From Candidatus Poribacteria bacterium (lineage in GTDB: Bacteria > Poribacteria > WGA-4E > PCPOR2b), in the NCBI GenBank assembly GCA_965218095.1, contig OZ244587.1, positions 2,816,001-2,880,000 of the forward strand: 64,000 bases of DNA, given 5' to 3'. Both the position numbers and the translations under genes were made by a program. Below are positions 1 to 64,000 of this stretch, piece by piece. The notes beneath the pieces were generated by a model. The model was not told where the DNA came from. It saw nothing but the letters and a program-made list of their open reading frames with translations, and made no database searches. The stretch's first letter is position 1. Every line of letters starts with the position of its first letter.

Positions 1-327
1 TTCAACTCCCCCTACATTGGCGTTGTTGTGGATGTCTTTCACCTCTGGTGGGACCCAGATCTGGAGGCTGAAATCAGACGTTGCGGAGAAGATGGAAACC
101 TGTTCGCTTTTCACATCTGCGACTGGAAGATGGACATGGAAGATATGCTCAATGACCGTGGGCTGATGGGCGAAGGCGTTATCAGAATCCGGGAGATCCG
201 ATCTTGGGTGGAAATCGCCGGGTTTAACGGTTTTCACGAAGTTGAGATTTTCTCCAACCGCCTGTGGGATGGCGATCAAAAGGAACTTCTGGAAAAAATC
301 AAAAGAGCCTATCTGGAATATGCCTGA
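1..327 (+). CDS. Sugar phosphate isomerase/epimerase (xylose isomerase-like TIM barrel), 5'-truncated by window edge
   Basis: Frame is open from base 1; motifs DVFH, HICDW, RGLMGEG and EVEIF are typical of the AP_endonuc_2 family. Confidence 0.85.
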   Translation, partial: FNSPYIGVVVDVFHLWWDPDLEAEIRRCGEDGNLFAFHICDWKMDMEDMLNDRGLMGEGVIRIREIRSWVEIAGFNGFHEVEIFSNRLWDGDQKELLEKIKRAYLEYA

Positions 328-366
328 ATTGCGGTATCTGTATGGTAACATAGGGTCGCCACTACG

Positions 367-640
367 ATACCAGAAGAAATTCTATGGAAAGGTATAGGCC
401 AACTTGGAAAACTCTAGGTTGACACAAAGATGGTGGTGTGATAAAGTAGGGTGTACTATAATCTGGGCAGCGCCGGCTCCAAAATGTGGTCGAACCGCTA
501 TTACCCACATCTCGGGACCGATTGGCACCAAGGGGAAGCGGGGAAGCAAGCAAGCCATTGACCACCAAGCGAGCAAAGATGGACTCACATACGCAAAAAA
601 AGTCGCCACGAACGGATCTGCGATTATCTCTTCTTGGTAT
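367..640. mobile_element. Possible MITE / deleted IS remnant
   Basis: Imperfect terminal inverted repeat ATACCAGAAGAAAT (367) and ATCTCTTCTTGGTAT (ending 640) bracketing non-coding DNA. Confidence 0.35.
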
Positions 641-661
641 AAAATGGAGGACAAGCACACA

Positions 662-1579
662 ATGAAAATCCGTGACATTCAACAAAGCGGACCATATTGT
701 TACACCTACTCACCGTTTCATCCCCCCATTGCAGAAGTAAAGCCCGGCGAAACGGTCTGCATCCATACGGTAGACGCCTTTGAAAATAGACTGACACCCG
801 AAGTGGAACACTTTGCGGATGTCTGTACCTATCCCTTCTTAAATCCGCAAACCGGACCAATTCTTGTGGAAGGCGCCGAGCCGGGCGATACGCTCGTCGT
901 CAAAATCCACACGATCGAACCTACGCGAGACCATGCAGTCACCGGAACGATACCGTACTTTGGGGGACTGACCTCTACGCGGCTAGATCCGACGCTTCAG
1001 GGCGCACTTGAGGAACAATGGCTTTTCCTGCCCTTTGAGGAGGGCGGCATCCGCTTCGATGCAAAGCGGGTAATTCCCTACCAACCTTTCATGGGTACGA
1101 TGGGCGTCGCACCGGAAATTGAAGCCGTTAATGCACTGACACCCGATTATTACGGCGGAAACATGGACTGCGTCGAGACCTGTCCGGGAAACGAGGCCTG
1201 GTTTCCAGTATTGGTGGAGGGCGCACACTTTTTCACCGGAGATGCCCATGCGAGCCAGGGCGACGGGGAGCTCACCGGCGTGGCACTCGAAATTCCAGCT
1301 AAAGTGACCGTGACCTTCGATTTGAAGAAAGGATATTCGATCGGGTGGCCCCGTATTGTGAGCGATGATTTTATTATGGTGGCTGGCAGCGGCAGACCGC
1401 TGGACGCCGCGGCTCGCATTGCTTGGGTGGAACTTATAGATTGGATGGTGGTAGACTACAGATTTGATCGGATGAAAGCCTATCACTTCCTCGGACAGGT
1501 TGGACAGATGCGGCTCGGCAATATGGTGGATCCAAAATTTACCATGGTTGCCAAGTGTCCGCAGAAATATCTGTCGTGA
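662..1579 (+). CDS. Acetamidase/formamidase family protein
   Basis: NPQTGPI-V-GAEPGD, GGNMD and GDAHASQGDGE motifs; GGAGG at 646-650 supports a start at 662 rather than 404. Confidence 0.9.
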   Translation: MKIRDIQQSGPYCYTYSPFHPPIAEVKPGETVCIHTVDAFENRLTPEVEHFADVCTYPFLNPQTGPILVEGAEPGDTLVVKIHTIEPTRDHAVTGTIPYFGGLTSTRLDPTLQGALEEQWLFLPFEEGGIRFDAKRVIPYQPFMGTMGVAPEIEAVNALTPDYYGGNMDCVETCPGNEAWFPVLVEGAHFFTGDAHASQGDGELTGVALEIPAKVTVTFDLKKGYSIGWPRIVSDDFIMVAGSGRPLDAAARIAWVELIDWMVVDYRFDRMKAYHFLGQVGQMRLGNMVDPKFTMVAKCPQKYLS

Positions 1580-1773
1580 GCGGTTGAGAGCGTATCGCTT
1601 AATTCGTGAATTGCATAATGACAGGATCTGTGCGTGAAACGTAAAATTTGAAAACTTTGGCGGCTAACACTTTTTAATTCGCTCACATTCCTCCATTTGG
1701 CCTGTGATATGTTGTTTACGGTCGCGGAATTAAATCAAAGCTGAGAATTCCCTAGACGAGGTAATGAGTAACG

Positions 1774-2040
1774 ATGTCACGCCCAAAAATACCTGCTGAA
1801 CTGAAACGGAGCGTTCTGGTTGAAGCAGGGCACCGCTGTGCAATTGACACCTGTAGGCACATTGATGTGGTTATCCATCACATCATTCCATGGGCAAAAT
1901 GTAAAAGACATGAGTATGAAAATCTTATCGCCCTGTGTCCTAATCACCGTGCTAGGGCGGATAAAGGTGAAATAGATCGAAAATCCCTGCTCTGCAAGGG
2001 TGGGGACGATTTCCAATTGACACTGATGTGTCAAATATAA
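1774..2040 (+). CDS. HNH endonuclease, short and probably degenerate
   Basis: VLVEAGHRCA..C, IHHIIPW, NLIALCPNH motifs; Arg where the terminal His is expected; short C-terminus. Confidence 0.7.
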   Translation: MSRPKIPAELKRSVLVEAGHRCAIDTCRHIDVVIHHIIPWAKCKRHEYENLIALCPNHRARADKGEIDRKSLLCKGGDDFQLTLMCQI

Positions 2041-2141
2041 CCAGTCGCCTAATTCTCCGCTTTTCACTCAACTGCGTAACTCTAGTATAATCAAAACACA
2101 ATCTAAAATCTCCACCTTCAGACAACGAGATTACAAAAAAC

Positions 2142-5100
2142 ATGCAAACATCCCTGCACAAACTACAAACGCTTCTCCAACAACTCTTCCGTGCAGATGA
2201 CGCAGACCTCGACTTCGGCATTTATCGCATCATTAACTATCGACGCGACCAGATCCAAGCCTTCATTGACGAGGAGCTCTCCACCATCGTCAACAATGCC
2301 CTCGCAAATACCGAAATCGAATCCGCGCGCCAAGAAGTGGAAACTCTGAAAAAGCAAATCCCCGATGGTATGTTAGATGCAGACGGCACCCTCATCAACG
2401 AGGCTTTCGCGCAGGTGCCCATTGTCAAGCAATACTTTGGCGCAAAAGAAAAATTGGGATCCCCGCAATCCCGAGATCAGCGCGAAGATGCCGTCTATAA
2501 TTATCTCTACACTTTCTTCTCCCGTTACTACGAAAGTGGCGACTTCATCCCGCGTCGACGCTATTCCCAAACCGAACGCTACGCCATTCCATACAACGGT
2601 GAAGAGGTCTACCTCCACTGGGCAAACCGGGACCAGTACTACGTCAAGAGTGGCGAGCATTTCTTCACCTATCGTTTCAAATCCCGAGGCATCACCGTCA
2701 CCTTTGATCTCCGCAATGTAGATGTTGAAAAAGACAACGTCCAAGGCACAAAACGATTTTTCATCCCCTTATCCGCTAAGACAATCTATTCGCCAGAAAT
2801 CGCTGAGATCTCCATTCCTTTTGAATGCCGTCTCCTCACCGAGGAAGAAAAGCTGCGCTACGGCAGACAAAAACAGCAGGATACAATCAATAAGACCGCC
2901 GAAAAGCAAATCCTAAAGCGTGTTAGCAGCGACTACAAAGCCCATGCTGCGTTAGATCAGCGCATAGAGCAAATAACCGTTCTTAAAAAACACCTTGATA
3001 TCTACACCCGGCGCAACACCGCAGACTTCTTCATCCACAAGGACCTCAAGCAGTTCCTCAACCGCGAACTTGATGTCTACATCAAAAACGAAGTTATTCC
3101 GTTATCCGATTTTATATTAACAAATGAAAATTTAGGGTGGCTTGAAACGGCGAAAGTTGTTTACGATATAGCCTCCGAAATTATTGACTTTCTTTCCCAC
3201 ATTGAAGAATTCCAGAAACGTCTCTGGCTTAAAAAGAAATTTGTGCTTTCTACAGACTACTGCATCACACTTGACCGCGTTCCGGAAGAATTTTACCCTG
3301 AAATTACAAAGAACACTGCCCAACGTGAGGAGTGGGAACATCTTTTCGCTATCGACGAAATAGATCGCGATCTCATCGGAAACCCCGGCTATACCGAACC
3401 CCTTTCCATCGCCTTCCTTAAAGCGAACCCGAACCTCGTCCTAGATACCCGTCACTTTGACGATGTCTTCAAGGATCGTCTCTTAGCGCATTTTAACGAT
3501 ATAGAAAGTCAAACGGATGGCGTACTCATTCACGGGGAAAACTTCCAAGCATTAAACCTACTGACAGAGAAATACCGCGAATCCATAAAAGTGACTTACA
3601 TTGACCCACCTTATAACACGGATGCCTCTGCTATCCTGTATAAAAACAACTATAAAGATTCCTCGTGGCTGTCCCTAATGGCAGATCGAATCACAGTCTC
3701 CCGCGAACTGTTGACTGACAATGGTATCTTCTGCGTCGCAATTGATGACGTAGAGGCGTCCAATCTCCGACACCTTCTCCAGCATCTATTCGGCAAAGAG
3801 AACGAGCTCGGAATTGTCGCAGTCTGCTCTAACCCAGGAGGGCGTAAAAGACCAAAAGGTTTTGCCCCTGCCCATGAATACGCGATGTTCTTTGGGATAA
3901 CCGAGGCTTCACAAATCGGTCGCCTTGAATGGACAGAAAAACAACTTGAGAACTATAGAAATGTTGATGAAAAAGGACGTCTTTTTCAATGGAGACCTCT
4001 TAGGAAATCTGGTGGGCTTAATGCGCGGCGAGTTGCTAGACCACGCTTGTTTTATCCAATTTTTGTCAAGGATAACTGCATTCGAATTCCCGGAATGGAC
4101 TGGAATAACACGTCCCGAGAGTGGTGCCTCTTAGAAACGCTGCGACTGGGTGAAGCAGTGGTTTGGCCAATTGATGAAAAGAATGAAGAGATGACATGGG
4201 GCTATGAAGTTAAAACGCTCAAAGAAAGGTTAGCATTATCTGAGATCTCTGCGAAAACAGACCGGAATGGCAAAATCTCAATTCGATTTAAACGTTTTCT
4301 AAACGAAGAAGGAACCTTGCCGACAACATGGTGGGGTAAAATAGAATACTCAACCAATGAAGATGAGGAGGATGAGGAAGATAACTGGGAAATTCTCAAC
4401 ACAGATCAAACCAAATACTCAGCGACGGCACATGGGACCGGTTTTTTAAAAAATATGTTAGGTGACGCACTTGCATTCCCATTTCCTAAGTCCATCTACC
4501 TGCTTGAAGACTGTCTCCGTGTTTCATCACTCAATGCCGGGGACATTGTGTTGGACTACTTTGGAGGATCTGGGACCACCGCCCATGCCACCATCAAACT
4601 TAACCGTCAAGATAACGACAAGCGCAAATATATCCTCATTGAGATGGGACACCATTTCGACACCGTTCTCAAGCCGCGCGTCATGAAAGCTGTCTACGCC
4701 GAAAAATGGAAGGATGCCAAACCCGTTTCCCGTGAAAGTCGCTTTTCTCACATAATCAAATATCAGCGCATTGAATCCTATGAGGATGCACTTAATAACA
4801 TTGAGTTTAGCGAACACGAAAATTCGTTCCTCAACAAGTATCTGCTCAGTTATCTATTAGAGAGCGAAACTCGCGAAAGTCCAACGTTCTTGAACGTTGC
4901 CAAACTCCAAAACCCGTTCAGTTATCAACTCAACATCATTGACGGACTCCAGACGCAAACGCAGACTATAGATCTACCCGAAACCTTCAACTACCTCCTC
5001 GGCATTTCGGTCCAAACTCGCCAATGTTTCTATGATGACGATAGACGCTATCTCGTTTACCGCGGCACAGTCGGACAAAAAAACGTCGTCATTATCTGGC

Positions 5101-5273
5101 GTAAAACCGAAGGTTGGGGTGAACAAGAATGGGAACGCGATTACCACTTTATTCAAAAACACGAACTAACCAAGGGTGCAAACGAGATCTATGTCAACAC
5201 AGACAGTATCATCCCAGAAGCAAAGTCCTTAGATCCACTTTTCAAACGATTGATGTTTGACACTGACCGATAA
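2142..5273 (+). CDS. mod: Type III restriction-modification DNA adenine methyltransferase (Mod)
   Basis: YIDPPYNT catalytic motif, later VLDYFGGSGTTAHA SAM-binding motif (beta class), N-terminal DLDFGIYRI; paired with a Res helicase. Confidence 0.92.
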   Translation: MQTSLHKLQTLLQQLFRADDADLDFGIYRIINYRRDQIQAFIDEELSTIVNNALANTEIESARQEVETLKKQIPDGMLDADGTLINEAFAQVPIVKQYFGAKEKLGSPQSRDQREDAVYNYLYTFFSRYYESGDFIPRRRYSQTERYAIPYNGEEVYLHWANRDQYYVKSGEHFFTYRFKSRGITVTFDLRNVDVEKDNVQGTKRFFIPLSAKTIYSPEIAEISIPFECRLLTEEEKLRYGRQKQQDTINKTAEKQILKRVSSDYKAHAALDQRIEQITVLKKHLDIYTRRNTADFFIHKDLKQFLNRELDVYIKNEVIPLSDFILTNENLGWLETAKVVYDIASEIIDFLSHIEEFQKRLWLKKKFVLSTDYCITLDRVPEEFYPEITKNTAQREEWEHLFAIDEIDRDLIGNPGYTEPLSIAFLKANPNLVLDTRHFDDVFKDRLLAHFNDIESQTDGVLIHGENFQALNLLTEKYRESIKVTYIDPPYNTDASAILYKNNYKDSSWLSLMADRITVSRELLTDNGIFCVAIDDVEASNLRHLLQHLFGKENELGIVAVCSNPGGRKRPKGFAPAHEYAMFFGITEASQIGRLEWTEKQLENYRNVDEKGRLFQWRPLRKSGGLNARRVARPRLFYPIFVKDNCIRIPGMDWNNTSREWCLLETLRLGEAVVWPIDEKNEEMTWGYEVKTLKERLALSEISAKTDRNGKISIRFKRFLNEEGTLPTTWWGKIEYSTNEDEEDEEDNWEILNTDQTKYSATAHGTGFLKNMLGDALAFPFPKSIYLLEDCLRVSSLNAGDIVLDYFGGSGTTAHATIKLNRQDNDKRKYILIEMGHHFDTVLKPRVMKAVYAEKWKDAKPVSRESRFSHIIKYQRIESYEDALNNIEFSEHENSFLNKYLLSYLLESETRESPTFLNVAKLQNPFSYQLNIIDGLQTQTQTIDLPETFNYLLGISVQTRQCFYDDDRRYLVYRGTVGQKNVVIIWRKTEGWGEQEWERDYHFIQKHELTKGANEIYVNTDSIIPEAKSLDPLFKRLMFDTDR

Positions 5274-5322
5274 TTGCGCTGCTCCGTGCTCCTTTCCTAT
5301 TTTATTATAAGGAGAATTAAAA

Positions 5323-6021
5323 ATGATAAACTGCTTAAATCTAGCCGCTACGTTTCAGAAACTCTATGAAGATTCTGCAGAGCCCTCCTCTGCCTTTTTG
5401 AAATTGGAAATTGCCGTGGGAAATATTTTTCAGATAGATTCCTCCATGTTGCAGAAACTATGTAAAGAACTAAAAGATGGTGTAGGCCTCACTGAGTGTG
5501 GTCGCACTGAAGACGTACTGCCTTATGGTATAAGTCGGGATGCAACATTTGAAAACGGTTGCTTGGCCGCTATAATTGAAATACCGAAAGGTCTCAATCT
5601 TAGACGACATAGCTATGCATCAACTGATGATTTCATAAAGGCATTTGATAATGGCATAGTGCGGCATTTTTCTATCGGATTAGTGGATGTAATATGCGAA
5701 TGTAATGCTTGTCACAAATCTCTTTCTAGCAAGTATGAGGAGTGTTGCGAACATTCACTGGGCCTAAAAGTTGCCGATAACGGTAAAGGCACTACCTACA
5801 AGATAAAAGAGGGGATTGCCCTATTCATATCCGCTGAACCTTTTCCGGTAACAGAAGACGGAAACATCCAATTGCTCCTTGAAGATTGGGAGTTAGACAA
5901 GGCAACCCTCATGGCAGCTAAAATCAGTGCTTTGAGTCAGGCTGGGATGTCAGTTCCTAGTTCAGCTCTTACTTTTTCAAGATCTCATCCTAGGAACCGT
6001 ATAAGGACTCGGAAATTATAA
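5323..6021 (+). CDS. Hypothetical protein resembling a phage prohead (capsid maturation) protease domain with a CxxC...CxH insert
   Basis: RBS AAGGAG; motif order GV-L...LPYG-S...STDDFIKA..GIVRHFSIG...CECNAC...CEH-LG recalled from phage head proteases; not searched. Confidence 0.5.
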   Translation: MINCLNLAATFQKLYEDSAEPSSAFLKLEIAVGNIFQIDSSMLQKLCKELKDGVGLTECGRTEDVLPYGISRDATFENGCLAAIIEIPKGLNLRRHSYASTDDFIKAFDNGIVRHFSIGLVDVICECNACHKSLSSKYEECCEHSLGLKVADNGKGTTYKIKEGIALFISAEPFPVTEDGNIQLLLEDWELDKATLMAAKISALSQAGMSVPSSALTFSRSHPRNRIRTRKL

Positions 6022-6205
6022 AATTGCTTGTGCTATGCCCCAAGTAAAGTTCCTGTTTGGGCAGAACCATTCAGTTATTTCGTAGTTTAGATCTCCCACT
6101 TGAGATCTTTGCGTGATAGTCTCGATTTCCCGGACGAAACTACCGCGCTCTAGAACGCAAAAAATTGATAACTAAATAGTTCTGTCTTTTTTAAGAGGTA
6201 GCGAG

Positions 6206-6712
6206 ATGAAGGAAAACCTCACGGCAGTCATTAGCTGTATAGTTGCAGTAATAAGTCTTTTTAGTGTAATTTTGTTCACGGGGTTACAGTTATCAAGAAA
6301 GATAGTAGATGCTTTCAAAATCGAAGTCCTGAGATTGTTCTACTCCGAGCCAACGGCATCTATTTTTCAATGGTGTCGAAAGACCTCAAATTCCGATATT
6401 CCTCCCATATTTTCAGAAATAAAGGGATTTTTCCCTCAATACCTCCGCTGGAAATACTGCGAAAGATACTTTGCTTCTGCACTAGCTGAAGTTGAATTGA
6501 ATTTAGGCAGTGAAAGATATACAAAAAGTATCAATTACGATAAGTCTTTGATTTCTCACAGAAGTCAGATTTTCAGATTCATAGAGAGCCATAAAAAGGA
6601 ATGTAGAAACGCAATGCGAGGCAAAGACTTCAGTAGTGTACACTGTTTCGTAGATCAGCATTATACAGAACTTTGCAACGCTCTGGTTGATAACACGCAT
6701 CAAGAAGATTAG
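6206..6712 (+). CDS. Hypothetical protein with N-terminal transmembrane helix
   Basis: GAGG RBS, hydrophobic residues ~6-30, AT-rich, lies between mod and res. Confidence 0.6.
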   Translation: MKENLTAVISCIVAVISLFSVILFTGLQLSRKIVDAFKIEVLRLFYSEPTASIFQWCRKTSNSDIPPIFSEIKGFFPQYLRWKYCERYFASALAEVELNLGSERYTKSINYDKSLISHRSQIFRFIESHKKECRNAMRGKDFSSVHCFVDQHYTELCNALVDNTHQED

Positions 6713-6828
6713 GTCCTCCTGATAAGCATAACGCCCCGCTGGGGCTAGATGCAACCTCATAACGCGGAACCTTATTGAAGAAACTGGTTCAAAAAATCCA
6801 TCATTCAGTCGGCAAGAAGACAATCACT

Positions 6829-9800
6829 ATGCCCAGAAACAATTCACAACGCCAACTTGACAACCACCTCACACTCCACGCATGGCTCAACGATCGCTTC
6901 AGGTACAAGACAACGCGCTCCCTCCTCAACGATGTGAAAAATAATGTGGATGAGGGCTTCAATTCAGACGGGCGCTCCTCGATTTACGAATTCCTTATGT
7001 TCCGCGCAGAGCCAAATTCTAAAATCGAAGAAGCACTCCCAACCTACGATGCAAACATCAAACGGCACCTAGCCGCCATAAACAACAAACGCACGCAGCC
7101 GATTGTCCTCCGCTATTTCCAATACCTCGCTTTACTCTATACCGAAATTTTCTTAGATTGGAAATGCAACAGACCAGCAGAATTCCTACACCAACTCAAT
7201 GATTTAGTCCAACACCGAAATGACGCGAGAGCCCCCGGCGATGTCATGGATACCCTCTTCACAGCCGACGATCTTGAAAAACTCGCTTTCTGGATGGCAA
7301 CCGGCGCAGGCAAAACCCTCATCATGCACATCAATTACCATCAGTACCTCCACTACTGCAAGGAGGCGTTAGACCACATTGTCCTCATCACTCCTGACGA
7401 AGGGTTGAGTGAACAACATCTTCGCGAACTTGCAAACTCGGACATCCGGTGTGAACGTTTCAACGTTGAAGGCAATCGCCTCGCACGTGCACACAACGCA
7501 ATGCAGGTAATCGAGATTACAAAGTTGGTAGAGGAAAAGACAGGTAGTGGTGTAAGCGTTCCAGTCGAGGCTTTCGAAGGGAATAATCTCATCTTGGTCG
7601 ATGAGGGGCACCGAGGCAATCGCGGCGAAGCTTGGCGAAAATCCCGCGAAAACCTCGCCACAATTGGTTTTACCTTTGAATACAGTGCAACCTTTGGGCA
7701 GGCACTCGCTGCCGTTAACAACCCAGACCTCGTTGAAGGATACGGAAAAGCCATCGCCTTTGACTACTCCTACCGATACTTCTACGACGACGGATACGGT
7801 AAGAACTTTCGCATCCTCAATATTCGCAACGATGAAGAAACCCAAACTGATACGCTCTTTTTAGGCAATCTCCTCAGTTTCTATGAACAGCGACGCTATT
7901 TTGCCCAAAACAGCGACGATGTGCGTGCCTACGGTTTGGACTCACCGTTATGGGCATTCGTTGGCAATAAAGTCCAGGCTGTCTATAAGGAAAAAGGCCG
8001 CACTCGCTCCGACGTACTTGAGGTTATACGTTTTCTGCACCGGTTTCTAAGCAACGAAAATAACTGGGCAATCCACGCCATTGAGAAAATTCTTGATGGT
8101 AACTCCGGTTTATCTGATGAAAACGGTACCGACATCTTCTACAACCGACTCAACTATCTCAAAGAACCCAACGAAAAGTCCGCACGAATATATACTGGTA
8201 TCCTCAATGAGGTATTCCATACCCAGACAAGCGGCGCATTACATCTCTGCGATATCCGCGGTGCTCAAGGCGAAATCGGATTGAAAACCACCAACGATAG
8301 TGACTACTTTGGGGTTATCTACATCGGTGACACTTCTGCCTTCAACAAACTGGTCAAAAACGACAAGGCAGGTATCGTCATGGAATCCGAAGATGTCTTC
8401 ACTGAAAGCTTGTTCAGGAGCATCAACAAGTTTGATAGTCAGATCAATATTCTCATCGGTGCGAAAAAGTTCATACAGGGATGGGATAGCTGGCGTGTCA
8501 CGGCTATGGGACTGCTCAACGTTGGTAAAAACGAAGGTCCCGAGATTATCCAACTGTTTGGCAGAGGTGTCCGCCTACGCGGCAAAGACATGAGCCTCAA
8601 ACGTAGTGCTGCCCTTGAGGGTGAACATCCGCGCCATCTATCACTCTTGGAAACGTTAAACATCTTCGCTGTTCGTGCCAACTTCATGGCAGAATTCCGA
8701 AAGTATCTAACCCGCGAAGGTGTTTCGTATGAAGGGCAGATGGAAATGGAATTGCCTATTACACTTAACCCAGAATTTCTTAACTCTAACCAAGTCCCGC
8801 GCCTGCCAAGAGCCCCTGCCTATCATGAAATTGCCAAGGGGCAGTGCGTACTCCTCAAACCTGATCTCGCGAGTCAGGTAACACACAAAATGCAAATTAT
8901 AGACATCATCCAGAGCTATTCACGGGTTGGTATCCAAGAGACCCAAGCCGGACCAGATTCGCAACATATCCCTATCCCCGACGAGAGTTTAAAGTTGATA
9001 AACTGGGAATGGATTTATCTTCAACTTCTTGAGTACAAACAGGAAAAAGGATTTCATAACCTTGTTTTTGACACCCACGTTCTCAAAAAAGTTCTCGATC
9101 CAAGCAAGGGGCTGTATAAACTCTTTGTTACGGAAAAATCTGTGGTTGAACCGCAAACTTTAGCTGACCTTGAACGTCTAGAAGCACTCGTGCTTGCTAT
9201 TTTGCGGAAATATATTGCTAAATTTTATCGCTTGGCTCAACAACAAGTAAATACAGACAACATGATCTTGGATACCTTGAAGAAAGATGATCCCAATCTC
9301 AATTTCGCTAAGTGGAAAATTAGCTTTCGTACTGAAGATGCAGAATTGATTCAGCAGTTAAGAGAGTATAGTGAGAAAATGAAACGGATAGCAGAAGAAG
9401 GAGCTGTCTTCGATCCACCTGTAAGTCACTCGCTCGCAGTTTATATTGAGAACCATCTTTATCAACCACTACTCACGATTAGCAACGCTAATAATTCGTG
9501 GAGCACAACGCCACCTGCTTTGGAAGCGAGCGAGAAACATTTTGTCGAAGACCTCCGCGCCTACGTCTTACAACAGTGCGAGGAACTTCTTGCTAAAAAA
9601 GAGGTTTTCCTCTTACGCAACCAGAGCCGAGGCAAAGGAGTTGGCTTCTATCGGAACGAGGGTTTCTTCCCCGATTTCATCCTTTGGATTCTTGCCGATC
9701 AAAAACAACGTATCGTCTTTATTGAACCCCACGGAATGGTGTATGAAGCTATCAATAACTACAACGATAAAATCTCACTCTACAAAAGACTCCGCGATCT

Positions 9801-10002
9801 CTCTGAAAAACAACGTTTTCGGGACGAAGGTGTGCACATGGATTCCTATATCATTTCGACAACCGATTGGCCAACACTTAAAAGTAAGCATAATGATATG
9901 ACTGAGCAAAATTGTAAAGATTTGCATATCCTCTGTCGAAATCCTTTGAGTCCCACTTACCTCTCCCCAATCTTTGAAGAAGTTCCCCCGGAGAACGAGT
10001 AG
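6829..10002 (+). CDS. res: Type III restriction endonuclease Res subunit (SF2 helicase + PD-(D/E)xK-type nuclease)
   Basis: MATGAGKT Walker A, DEGH, YSATF, GWD, QLFGRGVRL, C-terminal FFPDFILW...FIEPHG. Confidence 0.92.
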   Translation: MPRNNSQRQLDNHLTLHAWLNDRFRYKTTRSLLNDVKNNVDEGFNSDGRSSIYEFLMFRAEPNSKIEEALPTYDANIKRHLAAINNKRTQPIVLRYFQYLALLYTEIFLDWKCNRPAEFLHQLNDLVQHRNDARAPGDVMDTLFTADDLEKLAFWMATGAGKTLIMHINYHQYLHYCKEALDHIVLITPDEGLSEQHLRELANSDIRCERFNVEGNRLARAHNAMQVIEITKLVEEKTGSGVSVPVEAFEGNNLILVDEGHRGNRGEAWRKSRENLATIGFTFEYSATFGQALAAVNNPDLVEGYGKAIAFDYSYRYFYDDGYGKNFRILNIRNDEETQTDTLFLGNLLSFYEQRRYFAQNSDDVRAYGLDSPLWAFVGNKVQAVYKEKGRTRSDVLEVIRFLHRFLSNENNWAIHAIEKILDGNSGLSDENGTDIFYNRLNYLKEPNEKSARIYTGILNEVFHTQTSGALHLCDIRGAQGEIGLKTTNDSDYFGVIYIGDTSAFNKLVKNDKAGIVMESEDVFTESLFRSINKFDSQINILIGAKKFIQGWDSWRVTAMGLLNVGKNEGPEIIQLFGRGVRLRGKDMSLKRSAALEGEHPRHLSLLETLNIFAVRANFMAEFRKYLTREGVSYEGQMEMELPITLNPEFLNSNQVPRLPRAPAYHEIAKGQCVLLKPDLASQVTHKMQIIDIIQSYSRVGIQETQAGPDSQHIPIPDESLKLINWEWIYLQLLEYKQEKGFHNLVFDTHVLKKVLDPSKGLYKLFVTEKSVVEPQTLADLERLEALVLAILRKYIAKFYRLAQQQVNTDNMILDTLKKDDPNLNFAKWKISFRTEDAELIQQLREYSEKMKRIAEEGAVFDPPVSHSLAVYIENHLYQPLLTISNANNSWSTTPPALEASEKHFVEDLRAYVLQQCEELLAKKEVFLLRNQSRGKGVGFYRNEGFFPDFILWILADQKQRIVFIEPHGMVYEAINNYNDKISLYKRLRDLSEKQRFRDEGVHMDSYIISTTDWPTLKSKHNDMTEQNCKDLHILCRNPLSPTYLSPIFEEVPPENE

Positions 10003-10094
10003 ATGGTACTCCCACTAGCAAGGTTTCATAGAATTGAATAAATAAGTTGGGTTATTTGGGATTGAACGACGGACGATTTATAGCACGTCACCCG

Positions 10095-10120
10095 TGGGTG
10101 GGAAATCCCTTTCCCACCCA
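10095..10120. repeat. Perfect 11-bp hairpin (REP-like or terminator)
   Basis: TGGGTGGGAAA-TCCC-TTTCCCACCCA downstream of res. Confidence 0.5.
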
Positions 10121-10383
10121 ATCTCGATACATCATGGTGACTTTTCAAACAGGCTCTAAAGATTGTAGTGGCTGCTATAGAAATCTTCCTATTAAGTTGT
10201 GTAACTCTTCCTATTGCTATAGGTGATATGACAACTAAAGCGCGAGTCACGACTTTCTTGGAGGCAAACTCAGAATCTACCTTAGGTTATGGACTCATGG
10301 AAAGGCTCACACATTTCAGAAGTTATACGAAGTTGGGGACCGCCACAGCAAAATGGATTGACCGTTGAAGGAGACTATTAAAT

Positions 10384-11919
10384 ATGCTTGCCAGAGTTTT
10401 GAGCAGTGCTGTAATGGGGATTGACGCTTATATCGTCGAGGTCGAGTTGGATATTTCCGACGGATTGCCCGCTTTTGCGACGGTTGGTCTTCCAGACAGC
10501 GCTGTCAAAGAGAGTCGAGAGCGTGTCACCGCTGCAATTAAGAATTCGGGGTTCTACTTTCCCACTAACCGAATCACAGCGAATCTTGCCCCCGCCGATG
10601 TCCGGAAAGAGGGATCCGCGTTCGATTTGCCGATCGCGTTAGGTGTGATGGCGGCGACCGGACAGATTCGCACTGACAATTTTGAGCGGATGTTGGTCTT
10701 GGGAGAATTAGCGCTTGACGGGAGTGTTCGGTCGGTGCACGGATGCCTCCTGATGGCAACCGTCGCAAAGGAGAATCAGCTCAAGGGTGTTATTCTGCCG
10801 AAGGCGAATGCGAAGGAGGCAGCAGTCATCAATGACTTGGAGGTCTATCCGGTAGAGTCCTTGCAGGAAGCAGTTGAACACTTGAACGGACAGGGCACCA
10901 TCCCTCCCTTCCAATACGATATTCGGGAAGCATTTGACCAACATTCAGAGTACCCCGTTGATTTTGTTGATGTCAAGGGACAAGAGCATGTCAAACGAGC
11001 GATTGAAGTCGCCGCTGCGGGCGGACATAATCTCATCATGATCGGTCCCCCCGGCTCCGGCAAGACTATGATTGCCAAACGCATCCCGACCATTCTGCCG
11101 GATATGACGCTGGAGGAAGCCCTTGAGACAACGAAGATTCACAGCATCATGGGACTGCTGGAAAATGATGTCCCATTGATTGCGACACGTCCTTATCGAT
11201 CTCCCCATCACACAATATCCGATGCCGGACTGATCGGCGGCGGCAAGTTTCCACGCCCCGGCGAAGTGAGTCTCTCCCATCACGGCGTCCTGTTTCTGGA
11301 CGAATTGCCCGAATTCCGCAAGAACGTGCTGGAAGTGATGCGCCAACCGCTCGAGGACGGGCAAGTGGCAATCGCCCGTGCTGCTGCATCCTACACTTAT
11401 CCTGCCAATTTCATGCTCGTTGCGGCGATGAATCCGTGTCCGTGCGGTTTTTTCGGTGATACCAGTCGTGACTGCCGATGTTCACCACAGCAAATCCAAA
11501 ATTACATTTCCCGCATTTCGGGCCCCTTGCTTGACCGAATCGATCTGCAAGTGGAAGTTCCCGCCGTCAAGTACAAGGATCTGGCCAGTGACTTCGCGGG
11601 TGAGCCTTCAACAAGCATCCGTGAACGGGTACAGAGGGCGCGTCACATCCAGCAGGAACGTTTCATGCAGGCGAAAATCTACTGCAATGCCAATATGGAA
11701 TCCCGCCACCTCCGCGAATTTTGCAAAGTTCAGGACGCTGCACAGGAGCTCCTGCGGGTTGCCATCACGCAGTTGGGTCTTAGCGCCCGTGCGTATGATC
11801 GCATCTTGAAAGTTGCGCGGACAATCGCAGATCTTACCGAAAGCCCAACCATAGAGGCGGAGCATGTTTCAGAGGCGATCCAATATCGAAGTTTGGATCG
11901 GAGTTTCTGGAATGGGTAA
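10384..11919 (+). CDS. comM: YifB/ComM family Mg-chelatase-like AAA+ ATPase
   Basis: [63 protein letters not shown]. Confidence 0.95.
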
Positions 11920-11992
11920 AATCGGGGAGTGTGTGGAGGTTGTTCGGTAAGTAGGTGAGGAGGGAAAAGGTTAAAAATAGGCGGGGAAGGGA

Positions 11993-13372
11993 TTACTCAG
12001 TCGGTTCCTCTTTTAGTTTGTATAACAGTCCCCGGCGACTAATTCCTAACAGTTCAGCCGCTTTTGTTCGGTTTCCCTCCGTTAATTCCAATGCGCGACT
12101 GATTAACTGGCTCTCCGTCTGTTCAAGGGCTTCATTAAGGATGCCCTTAAAATCGAAGCGGTTCTCCGGAATGATAACATGCACCTTTGCGTCGGCGAAA
12201 TGAACTTTCTCTGGCAGATCGTCGGGTTGGATAACCTCACTATCGCACATGACAACTGCTTGCTCAATCGCGTTCTGCAATTCTCGGACGTTGCCGGGCC
12301 AATCATAATTCATGAGTAAATCTATCGTATCAGGAGCGATCATTCGGAAAGATCGATCATGCTTCTCAGCATACATAGCAAGAAAGTGTTTGGCGAGTAG
12401 TGGAATATCTTCCCGACGGTGACGCAAAGGCGGCAGGTGGATGGAAACGACATTCAAGCGATAGTAGAGGTCTTCGCGAAAGTCCCCACCCTCAATGGCT
12501 TTCTCAAGGTCTTGGTTTGTTGCAGCGATGATGCGCAGATCCACTTGAATTGGACGGTTATCTCCAATCCGCCGAATCTCCCCTTCCTGAATTGCCCGCA
12601 AGAGCTTGACCTGTAAAGCAGCAGGCAATTCGCTGATTTCGTCCAGAAATAACGTACTTCCAGAAGCCTCTTCAAACAATCCCTTTTTGACCCCTGTCGC
12701 GCCTGTGAAAGCCCCTTTGGCATGGCCAAAAAGCTCGCTCTCCAGAAGTTCGGCAGGGATGGAGCCGCAATTGATTGGGATAGTCGGGCGATGGCGTCGA
12801 GAACTATTATGGTGAATTGCGCGTGCAATTAACTCTTTGCCGGTACCGCTTTCACCGGTAATCAGCACCGTACTTTCCGTATCCGCCACTTTTCGGATGC
12901 GATCAAAAACCGCCTTGATCGGCTGGCTCACTCCAATAATATTGTCAAAGGAATATTCCCGATCCAACTGACGTTTGAGATACTTGTTCTCGGCAATTAA
13001 CTGTTTCTGTTGGATCGCCTTTTCGACGAGAATGAGCAACTCCTCGGCGTTATACAATTTTGTGATATAGTAATACGCCCCCTGCTGCATCGCGGAGACT
13101 GCATTCTCGATAGTCCCGTGCGCCGTGATCATGATGAGCGGGGTATCTGGTTGGGCTTGCTTGAGGACACGCAGCACTTCCATACCATCAATGCGGGGCA
13201 TGCGCAGATCGCAAAGTACCAGATGATAAAGGGACTTGCTTAACATCTCGATGGCTTCGGCGCCGTCCTCGACAGCTTCAACAGTGTAGCCCGCCCGTTC
13301 TAAAATAATTGTGAGCGTTTTGCGCACATGAAGTTCATCGTCAACAACAAGGATTTTACGATTGGCTTCCAT
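11993..13372 (-). CDS. Sigma54-dependent response regulator (NtrC/AtoC family enhancer-binding protein)
   Basis: REC domain, GESGTGKE, ESELFGH, GAFTGA, WPGNVREL, C-terminal Fis-type HTH. Confidence 0.95.
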   Translation of the reverse strand: MEANRKILVVDDELHVRKTLTIILERAGYTVEAVEDGAEAIEMLSKSLYHLVLCDLRMPRIDGMEVLRVLKQAQPDTPLIMITAHGTIENAVSAMQQGAYYYITKLYNAEELLILVEKAIQQKQLIAENKYLKRQLDREYSFDNIIGVSQPIKAVFDRIRKVADTESTVLITGESGTGKELIARAIHHNSSRRHRPTIPINCGSIPAELLESELFGHAKGAFTGATGVKKGLFEEASGSTLFLDEISELPAALQVKLLRAIQEGEIRRIGDNRPIQVDLRIIAATNQDLEKAIEGGDFREDLYYRLNVVSIHLPPLRHRREDIPLLAKHFLAMYAEKHDRSFRMIAPDTIDLLMNYDWPGNVRELQNAIEQAVVMCDSEVIQPDDLPEKVHFADAKVHVIIPENRFDFKGILNEALEQTESQLISRALELTEGNRTKAAELLGISRRGLLYKLKEEPTE

Positions 13373-14834
13373 CGTCCCCCCCTTCCGTCGCTTCAGCCAT
13401 CGGCAGTGCCTTCAAGTTTCTGACGTTGGGGTATTCAATCGACCAGATCGATTGATCTGCCGGTTCGATTTCAACACTCGATCCAACGAGATCAAGCGCC
13501 TCAGGGGACTTGGGAAGTAACACCGTAAACGTACTGCCCTTCCCTTCTTCGCTCTGAACTTCGATGACCCCGCCATACTTCTCGATTAACCTGGCAGACA
13601 TTGCAAGACCTAGCCCTGTACCGTTAGGCTTCGTTGTGAAAAAGGGATTAAAGATTCGATCACGATCGGCAGTCCTAATTCCGGTACCTGTATCCGTGAC
13701 GCTGATACAGACAAATTGTGACTCCCTCTGAGATTTCACCGTTAATTGCCCACCGTCAGGCATTGCGTCTGCGGCATTCAGAAACAAATTAATCAATACC
13801 TGCTTGAGTCCATCCGCATCGATCTTTACCTGTGGTGAAGCAGCATCGAGTCCCTTTTCCACTGTAATCGCTTTGAACTTCTTTTGTGCTGAAACGAGTG
13901 TGAGGACTTGATCGATTACACCATTGACCTCTACCCATTCGATGTAATCTGCGGTTGGACGGGAGAAATTGAGGAGATGATTAATCAATTCACCGATCCG
14001 CCGTGATTCGCTCTCAACTGCACGCAAGTATTCGACCCGCTCTTCTTCGCTTTCACCCCCCATCAACAGGATTTGTGCATAAGCCGAAATTGATCCGAGC
14101 GGATTGCCAACCTCGTGGGCGATTCCGGAAGCGAGGCGTCCAATCGATGCCAGTTTATCGGCATGGCGGAGCTGCCGTTCAAGAGACTTCCGCTCAGTAA
14201 CATCTCGCCAGATTTGTTGAATCACTTTCGTTTTACTGTATTCGATGATGCTGGCAGAAACCTCAATGTCAATTCGTCTGTCATCTTGACGCACGAAAGT
14301 GAGGTCATCTCGCGTTGCTTCCCCCGTGACTTTGGTGTGCTCAAAGAGCGCTCGCATCTTGTCTCGGTCGCCCTGCGGATATAGCTCCCAGATTCTGAAC
14401 TGACAGAGTTCGTCGTGTGTATACTTGGTTAATTCTGTTGCTTTGGCGTTGGCATCGAGGATTCGAGCTGTTTCGATCTCGACAAAAAGGATCGCATCGC
14501 TCGCCTGATCGATTGCCTGTCGGTACTTTTCCTCCGACGCGGCATGGAGATGCAAGAGTTGGTTGAGATCCTGGTTGGCGAGGTCAAGTTGGCGATTCTG
14601 ATCTATCAGGCGATCTTGTAGTTTTCCGATGAAAAATCCCGAGAGGGTTAACAGGGCGATTGCGCCGAAACCCATGTACAGGTAGGGGTAAAAGTTCGCG
14701 GCAATTTCGGCAGCGATAAAATCGGCGGGTTCACGGGGCGCATCAGCCGTGAAATAACGCACGAGTATGGAGACAGCTGTAGCTGTCACTCCCAGTACCG
14801 CCCCGAGTATTGAATAACGTGTTCGTTTTTTCAT
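13356..14834 (-). CDS. Membrane-bound PAS-domain sensor histidine kinase
   Basis: Two N-terminal TM helices, PAS, AHEVGNPL H-box, NAADA N-box, DTGTG, PFFTTK, GTGLGL. Confidence 0.95.
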   Translation of the reverse strand: MKKRTRYSILGAVLGVTATAVSILVRYFTADAPREPADFIAAEIAANFYPYLYMGFGAIALLTLSGFFIGKLQDRLIDQNRQLDLANQDLNQLLHLHAASEEKYRQAIDQASDAILFVEIETARILDANAKATELTKYTHDELCQFRIWELYPQGDRDKMRALFEHTKVTGEATRDDLTFVRQDDRRIDIEVSASIIEYSKTKVIQQIWRDVTERKSLERQLRHADKLASIGRLASGIAHEVGNPLGSISAYAQILLMGGESEEERVEYLRAVESESRRIGELINHLLNFSRPTADYIEWVEVNGVIDQVLTLVSAQKKFKAITVEKGLDAASPQVKIDADGLKQVLINLFLNAADAMPDGGQLTVKSQRESQFVCISVTDTGTGIRTADRDRIFNPFFTTKPNGTGLGLAMSARLIEKYGGVIEVQSEEGKGSTFTVLLPKSPEALDLVGSSVEIEPADQSIWSIEYPNVRNLKALPMAEATEGGDDGSQS

Positions 14835-14884
14835 GGCATCAGTCCGTGAAGCGTGAAACGTGAAAGCTCATCATTTGCTTGTCT

Positions 14885-15268
14885 TCAGTTCCCTCGCTTC
14901 TCATTTCCTTGAGCTAACAGCCTGCGAATAATACGGATGACTGCGGCAACTTGAAACGGTTTCTGGACGACATAGACGGTGCCGACATGCTCTTGCTCAC
15001 AAAGTAAGTCATTCCAGTAGGCGCTCATTAATATGAAGGACAATTCCGGCTTTTCTTGTTGGATCGCCTGTATTAATTCCAATCCATTCATATAAGGCAT
15101 CCGAAAATCCGTAACGACCAAATCTATGTCTTGCGTCCGAATTTTTTCCAGCGCCTCCGCCCCATTCTCTGCGAATATGAGATCATACTCGTCGCCGAGG
15201 ATAATGCCCATAATCTTCCGCATGTGATATTGGTCATCAGCGACTAAAATCTTTGCACGTTTTAACAT
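14885..15268 (-). CDS. Single-domain response regulator
   Basis: ILVADD, TDFRMP, MSAY, KPF motifs. Confidence 0.9.
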   Translation of the reverse strand: MLKRAKILVADDQYHMRKIMGIILGDEYDLIFAENGAEALEKIRTQDIDLVVTDFRMPYMNGLELIQAIQQEKPELSFILMSAYWNDLLCEQEHVGTVYVVQKPFQVAAVIRIIRRLLAQGNEKRGN

Positions 15269-15305
15269 ATTTTCCCTCGCTTCAATTTGGTATTTACGAG
15301 TGAGA

Positions 15306-15320
15306 GCAAACTGTATGCCA
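15306..15320 (-). promoter_or_regulatory. Sigma54 -24/-12 promoter for the two-component operon
   Basis: Minus strand reads TGGCAT-ACAGT-TTGC (GG-N10-GC), about 40 bp upstream of the start at 15268. Confidence 0.75.
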
Positions 15321-15359
15321 TTCAATCTGAACCCCAATTACACGGTTCCCGGGCGGAAC

Positions 15360-15377
15360 TGTGAAACCCTGTTCACA
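15360..15377. promoter_or_regulatory. Palindromic site 1 (candidate enhancer/UAS)
   Basis: TGTGAA-ACCCTG-TTCACA. Confidence 0.6.
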
Positions 15378-15440
15378 CCTTAAACGATATTTATGACAGG
15401 AAAAATCGTGCCGGCTGCGATTGCCAGATGAATAGATCAG

Positions 15441-15458
15441 TGTGAAGGCAGGTTCACA
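15441..15458. promoter_or_regulatory. Palindromic site 2 (candidate enhancer/UAS)
   Basis: TGTGAA-GGCAGG-TTCACA; same arms as site 1. Confidence 0.6.
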
Positions 15459-15592
15459 GTCTCTGCACTTGTAATTCACACTTGATAAGGCGCGTTTCAA
15501 TCTCCCTTTATGTAACCCACCCAAGAGAGTGAAGGTAGTTTACTATGACTGTCTTATTTTACAAGACCGCCATCAATTGTCAAGAAAAATGA

Positions 15593-15607
15593 TGGCATAA
15601 AATTTGC
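15593..15607 (+). promoter_or_regulatory. Sigma54 -24/-12 promoter for prkA operon
   Basis: TGGCAT-AAAAT-TTGC (GG-N10-GC), about 90 bp upstream of prkA. Confidence 0.8.
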
Positions 15608-15698
15608 TTGAAAATTAAGAGCAAATTATCTCACAGAACCTCACTTAAAGTATCTGGGCTGACTTGCCGATTTTATATGCGAAAGGGAGGGATCTCAG

Positions 15699-17750
15699 AT
15701 GTCAGAAATTATCGCACAACAAACCGACAACAGCATCATTGCATTCATTCAGCAGATGCAGGATACCAGCGGTTTCAAAGACCTGCATTGGGAAGGTAAT
15801 TTTGAAGCGTATCTGGACATTGTGAAAGCCAACCCGAAGGTAACGAAGTCCGCCTTTGAACGCATCTACGACATGATTCTCTCTTACGGCTCTGAAGAGG
15901 TCACTATCCATAAAGAGAAACTCATCCGCTACCGTTTCTTTGAAGATCCGTTTGATGGCGAAGAAGCTGTCTATGGCTTAGAGAAGCCATTGATGGAGTT
16001 GGTCAATACGTTCAAGTCAGCTGCACAGCAACTCGGCACGGAAAAACGGGTTATCCTGCTACACGGGCCCGTCGGCAGTGCGAAGAGCACCATCGTCCGG
16101 TTGCTCAAAAAAGGACTTGAAGCGTATAGCCATAGGGATGAAGGTGCAATCTACACCTTTGCGTGGAAACAGTCTGACGGTTCTTATCTCGATTGTTCGA
16201 TGCACGAAGAGCCGTTGCACTTAATTCCAAAAGAATTTCGGGGGCAGGTTTTCGCAACCTTGAGTAAGGAGAGCGATTTTGACATCAGGGTTGAAGGCGA
16301 TCTATGTCCTTCGTGCCGCTACTACTACCGCGAAGCCATGCAGGAGAGCAGCGGTAACTGGGCGAAAGCCATGGAAAATGTCAAAGTCAAGCGATTGGTC
16401 TTCTCCGAACAGGATCGGATTGGGATCGGGACGTTCCAGCCGAAGGACGAGAAAAATCAGGACTCCACTGAGCTGACCGGGGACATCAACTATCGCAAAA
16501 TCGCACAGTACGGGTCAGATTCAGATCCACGCGCTTTTAACTTCGATGGTGAATTTAATATCGCCAACCGTGGTATTATTGAGTTTATCGAAGTCCTGAA
16601 GCTTGATGTCGCATTTCTCTATGATCTCTTGGGTGCGTCTCAGGAGCACAAAATCAAGCCGAAAAAGTTTGCGCAGACCGATATTGATGAAGTCATCATT
16701 GGGCACACCAATGAGCCTGAATACAAGAAGCTGCAGAGCAATGAGTTCATGGAAGCGCTGCGCGATCGAACCATTAAGATCGATATTCCCTACCTCACCT
16801 GCCTGTCGGACGAGGTCAAGGTCTACGAAAAGGACTACAACCCGGACAAAGTGCGCGCAAAACACATTGCCCCCCATACCATCGAGATCGCTGCAATGTG
16901 GGCGACCTTGACCCGATTAGAGGAGCCGCAGAAGGCGAATCTCACGCTGATGCAAAAGCTCAGACTTTACGATGGCAAGACCATTCCCAACTACACGGAA
17001 GATAACGTCAAGGAACTCAAAGCGAGCGTTGAACGTGAGGGAATGGAAGGCATCTCTCCTCGATACATTCAGGATAAAATTTCCAATGCGCTTGTGAACG
17101 AGATTAATGAAGGGTGCATCAATCCATTTATGGTGATGAACGAACTGGAATCTGGGTTGGAACACCATTCGCTGCTCACCAACAAGGAGCAGCGGAAACT
17201 GTATCGTGATTTGCTCGCCGTTGTCAAAGCCGAGTTTGAGGACATCGCGAAGAACGAAGTCCAGAAAGCAATCGCTGCAGATGAAGAGGCGATTAGCCGC
17301 CTGTGCGCAAACTACATTGACAACTTACGAGCGTACACGATGCGCCAAAAAGTGAAGAATCCTTACACGGGCGAAGATGAAGAACCCAACGAACAACTGA
17401 TGCGCTCCATTGAGGAAAAGATTGATATTCCAGAGAGCCGCAAAGATGACTTTCGTCGTGAGATGATGAACTACATCGGTGCGCTTGCCATCGAAAACAA
17501 GAAGTTCGACTACACGACGAATGAACGTCTCAGGAAGGCGTTAGAGCTCAAGTTGTTCGAGGATCAGAAGGATTCGATTAAGCTCTCCAGCCTTGTCTCG
17601 CAAGTTATGGACAAAGACACACAGGAGAAAATCGAGGTCGTGAAGAGCCGACTCATCAAGAACTACGGCTACTGCGAGGTTTGCGCAACCGATGTGCTTT
17701 CCTATGTTGCGAGCATTTTTGCGCGTGGCGATGCGAAGGAGCAGGTGTGA
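15699..17750 (+). CDS. prkA: PrkA/YeaG family AAA+ serine protein kinase
   Basis: [42 protein letters not shown]. Confidence 0.95.
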
Positions 17751-17824
17751 GATGTAAAAGGTGTTAGGATTTAGGCATTAGGATACTTGATCCCTAATGC
17801 CTAAAAAGAGAAAGGACTGACAAC

Positions 17825-18931
17825 ATGGTCCGTCGAATTGAAAGAGATCGGAGCCGTTTCCGGCAGATCGTCCGTAAAAATATCAGGAAAGACCTCCGCA
17901 AATACATCACCCACACCGAGATGATTGGACGGAGGGGCAAAGATCTGGTCAGCATTCCGATGCCCCACATCGAGCTTCCACGCTTCAAGTTTGGATTGAA
18001 GAACACAGGCGGCGTCGGTCAGGGCGAGGGTAGTGTTGGGACGCCGATTGGTTCCGGCCAGCCTGAACCCGGAAGTGGTCAGGCTGGCAACATGCCGGGG
18101 CACCATCTCCTTGAGGTAGATGTCAACCTGGAAGAGCTCGCAGAGCTCTTGGGAGAAGAACTTGAACTCCCCAACATTCAGCCCAAGGGCAAGAAGAATA
18201 TCGTCACCAAATCGGATCGGTACACCGGGATCAGCACGACGGGCCCCAAGAGTTTGCGGCACTTCAAGCGCACCTACCGCGAAGCCCTCAAACGTCAGGT
18301 GATGATGGGCGATTATGATCCTGAGGATCCGGTAATTGTCCCCATCAGAGAGGATGAACGTTTCCGCACCTGGAAGGAGGTCTTGAAGCCGGATAGCAAT
18401 GCCGTCATCTTTTACATGATGGATGTGAGTGGGAGCATGGGCGAGGAACAGAAGGAGATTGTCCGAATTGAAGCGTTTTGGATTGATCTCTGGCTGCGTT
18501 CCCAATATAAAGGCATCGAAACCCGCTATATCATTCATGACGCAGAAGCCCGTGAGGTCGATCAGCACACATTTTATCATACACGCGAAAGTGGTGGGAC
18601 CCGTATCTCTTCAGCGTATGAACTCTTTCATAAGATTATCACGGCGGAGTACGACACTTCAGACTGGAACATTTACGGCTTCCACTTTTCCGACGGGGAC
18701 AACTGGGGCCACATGGATAACGGTTACTGTTTGCGTCTACTCACGGGCAGGATACTTCAGTACTGCAACCTTTTCTGCTATGGACAGGTAGCAAGCGCAT
18801 GGGGGAGTGGCGATTTTCTGTATTTCTTAGACGAGAATTTGCGCCGTGTAGACAACTTCGTCATGTCGCAAATTGATAGCCGCGAAGATATTTACGATTC
18901 GATTAAGGTGTTTCTCGGGAAGGGAAAATGA
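17825..18931 (+). CDS. yeaH: YeaH/YhbH (DUF444) vWA-like protein
   Basis: [21 protein letters not shown]; canonical position after prkA. Confidence 0.92.
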
Positions 18932-19054
18932 GGAAATGGGGAAATTGGAAGGAGAGGAAGGACGAAGGATGGGAAAGTCGTTATACGCAATACACATCAC
19001 ATTTTACGTTTCACGCGATTGTAACATTCCGAAATTGATGCGGGGGCAGAGCAA

Positions 19055-20536
19055 ATGAACCTGACGCCAGAACTGGAAGAAGCGAGAAAACGAATCGAGG
19101 AATATGCGAAGGAATATGGTCTCGATTTTTATGAAACCATTTTCGAGTTCGTTGAATTTGATCAACTCAACGAAGCGGCGGCTTATACCGGTTTTCCAAC
19201 CCGTTACCCGCACTGGCAATTTGGAATGCAGTACGAGTCACTCTCCAAAGGGTATCAATGGGGATTGGAGAAGATCTACGAAATGGTGATCAACAATGAC
19301 CCCTCCTATGCATACTTGATGAATAGCAATAATGTTGTTGATCAGAAGCTCGTGATCGCTCACGTCTACGGTCATGTGGATTTCTTCAAGAATAATCTCT
19401 GGTTTGCCCACACCAACCCCAAGATGATGGACGAAATTGCGAATCACGCAACACGCATTCGTCGCTATGCCGACAAGTACGGCGAGGAAACGGTTGAGGC
19501 GTTTCTGGATTGGTGTCTTTCGATTGAAAACCTGATCGACCCCCATTCGGTTCAGATTAAACGCCGCGATGAGAACTTCAACCTGCACTTTGATGACGAA
19601 GAGGATGAAGAACAGATCGTCCGTAAGCTCCAAAGCAAAGACTATATGGACAAGTTCATCAATCCCTCAGAATTCATCGCGGAGCAAGAGAAGAAACTTG
19701 AGGTCGAAAAACGCAAAGCCAAGAAGTTCCCGGAGAACCCGGAACGCGACATTCTGCTATTTCTGATTGAACACGCCCAACTGGAGAACTGGCAACGCGA
19801 TATTCTCTCGATTGTTCGGGAGGAGAGTTACTATTTCTCACCCCAGGCGATGACGAAGATACTTAATGAAGGATACGCGTCCTTTTGGCATGCGAAAATC
19901 ATGTCAGAGAAAGTGCTGGAAGCCGCTGACGTTGTTGATTACGCCGACCACTTTTCAGGTACTCTTGCAACCGGTACGGGGCGGATCAACCCATACAAAC
20001 TGGGCTACGAACTGCTCAAGGACATCAAAGAGCGATGGGACAAGGGCAAGTTTGGGAAAGAGTACGAAGCGTGTGAGGACTATCAAGCCTTAGAGAATTG
20101 GGACAAAAACCTGGGACTCGGAATGGAGAAGATCTTCGAGGTGCGCAAACTATACAACGATGTCACATTTATCGACGAATTTCTGACCCCCGAATTTGTC
20201 CGTCGTCACAAAATGTTCACCTACGAGTACAACCGTCGCACAGGAATGTACGAGATCGCCAATCGCAGTTTCGAGGAGATCAAGAAGAAACTGCTCTTTA
20301 GCCTGACAAATATGGGACAGCCATTTGTCTGCGCGAGGGACGGTAATTACAAAAACCGCGGTGAGCTTTACCTCACCCACCAGCATGAAGGAATGGATCT
20401 CGACCTGCGCCCCGCCCTGGATACGCTGCGAAATATTCAGCGGATCTGGGGACGTCCAGTTTTCCTGGAAACGGTCGAAAATAGGAATCGCAAACTCTTT
20501 CGCTACAATGGAGAGGTCTTCACCGTGCTGACGTAA
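19055..20536 (+). CDS. spoVR: SpoVR/YcgB family protein
   Basis: RYPHWQFG, IYEMVIN, AHVYGHVDFFKNN, TKILNEGYASFWH, NPYKLG. Confidence 0.95.
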   Translation: MNLTPELEEARKRIEEYAKEYGLDFYETIFEFVEFDQLNEAAAYTGFPTRYPHWQFGMQYESLSKGYQWGLEKIYEMVINNDPSYAYLMNSNNVVDQKLVIAHVYGHVDFFKNNLWFAHTNPKMMDEIANHATRIRRYADKYGEETVEAFLDWCLSIENLIDPHSVQIKRRDENFNLHFDDEEDEEQIVRKLQSKDYMDKFINPSEFIAEQEKKLEVEKRKAKKFPENPERDILLFLIEHAQLENWQRDILSIVREESYYFSPQAMTKILNEGYASFWHAKIMSEKVLEAADVVDYADHFSGTLATGTGRINPYKLGYELLKDIKERWDKGKFGKEYEACEDYQALENWDKNLGLGMEKIFEVRKLYNDVTFIDEFLTPEFVRRHKMFTYEYNRRTGMYEIANRSFEEIKKKLLFSLTNMGQPFVCARDGNYKNRGELYLTHQHEGMDLDLRPALDTLRNIQRIWGRPVFLETVENRNRKLFRYNGEVFTVLT

Positions 20537-20633
20537 CGTGAAGCGTGAAATGTGAGAAATTCACTGGGGATTTTAACCATCCCAATGAAGTATATCTTCA
20601 ATCAGTTATCCAAATGAAAGGGAGGATTCCGTC

Positions 20634-21218
20634 ATGATAAGCCATCGGCTAATCAACCAAATTGATCAACTCCGAGAAGCATTTTCAGCTAAAGATGATA
20701 AAGCACCTATTCTGATCTCGGCACAGTCCGATACGGTACGAATCAGCACACGGCTTGCTGACTGCGATCGCCTGGGGTATCTACTGACCGCTCTGGAAGC
20801 TGAACAGATTGATGCGGATCGAGAGGGCAGCCCAAAGGTTGATCCACGAGAAATCGACGATCAGATCAGTATGCTTGTAGGACGAATCACTTACCTGACA
20901 GAAGGGTTGATCCTTGTCGAAAAAGCGGCGGATCTGAGTCGCGTATTGATACGGAGTGCGAAACCGGAGCAGCGTGCGGACGGCACCTATTACTATGAAT
21001 TGACGCTGGAGCCGGGAAAATCCATCGGCTTGAATCGTCTGTGTTACAATTTTGAAACCCGGCGGCGGACAATTGTGCCGTTTACGCTTTCAAAAGAGGT
21101 CTTTGAGCGACTGGTTGATGAGCTCGAGGAGATTCTTTGCGGAAAAGATAAGGAATTCATAGATGAACTGCCCCAGCGTTTTAAGGAGTCTCCATTAGTC
21201 TGGGACGCTGAATACTAA
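20634..21218 (+). CDS. Conserved hypothetical protein
   Basis: Strong GGAGG RBS; RITYL.E, IRS..P, YYEL motifs; stop overlaps the next start. Confidence 0.75.
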   Translation: MISHRLINQIDQLREAFSAKDDKAPILISAQSDTVRISTRLADCDRLGYLLTALEAEQIDADREGSPKVDPREIDDQISMLVGRITYLTEGLILVEKAADLSRVLIRSAKPEQRADGTYYYELTLEPGKSIGLNRLCYNFETRRRTIVPFTLSKEVFERLVDELEEILCGKDKEFIDELPQRFKESPLVWDAEY

Positions 21219-22105
21219 TGCACATCATCACACGTGACCGAATCGTCTACAGCTTCAGCCGTGACCATCGCCCGGTGCGAGAAATCGATCCAGGCGACAA
21301 GATCTGCTTTGAGACCTACGATGCGCGAACCGGCACAATTCGGAGCGAGGGTGACCTTCTCGATCGCCCCCACCCGCGCGGCGCAAATCCTGCAACGGGT
21401 CCCGTCTTCATGTGTGGCGCAGAACCGGGAGATACCCTTTGCGTCGAGATTATGAATATTCAGCTCGCATCACAGGGATTCATCGCCGTCAAAGCCGGCA
21501 CAGGAAACTTAGGTCATCTCGCAGACCGTTACGTAACGAAACTCATTCGCATTGAAGGCGATACCGCCTACTTCGATGATCGCATCCACTTTCCGGTTCG
21601 CCCGATGATTGGCGTCGTCGGTACTGCGCCCGCAGAAGAAGATGTACCAACGCTCTACCCTGGTCCCCACGGCGGCAACATGGATCACAACGATGTGAAG
21701 GTTGGATCTCGCGTTTACCTGCCTGTGTTTGTGGAGGGCGCGTTGTTTGGTCTCGGGGATGTCCATGCTGCAATGGGCGATGCGGAGGTCTCCATGATAG
21801 GGATCGAAATCTGCGCCGAAGTCACCGTGCGCGTAGAGCTCATCAAGGGCGAAGCGATCTCTCGTCCGTGGATCGAGACAGCGGATTCATGGATTGCCAC
21901 CGGAGACGCCCCAAAACTTGTCGATGCCATCACCATTGCTTGTGAAGAGATGGCGAAATTCCTCCAACGCAAACTCTCCGTTTCTTTCGAGGAGGCTTAC
22001 CTGCTGATGAGCGCCATCGGCGATGTGCGAATCGGTCAATCGTGCGATCCGGATCGCTTTCCCGCCACAATCCGAGTTGTCTTCCCCAAAATTAACGCAA
22101 CCTAA
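21218..22105 (+). CDS. Acetamidase/formamidase family protein
   Basis: NPATGPV..GAEPGD, HGGNMD, GDVHAAMGDAE. Confidence 0.9.
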   Translation: MHIITRDRIVYSFSRDHRPVREIDPGDKICFETYDARTGTIRSEGDLLDRPHPRGANPATGPVFMCGAEPGDTLCVEIMNIQLASQGFIAVKAGTGNLGHLADRYVTKLIRIEGDTAYFDDRIHFPVRPMIGVVGTAPAEEDVPTLYPGPHGGNMDHNDVKVGSRVYLPVFVEGALFGLGDVHAAMGDAEVSMIGIEICAEVTVRVELIKGEAISRPWIETADSWIATGDAPKLVDAITIACEEMAKFLQRKLSVSFEEAYLLMSAIGDVRIGQSCDPDRFPATIRVVFPKINAT

Positions 22106-22154
22106 TCCGCCACCCTATCCTGAAATTCCTTGTCCACACCACCATTCCGTTGTT

Positions 22155-23204
22155 TTAGTCTTTATTCAAGCCCAACGAGTTAGCAAGCGCCTCCAGTCTT
22201 TGCCAGAGCGCATCGGTAATTGGAATGCCGTCTCGCTCTCGGACGGCTTGCGCCCGTGCCTCGAGATCGCCCGGGATTAGCACCTCCGCAAAACCAGGCG
22301 CCGGTGGAATTGACCGGATGCGATTTCCTAAATCCTTCATTCGCGTCGAGTAGTCTGTCAAAGACTGAAACAGATCCGCCTTCATGACCATCATGGTGAC
22401 GCCCGAATGGCGGAAAATATGCCCGCCTCGTTTTTCTTCTTCCGAAAAGGCATCCGCTCCGGATAAGATCCGTCCGAAGAACTCCACTGCCAGCATCAAA
22501 GCATAGCCTTTGTGCCCACCAAAAGGCAGAAGCGAGCCACCATCAAGAAAAGCATTTGGATTCGTGGAAGGATTGCCGTCTTTGTCAACGATGCTGCCAG
22601 GTGGAAGTTGTTCGTTTTTGTCTCTGGCAGTGAGGACTTTACTCCCGGCAACTACCGTCGTGGCGTAATCGATGACCATCGGCGGGCCATCACCGACAGG
22701 GAAACCCATGCCAATTGGGTTAGTGCTCAAAACCGGTTGGCGCCCACCGTAGGGAACGGCGACCGGCTTTTCTGCACCAAATCCTCCAGCCCAGATTATT
22801 GATAGCATTCCTCTGGATGCTGCGATTTCGGCGTATTCACCAAGGCGACCAATGTGGTTTACCTGAACAACACTTACGACTGCTAAATTGTGACTTTCAG
22901 CCTTCTCTATTGCGACGTCCATAGCATATTTCGCCGTCACATGTCCAAAAGTCCAGTTGCCTGCTATCAGTGCGCTAGTAGGGGCTTCTTGCAGGATTTC
23001 GGGCCAGGCCGTGGGTACGATTTCACCCGATTGAATCCTCTCGACATAGGTTGGCAAATGAAGGATGCCGTGCGTATCAACACCACGCAGGCTCGATGAA
23101 ACCAGGGCTTCTGCGACGCGGTTAGCATTACGCGCATCAGCTCCAGCGGCTACCAGAACATCGCGGATAAGCTCGTCAAGCTCAGTGGCTGTCTTTATGA
23201 CCAT
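22155..23204 (-). CDS. Ldh_2 family oxidoreductase (malate/L-sulfolactate-type dehydrogenase)
   Basis: GVDTHG, NHIGRLG, STNPI, PFGGHKGY, LIPG. Confidence 0.92.
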   Translation of the reverse strand: MVIKTATELDELIRDVLVAAGADARNANRVAEALVSSSLRGVDTHGILHLPTYVERIQSGEIVPTAWPEILQEAPTSALIAGNWTFGHVTAKYAMDVAIEKAESHNLAVVSVVQVNHIGRLGEYAEIAASRGMLSIIWAGGFGAEKPVAVPYGGRQPVLSTNPIGMGFPVGDGPPMVIDYATTVVAGSKVLTARDKNEQLPPGSIVDKDGNPSTNPNAFLDGGSLLPFGGHKGYALMLAVEFFGRILSGADAFSEEEKRGGHIFRHSGVTMMVMKADLFQSLTDYSTRMKDLGNRIRSIPPAPGFAEVLIPGDLEARAQAVRERDGIPITDALWQRLEALANSLGLNKD

Positions 23205-23689
23205 TATAGTTCCTCCTCAGGTAAATACTGATTGCTAGCAGGATAAGAGTTCGTCTCCAACGTTGCATTATCATAACTATAGCATGTATTCGTGAAGCAA
23301 TCAATGGGAAATAAGATCCACGCATCCCTTCCAGCCTCTACCACTCGCCTTGCAAATGTGCTATATGAGAGAATACCGTGAAAATGATACGAAAGGATAA
23401 CCGATTTCGCGTCGAAGGGCAAGGCATTTGTCTCGATTGGCTGGCCGATACCCGTGCCAATTGCAAGAAACCGGCGAGTGCATAAAAGTCTCGTATGGTT
23501 CGTGTTGTGCCAAGATAATCGTATGCGAGGATAGGTCAGCCTGCAATTGACCTGAAGTCGGCCAAATGCCTTATGATCCTGCTTTCCGTAATGTGCAATC
23601 TCCACGCTCCAGTCAATTTAAGTTGGAAAGCCTTTGCGTTAAAAGAGAAGGCAATCTGTAAAATAAATGATGAAGGGTACTGTAGAGCC

Positions 23690-24190
23690 CCGATGGATCG
23701 GGGCAGGCTCTGCTGCGAGTCTGTGACTCAGATCGATCCCCTTTTTTTCATTTGCCCCCAGTTATAGCTGTTGGGGTGTCTTGCTTACGGATTGCTCTTT
23801 ATCACTTATCAGAAGTCGGGCTATTGATGGGCAAAAGCGTTCAATACCAAGATAAAGACCGATTCGCTGATAACGGTGATAAAGCGCGTTGTATCTCAGG
23901 CGTGGGTTGGCTTCTGTCTTTCTCCCTTTTTCTCGCTACCGATTTGCAGCGGAGATATCGTGTCGGTCAGTTATTCTCAATGTTTCTCACCGATATAGCA
24001 CGTCAAACCCCGTCAACTCACGCTCCTTGAAAAACTGGGGGTAAATGAAGCGCGCTGTGCAACTTGACAGACCCACAACACGGCGACTACTACGGATACG
24101 GACGGTACGACTACAGTAAGTACGGTTATTACGGACGCTATCGGATAGCGACTCCGATTATTACGATTCCGGTGATGAAGAGGATAGGGA
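23690..24190 (+). pseudogene. Heavily eroded remnant of a bacterial tyrosine kinase (CpsD/CapB/Wzc C-terminus)
   Basis: Fragments in different frames in the expected order: LPPVIAV, RQTP, LLEKLGVN, Tyr cluster GDYYGYGRYDYSKYGYYGRY. Confidence 0.4.
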
Positions 24191-24324
24191 CAATAAGGCA
24201 AAAAGGTAGGCAGACAAGGAGACAGCGAAAGGAAAGAGGAGGGGAAGAATGGAGGGAGGGAAATGGGGTCAGAGGTTCAGGAGTTCATAGGTTCATTTAG
24301 GCATTACTCATCACGTTTCACGTG

Positions 24325-25176
24325 TTACGACTGATGTTTCCCTAAACCCGCCGGTGGAATCGCTTTACCGATCACGCCCACAAGCACAATCATCGTGAGT
24401 AAATAGGGAAGACTGTTCAGCAACTGAGACGGGATTTGCCAGCGATTGGCGAGTTCCAAAGCACTTGCAAATCCGAACAGCAGGCATGCAACGCCAGATC
24501 CAAATGGTTTCCACTTCCCAAAAATGACTGCCGCTAAGGCAACGTATCCACGTCCGGCAGTCATTCCTTTTGTGAAGTAATGCGCTTCAGAAGCTAAAAA
24601 ACACCCGCCAGCCGAAGCCAGAATTCCGCTTATCATGACCCCGATATACTGGTGCCTGGATCGACTCAGCCCGAGCGCATCTAATGCTTCTGTTGACTCA
24701 CCCGCTGCACATAAGCGAAGTCCCCACACCGTTTTGAAAAGCAAGATCTGACTCACAATCACGAGGCTGAATGTCAGATATACAATGAACGAATACGATC
24801 CAATTACGGGTAAATCCCAATGGCGCAATCCCTCCACCCGCTGAGAGGTAGCTTGGCGTCCAAGGAACTCCGTAATACCAATCGCCAGCAGGTTGATTGC
24901 CACCCCGCTGACGATCTGATTGGCGCGAAAAGCGATGGACGCAATTGCATGAAACAGCCCCAGTGTACTGCCAAAGCTGATGCCAATGATTAATCCGATC
25001 CATGGGGAAGCAAAGGTATATGTGCCAAACACATAACCATACGCCCCCATAAGCATTATACCTTCGAGCCCAATGTTGACCACGCCAGTCCGCTCCGAGT
25101 AGATACCGCCGAGCGCCGCCAAAGCCAATGGCGTTGACATACGAATTGTTGCTGGGATAAGTTCGAGGATTATCAT
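24325..25176 (-). CDS. ABC transporter permease (nucleoside/sugar CUT2 type)
   Basis: SERTGVVNIGLEG, ANQIVSGVAIN, GRGYVALAAVIFGKW. Confidence 0.92.
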   Translation of the reverse strand: MIILELIPATIRMSTPLALAALGGIYSERTGVVNIGLEGIMLMGAYGYVFGTYTFASPWIGLIIGISFGSTLGLFHAIASIAFRANQIVSGVAINLLAIGITEFLGRQATSQRVEGLRHWDLPVIGSYSFIVYLTFSLVIVSQILLFKTVWGLRLCAAGESTEALDALGLSRSRHQYIGVMISGILASAGGCFLASEAHYFTKGMTAGRGYVALAAVIFGKWKPFGSGVACLLFGFASALELANRWQIPSQLLNSLPYLLTMIVLVGVIGKAIPPAGLGKHQS

Positions 25177-26273
25177 GCCGTTCTTTTACTGAAACCTTCC
25201 GCGCAGATGAGAAGTAAAATGAGGACGCCCTGCATAATCACGAATAGCTCCCTCGGTACATCCATTAAAATTTCAATATCCAACGCCCCCTTGTTCAACG
25301 CGCCAAACAAGATTGAGGCAAAAAGAACACCGGTAGGGTGGTTTCTGCCAAGTAACGCGACAGCAATCCCCGTAAATCCGAAGCCGGGCGAGAAGTTGTC
25401 GAGAAAACGATGACGATAGCCCATCACATCCCATATTCCCGCAAAACCAGCGATTGCGCCACTCAAAGCCATCGTCCAGACAGTCACACGGCGGACATTA
25501 ATTCCCGCATAAGTCGCCACTTCTGCTGCATTGCCAACCAGCCGAATCTCATATCCCCATCTGGTGCGCGTCAGTAAAAAGTGAGTCAATCCAATCAGTC
25601 CGAAGGCAAGCAGCAGGGTAACATTCAAAGGATTACTTGACGGAAGCATCGGCAAGAAAGCGGCGATTCGCGGCAAACGCGCGGCTTCATGAATTGGAGA
25701 GGTTTGCGGAATCATCTGATTCGGCTCTTTATAGACCTGGGTGACAAGGTAATTTGTCAATGCGATTGCGATAAAATTCATCATAATTGTGTTGATAACT
25801 TCATGTACACCGTATCGCGCTTTCAGCATGCCCGGTATAGCTGCCCACAGCGCCCCCGCAAGCATCGCAGAAACGAAACAAGCAGGTATAATTAACCAAG
25901 CGGTTGTCCAATCGATATGGAAACCCACCCATGCTGCGGCAAACCCCGCGACATAGAGCTGTCCCTCACAGCCGATATTGAAAAGTCCGCACTTAAACCC
26001 GATCATGACCGCGAGTCCAGTAAAAATCAAGGGCGTCGCATTAAATAGAACGTAGCCGAAATCATTGAGACTGCCAAATGCACTCCACCAAAAGGTGCGG
26101 TACACTTCAAATGGACGCTCGCCCACGAACCAGATTAAGACACCGCCGAGAAGGAATACAGCGCAAAGCGCAAGCAGATTTGGCAAGAGGTGACGTGAGC
26201 CATGAAATGTAATGCGTGATGCGTAAAAAGCGTAATGCGTGATGCGTAGCGCGTAATTTCCAAACTTCCTCAT
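25173..26273 (-). CDS. ABC transporter permease (nucleoside/sugar CUT2 type); start uncertain
   Basis: GLFNIGCEGQ, EVINTIMMN, GFTGIAVALLGRNHP. Confidence 0.9.
   Translation of the reverse strand: MRKFGNYALRITHYAFYASRITFHGSRHLLPNLLALCAVFLLGGVLIWFVGERPFEVYRTFWWSAFGSLNDFGYVLFNATPLIFTGLAVMIGFKCGLFNIGCEGQLYVAGFAAAWVGFHIDWTTAWLIIPACFVSAMLAGALWAAIPGMLKARYGVHEVINTIMMNFIAIALTNYLVTQVYKEPNQMIPQTSPIHEAARLPRIAAFLPMLPSSNPLNVTLLLAFGLIGLTHFLLTRTRWGYEIRLVGNAAEVATYAGINVRRVTVWTMALSGAIAGFAGIWDVMGYRHRFLDNFSPGFGFTGIAVALLGRNHPTGVLFASILFGALNKGALDIEILMDVPRELFVIMQGVLILLLICAEGFSKRTA
26194..26257. repeat. Degenerate heptamer tandem repeat (GCGTAAT/GCGTGAT/CGTGAAA family)
   Basis: 7-bp periodicity; related short arrays at ~1632, 14845-14865, 18984-19016, 20537-20557, 24301-24322. 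Confidence 0.7.
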
Positions 26274-26481
26274 TTCTGCCTTCCTGCTTCCTCATTTTCC
26301 ATAGCCCTATCGTCTCATAGTCGAACAGATATGTCAATAGAATTCTGAATACTAAAGTGTTTGCAAAAAAATCCCAAATCTGACATAATAATTTCACAAA
26401 TCTCAAGCTGAACTGGAGTATCCTTGAAAAGGTTTCAAACCCTTTCAAGGTTGGATTATTTCATGAAAAGGAGAATCAACC

Positions 26482-27255
26482 ATGAATATTAGAACGAATA
26501 AAATGAAGGGTAAACTCAAGGCCGGCGAGTTGGTGTTTAGCGCAAATGTACGCCTTCCCGAACCAGGTCTTGTCGAAGTGCTGGGCTATGCTGGCGTAGA
26601 TTATGTCCTGATTGACGCTGAACACGGCTCCATCGGTTGGACAGAAATGGAGCGGATGATCCTCGCCGCCTATGCTGCGGACACAACGCCGATTGTTCGT
26701 GTCTATGAGAACAACGAAGCGATGATTATGCGTGTGCTCGACATCGGTGCAATGGGGGTGCTTGTCCCGCACATCCGCAGCGCCGATGATGCCCAGCAGG
26801 TAGTCAACGGTGCGCTCTATCCGCCGCAGGGCAAGCGCGGCGTCGGTCCAAGTCGAGGAATTAAGTTTGGCGCCGTATCAGCGTCAGATTATTATGCAAA
26901 CATCAACAACGAGGTTTCCGTCTCATTGATGATCGAGGATGCCGAAGCGATTGACAATATCAATGAAATCGTGGAAGTCGAAGGTATTGATGTCCTGAAT
27001 GTGGGGACGAGCGATCTTGCGGCTTCGCTGGGGGTGCCAGGACAGCCATTGCATCCAAAAGTTGCCGAGGCGTCTGAGAAGGTGCTTGCTGCCGCAGCGC
27101 GAAAGGGCATCGCTGTCGGATATCCGACACGCAGCATCGAAGATGGCTGCCAAGCGATAAAACGAGGATTCTGCGTGTTGTCTTGTGGTAACGCGGCGCC
27201 GCTACTGTACCAGGCCGTCCGAGAAAATTTGGAGGTATTGCGAAGTGCAAAATAA
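26482..27255 (+). CDS. HpcH/HpaI aldolase family protein
   Basis: IDAEHG, RVLDIGAMGVLVP, YPPQGKRG, MIE, GTSDL. Confidence 0.92.
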   Translation: MNIRTNKMKGKLKAGELVFSANVRLPEPGLVEVLGYAGVDYVLIDAEHGSIGWTEMERMILAAYAADTTPIVRVYENNEAMIMRVLDIGAMGVLVPHIRSADDAQQVVNGALYPPQGKRGVGPSRGIKFGAVSASDYYANINNEVSVSLMIEDAEAIDNINEIVEVEGIDVLNVGTSDLAASLGVPGQPLHPKVAEASEKVLAAAARKGIAVGYPTRSIEDGCQAIKRGFCVLSCGNAAPLLYQAVRENLEVLRSAK

Positions 27256-27472
27256 CTTAACTTCGACTTTCGGAACGAGCCTGAGCTCAGGATATACGGG
27301 AGATCTCAACACTCCCGATTCCGATATTCGGGAGACTCCTACTTGTTATTAAAGTTTGGGCAATTCTTGATAAAACGGAATCTTGTTGGGACGGGATTAT
27401 GCCGCCGAATCTAAAGTGTCTAAAATGTTCTAGAGTTGAAAAACAAGATGCACTTTCTCCCTATCTTCTCTG

Positions 27473-27548
27473 GTCTGAATCACCGATTTTTATCGGAAGG
27501 TTCAATCGGTTCTGAATCTGCGTCGTGTGTTTAATCCGTGATTCAGAC
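27473..27548. repeat. Small inverted-repeat element
   Basis: GTCTGAATCAC ... GTGATTCAGAC, flanked by oppositely oriented CTAAAGTG-like and CACTTTAG-like periodic repeats. Confidence 0.5.
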
Positions 27549-27715
27549 AACAATTATGTCCCTCCCTCATTTATTTTCGGGGATCAATCCCCTTTGTGGG
27601 TTGACTCACTTTAGATCCTTTAGTATACTTTAGTACACTTGTCCAAACTTTAGTAGTGTTTACGGGCATTGACGAAAACTTGTATCACTAACCCTACAGT
27701 GTCATTCTGAATACC

Positions 27716-30700
27716 ATGACATCAAATCTCAATCCAAAGGATCTGATTCTTGCGCCTGAACTCACGACGGATGCGGTTGATCAGATTCTCAAACCGTACG
27801 GTTTTCAAGATCTCCGTCGGGTGGCGCGGAACCTGCAAAATCTTGCAGGCATATCGCCATATCGAGAGGCGTTTGCCGAAATTGTGGGTCATCTCTTGAG
27901 CGCAGCGGCGGACTCGCCGGATGCAGAGGGGACTTTGAACAATTTCGAGCGTTTTGTCGCTACGACGTTTGATCGCATCTGGCTGTATCGTCTGCTGCAT
28001 GATGCGCCTTTCCTCTTGCGAATATTATCAACCTGTTTCGGATCGAGTACCTATCTTTCAGATATTCTGGTGCGCAGCCCGGAGTACTTTTACGAACTCA
28101 TTGATGCTAGTGTGATGAGTACCCCGAAGGATCGCGCGGCGATGTATCGTGAGCTATCTCACTCGGTTCAATTATTTCGTACGGTTGAGCAAAAATTGAA
28201 CGCCCTCCGTCGCTATAAGCGGAAGGAGAGTTTGCGAATCGGTTTGCGCGATCTGCTGGGCGACGCCGGCGTAGAAACAACTACGCGGGAATTAACAAAT
28301 CTCGCTGAGGTTACATTGCAGGTCTGTTATGGAATCGGCATGGCTGAACTCACGGCAAAATTGGGAACGCCGTTAGCAGAACTCCCGAACGGCGACAAGG
28401 TTCCAGGTACGTTCGCTATGATAGGGATGGGCAAATTCGGAGGGTATGAGTTAAATTTTAGCTCGGATATCGATGTGATGTTTGTTTACTCACACGAGGG
28501 GAAAACCAATCAAGGGATCGAGAACAACCAGTATTTCGCCAAACTCTGCGAGTTCATTATCAAAGGGATGAGCGAAGTCACCAAAGCGGGTTATGTTTTC
28601 CGCGTCGATGTTCGTCTCCGCCCGGAAAGCAGCGTGGGAGTCATTGTCCGTTCCATTGATAGCTACGAAGCTTACTATGAAGGTTGGGGCGAGATCTGGG
28701 AGCGACAGGCGTTGATTAAAGCCCGCCCTGTCGCCGGTGATCCGGAATTAGGCGAGCAGTTTATTCGCACTATACAGCCATTCGTCTATCAGCGATACTT
28801 GGACGAATTTTCAATTGCTGAGATCAAGTTGAACATTCGCCAGACGAAGGCACGAATTGAGCGCAGTCTGCGAGAACAGGGAGACGATGTGGGGGCGCAT
28901 GTCAAACTCGGTATCGGCGGTATTCGTGATGTTGAATTTACCATACAATGTCTCCAATTGATTCACGGTGGTCCCATCCCAGCGCTGCGTAATCGCAATT
29001 CGTTGGAAACCATAGAGTTGCTCTGCCAGCATGGAGCGCTGAATCAGACGGATCGGGATGCCCTCGCGGAAGCCTACCGTTTCCTGCGGATGGTTGAACA
29101 CCGAATCCAGATGGAAGCCGATTTGCAACGCTATTCCCTCCCTTCAAAGGAGTTGGCGTTGATTAAACTCGCCAAACGGACCGGTTATCAGGATACAGCA
29201 TCGGCATCCGCTCTCGAGGTGTTTCAGGCGGATTACACGCGACATACATGTGCAGTTCGCTTAATCTTTGAAAAGATCCTTACCACATCCCAATCGGAGA
29301 TCAGGAGTGAGGTTGATATGGCATTACTGCTCACAACAACAGAGCCGGGGGTGATACGCGACGTTCTGAAGCCCTTCGGATTTGCTGATGTGCGTGAAGC
29401 ACACCGACGGTTGAAGCTGATGGCAGAAGGTCCCGATGGTGCGCGTTTTTCCCCGCATGTCCGTCGGCTCTTTGTCGACCTTGCACCAACCCTACTGCGT
29501 TTCTCAGGTGAATCTCCGGACCCGGACATGGCGCTTCGCTACATTGAGGATTTTGCAAGCAAAGTGGGAGCGCGTAGTTCGTACTACACGATGTTTCGTG
29601 AGAAACCATCAATCCTTGAGTTACTGACGAAGCTGTGTGGAACGAGTCGTTTCTTAGCTGAGTTGCTGATTGCGCACCCGGAGTCCTTTGATGTGTTGAC
29701 AGCCCCGGCGGTGATGGACAGACCCAAAACCTTACCCGAGAAATACATGGAAGCACTTCAAGCAACTCTTGATGGCACTGCTGATCAAGTTTTTCAGGCG
29801 TTACGGCAATACAAAAATGGCGAAGTCCTGCGAATCGGCATGCGAAATATCCTGAAGCAAGTTGAACGGAGTGAAATCCCGAAAATCGGGGCAGATCTGT
29901 GGACAACGACGACTGAACTCTCCGAACTTGCAGAGGCGACACTGCGGTCAATGTATTCCCACATCAATGCAGAGTTACAAACCGAACATGGGATTCCGCT
30001 AGACAAGCGTGGAAATGAAGCGAGGTTTGCTGTGATTGGCATGGGAAAATTTGGCGGGCGTGAACTCAATTTCAGCGCGGATCTCGATCTGATGTATGTC
30101 TATTCTGCTGAAGGTGAAACGACCAAAGGAATGTCTAACGCGGACTACTTCAGCAAACTTGGCTTAGAATTGGTCAATCGGATGCAGGGAAATACCGGAG
30201 GTGGAGGAATCTATGAGATCGATCTGCGCCTTCGTCCATTCGGCACCGGCGGAGCGATTGCGCTGTCACTGGCGGGCTACCAGAACTACTATGAAAAGCA
30301 CGCTGAGATATGGGAACGTCAGGCGTCCATCCGCGCAAGTCCTGTTGCAGGAGATGCCGATCTTGGTAAGAGATTTGTTAAGCAAGCGAACACCTTTGCC
30401 TATAGTCAACCGCTGACCCCCGATCAGGTCGCTCAGATCGTGCATAACCGGCAGCGCAAAGAAGCACAGGCAATTCTTGCGACTTCCTCCACCCGTCGCC
30501 GAAAGCGAAGAAAGCGAAGGCTAGATGTGAAATCTGGATACGGTGGACTCGTCGATATTGAATTTGCGGTCCAGACGCTCCAGTTGATCTACGGCACAGA
30601 ACACCGGCGGGTGCGCGTACAGAATACCGTCGAGGCGATTACGCGATTGCATGAAGTAGAGGCATTGACGAAAGATCAGCGGCAGCAGCTTATGGAAGCG

Positions 30701-30916
30701 TATGAATTTCTGAGGCGTGTGGAAAACAGCCTGCGAATCGTTCATGACCGTCTGCTGCACGCCCTGCCGGATAAAGCAGCAGATCTGGAACAACTCGCTA
30801 GGCGGCTTGGCTATACGGATGAGAACAGACAGGCATCAGATCAATTTTTGAAGGACTATCAAGCGTACACGGAAAACACACGGGCGTTGTTTAATCAGTT
30901 GTTGAACACGAAGTAA
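27716..30916 (+). CDS. glnE: Bifunctional glutamine synthetase adenylyltransferase/adenylyl-removing enzyme
   Basis: Two nucleotidyltransferase modules GMGKFGG.ELNFS.D.D, D.RLRP, WERQA, K.G.GG..D.EF. Confidence 0.95.
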   Translation: MTSNLNPKDLILAPELTTDAVDQILKPYGFQDLRRVARNLQNLAGISPYREAFAEIVGHLLSAAADSPDAEGTLNNFERFVATTFDRIWLYRLLHDAPFLLRILSTCFGSSTYLSDILVRSPEYFYELIDASVMSTPKDRAAMYRELSHSVQLFRTVEQKLNALRRYKRKESLRIGLRDLLGDAGVETTTRELTNLAEVTLQVCYGIGMAELTAKLGTPLAELPNGDKVPGTFAMIGMGKFGGYELNFSSDIDVMFVYSHEGKTNQGIENNQYFAKLCEFIIKGMSEVTKAGYVFRVDVRLRPESSVGVIVRSIDSYEAYYEGWGEIWERQALIKARPVAGDPELGEQFIRTIQPFVYQRYLDEFSIAEIKLNIRQTKARIERSLREQGDDVGAHVKLGIGGIRDVEFTIQCLQLIHGGPIPALRNRNSLETIELLCQHGALNQTDRDALAEAYRFLRMVEHRIQMEADLQRYSLPSKELALIKLAKRTGYQDTASASALEVFQADYTRHTCAVRLIFEKILTTSQSEIRSEVDMALLLTTTEPGVIRDVLKPFGFADVREAHRRLKLMAEGPDGARFSPHVRRLFVDLAPTLLRFSGESPDPDMALRYIEDFASKVGARSSYYTMFREKPSILELLTKLCGTSRFLAELLIAHPESFDVLTAPAVMDRPKTLPEKYMEALQATLDGTADQVFQALRQYKNGEVLRIGMRNILKQVERSEIPKIGADLWTTTTELSELAEATLRSMYSHINAELQTEHGIPLDKRGNEARFAVIGMGKFGGRELNFSADLDLMYVYSAEGETTKGMSNADYFSKLGLELVNRMQGNTGGGGIYEIDLRLRPFGTGGAIALSLAGYQNYYEKHAEIWERQASIRASPVAGDADLGKRFVKQANTFAYSQPLTPDQVAQIVHNRQRKEAQAILATSSTRRRKRRKRRLDVKSGYGGLVDIEFAVQTLQLIYGTEHRRVRVQNTVEAITRLHEVEALTKDQRQQLMEAYEFLRRVENSLRIVHDRLLHALPDKAADLEQLARRLGYTDENRQASDQFLKDYQAYTENTRALFNQLLNTK

Positions 30917-30945
30917 CGTATTGTTTCAAAATGTTCTTTAACCTA

Positions 30946-31365
30946 TCAAAGGCATTTGCGAAAAAACACCTCACCAATACCGTCATTAATTCCAGCGATG
31001 AACCCGCATTCTTCAAAACCCACATGCCGATGCCACGCTTGAGGGTCTGGTTCGTCAGCTTGCGATGAACTGTAGAGCGTGTCGTGACCTGTGTTGCGGA
31101 GAAACATCTTGATGAACCGAAGCAATGCTTTACCGACCCCTCGCCGACGATATTCGGGTAAAACTCGGATAAGGGCGATATACGGAACGATTGACCATAA
31201 ATACTCAAGGCGCACATACCCCACCCGTTTGCTATTCCATTCCGCAACCACAACCTCTTGTGACTCAATCTTCCGCTCCACAACTTCAACAGGAATGTAT
31301 CCATCTTGATGTACAAACTCCAGGTCGTTAAGTCTTGCAAAGCGCGTGGCTATCTCACCGGACAT
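30946..31365 (-). CDS. GNAT family N-acetyltransferase
   Basis: V.PEYRRRGVGKALL acetyl-CoA motif, GFEECG. Confidence 0.85.
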   Translation of the reverse strand: MSGEIATRFARLNDLEFVHQDGYIPVEVVERKIESQEVVVAEWNSKRVGYVRLEYLWSIVPYIALIRVLPEYRRRGVGKALLRFIKMFLRNTGHDTLYSSSQADEPDPQAWHRHVGFEECGFIAGINDGIGEVFFRKCL

Positions 31366-31578
31366 TCATATCACTCCTCGTCAATTTGTTTGCAATTTCA
31401 GAAACCAAGTTCTTCAGAAAAACCCGGTTTCTGACTGGCGTGAATACGAGCTTGGAAGTTATACCACAAGGCAGGGGGATTGTCAATTTCGACAACTCAG
31501 AAATGGATTGACTGCACAGGCGGGATAGTGTTACAATGCGAGTGCAATTGATAACCGATAAGGATCGAAGAACATGCC

Positions 31579-32646
31579 ATGACAACAGAAACAACGCGAT
31601 TAAGAACTGGCGAACAACTCGTCATCAAAACCCTGCTCCCGCCGCTCCTTGACTACGCCAGCAAAGTCGGCTGTTGGCGTGATATCCGGGAGGAACTGCT
31701 CGGCGGACAGTTGGCGGAATGGCTTTTTACGCCCTACTTTGTGGGCGAAATTGACGGCGAAGTTGTCGGCAGTTTGAGCTATTACACTCCAACGGATACG
31801 CGGGATGTCGGGGTCGTAGAATTTGTGCAGACTGCCGAAGAGCATAGACAAAAAGGCATTGCATCGGCGCTGATGGAACGGCTCATCGAACGATTCCGAG
31901 CCGACGAGGGGCTGGCGCTCTATCTTTGCACCACCAATCCCATTGCCGGCAGTTTGTACGAGAAACACGGCTTCTGGTATCACGTGGGGGATGGGATGCG
32001 ATATTTGTCGCCCGATGCAGGGGATTTTGACCAGACCTATCTGGCTTTCTGCGGAAAGGCGAAAATTCGAGATGCTGCGTGGGGAGATTTGCCTCGCGCC
32101 TCCGTGCTGTATAATCACCCCGAACCGCGATGGTTCATCAAAGACTATTTCACCCAGAGTTTCCGCGAGACCCGTTTTGAAAGCCACTTCGTGAGACTCA
32201 TGCGACGGATCGAAAACTGGAATGGCGCGTTTGTTGTGCTGGAAAACCCTGAGGGGCGAGTTGTCGGCGCGGCAGTGCTGAAGCGATTTGATACCTTCCA
32301 CGAACAGCATGTCGCCACGCTCAGTTCTCGCGTCTGCCCAAGCTATTTTGAACAAACGCCTGAACTCCTGACCGCCGCGGCGGAAAAAGCGAAACATCTG
32401 TCAATCAATCTGCTACAGATTTACATCGCCGATTGCGATGACGACCAGAAAGAACTGGCGACAGCCGCCGGATTTGCCGAAGAAGCGCGTCTGCGGAATC
32501 GGCTTCGCACTGGGGAGGGGTTGATGGATATGCTGGTCTACACATTGTCGCTGCCTGGCGCTGCACCGCCGCTGCGAAGTGAAGGCGATTATTATGGTAA
32601 CAGAAAACCCTGGCATGCAGAACGGATTGCTGCTTCCCAAAATTGA
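31579..32646 (+). CDS. GNAT family N-acetyltransferase (tandem GNAT folds)
   Basis: HRQKGIASALM, LYEKHGF; second GNAT-like half ending AGFAEEARL. Confidence 0.8.
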   Translation: MTTETTRLRTGEQLVIKTLLPPLLDYASKVGCWRDIREELLGGQLAEWLFTPYFVGEIDGEVVGSLSYYTPTDTRDVGVVEFVQTAEEHRQKGIASALMERLIERFRADEGLALYLCTTNPIAGSLYEKHGFWYHVGDGMRYLSPDAGDFDQTYLAFCGKAKIRDAAWGDLPRASVLYNHPEPRWFIKDYFTQSFRETRFESHFVRLMRRIENWNGAFVVLENPEGRVVGAAVLKRFDTFHEQHVATLSSRVCPSYFEQTPELLTAAAEKAKHLSINLLQIYIADCDDDQKELATAAGFAEEARLRNRLRTGEGLMDMLVYTLSLPGAAPPLRSEGDYYGNRKPWHAERIAASQN

Positions 32647-32707
32647 CAGATGATTCCCCGGCTGCATTAAATCCCACCGGCAAGGTGGAAAACGAATGAC
32701 ACTCCCA

Positions 32708-33601
32708 TTATTCCTCACTGGATGCCACCCGCTCAAACCGCTGTCTAATTTCTGCCAGCATATCTTCAGGCAACCGGCCGCGTTCAACGGCGGCAAAGTT
32801 GGACTCGAAGTGGTCAATGTTGGTGGTGCCGACAATGGCGGTGTGAACGTTGGCGTCGCACAACAGCCACCGCTGCGCAACTTCGACCTGGGGGAGATTG
32901 CCCACGACTTTGGGCGCTAAAATCGTCTGGGCGTGGTCCCAAGCGACGCTACCGTCGGTGGGACGTGGTTTTTCATAGATGGCATTGACGATGGGCTCTT
33001 TGATGATGATACCCATATCCTTCTTGCGAGCGGCGGCAATAATGTCGGCAGGTTCCTGCCGAAGGACGTTGTAGGTGAGTTGTAGCGTGTCGTATTCGCC
33101 AATCTCAATCGCCTTGTGCGCCACGTCGCCGTCTGCTGACAGACTGATAAAGCGCACCTTGCCCTCAGCCTGCGCTTTCTTCAATCCCTCCAAGCCGTCG
33201 CCAAATGCCACATCGTCGTACTTGGGGCTATGCAGTTGGATGATGTCAATGTAGTCCGTCTTCAACCGCTGGAGACTGCGGTCAATCTGCGGTGCAATGG
33301 CTTTCGCTGAATAGTCCAGCGTTTGCACCCATTCGCCGTTTGGCTGAAGCACACGCCACGAGCCACACTTGGTGGCAAAGAAAAACTCGTCGCGGCGGTG
33401 TCTCACATACTTGGCAATAAGTTCCTCACTCCACCGATACGCCGCTGAGGAATCGATAAAATTGATGCCGAGATCGAGGGCGCGGTTGAGCAGCTGTCCC
33501 ACTTCATTTCCCTCCTCCGGGCGCGTCCAGCCGATTTCCCACGCCCCGAAACCGAGTCCTGAGACTTTCAACCCCGTCCGTCCAAGCGTCCGATATTCCA
33601 T
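32708..33601 (-). CDS. Aldo/keto reductase
   Basis: MEYRTLGRTGLKVS.LGFG, GINFIDS..Y, SLQRLKTDYID...H. Confidence 0.93.
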   Translation of the reverse strand: MEYRTLGRTGLKVSGLGFGAWEIGWTRPEEGNEVGQLLNRALDLGINFIDSSAAYRWSEELIAKYVRHRRDEFFFATKCGSWRVLQPNGEWVQTLDYSAKAIAPQIDRSLQRLKTDYIDIIQLHSPKYDDVAFGDGLEGLKKAQAEGKVRFISLSADGDVAHKAIEIGEYDTLQLTYNVLRQEPADIIAAARKKDMGIIIKEPIVNAIYEKPRPTDGSVAWDHAQTILAPKVVGNLPQVEVAQRWLLCDANVHTAIVGTTNIDHFESNFAAVERGRLPEDMLAEIRQRFERVASSEE

Positions 33602-33868
33602 AGTGTTTTCCTCCTATCCAATTTTTGCACAAAGCTACAAACTGGGTGTTACCGAACGCGTTCGTGCAAAACGATACCTTCATAAGAAAAAACGAGCCCC
33701 CGAATTCATTCGCCTGCTTGTGCAACGGCAGCAGATAGGGTCAATCCGCAATTGACTGACCAGCCCTCAGTTAAATTTGGGTATTATACGAGTTTTTCAC
33801 TTAGCGGTTAGAGCCAGGATATGCCTGATTTTCCCCTACAACTGAAAAAATCGTATTAACCTTTGGTG

Positions 33869-34710
33869 CTAGGTTCTGTTGACATTTGAGTATAAGGTTG
33901 TGGCATAATAGAAGAATGATGCCAATAACCTTACCCGATGACCAATGGAAAAAGATATACTCGTTTCTTCTAACTTGTCCCACCATCTATGTTGGCAACG
34001 AAGCGACAACACGCCGCTTTATCGAAGCTGTTCTCTGGGCGACCCGTAACGGGGCTCAATGGAGACTTCTGCCAGACACCTATGGTAAATGGAACACCCT
34101 CTATAAGCGTTTTGCTCGGTGGTGCGACAAAGGTATCTTCACACAGATCCACCCCCACTTCGCCGCCGACCCCGATATCGAGTCGCTTATTGTGGACAGT
34201 ACAATCATTCGAGCGCACCCGTGTGCGGCGGGCGCCTTAAAAAGCTGGCGCCTTAAAAAAAAGGGTGGCACTGAAAACCAAGCGTTAGGCTGCTCTCGCG
34301 GGGGATTCAGTACAAAAATTCACATCACAGTTGACGGCCTGGGTAATCCCCTAAGAATACATCTGACGCCCGGTCAAAGAAACGACATAGCGGAAGCAGA
34401 AGGGTTGATACTTGGATATAAAAGCGAGTATGTGATTGGAGACAAGGGATATGACTCCGACAATTTTATCGCGGTTATTGAGGCGAATGGAGCGATTGCG
34501 GTGATACCGCCCAAAAGTCATCGTGTGGATCAAAGAGATTACGACAAACATCTGTACAAAGAGAGACATCGGGTTGAATGTTTCATCAACAAGATAAAAT
34601 GGTATCGTCGTATCTTCTCTCGGTTTGAGAAGCTAGCTGTCCGTTATTTTGGATTTCTCAGCTTTGTCTCCACTCTTATATGGCTCCCTTGAAATGTCAA
34701 CAGAACCTAG
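33869..34710 (+). mobile_element. IS5-family (IS427-like) insertion sequence
   Basis: Perfect ends CTAGGTTCTGTTGACATTT (33869-33887) and AAATGTCAACAGAACCTAG (34692-34710), including the duplicated TA/CTAG target. Confidence 0.92.
33916..34692 (+). CDS. IS5-family transposase (single fused ORF)
   Basis: GAQWRLLP..YGKW, VDSTIIRAH, SRGGFSTKIH, GDKGYDS, YKERHRVECF. Confidence 0.92.
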   Translation: MMPITLPDDQWKKIYSFLLTCPTIYVGNEATTRRFIEAVLWATRNGAQWRLLPDTYGKWNTLYKRFARWCDKGIFTQIHPHFAADPDIESLIVDSTIIRAHPCAAGALKSWRLKKKGGTENQALGCSRGGFSTKIHITVDGLGNPLRIHLTPGQRNDIAEAEGLILGYKSEYVIGDKGYDSDNFIAVIEANGAIAVIPPKSHRVDQRDYDKHLYKERHRVECFINKIKWYRRIFSRFEKLAVRYFGFLSFVSTLIWLP

Positions 34711-34891
34711 CACCATTGGTTAATAAAATGCATTCAGAAAAAGCCACAATATCATAACACAGGAAGCGATTGAAAATTTCAAGGACCGAAACTTGTTACC
34801 CTTTACCAATCCACAAACTGAACTGACGGCAAAACTAAACATCATATTATCCTCCTCAGAATTTTAAGCACCTCAACTTCGTGCAGTGAAG

Positions 34892-35003
34892 CTAGGTTCT
34901 GTTAACATTTCATCGTAGTCAAGTAAGGGGGAGGTTGCCCACCCCTACGGATGCCGTGTCTCGAATTACGCACATGCCTCACATAAATGTCAACACATCC
35001 CAA
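34892..35003. mobile_element. MITE with IS5-type ends (copy 1)
   Basis: CTAGGTTCTGTTAACATTT at 34892 and degenerate AAATGTCAACACATCCCA at 34985. Confidence 0.7.
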
Positions 35004-35118
35004 CACTTTAGTCTCATTTGGAAACACCCGAATCAAATAGTAGATGATTATAAAAATAGATTTCGATGGCATTGGAAAACCAATCAACACCGACCCATTG
35101 ATATTGACTCAAACTGCA

Positions 35119-35940
35119 TCAATGTCCACTACGCTCGCGAATTACTCCTGTTTCTGCGTCAACTACTGCGTGTGCACTCAAGCCTAGATCGCCCGTCTGA
35201 TACTTAAACGGAGGAACGACTTGAGGAGGCTCAACCGGAACTTTTATAGGGAGAGGAGGAGGATTGGGAGAAGGAGAAGGATTACCTCCGTAAAGGACAA
35301 TATACCATACGGGCCACAATTCTTCCTTTCCGCCTCGAATCTGTTTGTAGTAAACATAGAAACCCTCAATGTTTTTAGTACGGGGATCAAAGCCAGATTT
35401 CTTAATCCACTTCTCATACGCTTCAAAAAAACTTAACTTGGGAAATTTCTCAGGCACCATATTTGTGATAGATTCCTTTTCCCGCAGAGTTCCCTTCATC
35501 TTCAGATACATACCTCGCCTGCGTACACTCTCTTGATATTTCGGATCTATCCCGGACATCCACTGGGAGACGATTTTTAGAACAGCTCCAGTTTCGGGTT
35601 CAACGAACACATCAAATGCACTGATATAGGAGTGCGGCTTCAGTCTTTCACCGTTTCCCATCATGACGTTTGTATACGAAACTTTCCAGAGAGGCTGATT
35701 CTCAATTTTATGATACAAATGAGAATAATCTTCTTCGATCACAACTCGCTGTACTGTAATAACAACATCAGCAAACTTAGGCAGCTGGTCTAATCCTGAA
35801 AAGCGGTTGGCAATCTCAAGAACAGCCCGATGATCCCGAATAGGCAATTCATGGCTCTTGCTGAACGCCGTTCCGCATAGCAACTGTGCTAATACTGCAA
35901 CTCCTAGCATGAAACTTGGATATACACAACGATTATTCAT
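35119..35940 (-). CDS. Secreted hypothetical protein with two PepSY-like repeats
   Basis: Signal peptide; W.V...VFVEPETGAVL and PVWYIV...VVDAETGVI. Confidence 0.55.
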   Translation of the reverse strand: MNNRCVYPSFMLGVAVLAQLLCGTAFSKSHELPIRDHRAVLEIANRFSGLDQLPKFADVVITVQRVVIEEDYSHLYHKIENQPLWKVSYTNVMMGNGERLKPHSYISAFDVFVEPETGAVLKIVSQWMSGIDPKYQESVRRRGMYLKMKGTLREKESITNMVPEKFPKLSFFEAYEKWIKKSGFDPRTKNIEGFYVYYKQIRGGKEELWPVWYIVLYGGNPSPSPNPPPLPIKVPVEPPQVVPPFKYQTGDLGLSAHAVVDAETGVIRERSGH

Positions 35941-36180
35941 GATGCGACCTCCTGATTTAGGGTGTATTTGACTCACTAAGATCCATTATATTCGACCACT
36001 TTATCGTATTGAAGTTGCCACCTATAAGCCCACCAAGGGAAAATGGGAGCTGGCAACTGACCCCGGATTCCGACCTCGATCCCCCGAGTTCCGAATGGCA
36101 AAGCCGAATACCCTATCACCCAAACTCGACCAACTCCAACTTTGAGCCCGGTCTACAAATGCCAACGGTTCTTGGATCGG

Positions 36181-36684
36181 TTACTCGGGCGGTACGAATT
36201 TGATTGCACCTGATTTTGTCAGTTCGTCTAGCTTTGCTGAAAGATTTTCAACCTGCCATCTGAGCACGGGTAAGGGCCAGGTTGCCAGTTTCTCCTGTTG
36301 CTCCGGGTCATCAAAACCGATTTCCGCTAACTTGTCCAGTAACCATTGTCTCTCAAGTTCATCGCTTAGCTCTTCCCACATTTCCTCTGTTGCTTGGGAT
36401 GTTATCTTCGGCTCGCCCGTGCTGGTGGAATTTGAGTCAATTGACGGTGACGCTTGTGCCTGATTCTCCAATTCTGGCGAATCACGGAGGGCAGGCGGTT
36501 TCTCTTGAGAATCTATGGTCTGTTTCCCTAATGACGGGTCTCGATCAGGAGACATATAAATCTTGTGGGTGGAGTTTTCCTGAATGGGGCTAATTGGAGA
36601 ATGCAACAGAACAATACCGCCACCTAACACCATCAATACCGCTATTACAGTCACCACTGTTTTGGGAGAGATCTTTTTTTTCAT
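36181..36684 (-). CDS. Hypothetical membrane-anchored protein
   Basis: MKKK + hydrophobic helix, low-complexity linker, helical C-terminus. Confidence 0.6.
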   Translation of the reverse strand: MKKKISPKTVVTVIAVLMVLGGGIVLLHSPISPIQENSTHKIYMSPDRDPSLGKQTIDSQEKPPALRDSPELENQAQASPSIDSNSTSTGEPKITSQATEEMWEELSDELERQWLLDKLAEIGFDDPEQQEKLATWPLPVLRWQVENLSAKLDELTKSGAIKFVPPE

Positions 36685-36805
36685 CGTTTCCTCAACTGGA
36701 ATAGCTGAATATCTACGATGGCAGTTTAATAGAAGCCACCTTATCGACGAAATGAGCAAACGACACAAAGAAGACCAAAGCGCATCTGGCATTCAACCTC
36801 AGCTA

Positions 36806-37633
36806 CTAATTAGCCGAACTCCACATTTTTACCTTATTGCCGTTTGACGAATACTCAAAATTAGAATCATTGCCACTTACGGGTGAAAATTGATCTCCGG
36901 GTATAGTCTTGACGTTCCCTGTTGATGTCCCCCGGTATTTGGTTGCACCAAATTCAAAGGGATCGCTGCTAGTCCCCGGCAGTTCAATGGTAGAATTCGT
37001 ATCCCAAAAAGCTTCAATCTGCTCGTGAATCCAGTAAATCTCGGTATTGTCGGTCCAGTTAAAACTAGGTGCACCGGAACCGGTCCAAGCGGAACTATTC
37101 TTATCCCACGTTATTGATTCGGAATTACTACCAAAATGGAAGTCAACGCTTTGTCCGTTTGGAGTCATCTTAAAAACCGTGTTGTCGGTGACAGTATGAC
37201 TGTAGGTCTGAAGTAAACTTCCTTTTAAAGGACCACTGCGGTAACCGAGTTCAGCGAAAACTTTACCATCGCTATCTACCCCAATCTGATACCAAACCGT
37301 CGTAGTAGTTGCCCCACTGCCAACTGTGCTGACAGCGAGCAACCCCGCAGCTTTGCCTGCCGCAGAATCATTCCCAGGAACCGCACCCCAGGTGCCCTTT
37401 TTTATTTTGGTTTCGACATAACTTATCTCTTTCTTCACTCCCACAGTAGGAACTCCCACTGACTTACGTAATACCCCAAGTTTGTTGCCTGCTGCCTCGA
37501 TACTGCTGAAAAAGTTAGTTGTCCCCATAAAAAGGAGCAGCATAATCATACTAACCGCAATTGAAGCGGTTAGAGATCGAACCTTACGACCTGTTATCAA
37601 ACCATGACCGAAATTACTCAATAACCTTGGCAT
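36806..37633 (-). CDS. Secreted beta-rich hypothetical protein (possible glutamic peptidase G1/neprosin-like fold)
   Basis: AAGGAGG RBS, signal/TM segment, WYQIG and WIHEQIE...LPGT motifs. Confidence 0.5.
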   Translation of the reverse strand: MPRLLSNFGHGLITGRKVRSLTASIAVSMIMLLLFMGTTNFFSSIEAAGNKLGVLRKSVGVPTVGVKKEISYVETKIKKGTWGAVPGNDSAAGKAAGLLAVSTVGSGATTTTVWYQIGVDSDGKVFAELGYRSGPLKGSLLQTYSHTVTDNTVFKMTPNGQSVDFHFGSNSESITWDKNSSAWTGSGAPSFNWTDNTEIYWIHEQIEAFWDTNSTIELPGTSSDPFEFGATKYRGTSTGNVKTIPGDQFSPVSGNDSNFEYSSNGNKVKMWSSAN

Positions 37634-37744
37634 ACCAGCCTCCTTAGGATTTGTTAAGTTCCAAAACATAGAAATTTCTAAACCGTCCCTGTTTCCTATT
37701 ATTAAAACAGGCCGGGTCGAGGAATTTCATCTCGACCTCCAGAT

Positions 37745-37883
37745 TAGGGCGTGTTGACATTTCGCGCGAATTCGGCAAACGTTGTAATCATCGTGCAACC
37801 CGCCAAAAACCCAGGCTGTTGTCCTAAATCGCCTCAAGGTGCATCAGGATTGGTTCAATCCGTCAAATGTCAACAGAACCTAG
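37745..37883. mobile_element. MITE with IS5-type ends (copy 2, opposite orientation)
   Basis: TAGGGCGTGTTGACATTT at 37745 and AAATGTCAACAGAACCTAG at 37865-37883. Confidence 0.8.
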
Positions 37884-37953
37884 AACTTTGTGAAAAACAT
37901 TTATTGGTGCCCAAATATCGGCATTAGTGCAGATGCAATCCCTTTCTCTGAAA

Positions 37954-38799
37954 CTACGGGGAAACCGACTGGACGCAACGAAAACCAAAGTTATAAACAT
38001 TGCGACTTGGCTTCTGAGCGAAGCCCTGTCGGTGTGCACACCTAAACCAATTCGCTATCTCATACCAAGACCCGCCACGCACGACACGCCGACTATGAAA
38101 TCCTGAAGAAGGGCCTTTCGGGCTCCGTTTTGGGGAGTTTTGATAGTAATCTGGACGATACCAATCATAGCACCATTCCTCGACATTTCCCTCCATGTCG
38201 TAAAGCCCATAGCCGTTTGGCGGATAGCTCCCTACAGGCGTTGGGTGCCCAACGTTGTTATTGTAGTTTGTCTTCGTTTCGTTAGGGGGGTCATCTCCCC
38301 ACGGGTATTTCTTTCCTTCCAAACCACCCCGCACGGCTTTTTCCCACTCCGCTTCGGTTGGTAGGCGCTTTCCAGCCCACTCGCAATACTTCACCGCTGA
38401 CCCCCATGCAACGCCTATAGCCGGTTGATTGGGTTGGCCAAATCCGGGAAGTTCCAGGCTCCAATGATCCCGTTTACCACGTCCCGTTGCATCTAGGAAC
38501 TTTTGGTACTGCACATTCGTCACTTCGTAGATATCCATGTAAAACGCATCCACGTAGACGGTGTGGACGGGTTTTTCGTCATCTTCCCCCTCGTCACTAC
38601 CCATTTGGAACTCGCCGGCAGGAATCAGCACCATCGGTGTGCCATCTTTACCCGTGATGCGTTTCGGAATCTTCCCCTGCGCCGATTCGCTCTGAGGCTC
38701 TGTCCCTTCATCGGAACTGAGCACCATCGTCAGGAAAATTGAGAAAAACAGAAAAATCAATGAACACAAAGAAATGGCTAAGATACTTTTGTCTTTCAT
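37954..38799 (-). CDS. Formylglycine-generating enzyme (SUMF1/FGE-sulfatase) domain protein, secreted or anchored
   Basis: [46 protein letters not shown]. Confidence 0.92.
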   Translation of the reverse strand: MKDKSILAISLCSLIFLFFSIFLTMVLSSDEGTEPQSESAQGKIPKRITGKDGTPMVLIPAGEFQMGSDEGEDDEKPVHTVYVDAFYMDIYEVTNVQYQKFLDATGRGKRDHWSLELPGFGQPNQPAIGVAWGSAVKYCEWAGKRLPTEAEWEKAVRGGLEGKKYPWGDDPPNETKTNYNNNVGHPTPVGSYPPNGYGLYDMEGNVEEWCYDWYRPDYYQNSPKRSPKGPSSGFHSRRVVRGGSWYEIANWFRCAHRQGFAQKPSRNVYNFGFRCVQSVSP

Positions 38800-38898
38800 G
38801 GTAAACACCCTCCTCTTAGGTTTCGCATCGTCCCAACATGGAAACTATGCCATCTTTAAGCTTTTCTTTCAGAATATCCATTATATGATAGTATATCA

Positions 38899-39840
38899 AC
38901 CAATGGTGCTAGTTTGGAATTTGGTGGAAGTCAATGGGCATAACAGAACACCCTGGCTTCGCTTTGGTCCTCGCTGGATTGAGGTCATGAGACGATTTCC
39001 TTGATTCTACCGTTAATCCAAGTGTTAGACAATTCTTGATTAACGGGAGGAAATCCAGACTCATGCCCCTTATAGATTTTATCACACAACACCAGAAAAA
39101 CCAAAAGCATACCCAAGCCAATCTCTATCCCTCTGAAGTGGTAACCCTCGCCTTACTTTTTGCACTCAAAGGCGTTGGCAACCGAGCCTTCTACCGCTGG
39201 ATAGAAAACAATTACAAACCCTGGTTCCCCAATTTACCCGAGCGAACCCGCTTGTTTCGCTTGTTCAACAATCATCAACATCTGACTGATATTTTCATGG
39301 CAAATCCTTCACTCATCGGCGTGATTGACACTTATGGTATCGAACTGATTCACCCCCGCCGAGAATGTCGTTCTGAGCAGCAAATGGGCCGGAAAGGGAT
39401 ATCCAACCAACGCTGGATTGTGGGGGGGAAGCTTTGTCTGCTGCTCAATCATCTTGGACTAATTGTCGACTGGGATTGTGATACTGCCAATGTGCACGAC
39501 GGTAGTCGCTTCCAACATCTTGTTGATGGGGTCTGTGACCAGATGGTTGTTTTGCCGATGAAGGGTTTGCCAAGGTCGATTGGTTTCCTTCCAACTTGCG
39601 TCTGTGCCGACGAGGGGAATGGAATTGTCGGATGCTGGTAGAAACTGTTTTGTCGATGTTGACGGTGGTGTGCCACTTTAAGAAAGTGATGCATCGTTGT
39701 TGGGCCTATTTCAAAACACGCCTCGCTTTCACGATGGCGTTGTTTAATCTCTTGGTGCAGTGGAATGGCTTTGAGGCTGACGCAGATGGGTTTATGCCTT
39801 TATCTATTGCTCAATTTAGTCTCTAACTAGCACCAAAGGT
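38899..39840 (+). mobile_element. IS982-like insertion sequence (defective)
   Basis: 16-bp TIRs ACCAATGGTGCTAGTT / AACTAGCACCAAAGGT, 942 bp long; no clear target duplication. Confidence 0.75.
39063..39826 (+). pseudogene. DDE transposase pseudogene (IS982-like)
   Basis: LYPSEVVTL, LPERTRLFR, IDTYGIELIHP, ANVHD; 1-nt loss in T-run ~39552 breaks the ADEGF motif; continues as RMLVETVLS. Confidence 0.85.
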
Positions 39841-40182
39841 TATTATACATTGTAACAGATTACACGCCCTAAGGCGGCCTTTTTTTCGTGTTTTTGAGTC
39901 AAATCTCCAAAAATAGTAGGGATGATGTACTATCACTAAATGTGTGGTGCACTCTGGGGGTGGTAGTGGCTTCATCAGCCGAGAACGTATTGCGTAATAC
40001 CATTTTGGGTTAGTAATGAGATAGAAATTCCCCACGCAGTATTCGCTTGATTGTGATGGCTTCGTGTGTTAAGATATACAATCATATTATCCTTTATCTT
40101 CCTGTTCAGAATTCATTTTGTTGTTGTATACGGACACGAAATTATTTACAAACAAAATCGGTATTAGAAGGAAGAGACTCGG

Positions 40183-41997
40183 ATGAAACTACTAACATAC
40201 CTTGAGGAAAGCACATTTCGCATCGGGATTCTGACCGTTCGACCGGACACATCGGAGCCAGTTGTCATCGACATCCATGATGCAGTTTCTCTGCTTGAGC
40301 AGCAGGCCCATCGTATTTATTGGCGCACACCGTGGAAGGGACCGTGGGGAACCCTGACAGCCCCATCAGACATGCTCGATATTCTTGGCTACGGCCGCCA
40401 GGCAGTCATTGCCCTGGAGGACTTAGAGCGAACGCTCTGGAACCTTGCCCGCACGGTGGATGGCGCCTGGGTCGACACAGTGCTCAATACCCCTGAAGGG
40501 ATCCACTGGCAGCCACCCATCCCCGAACCCCCTTTCTACCCCTTCATCAGTGGAAACACCCAGGTGATGGCCCATCAGCGTACTCCTGTTCCACCGTGGC
40601 AGGTGCCTGCGACACGCCTGCGGCCGATCACCGCGATCATCGGGCACAAAGAACCCCTCTATGCCGATGAGAACGATAACGTGAGTTCCGATATGGAGTT
40701 GGGCATCGTAATTGGGCCAGAGGCGAAAAACGTCGGGGCAGACACCGCGATGGACTATGTCTTTGGCTATACCATTTGCAACGATACGCGGAACCCCATC
40801 TACGGGGCGAAGACGGCGCCATTTGGATCCGTCACTGGCGTCCGCATGGGGGGAATTGCTACTTGTGACAAAGGAGGGGATGGGTGCGGGCCAATCGGAC
40901 CGGTCATCACCACCGCCGATGAGGTGGGGAGTCCACACGATCTGGAGGCTACAGCCTGGTTCAACGGGAAGCTGCGCGTGCAAGCGCACACGAGTGCCTA
41001 CTACTATAACGTCCGGGATGTGGTCGCCCATTTTGCTCAACTGATGACCCTGCCCGCTGGCGCCATCATCGGTATGGGCGCCTGTGGCTACGATGGCCAT
41101 GCGGTACACGGCGCCTTCCGGCAACCGGGGCATAACGTGGCTGCGGTGGAATTCGACCGGGTAGGACGATTGGAACACCCGGTGGCCTACGTGGATGATC
41201 CGGAGCGGCAAGCGGCGGGCAAACAGAGCCGGTATCTTGCCCGCCGGGAGAAGTTGGGGTTAGGAGGCGTGGCGCAGCCAGATCTCACCCCGAGCGACAT
41301 CCCGGCGATCACGCGCAGCTTCTAGGCGCTCTCCGACAATGTTGGCAGCACACCGCTGCATAAGCTGCCAGCGCCGCATCTGTATCCACGTCACAGCCTT
41401 GCCGGGACCGATACCCTCTTGATTCTACCTCAACATGCACGGCGGTTGGAGATTAGTTGCGAACTGGCGGGCATCATCGGGCCACAACCTGTCTACCGGC
41501 CGCCACTGGCGGATATACCGGCGCTTCTGCTCGGGTTCGGTGTCATCATCTCTGTGATGGATATGTCGATGGTCGACTCCTTTCCTGGGGTGAAGACAGA
41601 CGGGGTCATCCGGTTTGCGACCTATCAGTGTCGCTACTCGGATGGGTGCAGCCGGATTGGAGGGGGCACCCCGATTGCCGGTGGGAGTGCGGCGCTGGCT
41701 GGTGCAACGATGGCCCTGCAGGTAGGGGACGCCTCCGGTGAGACGCAGTTAGTCGGTGAATACGGGACCTCGGTCGAAGAGGCGATTGCCTGGATCGCTG
41801 ATGGTATCACCCTTCTGCCGGGGGATGTGGTATCGCTCGGTCCAAGTAAGGCGACGCTAACCATCCCGGCTGAAGATCGGCTGGCTCCCGGCACCACGGT
41901 CGTGGCGTCTATCGCTGGGATAGGGGAGATTCAGGTAGAGTTGGTCGATCAGCGCGACTTGAGCATCAAGCCATGGCCATGGCCGTTAATACCTTGA
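40183..41997 (+). pseudogene. Two-domain fumarylacetoacetate hydrolase family gene interrupted by an in-frame TAG
   Basis: ELGIVIG, DYVFGYTICND, PIGP in part 1; ELAGIIG, TLLPGDVVSLG in part 2; both ORFs share a frame with only TAG 41323-41325 between them. Confidence 0.75.
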
Positions 41998-42128
41998 TGA
42001 TGATGCGCCGGACCTGTGGTTCCAGCAACCAATGAGATTCACTTATCAAACAACCGGGAGTTACGCACTTCATGAAGAAGCCGAGATCAACCGCGTAACT
42101 CCTAACAACAATGAAGGAGAAGTCAATT

Positions 42129-43010
42129 ATGGGACACAAGTATTCCGTAATTCTTTGCACCCTGGCTGGGAGCGGAGGCGACGTTTGGGAGAAACCGCGT
42201 GAGGTGCTTGAGACGATTGCCGGTGCGGGTTATGATGCCGTTGACATGGATGCAGAGCCGGACAAAATAGACCCACGGCGGTTCAAGGAAGTCACAGACA
42301 TCGCCTTCTCCCTTGGTCTGAAAATACCAGCACTCATCGGTGCCTGGGCCACTTGGCACGCCGGAGAAGGCAGAGACCTGGCATCGAGCGACGATTCAGT
42401 ACGAAGCCATGCCGTAAACTATGCCAAAAAGTGCATTAATCTGGCTGCCAGTTTTGATGAACCACCCCTATTTGAAATTGTCCCCTGTCCTGTTCAACCG
42501 GAGTACCCGGTTTCCAGTGTGCCACGCGACATCCTCAGGCACAACTTCATGAAAGCTGCCACAGAGATTGTCGCATACGCCGGGGATAGAAACGTCTCCG
42601 TGGCAATCGAGCCCGTCAACAGGTTTGAGGCCCATGCGGGCTTCTTAAATAGCATCGAGGAGGCCATGAGCATCGTCGAAGAGATCGGCGCAAAAAACCT
42701 GGGTGTGCTCGCCGACTTCTTCCATGTCAATATCGAAGATGCGGCGCTCACTGATGCGTTGAGGCTGGCGGGCAGTCGGCTGATGCACATCCACTTGGCC
42801 GATAGCAACAGACAGGCGCCCGGCACCGGGCATATTGATTTTTTACAGGTGATTCGAGTGCTGAACGCCATCAATTTTACGGGCTACATGTCCCTCGACA
42901 GCGTGCCGGCCAAACCGGATTGGAAAACATTAGTAGAGGAATCCATCCGCTTCATGAAGCAGATGGAGCAGACAGCAGCGTTGCAGCAGAGCATCGCCGA
43001 GATGCACTAA
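42129..43010 (+). CDS. Sugar phosphate isomerase/epimerase (tagatose 3-epimerase-like TIM barrel)
   Basis: IEPVNRFE, DFFHVNIE, HIHLADSNR..PGTGHIDF. Confidence 0.9.
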   Translation: MGHKYSVILCTLAGSGGDVWEKPREVLETIAGAGYDAVDMDAEPDKIDPRRFKEVTDIAFSLGLKIPALIGAWATWHAGEGRDLASSDDSVRSHAVNYAKKCINLAASFDEPPLFEIVPCPVQPEYPVSSVPRDILRHNFMKAATEIVAYAGDRNVSVAIEPVNRFEAHAGFLNSIEEAMSIVEEIGAKNLGVLADFFHVNIEDAALTDALRLAGSRLMHIHLADSNRQAPGTGHIDFLQVIRVLNAINFTGYMSLDSVPAKPDWKTLVEESIRFMKQMEQTAALQQSIAEMH

Positions 43011-43057
43011 TACCGATCTAGGATTGAAATTCCGATAATGAGCGAAAGGAGGATTTT

Positions 43058-43627
43058 ATGATGTTGCGTTTGCTACTGGTGGTTTTGCTTCTCGTTATAA
43101 GTGTGACCTTGGCGGGCGCACCGCAGGCTGACAAGCCGCCGAATGCACTGCCAGATTTAACGCCGCGGGTGGCTGAACCGAAAGCCGAGCCGAAATTCCG
43201 TGTTGAGATGGTAACAGATGATGATGAGGTCGATTTAGATGCAGCGAGCTACATCAAGCGGGAATTACGCAGTTTGGGGGATGTAGAAATCGTTTATGAG
43301 GGGGCAGAGTGGAAATTGCAAGTTCTAGCTAACGAGGATAAAACGAAAAGTGGTCGTAAAATAGGATATTCCATAGCAGTTGCCTTTACAAGGCGTATAC
43401 GCGATAGCTACCCTAATGTGTTTGACTATAATGAGTTACGAAAGTTACTATCTACCGATGTCGTATTTGATTTTGTAGAAATAAGTGTTAGTTATGAGTT
43501 TCAGTCCCTTTACCTCGGGGGTGGGGGTACTGCTGAATTGGACTTAATATGTAAGAATCTTGTCACCACGTTTGATATAAAGCATCTTGAACCAGAGCGT
43601 AAGAAGCGTGTTGAAAATGTCCGCTAA
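43058..43627 (+). CDS. Secreted hypothetical protein (putative cassette gene)
   Basis: AAGGAGG RBS, signal peptide; its TAA stop is the end of the left arm of the 43620 palindrome. Confidence 0.75.
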   Translation: MMLRLLLVVLLLVISVTLAGAPQADKPPNALPDLTPRVAEPKAEPKFRVEMVTDDDEVDLDAASYIKRELRSLGDVEIVYEGAEWKLQVLANEDKTKSGRKIGYSIAVAFTRRIRDSYPNVFDYNELRKLLSTDVVFDFVEISVSYEFQSLYLGGGGTAELDLICKNLVTTFDIKHLEPERKKRVENVR

Positions 43628-43641
43628 GGGTCGTTATCGGA
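43620..43641. repeat. dif-like palindromic site
   Basis: TCCGCTAA-GGGTCG-TTATCGGA with AATG/CATT extension. Confidence 0.75.
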
Positions 43642-43813
43642 CATTAAGGAGGATATTGTGAAAAGGATAAAGGCAATTGGACACTTGTTGTTTAGTTTTC
43701 TTGGGCGCATATCGCGCTGTGAGCGTGTTTAGTGAACCCTCGTTGTCACCGTAACTGTTTTTGAGGCTCAATCTTAACCCACCCCTGTGTAAAATTCATT
43801 GGAGGAAAACGCT

Positions 43814-44317
43814 ATGAGATTCTTTTTTTGTGTGATTGTGATATTGTTGTTGATTGTTGGTTGTGAAAGTTCCGAACAAGTGAATGAGATGGCACCTGAG
43901 CCAGAAGCGAGTGACATGGCACCGGAGCCTACCCCTGAAAATAACTGGGTGGTTGAGTTTATTAAGCCTGAGTGTTGGGCGGCTGTCCCGTCCAATGTGG
44001 ATTGGGAATTGATTGCAACGCTCCAGCGGAATCCGTTAAAGCCCGGAGCGTTTTATATTTTTCCAGAACAAAAGGAAGCAATCAACGTTGCGTACCGTGA
44101 AGGGAAGCATTTCATCTTTGAAATAGGGCGTGAGTACAAAGAAGATTTAGGCTCTAAGATCCGGCACTACATTATACAACCAGAGATACCTTACCAAGAT
44201 AAAGATAAAAATCCTTTGCTGTTGCATTACGAGAAGGAAGGAGGTTTCAAGGACGAGCATCACAGATACTTCTTTATTTCAGTTGGTTGGTACGCATCTT
44301 TGAGGAAGGATCTATGA
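43814..44317 (+). CDS. Hypothetical lipoprotein (putative cassette gene)
   Basis: GGAGG RBS, lipobox LIVGC, MAPEP repeat. Confidence 0.75.
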   Translation: MRFFFCVIVILLLIVGCESSEQVNEMAPEPEASDMAPEPTPENNWVVEFIKPECWAAVPSNVDWELIATLQRNPLKPGAFYIFPEQKEAINVAYREGKHFIFEIGREYKEDLGSKIRHYIIQPEIPYQDKDKNPLLLHYEKEGGFKDEHHRYFFISVGWYASLRKDL

Positions 44318-44362
44318 TGATGGAGATATATGGAATACCCCAGAGGTAGGCTTGGTTGACCA

Positions 44363-44384
44363 TCCTAAAAGCGGTGTTATCGGA
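44363..44384. repeat. dif-like palindromic site (degenerate left arm)
   Basis: TCCTAAAA-GCGGTG-TTATCGGA. Confidence 0.65.
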
Positions 44385-44458
44385 CAGGGAAATAGTTTCA
44401 TCGAGGAATGGGTGCGGTTGTATATTTATGTTAGTCGTGATTAGAAAGGAGAGATTTG

Positions 44459-44818
44459 ATGCCAAAGAAGAAAACTGGCGAATTGACAGTGGTTCATACG
44501 TTTGCTATTAAGCCGTCGCAGTTGAAGGAAATTAGACAAGCGGCATTTGATAGAGATATGTCTATCTCGAAGTATATTTGTAATGCGCTTCGGTACTATC
44601 AGACGGGTTTGATTCTTTTGACTGATGCGGCAAATCTATCGTTTGTGTTAGGGACATTGAAATATATGCCTCGCTATCCTTTAGACGATGTGAGAGTGGG
44701 CGATTTTGTCCTTTATGCGTCTGATGCCCCACTGGAGGCAGACGTAACCCATGCGGCGTTGGTTCAGGGTGTTCAACGGGTAGGCGATAATTTCCGTCAG
44801 CAGATAATTTCTCGTTGA
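44459..44818 (+). CDS. Ribbon-helix-helix-like DNA-binding domain protein
   Basis: AAGGAG RBS; HTFAIKPSQLKEIRQAAFDRDMSISKYICNAL fits the CopG/RHH pattern. Confidence 0.55.
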   Translation: MPKKKTGELTVVHTFAIKPSQLKEIRQAAFDRDMSISKYICNALRYYQTGLILLTDAANLSFVLGTLKYMPRYPLDDVRVGDFVLYASDAPLEADVTHAALVQGVQRVGDNFRQQIISR

Positions 44819-44892
44819 TATCCATTGCTAAAAAATGTGACAGAATTGTAGGTGGTGAAACCGTCTCAATAAAGCGTTTTTATTGAGAAACC

Positions 44893-45067
44893 ATGCGCTT
44901 GACCTCTCGGAACGGAACGGTCGTCAAGGACATATTAACGCTTGATTTTTTGTATTGCGAAGTTGCATGAGGAATCTCTGAAGTCGAACAAGTCCGTGTC
45001 AAAGATTATTCGTGAAGGGCTGGATCTCTATTTTGAAAGAGAAAGGAAGCGCCGGGTATTGCGGTAA
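44893..45067 (+). pseudogene. Frameshifted small RHH protein
   Basis: MRLTSRNGTVVKDILTLDF, then after a T6 run IAKLHEESLKSNKSVSKIIREGLDLYF in another frame. Confidence 0.45.
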
Positions 45068-45192
45068 TACCCGACGGCTTCCGGATGCTATTTGCGAGTT
45101 GCAGCGGGTGGTGTCGGTGCGTATTCCGACGGCTACTCTATTATTCTACAACACTTTCGGCTTTGGTGTCAACCCCAAAACTACTAATAATG

Positions 45193-45214
45193 TTCGGCAA
45201 TAAACATTGTCGGG
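45193..45214. repeat. dif-like palindromic site (degenerate)
   Basis: TTCGGCAA-TAAACA-TTGTCGGG with AATG/CGTT flanks. Confidence 0.5.
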
Positions 45215-45289
45215 CGTTCTTAATTGTGCTAAAATTATGGTAGAAAAGTTTTTGGTGGAGGTTGTTTACTGGTCGCAGGATTGGCGTTA

Positions 45290-45311
45290 TCCTTTAATAC
45301 GCATTATCGGA
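45290..45311. repeat. dif-like palindromic site
   Basis: TCCTTTAA-TACGCA-TTATCGGA. Confidence 0.65.
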
Positions 45312-45495
45312 CATATTCCTGTATCTAACCGCTTGTGCCAAGGTATCAAGGCATAATCGAAAGACAGACGCTCGCCTTACCAGAGCCAAAGCCCAAACGA
45401 CGCTTTTTCCGATGGTTGTAGCCCTCACTATGCGCGGACGCAAGCCCTTTGTGATGAGTGGTTCGTGGACATTGCGGACCGAGAGTCCAAGGATA

Positions 45496-45517
45496 TCCGG
45501 TAACAGGTCTTATCGGA
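45496..45517. repeat. dif-like palindromic site
   Basis: TCCGGTAA-CAGGTC-TTATCGGA with ATA/TAT extension. Confidence 0.75.
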
Positions 45518-45552
45518 TATTTTTCTGATATAAATATAGGAGAAATTCTATT

Positions 45553-46124
45553 ATGAGCAACAGAATCATGACAGGCAAAAATAGCGAACTCAAAAAAGTT
45601 GTCGCGTACACAGACGGAGCTTGTAGCGGCAATCCGGGACCTGGTGGCTACGGAGTTGTCCTTCTATACGACAAACATGAACAAGAGCTATCCGAGGGGT
45701 TTCGGTTAACAACCAATAGTCGCATGGAAATGTGGGCTGCTATAGCTGCACTAGAAGCCCTCAAACCCCAGAAGTGTGCAGTAACAATATACTCGGATTC
45801 AGAATTCTTGGTTAATAGTGTATCACAGGGCTGGGTGTATAAATGGAAAGAAAATGGTTGGAAAAACAAAAATATCAAAAATAAGGAGGTTCCGAATACC
45901 GACTTATGGATGCTACTATTAGAATTGTGTGAACAACATTGCTACTATTAGAATTGTGTGAACAACATGAAGTTAAGTTCGTGTGGGTGAAAGGTCATGA
46001 TGGCAATCCCGGTAATGAGCGTGCGAATCAATTATCAAAGAAAGCGTTAGATCGAGAAAATTTAGGCATTGATAAAATCTATGAAGCAGAGAAAGTTCAA
46101 ATGCCTCAGCCGACTTTGTTTTAA
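45553..46124 (+). pseudogene. rnhA: Ribonuclease HI split by a 29-bp tandem duplication
   Basis: YTDGACSGNPGPGG, TTNSRME, YSDS, PNTDLW, WVKGH..NPGNERA; perfect duplication 45911-45939/45940-45968. Confidence 0.9.
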
Positions 46125-46210
46125 TCTGCGTAATACAGCTTATGGCAGTTGGCATTCTTTCGCGAGGGAGAAGAGTGTATGGCGTACCTGTCAACTGCCG
46201 CCAAAAATAG

Positions 46211-46232
46211 TCCGATAAATGCCATTATCGGA
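46211..46232. repeat. dif-like palindromic site (perfect arms)
   Basis: TCCGATAA-ATGCCA-TTATCGGA. Confidence 0.8.
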
Positions 46233-46259
46233 CAACCTTCCAAAAAGGAGGGATAGACC

Positions 46260-46550
46260 ATGAACCAAAAAACCCTTTTGATAGCCATAGCGACCTTGAT
46301 AGTGGCAATCTTTGCCTTTGCTCAAGTCTACATCATTTTCACAGTTACAACTATCAATGACCGAATCAATAGCGTGGACCAACGGCTAACACACCTTGAG
46401 ACCCGCTTTGATAAGCGATTTACGGCTATTGACCAACGTTTTACAGACCTTGAAACCCGCTTTGATAAGCGATTTGATCTCATTGAAACCCGGCTCGATG
46501 CGCTCAACCAGAACTATATTGATCACCTAGCACACCATATCAAGAAATGA
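46260..46550 (+). CDS. Small membrane-anchored coiled-coil protein
   Basis: AAGGAGG RBS, N-terminal TM, internal DQR.T.LETRFDKRF repeat (54-nt period). Confidence 0.75.
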   Translation: MNQKTLLIAIATLIVAIFAFAQVYIIFTVTTINDRINSVDQRLTHLETRFDKRFTAIDQRFTDLETRFDKRFDLIETRLDALNQNYIDHLAHHIKK

Positions 46551-46642
46551 GTAAGTTGAACCAAAACCACAAGGGAGATATACGTCCCCACGACCCTTTG
46601 TGGCGAAACTTCAAAAGAGGGGGATTTGACAGGAGGCCATTT

Positions 46643-46915
46643 ATGTTTTTGCGTGTTGACGGAGGAGATTATGAAAATGTGATCAATTTAGATAACGTTG
46701 TTAATATCGCAACTCGTTTAGTATCCGAGGGCAACTGTTCCATTCAGGTTTTTATGGTGGATGGTCAGGAATTCACAATTTTCAATAGCGATGAAAAGCG
46801 GTGTATGGCGGTTACTGAGGCGCTTTGGGAATTTATTTTTAATGCTACTCAAGGAGGACCTTCGATAAGCCTAAGCTCTCTTATTAACAAGGCTATCATG
46901 AAAAATATCCGATAA
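46643..46915 (+). CDS. Small hypothetical protein
   Basis: AGGAGG RBS at ~46631; INLDNVVNI motif; TAA stop is the end of the left arm of the 46908 palindrome. Confidence 0.65.
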   Translation: MFLRVDGGDYENVINLDNVVNIATRLVSEGNCSIQVFMVDGQEFTIFNSDEKRCMAVTEALWEFIFNATQGGPSISLSSLINKAIMKNIR

Positions 46916-46930
46916 TGAGATGTTATCGGA
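46908..46930. repeat. dif-like palindromic site (perfect arms, 7-bp spacer)
   Basis: TCCGATAA-TGAGATG-TTATCGGA with AATA/TATT extension. Confidence 0.75.
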
Positions 46931-47351
46931 TATTCATTCGATCAATAGTAAAATAAACCCCTGTCAACCGCTGAGCTAACAAAAAGCGAAGTGTCCGATA
47001 GGATCGGCGAAGATACTGTTATGGTAGGGTTTTGACGATGTACCTTTTTGAAAATCGCCCTTTTCAACTTGAACAACAACACGAAAATAGACATCTGACA
47101 GAAAGCAATGCTCCCAATAGAAACCGATAAATTAGTCCTATCGCTCCTACAGAGCTAGACAATGTAACGGAAGACCGCTATCTATAGACATTTCGACCCT
47201 ACGGGTCAAAAATCTACCCCTATTAGGGAGATATAGAGGGGGGCTTATCAACCGTGCCAAACGGGAAAAAGCAAACCTAAGAACCAGTATAAGAGTGAGG
47301 GGGGAAGTCTTGGTCGGATGGATATGATGTGGGCTCTTTGGTGTTTCAACC

Positions 47352-47460
47352 GTGAACCTGGCAGGAAGATGGGAAGTGAAAGAGAATATGCCAACAGGAA
47401 GAGTGACTCTTGCCACGAGCGTGGGTGATGGGGAGATTTATGCCATTGGAGGACACGGCG
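47352..47460 (+). pseudogene. Single Kelch-repeat fragment
   Basis: W...ENMPTGR..LATSV.DGEIYAIGG. Confidence 0.5.
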
Positions 47461-47490
47461 TATTACGGGTGGACATCGGAGGAGATCGCA

Positions 47491-47754
47491 ATGACAATTC
47501 GTTCCATAACGACATTCCTAACGCTTCTTGGCGCCATCGCGTTAATCGGTTGCGCCGATAATCCCACAGACTTGGAAAATTCAGCACAGCTCGCGGACAC
47601 GAAGATTGCTTTTTTGTCGGACCGCGATGGCAACCCTGACATCTATGTGATGAACGCCGACGAGTCTAATCCCGTCAACCTCACCAATCACCTAGAAGAC
47701 GACTTTTCTCCCTCTTGGCTTCCGGCGGACTCCAACGCTAACATGGGACATTAA
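47491..47754 (+). CDS. Short lipoprotein with one TolB/PD40-like repeat (probably truncated)
   Basis: GGAGGAG RBS, lipobox ALIGC, KIAFLSDRDGNPDIYVMNAD...NLT...PSW. Confidence 0.65.
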   Translation: MTIRSITTFLTLLGAIALIGCADNPTDLENSAQLADTKIAFLSDRDGNPDIYVMNADESNPVNLTNHLEDDFSPSWLPADSNANMGH

Positions 47755-47840
47755 CTCTGATGGTCCACTATCAACGGGGGATTCGCTGATCCTGAAGCCT
47801 AGGTGTGACAATGAGAATTTTGTCAAATAAAATCGACGTC

Positions 47841-50824
47841 ATGAAGCAATTCTGCTGGATTTTCGCCTTATGTGCTGTATCGGGCGTCACAATTTTCGGC
47901 GTGATTGCACAAAGAAGCCCCGCTCAGTCTAATGAAAATACCCACCCACTTGTGCGAGATGTTCGCATTATTCCTGCGCCCATCACGGAATCAGTCAATT
48001 CCCAGGAGAAGTTGACGATATCGACGCCCCATACATCCAGAGATTGGCAGTCCATTATCAAATCCGTAGGCATCCAACCCGATTCGGAAAAATGTGTCGA
48101 TTGTCACTTCGAGGGACAATCCCCGACACAAGTACATCCGGGAAACCATCTGCGCCTCCATTCCCCTGATATATTTGGCTGTATCCTTTGCCATGGTGGG
48201 GATGCGCAAGCCACCGAGACGCAAGCAGCGCATTCCTCTGCGAAGGCATTTCCCTTCATGAGGGGACGCCAAATTGAAGCGAATTGTGGCAAATGCCATA
48301 CCGAGCCTACGGTGCCGGGTGCGCATTCGCTCTCCGGTGGACGATTTGTCCTCAATAGATACGGCTGCGTGACCTGTCACGACCTGCCCATAGAAATTCC
48401 GGCCGCACGATATGCCCCCCGTCTTGATTATATTGGCAATAAAGTCACCAGGGAATGGCTGGGGGATTGGCTTGAAGATCCAACGGTTTATCTTCCGAAA
48501 TCGAAGATGCCCAAAATTGAGGGAGTGCACGCGAGTGAGCGTGACGCAATTATCGAATTTCTTCTGACCTTACGGAATGATGCGCTATTCCAACCGATTG
48601 CTGGGAAAGGAAACGCCGGAAATGGAGAGAAGCTCTTCACCGCGGAAGAATGTCAATCGTGTCATGCCGTACAAGGCGTCGGTGACAAGATTGGTCCCGC
48701 ACTGGATCGGGTTGGGGAGAAGGTGAACCGCTTGTGGCTCATGAACTACCTCCGAAATCCGGCAAAGTTCCATCCAAACACGAAGATGCCGGAGTACGAG
48801 TTTTCAGATCAAGCGATCTTGGATCTCACCGAGTATTTACTGACGCATGTTTCCGATGGGGTAACCGTTTTGGAAAAATTTCCAGATGTTTCGCCCAACC
48901 CGACTAAAGCCTGTGAAGGGTTCAAGCTGTACATCAATAAGGGGTGCGCCCAGTGCCACGGGATTACGAAATATATGAAGGTGAACATCACCGAGCAGAT
49001 CCGGAAAACAGAGATTCACGAAGTGATTGAGCGGATTCAGACACATCGGGGGAGGGGGGCCAAAGTCCCAGAAATCGATATTCCAGCATCGGATCTGGAA
49101 TTGATGAAGAGCGCCCTTTTAGCGATACAACAAAATGACATCTATAAAGATCTCTCATACAATTTGGCGGAAGGCACGTTGGGAAACCCAAATCGATTTT
49201 TAGAATCGTTCTGGCAGTTTCCAATAACCCCCCAAGGTGAGCCGCCAGATTATTACAATGAAACGGTCGCGAAACTTTCACCGGAGTCATGTGGAAGTTG
49301 TCACATCAAACAGTGGGAGGACTGGAAAACAACCCGTCATGCAATGGCGATGGGGCCTGGGGTTTGGGGCGGGTTAATCGGGGCCGCGCCCGATTTCGTC
49401 GAGAGTTGCTCGGAATATCACGTGCCATTGTCCGAACAACACGAATATTTGCCAGCGTCAGATGGAGGATACGCTGAAAATCAACAGTATGACGCACAAC
49501 TCCAATCGCACGGGATTACCTGTGCCGCCTGCCACCTTCGAGGACATCAACGCTTTGGGCCTTCTTTCTCGGAAACCGCGGCAGCGGCAAGTATCTTCGG
49601 TGAGGGACATCATGGGGGAGCAGTTGTGAGTCGTGCGTATCAGGATTCGGCTTTCTGCAAATCGTGTCACCAATTCGAGGAGGGTGAGGCGAGTCTGAAC
49701 GGGAAACTTCTGGAAAACACATACAACGAATGGCTCCAAAGCCCCCATGCCAAAAACGGTGAAACCTGTCAGTCGTGTCACATGCCAGGGCGCCAACATC
49801 GGTTTCGAGGCATTCATGACCCCGAAATCGTACGAAAAGCCGTAAAATTGAGTGTTCAGATGAAAAATCAGCGGGAAAGGATCGAAGCCGAGATTCAGTT
49901 GACGAATGAGGGAGCAGGTCATCACTTACCGACATACGCGGCGCCGGCGATTTTTGTCACTGTGCGACTGCTGGATTCGGCTGGAAATCCCATCCCCAGA
50001 ACAAAGCAGGTGCGGGCGATTCAACGCCGGGTGCCTTCAAGCCAGGACCGAGAAATATTCGATACTCGCATCCCCGCCGGAGGAACTTGGATCTATGATT
50101 ATAAAATCTCCCGTCCTGAACGCGCCGAAACCCTTGAGCTCTGGATTGATGTGCATCCGGACCATTTTTACAACGGATTTTTCAAGGCATACCGCGCCAA
50201 TAGGGCAGCACAACCGTACATTGATAAAGCCCTTGAGAGCATTAAACAGAGCCCGTACCTGTTGCTGACGAAGCACATCCCCTTGGATGTTTCTTCATCT
50301 CAAGAGACTGCAACCCAATCTCTTGAAACAGCAGAAAGCTATAACAATCTAGGGGTTGCCTACCAAAAGCGGGGGGAGTTGGAGGAGGCGATCGGAGCGT
50401 TCAAAACGGCGATCAGTATTGACCCGAACCTGGCAGAAGCACATGTCAATTTGGGGAATGGCTATGGCATGCAAGGCAGGCTCGACGATGCCCTTGTAGC
50501 GTTTAAGGAGGCAATTCGCATCGACCCAAACCTCGCGGGGGTGTATAGCATCTGGGACATATCTACGGTATGCAAGGCCGGCTTGATGAAGCCATTGTCC
50601 AGTATAAGAAGGGGATTGCTATCAACCCTGACTATACAACAGCACATTATAATCTTGCCTGTGCCTATTCTCTCAAAAATGAGAAGACTTTAGCTATAGA
50701 AACCCTTCAGAAAGCCATAACGCTAGATCAGAAATACATTGAAATCTCCAAAACGGATAGCGATTTTGATAATATCCGTGAGAGTCGAGAGTTTCAGCAG
50801 CTTATCAACTCAGTTGAACATTAG
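47841..50824 (+). CDS. Multiheme c-type cytochrome with C-terminal TPR repeats; frameshift near 50550
   Basis: Signal peptide, ten CxxCH motifs plus degenerate CSEYH; TPRs (YNNLG, HVNLG, HYNLAC) continue in ORF 50570-50824. Confidence 0.85.
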
Positions 50825-50847
50825 CCGCGTTTCAAAGGAGGCGCACG

Positions 50848-52305
50848 ATGGGAGCAAATGAATCTTCAGGATATGTTGTGGAGCCAGAAAAGCAAGTGCC
50901 GATTGCCTACGACGTGGATGTGGCAGTGGTAGGTGCCGGAATCGCCGGGCTATTTGCCGCACTTGCCGCAGGAAAGCAGGGGGCAAAGACCCTCCTGATC
51001 GATCGCTTTGCGAGTCTAGGCGGCAATATCGGACCGGCGATGATCGCCCTTGGATCGCTCTATGGCGAGGCAGACGTCACGCTGGTCGGTGGCTTATCCG
51101 GTCTTCCCAAAACACTGATTGACCGTTTGGAGGCCAAGCGCACTGTCCCGGGGACCAACTACGCAGATGAGACCAACCTTGTCTCATACCTCGGTGTCAG
51201 GATGGCCGAAGAATTTGGTGTGGAGCTGCTGCTTGCGGTGTGGGCGGCAGACCCGATCATTGAAGGCGACCAGGTCAGCGGACTGTTTGTCGAGGGCAAA
51301 TCGGGGCGGGTCGCGGTGAAAGCCAAGGTGGTCATTGATGCGTCGGCTGACGTGGACATTGCACGCAGGGCCGGGGCGCCGGTCATCACCGGTTCGCCCC
51401 CCGATCCGTCGTATGCACCGCTCGTCCACCCCCAGTACCGACGACCCGAATACCGGGTATGGAACGATACAGCACTGTTCTACATCACTGCCAACATTGA
51501 CTTTGAGGCTTATGAAGCGTTCACGGACAGCCAGGTGACACTCAGTGAGACGGATCGGGAATGGTTGAGACAATACCGGAATCTGGGCGGGTTTCCCCTG
51601 CCACTTTTGCCCAGATTGCGCCAGGCGTGGGAAAGCGGAGAATTTCAGCATGCAAAAGATCTCGAGCCAAGAGTTCATATTGAGAGTGTCGCCATTGGGC
51701 GGTTTGGTGATCGGCTTGGAAGGAGTTATATAAACGCCCGTGGCGAGATTCGCCGTGAAGATATGAAACAGCATTCACGACTGGAGGCCGCGGTGCGGGT
51801 GCATGCCTACGAAACCGTACAGTTCTACCGTAACCATGTGCCAGGCTTCGAGGGGGCTTACTTGCTGTTCACAGCCCCCTACTTCGGGGCGCGGGGCGGC
51901 CCCTGCATTGATGCAGAACAGACCATCACCCCCTCCGAAGCCTACACCGGCCAGAAATTCGACGATGTAATGTTTCGGAACATCCACGAGGGCCAGCAGA
52001 TGCATGGGGGCGAGAAATCAGGGTTCGATGTCCCCTATCGGATGATTCTTCCCAAAGGGGTAGATGGACTGCTGGTCACCGGACGCGGCTCGGGCTATAT
52101 TCGCCGTGGTCATGACCCCACAGGCATGCGCGCACGGCCCGCCATTATGGTCTTAGGCGAAGCGAGTGGCATCGCCGCAGCTCTGGCTGTGAAGCAAGAC
52201 GGTACGCCAAAGACTCTCAATGTCAAGGCCCTGCAACAGGAGATGCTGCGGCAGGGAGCGTTTCTGGGGGATGAGGCACGGCTCACTGAACTCGGGTTGC
52301 GCTAG
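50848..52305 (+). CDS. FAD-dependent oxidoreductase
   Basis: DVAVVGAGIAG, AKVVIDASAD, VPYR..LPK..DGLLVTGR, GEASGIAAALA. Confidence 0.9.
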   Translation: MGANESSGYVVEPEKQVPIAYDVDVAVVGAGIAGLFAALAAGKQGAKTLLIDRFASLGGNIGPAMIALGSLYGEADVTLVGGLSGLPKTLIDRLEAKRTVPGTNYADETNLVSYLGVRMAEEFGVELLLAVWAADPIIEGDQVSGLFVEGKSGRVAVKAKVVIDASADVDIARRAGAPVITGSPPDPSYAPLVHPQYRRPEYRVWNDTALFYITANIDFEAYEAFTDSQVTLSETDREWLRQYRNLGGFPLPLLPRLRQAWESGEFQHAKDLEPRVHIESVAIGRFGDRLGRSYINARGEIRREDMKQHSRLEAAVRVHAYETVQFYRNHVPGFEGAYLLFTAPYFGARGGPCIDAEQTITPSEAYTGQKFDDVMFRNIHEGQQMHGGEKSGFDVPYRMILPKGVDGLLVTGRGSGYIRRGHDPTGMRARPAIMVLGEASGIAAALAVKQDGTPKTLNVKALQQEMLRQGAFLGDEARLTELGLR

Positions 52306-52476
52306 TAAAGCGCGGCGTAAGTTTCGACCTCACTCCCGAAAACCGTGATCCCGATCGAAGATCGGGGTTTAGCATTGGGTGTCATATCGAGCATTCCTAT
52401 CAACCAGATGAGAAGGAGATCTCCAATGCCTTTGAAAAAGAATTCAGAAGACCGTTCTTCAGTTGAGGAATCGCCA

Positions 52477-53349
52477 ATGAAACGAGGGCTCACCCCCCAA
52501 CAAATCCAACAGTTCCATGACGATGGCTGTTTAATCGTCCGTGATCTGCTCCCACGCGAAGCGCTTCAGCCCTTGATCGATGAGCTCGTGCAGAAGGTTG
52601 ATGACTTGGCAAACGAAGCGGTGAGGCAGGGGCTACTCGATGCGGCGAACACGTTTGAGGACACGCCTTTTGAAACCCGTTTGGCGCTGGTGTCCGATGC
52701 TTGTTCGGAGCGCAACTGGCTGTGGCGACAGGTTCACGGCAAGCAACAAAAAACGGCGGGCATGTTCACACTTAGAACATGGGCGGCTCTACTGGATGTG
52801 GTGGAGTCATTGATAGGTCCTGAAATTCTAGCGCATCCGCAAACTGTCTTGCGCGTAAAGCTGCCGGACCAGGAGGAAACAGTGGTGCCATGGCATCAGG
52901 ACCTGGCATACCTTAAACCTGAGGAAGCAGGGGATACCTTGGTCGTTAACTTCTGGGTGCCTCTCGTCAGGGCCACCGCTGCCAATGGTTGTATGCAGGT
53001 GATGTGCGGGTCGCATCGATTTGGTCTGCTGCCACACAACTATCGGATATCCATTTACAAAGGCGTCGCCGATGCTAACTTGCCCCCCTGCGAAACGGTG
53101 ACGTGCGAAGTAAACGCAGGCGACGTGTTGATGACCATGGAACGGCTATTGCACCGATCGATTCCCAACACGTCGAATACCGTCCGTTGGAGTGTCGATA
53201 CGCGCTACAGCCGTATTGGTCTGCCCACAGGTCGTGAGAATGTACCCGGCTTTGTGGCCCGCAGTCGCAAGAATCCTGAGTGCGTCGCGCGATCCCATCA
53301 CGACTGGATTCGGCTTTTGACCGAAGCGGGGCTCGATCCGTTCCGATGA
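52477..53349 (+). CDS. Phytanoyl-CoA dioxygenase (PhyH) family protein, copy 1 (alternative start 52426)
   Basis: PWHQD, W.PL..AT..NGC, GSH, LHRS.PN.S...R. Confidence 0.92.
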   Translation: MKRGLTPQQIQQFHDDGCLIVRDLLPREALQPLIDELVQKVDDLANEAVRQGLLDAANTFEDTPFETRLALVSDACSERNWLWRQVHGKQQKTAGMFTLRTWAALLDVVESLIGPEILAHPQTVLRVKLPDQEETVVPWHQDLAYLKPEEAGDTLVVNFWVPLVRATAANGCMQVMCGSHRFGLLPHNYRISIYKGVADANLPPCETVTCEVNAGDVLMTMERLLHRSIPNTSNTVRWSVDTRYSRIGLPTGRENVPGFVARSRKNPECVARSHHDWIRLLTEAGLDPFR

Positions 53350-53390
53350 AAAAGAATTTAGAAGACCGTTCTTCAGTTGAGGAGTCACCA

Positions 53391-54299
53391 ATGAAACGAG
53401 GACTCACCCCCCAACAAATCCAACAGTTCCATGACGATGGCTTTTTGATCGCCCGGAATCTGCTTCCACGCGAAGCGATTCAGCCCTTGATCGATGAGCT
53501 TGAGCAGAAGCTCGATGATTTGACAAACGAAGCGGTAAGGCAGGGGCTGCTCGATGCGGCGAACACGTTTGAGGACGCGCCTTTTGAAACCCGTTTGGCA
53601 CTGGCGTCCGATACTTGCGTGAACCGTAACTGGCTGTGGAACCGAATTCAAGGCAAGCAGCACAAGACCGCCGGGATGTTCACACTCAGAACATATCCGT
53701 CTTTACTGGACGTTGCCGAATCATTGATCGGCCCTGAAATTCTGGCACATCCCCAATTTGCCCTCCGACCGAAACTGCCGGACCAGGAGGAAACAGTGGT
53801 GCCATGGCATCAGGACCTGGCTTACCTGACGCCAGAGGAAGCGGGGGATACATTGGTTGTGAATTTCTGGGTGCCTCTTGTCAAGGCTACTGCTGTCAAC
53901 GGCTGTATGCAGGTGATGCGTGGATCGCATCGATTTGGTCTGCTACCGCACAACTATCGGATAGCCATTTACAAAGGCGTCGCCGATGCCGACTTGCCCC
54001 CCTGCGAAACGGTGACGTGCGAAGTAAACGCAGGCGACGTGTTGATGACCATGGAACGGCTATTGCACCGATCAATTCCCAACACGTCGAATACCGTCCG
54101 TTGGAGTGTCGATACGCGCTACAACCGTATTGGTCTGCCCACAGGCCGTGAAAATGTACCCGGCTTTGTGGCCCGCAGCCGCAAGAACCCTGAGCGCGTC
54201 GCGCGATCCCACCACGACTGGATTGAGCTGTTAACCGAAGCAGGACGCGATCCGTTTCAATGGCATAATTATGATGAGGGAAAGGAGAAAACTTGTTAA
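53391..54299 (+). CDS. Phytanoyl-CoA dioxygenase (PhyH) family protein, copy 2 (alternative start 53346)
   Basis: Same motifs; close tandem paralogue of copy 1. Confidence 0.92.
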   Translation: MKRGLTPQQIQQFHDDGFLIARNLLPREAIQPLIDELEQKLDDLTNEAVRQGLLDAANTFEDAPFETRLALASDTCVNRNWLWNRIQGKQHKTAGMFTLRTYPSLLDVAESLIGPEILAHPQFALRPKLPDQEETVVPWHQDLAYLTPEEAGDTLVVNFWVPLVKATAVNGCMQVMRGSHRFGLLPHNYRIAIYKGVADADLPPCETVTCEVNAGDVLMTMERLLHRSIPNTSNTVRWSVDTRYNRIGLPTGRENVPGFVARSRKNPERVARSHHDWIELLTEAGRDPFQWHNYDEGKEKTC

Positions 54300-54300
54300 T

Positions 54301-55569
54301 ATGAAACCCAGGACCGTTGAACTTGAAGATGTAGAGCATATCAAGGTTGCCTACAGCAAAGATACCTATCGGGGACATCCGCGCCACTGTGGCATGTTCA
54401 ACTTCGGTAATGGCGAACTGGCCGTTACCTACAACCGCGCACCCTGTGCCTATGAAAAGTCCGATGACGTCCATCACGACTTCCATTATATGGAGCGGTC
54501 GGAGCAGGTCCTGGCTCGCTCGTTGGACAACGGCGCAACCTGGCCCGAGCGCGAAGAGGTGCTTGTCTGGCAGCGGGGCGGGGCAATCGATAATCTGCGG
54601 GCGCGCCTGTGGCCTGAGGATACAGCCAGGGAGGAACTGGATATGTCTCAGCCGGAGGCCTGCTTCTTCTTCGGCCGGTCCTGGGCAGGCAAGGCCGTCC
54701 AGCTTTCAGCGCGAAGTGGGACAGTGCCTCTGTATGTGACCTTTTCACTACGCTCTATGGACAAGGGGAGAACCTGGGAAAGGGTCCCCACTCTCTTTGT
54801 GCCGCCCGCCCATGCAGAGACAGTACTGTTGAACGCACACCCCCCGGTGCGTCTGCCCGATGGGAGCTTCCTAGTGGTGCTGACCGCTGGCGGCGGAGGG
54901 AGTGTGAGTCAATACAAAGAAGCAGCGCTTTACATGAGCGATGACAACGGTCTGAGTTGGGAATATATCACCACCATCGCCCGCGATCCCACCGGTGTTT
55001 GGGGCTACACCTATTCGGCGTTGATTATGCTGCCTAGCGGCCGATTGCAGTGCTATACGATGCGGCAGAACATCAACGCGTCGCAAGGGAATTGGGCCTG
55101 TATGAACTATTCCGACGATGGGGGATTGAGCTGGAGTAAGGTGCGGCCCATCGGGCAACTCGGCTATTCCCCCTGGGTGGCTCGGCGGCGGCCCGGGCAG
55201 TATAGCCGACCGCGTGCCACACAGGATCCGTCGGGCCGCCTGATGCAGACCTACGAGCCGACGCCGACCGGGGCTGCTCTCTGCCGCTCACCCTACCCGC
55301 TCCTGCTGCGAGATGGTCGAATTGTGGTGCTGTATGGCCGTCGGAAGCCCCCCTTTGGCATAGGCGGTATGGTCAGTGAGGATGAAGGGAAGACCTGGAG
55401 CCAGGAATTTGTATTGCGGGACGATGCCAACTGTAGCGACCTGGGGTACCCGGTGGCTACAGAGTTAGATAACGGGCGTATATTCATAGCCTATTACTAC
55501 AACCTCGACGACGGTAACAAGTTTGGTGGGACACGTTTTATTGCCGGTAGCTGCTTCGGGTTAAAGTAA
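54301..55569 (+). CDS. Sialidase-like (BNR/Asp-box) beta-propeller protein
   Basis: Asp boxes SLDNGATW, SMDKGRTW, SDDNGLSW, SDDGGLSW, SEDEGKTW; DLGYP. Confidence 0.88.
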   Translation: MKPRTVELEDVEHIKVAYSKDTYRGHPRHCGMFNFGNGELAVTYNRAPCAYEKSDDVHHDFHYMERSEQVLARSLDNGATWPEREEVLVWQRGGAIDNLRARLWPEDTAREELDMSQPEACFFFGRSWAGKAVQLSARSGTVPLYVTFSLRSMDKGRTWERVPTLFVPPAHAETVLLNAHPPVRLPDGSFLVVLTAGGGGSVSQYKEAALYMSDDNGLSWEYITTIARDPTGVWGYTYSALIMLPSGRLQCYTMRQNINASQGNWACMNYSDDGGLSWSKVRPIGQLGYSPWVARRRPGQYSRPRATQDPSGRLMQTYEPTPTGAALCRSPYPLLLRDGRIVVLYGRRKPPFGIGGMVSEDEGKTWSQEFVLRDDANCSDLGYPVATELDNGRIFIAYYYNLDDGNKFGGTRFIAGSCFGLK

Positions 55570-56071
55570 TTTGACTTTGTATGAGAGTTAGCAGATCTAC
55601 TTGTGGCTCGCCCCCCCAGCCCCCCCAATGCTTCCTTACTTTTACCCAGATCTTTTCATCCGCGCCATATCAGGCATGGGAGCGGGTTTCCACTTTCTCA
55701 CTTTCCCCTTTTTCACCTGAAACGCCCGAATTTTGGCTTAACTTGATACATAAGAATTTTTTTCTTGAAAAATCGTCTTTCATCGTGCAAAATTAGCACC
55801 GTGTGTTTATCTGGATAGAACCAGAGCTTTGGGAGTTTGCTAAGGAATATGAGCAAACACCTATTGTACATCAGCCGCACAACGGGTGCGAGAAGTATCT
55901 CGTTTCGCTTCGGGAAAGTGTTTTGATGGATTTATTTGCCAAGCGAAACGTTAAAATTGTCAAGTCATGAATTCTTCGTACCCCGCATGGGTCTGAAATT
56001 TTGTGAATCACTTTCTTTTTTTCAATTTTATTTAGACGTAGAACCTAATATCAACAATAGGATGATAAATC

Positions 56072-56941
56072 ATGAAACGCGCAATTGCGATTTGCAGTGC
56101 ACTACTTCTTTTTGCAGTGATTCCTATGAGCCATTCCAAGGAAGACATTCCTTTCCTCTGGCTAGACGCCACAAACAACCCCGGCGATGCCCAAAATAAA
56201 TGGGACAACATCGGGACGTCTGGTGGGGATGTCGGTCCTGGAGCGGATCTTGGAGGTGCGAATCCGTCTCTTGTAGAAAAGGAAGTCATGAATGGTAAAA
56301 TCAAGGCGTATTACTTAGGAGATGCCGAAGGAGAGTTCTTCGGCGACGATGCTGGTGACGGTCCCCCCTTCCATGTCGAGGACTATACCTTTGAGATGTG
56401 GTTGATACACAATGGCCCAGCCAGTGGTGGTGGTGAGCATCAGATTTCCGGTTGGTATGATTTCCCCGAACTCGCCCGTACGCAGTGGCTCTGTTATCGC
56501 TTCGTGCCGCCGGACACAGGGGCCATAAATACTTACATCAGCGGGGGTAAAACCGATAACGCCCAAAGGTTCTCCTTCGCGACCGGCGCCGATATCGGGA
56601 AGAATAAGTGGGCCCAGGCAGTGTTCCAGTACGACGATAATGCCAATACGCATACCGCCTTCGTGAATGGCAAGCTAGTCAAAAAGCGGGGCGTCGAGAA
56701 AAAACAGGACTTCGACCACAACATAGACGTAAGTGTGGCCACGGTCATGGCAATTGCCTTTATCGAGCCTAACAATCGGACCATGAATGGTGGAATCGCC
56801 ATCATCCGGGTGTGGGATAAAATTCTAGACGCTGCTACGATAGCGGAGCTCTTCGATGATCCCTATGGCCAACAGGTTTTTTCCGTTGATCCTGCCGATA
56901 AGCTCTCAACAACTTGGGGTGCGGTGAAGCGCGGGTTTTAA
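56072..56941 (+). CDS. Secreted LamG/concanavalin A-like protein with C-terminal KLxTTWG motif
   Basis: Signal peptide, TFEMW, W....F.YD, FVNG, GGIAIIRVWDKIL, VDPADKLSTTWGAVK. Confidence 0.8.
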   Translation: MKRAIAICSALLLFAVIPMSHSKEDIPFLWLDATNNPGDAQNKWDNIGTSGGDVGPGADLGGANPSLVEKEVMNGKIKAYYLGDAEGEFFGDDAGDGPPFHVEDYTFEMWLIHNGPASGGGEHQISGWYDFPELARTQWLCYRFVPPDTGAINTYISGGKTDNAQRFSFATGADIGKNKWAQAVFQYDDNANTHTAFVNGKLVKKRGVEKKQDFDHNIDVSVATVMAIAFIEPNNRTMNGGIAIIRVWDKILDAATIAELFDDPYGQQVFSVDPADKLSTTWGAVKRGF

Positions 56942-57019
56942 CCTTTAGCGAGGTTTTAACCTCTGGTGCGAATGCAGGTAAGCACAATACATGATGAAAT
57001 CAGATTCATGCGGTTAAGT

Positions 57020-57050
57020 GGGGCACGGTATATCTGCCGTGCCCCTTTTT
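57020..57050 (+). terminator. Rho-independent terminator
   Basis: GGGGCACGG-loop-CCGTGCCCC followed by a T-run. Confidence 0.85.
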
Positions 57051-57092
57051 ATTTTTTCTGAGTGGTTCATTGCAGAAGTCCGCATACGGTTT

Positions 57093-57152
57093 TATACCGA
57101 TTTAGGTTTCTGATTTCCCACTAATTGGGAAATTTAAACCCTGATCCAGTAT
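57093..57152. repeat. Miniature inverted-repeat element (ATAC...GTAT ends)
   Basis: TATACCGATTTAGG...ATTTCCCA / TGGGAAAT...ATCCAGTAT; ends shared with 63385-63526. Confidence 0.5.
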
Positions 57153-57721
57153 TCGGATTGAAACTTTCCATTTGATAGAGCCTCGGCAGCTTCAGCGGCC
57201 TTTTCGCTCTTGCCCCTATGTCTCCTTCCAACTTTGGGGCTTACCTTTACCTATACATCTCGGACGTGAAGGCGAAAAGTTCCCTCCCCCCTCGCATTTC
57301 AGGGGCGGATAGGTACGCCAAAAAGCAGGTGGTGACGGTCTCGGACGCCTTGAACTGAAGTTCAGAGCCTGCTCCGATCTATCGGAGTCTCTAGCGAAGC
57401 GAGATTCCGTGAAGCGGAGCTCAAAGCTAAAGTCCACTCAAGTGGACTAAACATGGGGGGGCCAGTCGTCTTGAGACCAATGCTACTAAGATTTGGGTTT
57501 GGTCATCTGAGCCACCAACTGGTTTCGGGCACCATCTCGGTTACCAACAAGGATGAGATAAGTTTGCGGGTGACCACGAATCGCTCGTGGTTCATAGCCA
57601 ACTTTATTGGGTTGTTTCTTGAGTCTGCACTTTGCCAGTTGTTGCAAGAGATATTCGTAACCGTTCAGGGGGAACAGGCGCCTGTGCGGCGTGGGTTTGT
57701 AAGGACTTGAAAAGCAAAAAA

Positions 57722-59269
57722 ATGAAGATTCCTGTCGTTCTCAGCACAGATCTCTACTATCACATCGGTGACTCAGATGACCATTTCGACGCCGCGTGCT
57801 ATCTGACCTGTTCTGAATTTGACCATCGGGGGATTCTCCTCGACCACAACGCGGGACGACGTGGACGGCCCCAAGACGGGCGCCATGTGCTTGCCAAGTT
57901 GATGGAGTTCAGCGGAAACGTCTGTCCTTTCGCCCACGGTCTTCAGAACTTTCACATGAAGGACGCGCGTGATAAGGCGTTGGATAACCCGTGCCAGGAG
58001 GGGCAGCAATTACTTCGTGCTGCGCTTGAAGGTCCCGGCAAACTCGTCATCATCGCTGTCGGCGCCTTCACCGACGTCGGCGTCGCTTCGGCTTGCTGGC
58101 CTGAGTTGATGAGGAACAAGGTCGAGCGGATCTACCTGGTTGGCGCTTATGCGGGTTATCACATTCACGGCCAGGAGCGGAACACGGCGGATGACCCGGT
58201 CGCGCTCAGGCTTCTCCTGAATTCAGGGCTTCCCGTCACCATTCTTCCCTGCGACATCACCTGTTGGCCATTCGATTTCTACCGGCTGATTGGCTCTCAA
58301 AATCCACTCTGCGACTTTCTCTCGAAGGAGGTCTTCTGGGCATACCTCGTTCGTGAACCAATGGGCGCCCCTGTCGAGCGAGTCGATCGATACGCGATTA
58401 TGGAGCAGTAAAAGAAGCTTTACAGCACACTTGCTTTTGCCATGGCCGCGGGGGATGCGCGGGCGACGGAGATGGCTGAGGTTGTGCCGTGCCGTGCGGA
58501 GGTTAACGAACAGGGGCGGCTTGCAGGTCTCGAAAAGCAGAGTCCCGGGGCGCACTTTGATCTGGTCGTTTCGACCAACAATTCGCTCATTGAAGCGTTC
58601 CTCGTTGAAAAGCTGAGTTCAGCGTCAGGGGGGGAGGGAAAAGGGGAGCGCGTCATTACCCCGGAACGGAAACTTATAGCAAGAGAGCACCCCTCCTCTC
58701 GGAAAGCCCGCCATAAGACGGTCGTGCGGATCGATCCAGGTCATTTTTACTACGGCGAGGCGTGCGAAGAGCGGACGCTTGAAGGCGCAATCGAAATGGA
58801 TGCGTACCCTGTAACCAATCACGAGTACTGGTGCTTCCTTTCGGAGATGGGACACCCCATGCCGCCCCATTGGCCGGGAAGAGTGCTAGAAGGGACCGAG
58901 AACGAGCCGGTTGTCAAGGTCACGTGGTCCGACGTTGTGGCATACTGCGATTGGGCTGGAAAGCGACTGCCGACGGAGGCGGAATGGGAGCGTGCGGCGC
59001 GAGGGACGGACAAGCGCGTCTTCCCGTGGGGCGATAAGGAAATCTCTCCTGTGCCCAAAGGCGGCGGGTTGCCTCCAAATGGGCCGTGGGATATGATTGG
59101 AAAGGTGTGGCAGTGGACATCGGACTGGTTTGATGCGTCAAAGCAGTACCGTGTCCTACGGGGTTCATGCGCCCGGCTGCCGATCTTTCCAATTTTCTTC
59201 CGTTACTGGGCGAAACCGGAGGCGCGTTCGGCATACATCGGCTTCCGATGCTGCCGGGATGCAAACTAG
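57722..59269 (+). pseudogene. Nucleoside hydrolase-like + FGE-sulfatase fusion interrupted by an in-frame TAA
   Basis: TD....GDSDDHFD, VGAFTD, ERN...DP in part 1; [25 protein letters not shown] in part 2; same frame across TAA 58409-58411. Confidence 0.7.
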
Positions 59270-59421
59270 GGGGATACCCAAAAAATAACGCATTTATAAA
59301 TAATTGGCTTGCAGATTCTTTGAATATGTGATATTATTGGGGTGTTACAAGCCTGTGATTCTGAAGTTTATTAAATCGTTGGCTTGTTTTACCTTTCCTC
59401 GCCAAAGTAAAGGACACCCCA

Positions 59422-59862
59422 ATGAGTGATTTTCTTAGTGTAGTAGCGGATATACTCATTATCATTGCTGCTGGAAAGTTCATTTGGAAACACATTCCCA
59501 GTAGTGACGATTTGTATAGTATCAGAAAGTCCTTCATAGACTTCAGAGATGAAGCAAAACAACTGAAAGAAGAAGTCGTCAATTTAAGAAGGGTAGAGCT
59601 TACCAACATCGCAGAGAATCTGAAAACTAGAGATGCAACTGCGAAGAAAACCGTACCTGTTGAAGATATTGACAAGAAACTTGATTCTTTTCAACAGTCA
59701 GTAACGAGAATGGACAGGTACATGACAACTACCCTTGCAACTCATGTAGCAGTCATCAAGTCAATAGATAGTATAGAGGGGCGTTATGCCCAAATGGAGG
59801 AACGATTTGGGCAAACCGAAACAACCCTCCGAAATGTTGCTAGAAGATTGCACATGAGATAG
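59422..59862 (+). CDS. Passenger: membrane-anchored coiled-coil protein
   Basis: N-terminal hydrophobic helix, helical body; upstream TTGCAG-N17-TATTAT promoter starting in the TIR. Confidence 0.7.
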   Translation: MSDFLSVVADILIIIAAGKFIWKHIPSSDDLYSIRKSFIDFRDEAKQLKEEVVNLRRVELTNIAENLKTRDATAKKTVPVEDIDKKLDSFQQSVTRMDRYMTTTLATHVAVIKSIDSIEGRYAQMEERFGQTETTLRNVARRLHMR

Positions 59863-59927
59863 ACATAAAACAGGCGAGGGGGTGTTATAGCACCCCCACC
59901 GCCACAACATGGCAAAGGAGACCCCCC

Positions 59928-60107
59928 ATGCCACGCATCAAATACATCAAGTCTTACAGGCGTAAAGACGGCACGCTTGTAAGTCCACATATACGGACAA
60001 CTGCTGATAACACCCTCTGCATCACGACTTATTCCAATGAAAGGAGGGATTATCGTGTTTATAAAAATACGCAAAACCTTTACGTTTATCGTACTCAAAA
60101 TCGCTAA
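59928..60107 (+). CDS. Passenger: 59-aa basic protein with Y-R-x-DGT-x-V-x-PH-x-RT motif (not in ORF track)
   Basis: AAGGAG RBS; MPRIKYIKSYRRKDGTLVSPHIRTTADNT... Confidence 0.55.
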   Translation: MPRIKYIKSYRRKDGTLVSPHIRTTADNTLCITTYSNERRDYRVYKNTQNLYVYRTQNR

Positions 60108-60125
60108 ACGTAAGGGTAATCAAAC

Positions 60126-60247
60126 GCCGTATAGCAGTCCTTATACGGCTACGCCTAAGCAATAACTCTTAGGCAATATCAGGGGGTGCTACACAAAGCA
60201 CTCCCTGATATTTTGTTGCTAGAGTGTCCGGCTCCCACCGGACACTC
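60126..60247. other. Four back-to-back stem-loops (candidate structured RNA/terminator)
   Basis: Stems at 60126-60149, 60153-60174, 60175-60212, 60222-60247. Confidence 0.55.
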
Positions 60248-60296
60248 CCTTATGGGAAAACCTCTGAAAATATGACTCAGAAAGGAGGCAGATGTT

Positions 60297-60491
60297 ATGT
60301 CATCACAAAGGAAGGTGGATATTCAACGTGTTAAAGAACATCTACAAAAACATGCTGATAAAACCCACCGAATTGAAGAGAGGTTATTTACCTCTACTGC
60401 AACCGTAGAAGATTTAAGAGTTGCAATTCAGTTACTTAAAAATGACTACACACTAATTACAACCATTTTCAAAAGGTTGGAAATAGTGTAA
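60297..60491 (+). CDS. Passenger: small helical hypothetical protein
   Basis: AAGGAGG RBS, 64 aa. Confidence 0.65.
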   Translation: MSSQRKVDIQRVKEHLQKHADKTHRIEERLFTSTATVEDLRVAIQLLKNDYTLITTIFKRLEIV

Positions 60492-60529
60492 TCTAATCCT
60501 TCTATGGAGTCTCCAGAGGTTTTCCCACC

Positions 60530-61411
60530 CTACACAAAGCATTCCCTGATAAACTTCTTGAAGATGTTCCGGTTCTTCCGGTTGTTGTACTTGTAACACG
60601 CCTCAGCGATGTAGAGCGAAACATGCTTGTAGTGGTGATGTGTACCATGAAACGCACGTTTCACCAGCGACCAGAACCCTTCAATCGTGTTTGTGTGGGT
60701 ATTACCGTCCACGTACTGCCAGTTCTTGTGTCTGATGACATGGTGAGGCATGAGCCCATCAACCGCCTCATACGATGAGAACTCATCTGTCATTAGAACT
60801 GAATCCTTCGGCTTCTCAATAACGCCTTTGATGAACCCCAAAACGCCCTTACGACTCAAACTCGTAGCTACACGCGCCACAACATTCCCAGCCCGTTCAA
60901 CAGCACCGATAACGGGCGTTTTCTTCGTGCCTCTACCTCGCTTGCTCGGTGGAGGCAAGTTCCCGTCCTTGTCTTTTCGTCGTCGGGGCTTACCGCCCAC
61001 GTAGGTTTCATCGCATTCAATAATTCCTCTCAGTAAAACCTTGCCCTTTCTACCCATCTCAGACCTGATTCGTTTCATCATGAACCAAGCTGAGGGTTGC
61101 GTTAAGTCCAAATGACGAGCCATTTGACAACTTGATAGGCTTTTCTTCGCATCGTTCATTAACAGGATAGCCATAAACCACTTCTGAAGTGGAATCTGTG
61201 TTCCTTGAAATATCGTTCCCTGTAACACATTGAAACTTGACTTACAAGTATGGCAATTCCAACGACCAATTATGCTAGCTTCATTCTTCGGTGCAACCTT
61301 TTTACTTTCGCAATATGGACACTCAGGTTTGCCACCCCAGCGGATAGTTTCTAAGTGTTTAATACAACTCTCTTGGTCAGAAAATCGTTCTACAGCATCA
61401 AACAAGTTCAT
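60530..61411 (-). CDS. IS1595-family (ISXO2-like) transposase
   Basis: Zn ribbon CPYC...CHTC, GTIF, HTH, DETYVGG, TDE, HTNTIEGFWS, Y..E..Y.YN. Confidence 0.95.
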   Translation of the reverse strand: MNLFDAVERFSDQESCIKHLETIRWGGKPECPYCESKKVAPKNEASIIGRWNCHTCKSSFNVLQGTIFQGTQIPLQKWFMAILLMNDAKKSLSSCQMARHLDLTQPSAWFMMKRIRSEMGRKGKVLLRGIIECDETYVGGKPRRRKDKDGNLPPPSKRGRGTKKTPVIGAVERAGNVVARVATSLSRKGVLGFIKGVIEKPKDSVLMTDEFSSYEAVDGLMPHHVIRHKNWQYVDGNTHTNTIEGFWSLVKRAFHGTHHHYKHVSLYIAEACYKYNNRKNRNIFKKFIRECFV

Positions 61412-61532
61412 TCATCTCAACTCCTTTATTCATAAGGGTTTGATGCCTATATTGTATCAAATTTACACAAAACTTGCAAGCCTAAACCTTATAAGCGCGA
61501 AAAATAATGTGTTACGAAAGGAGAAACATACA

Positions 61533-63320
61533 ATGAAAAAAAGGGCGATTGTTTTCGTCGCGATTGCGGCGCTATTGTTGACGAGTTGGCCGCTTGCGCT
61601 GTCAGTTTCTACCATAGTCGCGGGATTCAACTGGGACGGCAAACAGCACCAGATTTCCCTGGGAGACCTTGAGGCGGCAATTGCAGAACTGGTGATATTC
61701 CGCCAGCAGAACTACAAAACCAGAGCGGGGAAGGCGGAATATCTGGACGAACTGATTGATAAGAAGCTGAAACACCTCGCCGCGCTTGAGAAGGGATTTG
61801 ATAAAGATGAAGCGTTGCTCGAAAAAGTGGAACGCGTAAAACATCAACTGATGATCAAACGGATAGCGGCGATTGAAGTCAATGAGAAGATCTCCTATAC
61901 GGAGGAAGACCTCCAGCAGTATTACGGGGTGCATAAAGATAAGTATGTGAAAGATGAGCAATGCCGGGCGACCTGTATCAGCATGACAGATAAAAACCGA
62001 TCGCAAGAAGTATTGGAGCTCATCAAAGGTGGTGAAGACATCCTTGATGTGGCGCAGGAGCTCACGAAAACAGAGGAACTGGTCGGTCCCGGATCCCGAG
62101 GAGCAGGAGACACGGGTTTCTTTTCTCAAGATGATGCCCCCGCCTGGCGAGAGTTCATCAATGCCGTTTTTGAACAAGAGGTTGGCGAGATGACCGATGA
62201 GGTCGTCGAACTTGAGACCGGTAATAAGAAGTACTACCTAATTTTCCGCAAAGAAGAGTACAAACCTCCATACCAACACACGTTTGACGAGGTCAGGTCC
62301 TCGGTTGAGAATGCAGTGGAACGCAAGAAAAAACCGCAACGAATGGCGGAGTGGGTTGAAGAGGTAAAACAGGTGGGACAACTCAAAATCTATCCCGACC
62401 GCCTCCCTGAATTTCTACCGGATGAACAAGATGTAGAAATGCGTCCGGAAGGCGTGGTCATCGCGGAATTTGAATGGGATGGGAAACATCAAATCACGCT
62501 TGAAGAAATGTTGGAGGAGATTCGTGAACTCCCTGAATACAAACAAAAGTGGTATAAAGATAAGGAGACGTTCGAGGTACATATAAACCTCATGGCAGAG
62601 AGCCGTTTGGTACTCTACCTTGCCAAAGATCGGAAGCTTGATGAAGACCCCGAGGTCGTGAAGAACGTGCAAGACTATCTGCGGAAACGGATGATTGATA
62701 AAATTACCGAGCTCGAAGTCGATAAGAAGCTCACGCTGACTGATGAAGACTACAGACGCTACTATGAGGCGCATAAAAGCGATTATATCGAGCCTGACCA
62801 GGTGCGACTCACGTGCATTACCCTCGCAAACGAAGAGCGTGCAAAAGAAGTCCTCCGGTGGCTAGAGGGTGGAGAAGACATCGCTGAAATTGCCGAAGAA
62901 CTATCCGCGAGCGGAGAATTGCGTGACCTTGGGGACAAGGGCATACCCCCTGGCGACACAGGCTTTTTGAGTCGCATGGCGCTTCCTGAGTTACAACGTC
63001 TCACTGATGTCGCATTTGCTATGGAAATTGGCCAGGTAACTGAAGACATCGTCCCGATTGAGTTCCAGGGCCAGCACTACTATGCACTCTTCCGCAAAGA
63101 GGAATACCGAGAGCCTCGCCAAAAAACGCTCGATGATGAGCTCGTGCGCAGCAACGTGGAAAGCGACACCGAGATTGCGACGCGCAACGCACTTATGAAC
63201 AACTGGATTGCGCAACTTCGCGAACGTGCGAAGGTTAAAACCTATATCGACCATATTCCCGAGACGCCGGAGGACTCTGAAAGCGAATCTCCTTCCGCCA
63301 GCGATTCCAGTATGGATTGA
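61533..63320 (+). CDS. Secreted PpiC-type peptidyl-prolyl isomerase/foldase with duplicated module
   Basis: AAGGAG RBS, signal peptide, two repeats of F.WDGK..I.L...A.ELS/T...GDTGF...AF. Confidence 0.8.
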   Translation: MKKRAIVFVAIAALLLTSWPLALSVSTIVAGFNWDGKQHQISLGDLEAAIAELVIFRQQNYKTRAGKAEYLDELIDKKLKHLAALEKGFDKDEALLEKVERVKHQLMIKRIAAIEVNEKISYTEEDLQQYYGVHKDKYVKDEQCRATCISMTDKNRSQEVLELIKGGEDILDVAQELTKTEELVGPGSRGAGDTGFFSQDDAPAWREFINAVFEQEVGEMTDEVVELETGNKKYYLIFRKEEYKPPYQHTFDEVRSSVENAVERKKKPQRMAEWVEEVKQVGQLKIYPDRLPEFLPDEQDVEMRPEGVVIAEFEWDGKHQITLEEMLEEIRELPEYKQKWYKDKETFEVHINLMAESRLVLYLAKDRKLDEDPEVVKNVQDYLRKRMIDKITELEVDKKLTLTDEDYRRYYEAHKSDYIEPDQVRLTCITLANEERAKEVLRWLEGGEDIAEIAEELSASGELRDLGDKGIPPGDTGFLSRMALPELQRLTDVAFAMEIGQVTEDIVPIEFQGQHYYALFRKEEYREPRQKTLDDELVRSNVESDTEIATRNALMNNWIAQLRERAKVKTYIDHIPETPEDSESESPSASDSSMD

Positions 63321-63384
63321 CGAAGAAAAGGTCAGTAATAGGCGTATGTGGAATCTGACTTTCCCGTTTCTCCTTTTACTCCTA

Positions 63385-63526
63385 ATACTGGATTACGAGT
63401 AAAATTTCCTATGCCGACCTCCCCCGGCCCCTCCTTCGCAAGGAGGGGAGAGAGGAGTTCTCCCCCTTGCGAAGGGGGAGTTAGAGGGGGTTGTGTTATG
63501 GGAAATTATTTTCCTAAATCAGTATA
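63385..63526. mobile_element. MITE-like element with internal GC-rich hairpins
   Basis: Imperfect ~27-bp TIRs (ATACTGGATTACGAG... / ...CCTAAATCAGTATA); internal CTCCCCCTTGCGAAGGGGGAG and CCTCCTTCGCAAGGAGG. Confidence 0.55.
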
Positions 63527-63908
63527 ACCCGTTCAATTCCTTAAGTTGACATCTATGCTATGCCCCTGCTCCCCTCCCCACTCTCTCACCCCGATAGCTC
63601 CGGGCAGGCTCTGTCCCCTCCGCCCCAAAGTTGGGAACATTCGTCCGGAAGCGACTAGCGCTTAACTAACACCTTCTTTACACACCCACAAATTCTTTCG
63701 GCTTGATATTTATACCTCATAAAGTGTATAATTCAATCTATGAAAAGTTGATCAAGTTTGTACGCTTGGATAAAAGTGTACGATAAGGTATTGGCGTAGG
63801 CGGTATCAAGTATTGGGTCATGTCACACACGGACCGGATACGCAATACCATCGACTCAATACCTGTTTTTTTATCAAATGGCTGAAACCGACAAAGGAGG
63901 AATCTAAA

Positions 63909-64000
63909 ATGAAACGGCCAATTGGTATTACAATTCTCAGTCTCGTGTTTCTGTTTGCGATGAGCGGTTCGATGGCGCAAGGCGCCGTTGCCGGTGCGCA
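63909..64000 (+). CDS. Start of a secreted protein, truncated by window edge
   Basis: AAGGAGG RBS; MKRPIGITILSLVFLFAMSGSMAQG signal peptide. Confidence 0.7.
   Translation, partial: MKRPIGITILSLVFLFAMSGSMAQGAVAGA

Follow-up and report, generated by a model that had tools for sequence, protein, structure and literature searches.

The palindromes that punctuate a run of short genes in the window (the whole 64-kb stretch of Poribacteria DNA analysed here) are, as their arms indicate, copies of the lineage's own chromosomal dif, and we consider it fairly probable that they delimit modules of dif type, grouped in a chromosomal island and mobilized by the host's Xer recombinase. In such an island, additional copies of dif would bound the small gene modules; the single housekeeping Xer (301 aa) would bind the TCCGATAA and TTATCGGA arms, and circular modules would be inserted, or modules exchanged, by Xer crossover inside the 6-bp spacers. 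We infer both that Xer is the enzyme performing the exchange and the manner in which it does so. Each module would have a right arm at its start and a left arm at its end, which would explain why stop codons lie inside left arms and ribosome-binding sites within 16–35 nt downstream of right arms. The case is built on the identity of the sites with dif, their clustering, homology boundaries that fall at sites, transfer between genera, the packing and nature of the cargo and, weakly, the reads of related strains.

The six sites of the initial annotation are all present at their positions (Table 1) and are real, far above chance. The strict motif TCCGATAA-N6/7-TTATCGGA occurs at 46211 and 46908, with none expected from 100 shuffles, and the form TCCNNNAA-N6-TTATCGGA has exact + strand copies at 43620, 44363, 45290, 45496 and 46211; elsewhere in the window the latter has only two matches, both with two mismatches (20861 and 31165), and its total of 12 matches, against 2.13 expected, was reached in no shuffle. 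The right arm TTATCGGA by itself is found 10 times (2.27 expected; largest shuffle 7), nine of these within 43031–46930. Across the 6.35-Mb genome that holds the window (G000), 21 sites score at least 14/16, 6 of them packed into the window's 3.3-kb stretch, whereas a control with reversed arms gave 1. The right arm is intact (8/8) in all six sites, left arms range from 6/8 to 8/8 and the spacers all differ, as had been described; the same is true of the two ORFs whose TAA stop makes up the final three bases of a left arm (43625–43627 and 46913–46915), and of the AT-rich content, with a GC fraction of 0.42–0.45 over 43001–47000 against 0.54–0.61 immediately upstream. The right arms precede start codons by 16, 35 and 27 nt.

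Table 1. Positions of sites, genes and other features of the array (window coordinates, except for the last row)
Feature	Position	Strand	Remarks
Half-site, perfect left arm TCCGATAA	43031..43038	+	Upstream island edge
Cassette A, 189-aa protein, hydrophobic N-terminus	43058..43627	+	TAA is the end of the site 1 left arm
dif-like site 1, TCCGCTAA-GGGTCG-TTATCGGA	43620..43641	+	Arms 7/8, 8/8
F5-F1-F6 three-gene module, decayed	43658..44818	+	ORF families
Apparent site, TCCTAAAA-GCGGTG-TTATCGGA	44363..44384	+	Arms 6/8, 8/8; within F1 pseudogene tail
dif-like site 3, TCCTTTAA-TACGCA-TTATCGGA	45290..45311	+	Arms 6/8, 8/8
Gap between two sites, 184 bp	45312..45495	.	No convincing gene
dif-like site 4, TCCGGTAA-CAGGTC-TTATCGGA	45496..45517	+	Arms 7/8, 8/8
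RNase HI domain gene	45553..46124	+	Split by 29-bp tandem duplication, 45911-45968
dif-like site 5, TCCGATAA-ATGCCA-TTATCGGA	46211..46232	.	Perfect palindrome
Cassette F2, 96 aa, N-terminal membrane helix and coiled-coil repeat	46260..46550	+	
Conserved leader, ~75 nt, core ...CCCTTTGTGGCGAAACTTCAAAAGAGGGGGATTTGACAGGAGG	46563..46642	+	Ends immediately 5′ of ATG 46643
90-aa ORF behind leader, unknown family	46643..46915	+	TAA closes the left arm of the last site
Last site, TCCGATAA-TGAGATG-TTATCGGA	46908..46930	.	Perfect arms, 7-bp spacer
Orphan CRISPR-leader-like stretch	46961..47113	+	88% identical to G000 4784080-4784232
Eroded site, ACCGATAA-ATTAGTC-CTATCGCT	47123..47145	+	12/16, 7-bp spacer
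Xer-type recombinase, 301 aa	G000 860652-861557		Adjoins dif; linked site has the array-site sequence

As recombination sites, five of the six are credible, all within 3.3 kb. The apparent site at 44363 is perhaps fortuitous, because relatives carry GTAATTGGACGC (or TTAGCAGGGCGC) at the homologous codons; in them F1 and F6 are not separated by any intergenic gap, and the match probably arose by chance from codons V-I-G of the F1 pseudogene tail, a point against the island. Among the imperfect copies that had been proposed, the half-site at 43031 and the eroded site at 47123 stand, the latter as a possible old island boundary, but two do not: the degenerate copy at 45193, with a manual count of 11/16, is indistinguishable from chance, since even a 12/16 threshold gives 400 genome matches against 212 in the control, and 46994 belongs to the 153-bp CRISPR-leader-like stretch. 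The downstream end is a perfect-armed N7 site in five of the six arrays examined.

The counterpart of these sites is found beside the recombinase gene. In 26 of 27 Poribacteria genomes the only Xer-type gene is preceded, at a distance of about 113 bp, by a palindrome of the form ATGTCCGATAA-N6-TTATCGGACAT; it is perfect in 25 of the 26 loci, its spacer is conserved within each genus, and in all five complete relatives it is located 48–51% of the chromosome from dnaA. Of 41 genomes surveyed in the order, 36 contain a relaxed form of the motif, while controls stay close to 0. The array sites have dif geometry, as first proposed, because their sequence is that of the lineage's dif. The recombinase had been expected to be encoded elsewhere, and this is borne out: the 64-kb window contains no tyrosine recombinase gene, and each genome searched has one Xer-type gene. 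The Poribacteria Xer scores equally on XerC, XerD and XerA models, below the cut-off of each. Counting against the island is the xer-linked site of G000 itself, just 29% of the chromosome from dnaA in a genome whose GC skew is uninformative; its displacement from the point opposite dnaA suggests that the chromosome was rearranged or has assembly problems.

Clusters of dif-type sites around accessory and defence genes recur across the order (G003, G007, G013, G016, G018, G069 and G071). G000 itself has a site-bounded HigBA module, a type III restriction-modification system flanked by two perfect sites, and a PD-T4-4/PDC-M47 defence pair with inverted sites on either side. For cassettes common to different genera, alignments place the homology boundary at a site. 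For example, the HigBA cassettes of G000 and G009 are 89% identical over 833 nt, from the base before the site to 7 nt past the stop codon, and the next site in G009 follows 13 nt beyond the end of the alignment. The DNA of cassette F2 is 87% identical in G009 and G016, where its neighbours differ, and in the three genomes the homology begins at site 46211 and finishes at the stop codon. In addition, G013 and G009 have in common the F18 gene beside the array, and their homology picks up again 24 nt ahead of the site, spans it and stops 3 nt past it, after which the content differs. Because xer itself is only 74–76% identical between genera, compared with 87–89% for the HigBA and F2 cassettes, horizontal movement of the cassettes appears likely. 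Invariant content, breakpoints that ignore the sites and a lone operator, each named at the outset as contrary to a cassette array, are not what these comparisons gave. Nevertheless, some boundaries argue the other way: homology breaks and sites do not coincide at one hot spot that was compared (G018 and G016), the cassette boundary at 46571 in the window is without a site, and the order F5-F1-F6 is constant in five genomes. Read runs X2 and X6 were compared as assembled contigs, a comparison blind to circles and rare deletions, and gave no recombination product; in X6, from a strain about 98% identical, the match of one contig ends at 43033 and that of others begins at 47141 with unlike sequence before it, positions that weakly suggest the boundaries of the island.

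The content of the array is mixed. The initial annotation had described single-gene cassettes, but not all are of that kind: F5-F1-F6 forms one three-gene module in four relatives (G013, G017, G022 and G023), preceded in G013, G017 and G023 by a homologous site; site 44363, which had seemed to split it, is probably fortuitous. In the window, F5 is shortened to 24 codons (43658–43732), the F1 lipoprotein gene (43814–44317) is frameshifted with an out-of-frame tail readable to 44444, and F6 (44459–44818) is intact. The 189-aa protein of cassette A has no Pfam, NCBIfam or PADLOC match, and no Pfam family backs the "RHH" label that two small proteins had received. The 184-bp gap is unmatched among 151 genomes of the order and perhaps represents a cassette that is empty or has eroded. 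The RNase HI domain gene is the sole copy in G000, and an X2 contig spans 45733–46013 without any difference; in genus g4 the homologue makes up the N-terminal portion of a 358-aa gene that shares its neighbours between the two g4 genomes examined and is not flanked by sites. The conserved leader was gathered in 34 copies from genera g1 and g4, where it precedes unrelated ORFs, and in 30 of these the 3-kb locus also contains a dif-like site. The orphan stretch that resembles the CRISPR leader of G000, which itself lies elsewhere between cas2 and the CRISPR array, is followed in the window by no CRISPR repeats. The array may be, and probably is, old and inactive, because its left arms are degenerate, its spacers all differ and three of its genes are broken. 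Overall, the observation that opened this work is confirmed, and its interpretation as capture and stacking by Xer is partly supported: the core stands, since the sites are dif and boundaries fall at them, but the cargo is mostly decayed and the part played by the enzyme is deduced.

It can also be envisioned that the sites serve only in regulating adjacent genes, with no gene movement, whether as operators bound by Xer or as palindromes that bind another protein or have a structural role, accessory genes having acquired sites through a common regulatory module. Since the xer start codon is preceded at 13–15 nt by a half-site overlapping the ribosome-binding sequence in all 27 Poribacteria loci, the arm may also, or instead, be a protein-binding operator, and this counts against the island. 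The half-site at 43031 has the same geometry, being followed by 19 nt that contain an AGGAGG ribosome-binding sequence and then by the start codon of the first cassette, and in the arrays right arms abut the ribosome-binding site of the next gene. Regulation alone is nonetheless unlikely, given that between-genus homology starts exactly at a site in two different cassettes, that flank homology stops 3 nt past a site with different content thereafter, where an operator would be expected to carry along flank of varying length, and that some sites mark the 3′ end of a gene or enclose multi-gene modules as inverted pairs. Regulation and recombination by the same sites are not mutually exclusive.

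Slightly less likely again is that the repeats are identity patches for homologous or illegitimate recombination, or fossil scars of dif-integrated elements relocated by rearrangement, with no site-specific mechanism at this locus. The decayed cargo, the degenerate left arms and dissimilar spacers, the displaced dif of G000 and the breakpoints between relatives that fall outside sites would all fit, and the spacers also weigh against the island. However, homologous recombination is not efficient with arms as short as 8–11 bp, arrays with perfect arms maintained are found at many loci in many genomes, and 87–89% identity implies recent transfer between genera. Least probable is a dedicated non-Xer enzyme, a multi-copy Cre-like tyrosine recombinase, with the array a decayed integron-like platform that has lost its integrase: a truncated Cre-like gene does end 13 nt before the perfect site 5427486 in G000, a full copy is located 1.7 kb away from site 1163629, Cre-like remnants adjoin arrays in G023 and G069, and beyond the terminal N7 site four g4 genomes have a conserved stretch of ~90 nt and then a half-site, an arrangement similar to the xer upstream region, but nine of ten loci around Cre-like genes in five relatives have no site of at least 13/16 (the tenth is an orthologue of the G000 element, with a 5/8 + 8/8 site), only 1 of 21 Cre-like matches in five relatives looked close to a listed site in a by-eye comparison, the intact G000 genes lack the N7/half-site arrangement, the window has no such gene, and the array's arms are those of the xer-linked dif.

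An island moved by Xer has parallels among known systems. Integrons, above all sedentary chromosomal ones, are made of co-oriented, compact cassettes, mostly without promoters, that carry one site each and frequently toxin–antitoxin cargo, and some arrays, the integrase-less attC clusters, have no adjacent integrase. The window array is similar in its co-oriented, compact and mostly promoterless cassettes with one site apiece. It differs in having no IntI (the Xer reaches 86.6 bits on the integron-integrase model, against a 265-bit cut-off) and in its simple 22–28-bp double-strand-type sites, identical to dif, in place of the long imperfect hairpins of attC type; no attI or Pc platform was identified for it. 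XerS/difSL and XerH/difH, as their abstracts describe them (PMC2731167, PMC2965235), have one Xer gene per genome, linked to dif, as computed here for Poribacteria; the Poribacteria dif is instead a perfect palindrome, its Xer matches the XerS model weakly, and extra dif copies bounding cassettes were not found in those abstracts. IMEX such as CTXphi and TLCphi use the host Xer to enter the chromosomal dif at the terminus (PMC9226527, PMC6744903), and share with the array foreign DNA, the proposed use of host Xer and flanking dif-like sites of which one is good and the other degenerate; the array, in contrast, is about 153 kb away from dnaA and 2 Mb away from the xer-linked dif, and its units are single genes or small modules, unlike those phages and islands.

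The closest likeness is to Acinetobacter, and the suggestion of a new kind of system does not hold, as modules bounded by dif-like sites are known there, both as plasmid dif (pdif) modules and as chromosomal "dif module islands" (PMC13141974; PMC12907356). There, genes or small gene sets lie between 28-bp copies of the host dif (11-6-11), sites cluster in linear multi-module arrays with toxin–antitoxin and other accessory cargo, and a given module turns up in varied contexts, bounded by sites, without a linked dedicated recombinase, all as in Poribacteria. Acinetobacter has distinct XerC and XerD arms, alternates C/D and D/C sites and requires identical or near-identical spacers for exchange (PMC13141974), whereas Poribacteria has one Xer and palindromic arms, the window's asymmetric sites are co-oriented and its spacers all differ, and the cassettes are tightly packed with no promoter space. 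The Poribacteria modules are also chromosomal, in an uncultured sponge-symbiont phylum, and known here from sequence alone. If the proposed reading is right, it suggests that the single housekeeping Xer of a sponge symbiont also moves gene cassettes, an activity so far described mainly in Acinetobacter.

The source genome (G000), assembled as a single contig of which the window is positions 2,816,001-2,880,000, encodes one full-length Xer-type tyrosine recombinase of 301 aa (860,652-861,557, minus strand), together with a 52-aa fragment, and 114 bp upstream of the xer start stands a perfect palindrome (site at 861672). The palindrome stands at the same position upstream of xer in 26 of the 27 Poribacteria loci that were fetched with the Xer protein (25 perfect copies and one with a single mismatch; it is missing from relative G019), and a relaxed form of the motif was found in 36 of 41 genomes from the order, where reversed-pattern controls gave almost no matches. 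A single perfect palindrome is present in most genomes, its spacer conserved per genus, and in all five complete relatives, each with a single match to the Xer protein, the distance from dnaA to the xer-linked site is 48.0-51.3% of the chromosome. Against the XerC, XerD and archaeal XerA models the protein obtains similar scores, none of which reaches the curated cut-off of the model; both arms of the xer-linked site are one sequence, and each genome has one xer gene. We therefore identify the motif as the chromosomal dif of an Xer system with a single recombinase. The linkage of an Xer gene to its site resembles that of XerS/difSL, where recombinase and site are also described as genetically linked (PMC2731167). 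In G000 itself, dnaA (2,705,850) lies only 29% of the chromosome from the xer-linked dif, and GC skew and ORF-orientation skew are both too noisy to locate the terminus (cumulative GC skew gives a weak signal, lowest near 2.52 Mb); this position may reflect a rearrangement or a fault of the assembly. In addition to dnaA, a shorter gene with a DnaA domain is present in G000 (2218852) and in each of the five relatives searched.

The arms of the array sites are those of the xer-linked palindrome, which in the complete relatives is located opposite dnaA. The six sites that the initial annotation had placed at 43620, 44363, 45290, 45496, 46211 and 46908 were all recovered in a motif search of the window: the strict palindrome occurs at 46211 (N6) and 46908 (N7), where shuffled sequences lead one to expect none, and TCCNNNAA-N6-TTATCGGA occurs without mismatch at 43620, 44363, 45290, 45496 and 46211, the remainder of the 64 kb matching it only in two copies with two mismatches each. 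Nine of the window's ten TTATCGGA octamers fall within 43031-46930 (2.27 are expected across the whole window), and at a threshold of at least 14 of 16 arm positions the 6.35-Mb genome holds 21 sites, as against 1 for a reversed-arm control, six of them within the array's 3.3 kb. The extended consensus, (A/G)T(A/G)TCCGATAA-N6-TTATCGGA(C/T)AT, has the 11-6-11 geometry of dif, and the array sites are simple inverted arms of 22-28 bp. No two spacers among the window sites match; the three asymmetric sites of the window share one direction, and inverted pairs occur elsewhere. The array stretch has a GC content of 42-45%, compared with 54-61% immediately upstream. One of the six sites, 44363, is probably fortuitous, because its perfect right arm is read as the codons V-I-G in the frameshifted tail of F1 (F numbers denote ORF families from an all-against-all ORF comparison), relatives read GTAATTGGACGC at that place, and the intergenic gap between F1 and F6 is absent in them. 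An "eroded site" proposed at 46994 did not stand, since it belongs to a 153-bp stretch resembling a CRISPR leader.

Features of the array and related copies in other loci (window positions unless a genome or a fetched locus, L number, is named)
Feature	Position	Description
Half-site, perfect	43031	With ribosome-binding sequence, ahead of the 189-aa protein
189-aa protein		Family unknown; TAA stop closes the left arm of site 43620
F5-F1-F6 module	after site 43620	Three genes; same order in relatives G013, G017, G022 and G023
Segment without gene	between sites 45290 and 45496	184 bp
RNase HI gene	between sites 45496 and 46211	Sole copy in G000
F2	after perfect site 46211	96-aa membrane/coiled-coil protein
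Conserved leader	46563-46642	After F2; followed by a 90-aa ORF, then perfect N7 site 46908
Leader, other G000 copies	G000 5434212-5434285; 2540694-2540723	
N7 site, window	46908-46930	
Orphan CRISPR-leader-like stretch	46961-47113	153 bp, after the N7 site; 88% identical to G000 4784080-4784232
N7 sites, other loci	L143 9055-9077; L159 7762-7784; L079 2746-2768; L162 2332-2354; L160 7588-7610	

All ORFs of the array lie on the plus strand, and they are tightly packed: the right arm is 16, 35 and 27 nt from the start codon in the window, and in two cases the left arm supplies the TAA stop codon, a spacing that points to cassettes without promoters. Most of this cargo is broken. F5 is cut down to 24 codons, and the F1 lipoprotein is frameshifted, with its last 33 codons readable in another frame, to 44444. 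The RNase HI gene is split into ORFs of 132 and 61 aa by a perfect 29-bp tandem duplication (45911-45968), and its counterpart is residues 1-171 of a 358-aa gene of genus g4, whose neighbours are shared by both g4 genomes examined and which has no adjoining sites. A contig of read run X2 carries the identical duplication sequence, which gives no independent support, as this run, which has the highest share of the stretch (0.94), may be the window's source sample. The array is probably an old, decaying example. Among relatives with the F5-F1-F6 order, a dif-like site lies directly ahead of the module in three (G013, G017 and G023), and in G022 the nearest site is about 630 nt upstream, with another ORF between. 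The genomic counterpart of the CRISPR-leader-like stretch is the leader between cas2 and a CRISPR array with 37-bp repeats, no CRISPR repeats follow the stretch in the window, and related stretches occur in five genomes of other genera (G002, G008, G032, G049 and G051). No tRNA genes were found, and Rfam returned no family at threshold, its sole match at E values up to 1 being a Streptococcus sRNA model with 27.6 bits against a cut-off of 48 bits.

The leader that follows F2 is a conserved stretch of about 75 nt lying directly upstream of the start codons of unrelated genes, with a core ACCTCCCCACGCCTCCCTTGTGGCGAAACTTCAAAAGATGGGGATTTGAAAGGAG that is followed some 7 nt later by ATG. Matches came from 18 of the 29 family genomes, all belonging to genus g1 or g4; of 30 loci fetched, 28 yielded a total of 34 copies, 30 of which have a dif-like site in the same 3-kb locus. 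The frame of the leader relative to the ATG varies, so its conservation is at the nucleotide level, and it contains two CCUCC-like and two GGAG-like runs. A structured RNA was not supported as an explanation: there is no Rfam match, and a 13-bp hairpin can be folded in single copies, but its 5′ strand varies without compensation or covariation. In one read run the depth over the leader reaches 379, and diverse sequences follow its end at 46635. The N7 sites, which have perfect arms in five cases and 8/7 matching arm positions in L143, form the downstream end of five of the six arrays, and the spacers form two groups of similar sequences, T(G/A)A(G/A)(A/G)TG and TTAC(A/G)CC. Four g4 genomes have a conserved segment of about 90 nt after the N7 site, ending in a half-site that is AAAAATATGTCCGATAAC in three of them and diverged in L162; in one such case, G069, the segment and half-site are followed by a remnant of the N-terminus of a Cre-like recombinase.

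The case that these sites bound mobile modules is carried by cassettes shared between genera. A HigB/HigA pair behind a perfect site of G000 (5,433,020) has a counterpart in G009, a genome of a different genus, with 89% identity across 833 nt, and the alignment runs from the base before the site to 7 nt past the HigA stop; G009 has a second site 13 nt beyond it, and the two spacers are not the same. The F2 cassette is 87% identical across G000, G009 and G016, with different neighbours in each, and its homology extends from the site, of which G009 and G016 have a decayed copy, to the stop codon. Since the xer genes of G000 and four g4 genomes share only 73.6-76.3% DNA identity, compared with 87-89% for the cassettes, the cassettes have moved between genera after the genera split. 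In addition, a flanking gene, F18, is common to G013 and G009, and homology resumes across the site, beginning 24 nt ahead of it and ending 3 nt past it. From there the contents diverge, with three other genes in G013 and HigBA, a site and F2 in G009. The F2 cassette of G009 is preceded by a full site and, 14 nt further on, a decayed one, placed back to back (L078 3780-3835), which could be an empty position or the scar of a lost cassette.

Among the other modules of G000, two perfect sites 5.5 kb apart enclose a type III restriction-modification system, and inverted dif-like sites enclose a PD-T4-4/PDC-M47 anti-phage pair (L018 5193-7651, which is G000 1161192-1163650). The anti-phage module adjoins an HTH gene and a Cre-like recombinase; in G003 (L170) the same recombinase (92% protein identity) accompanies the site GTTGATAA-GTTCTC-TTATCGGA, with the same degenerate arm and spacer. 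From a reading of ORFs, the arrays of relatives hold HicAB-like, ParA-like and many unknown small genes. At one locus in G019 (L140 4337-8824) and G021 (L141 4065-8190), a module of two large genes, about 4.1-4.4 kb, has two perfect flanking sites whose spacers are reverse complements (GAACAA/TTGTTC), and one inner gene differs between the two species; this inverted pair recalls a dif module of Acinetobacter or a segment that can invert. One direct site pair with an identical spacer was found in G018. A third example of a transferred cassette was sought with the type III restriction-modification module, and only paralogues of 65-77% identity were found. The order is very rich in type III restriction-modification genes, and 13 kb of G019 (2840946-2854054) holds at least six mod-like paralogous segments.

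Not every boundary behaves in this way. At one hot spot compared between G018 and G016, the homology breaks lie away from the sites, and the right border of F2 in the window (46571) has no site, the leader beginning there. The unmatched spacers and the largely broken cargo of the window likewise weigh against mobility. The four read runs that contain the stretch were available as assembled contigs; stretches left uncovered in X3, X4 and X6 carry no weight, and among these contigs no circle junctions between sites were listed. Run X6, which has another organism code, contains a strain about 98% identical on the left flank, one contig of which ceases to match at 43033 and goes on for 81 letters without a match in the window; on the other side, the match of other contigs starts at 47141, with unlike sequence before it. 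These breaks coincide with the island's two edges, the half-site at 43031 and an eroded site at 47123, and are a weak hint of a boundary. Contig joints from 45521 to 46244 (X4) and from 45523 to 46244 (X6) would amount to loss of the RNase H cassette, which lies between two sites, but we do not rely on them because their short sides are 29 nt (X4) and 23 nt (X6); with the X4 joint far above local depth, they probably derive from a paralogous locus of another organism.

The isomerase and cytochrome genes that flank the array are adjacent in none of 24 relatives, at identities of about 55-70%, the source genus being represented by one genome. Of 15 metagenome loci recovered with the isomerase (33-82% identity), the 14 that were scanned, all but the 33% match L158, have no dif-like site, and none is a close relative. 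The 962-aa multihaem-cytochrome/TPR protein (window 47805-50693) has eight full-length matches, seven in relatives and one a second copy in G000, and all eight have one in-frame stop inside (TAA in five, TGA in three), which may be a gene boundary before the TPR part.

As to the enzyme, the window holds no tyrosine recombinase gene (no PF00589 match), and Xer is the economical candidate, because the array has the arms of the xer-linked dif and Xer is present in every genome. The genomes also contain several Cre-like recombinase paralogues (GHSLRVG motif), and in G000 a truncated copy ends 13 nt before a perfect site and an intact one lies 1.7 kb from another. Nine of ten Cre-like loci fetched from five relatives have no site with at least 13 of 16 matching positions, the tenth being the orthologue of the G000 element, and these recombinases were rejected as the general partner of the arrays. 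Eight of the ten share their own, different upstream region, and we therefore regard these genes as belonging to mobile elements of their own, which are sometimes found at dif-like sites. Inside the Cre-like coding sequence TTATCGGA encodes K-L-S-E, which explains some lone half-sites. The 18-base palindrome core matched six viral contigs, by a rough estimate about the number expected by chance; in two of the six, which have a GC content of 62-63%, a Cre-like gene (29-33% identity) lies no more than about 1 kb from the site, and none of the six carries a close relative of the Poribacteria Xer.

Overall, the core of the initial annotation, which had proposed an integron-like cassette array worked by an XerC/D-like recombinase encoded elsewhere, stands, and its details were overstated. 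The fullest version of this reading holds that Poribacteria run a genuine gene-capture system on their single housekeeping Xer. Promoterless, co-oriented cassettes, each with one dif-like site, would be stacked at several chromosomal hot spots, many of them sharing a common translational leader; a perfect-armed N7 site would close the arrays, being unable to recombine with sites of 6-bp spacing; and Xer bound beside each ribosome-binding site would also tune expression. Taken jointly, these propositions strike us as rather unlikely to hold in full.

A rival explanation gives the sites a regulatory role. The half-site ATGTCCGATAA lies 13-15 nt ahead of the xer start codon in all 27 loci (L080-L106, about 1476-1490), overlapping a GGAG ribosome-binding sequence, which suggests Xer autoregulation, and the array sites are placed similarly relative to the next gene; the dif-like sites may act accordingly. 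In G019 the half-site before xer is kept and the full site upstream is lost.

Nearly all work on modules with dif-like sites concerns Acinetobacter and treats them as a vehicle for antibiotic-resistance genes, and a lineage-wide version in an uncultured phylum of sponge symbionts would show that hijacking dimer resolution for gene shuffling is a general strategy, here in a variant with a single Xer, a palindromic dif and integron-like packing, and with restriction-modification, toxin-antitoxin and other anti-phage genes as cargo. The finding bears on a possible origin of integrons from Xer-type systems, provides a first operational definition of the Poribacteria dif and Xer, and offers a defined 28-bp site and a 301-aa recombinase that are directly testable in vitro. 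The interest lies mainly in the spread across the order and in the mechanistic differences from known modules. In the open literature we found nothing on Poribacteria Xer, dif or cassette arrays and, IMEX work apart, no publications on dif modules outside Acinetobacter.

Of the known systems, IMEX (elements stacked by integration at dif) was rejected because the array (2,859,031-2,862,930) is not at dif (xer-linked dif 861,672, dnaA 2,705,850). The attC sites of integrons are long imperfect palindromes with R and L boxes. The array is like an integron in being compact and co-oriented and, by spacing, in having cassettes without promoters, but it is not one, because no IntI lies beside it and there are no attC-type sites; the genome's Xer falls far below integron-integrase cut-offs, and the site sequences agree with the earlier observation that RYYYAAC/GTTRRRY ends are lacking. 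The closest described system is the Acinetobacter dif (pdif) module, in which genes bounded by dif copies are arrayed on plasmids, with chromosomal "dif module islands" reported in 2026 (PMC12907356; PMC13141974). In Poribacteria, as in Acinetobacter, the bounding sites copy the host's chromosomal dif (11-bp arms, 6-bp spacer), and the same module appears in differing contexts with boundaries at sites (HigBA, F2, the F18 flank). In Acinetobacter, however, the two arms of a site differ (XerC and XerD) and C modules alternate with D modules, an alternation absent from Poribacteria because these have one Xer and palindromic arms. Xer-dependent exchange in Acinetobacter requires spacers that are identical or nearly so (PMC13141974); within the window none match. 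Unlike the Acinetobacter modules, the window sites are co-oriented, with the packing of an integron.
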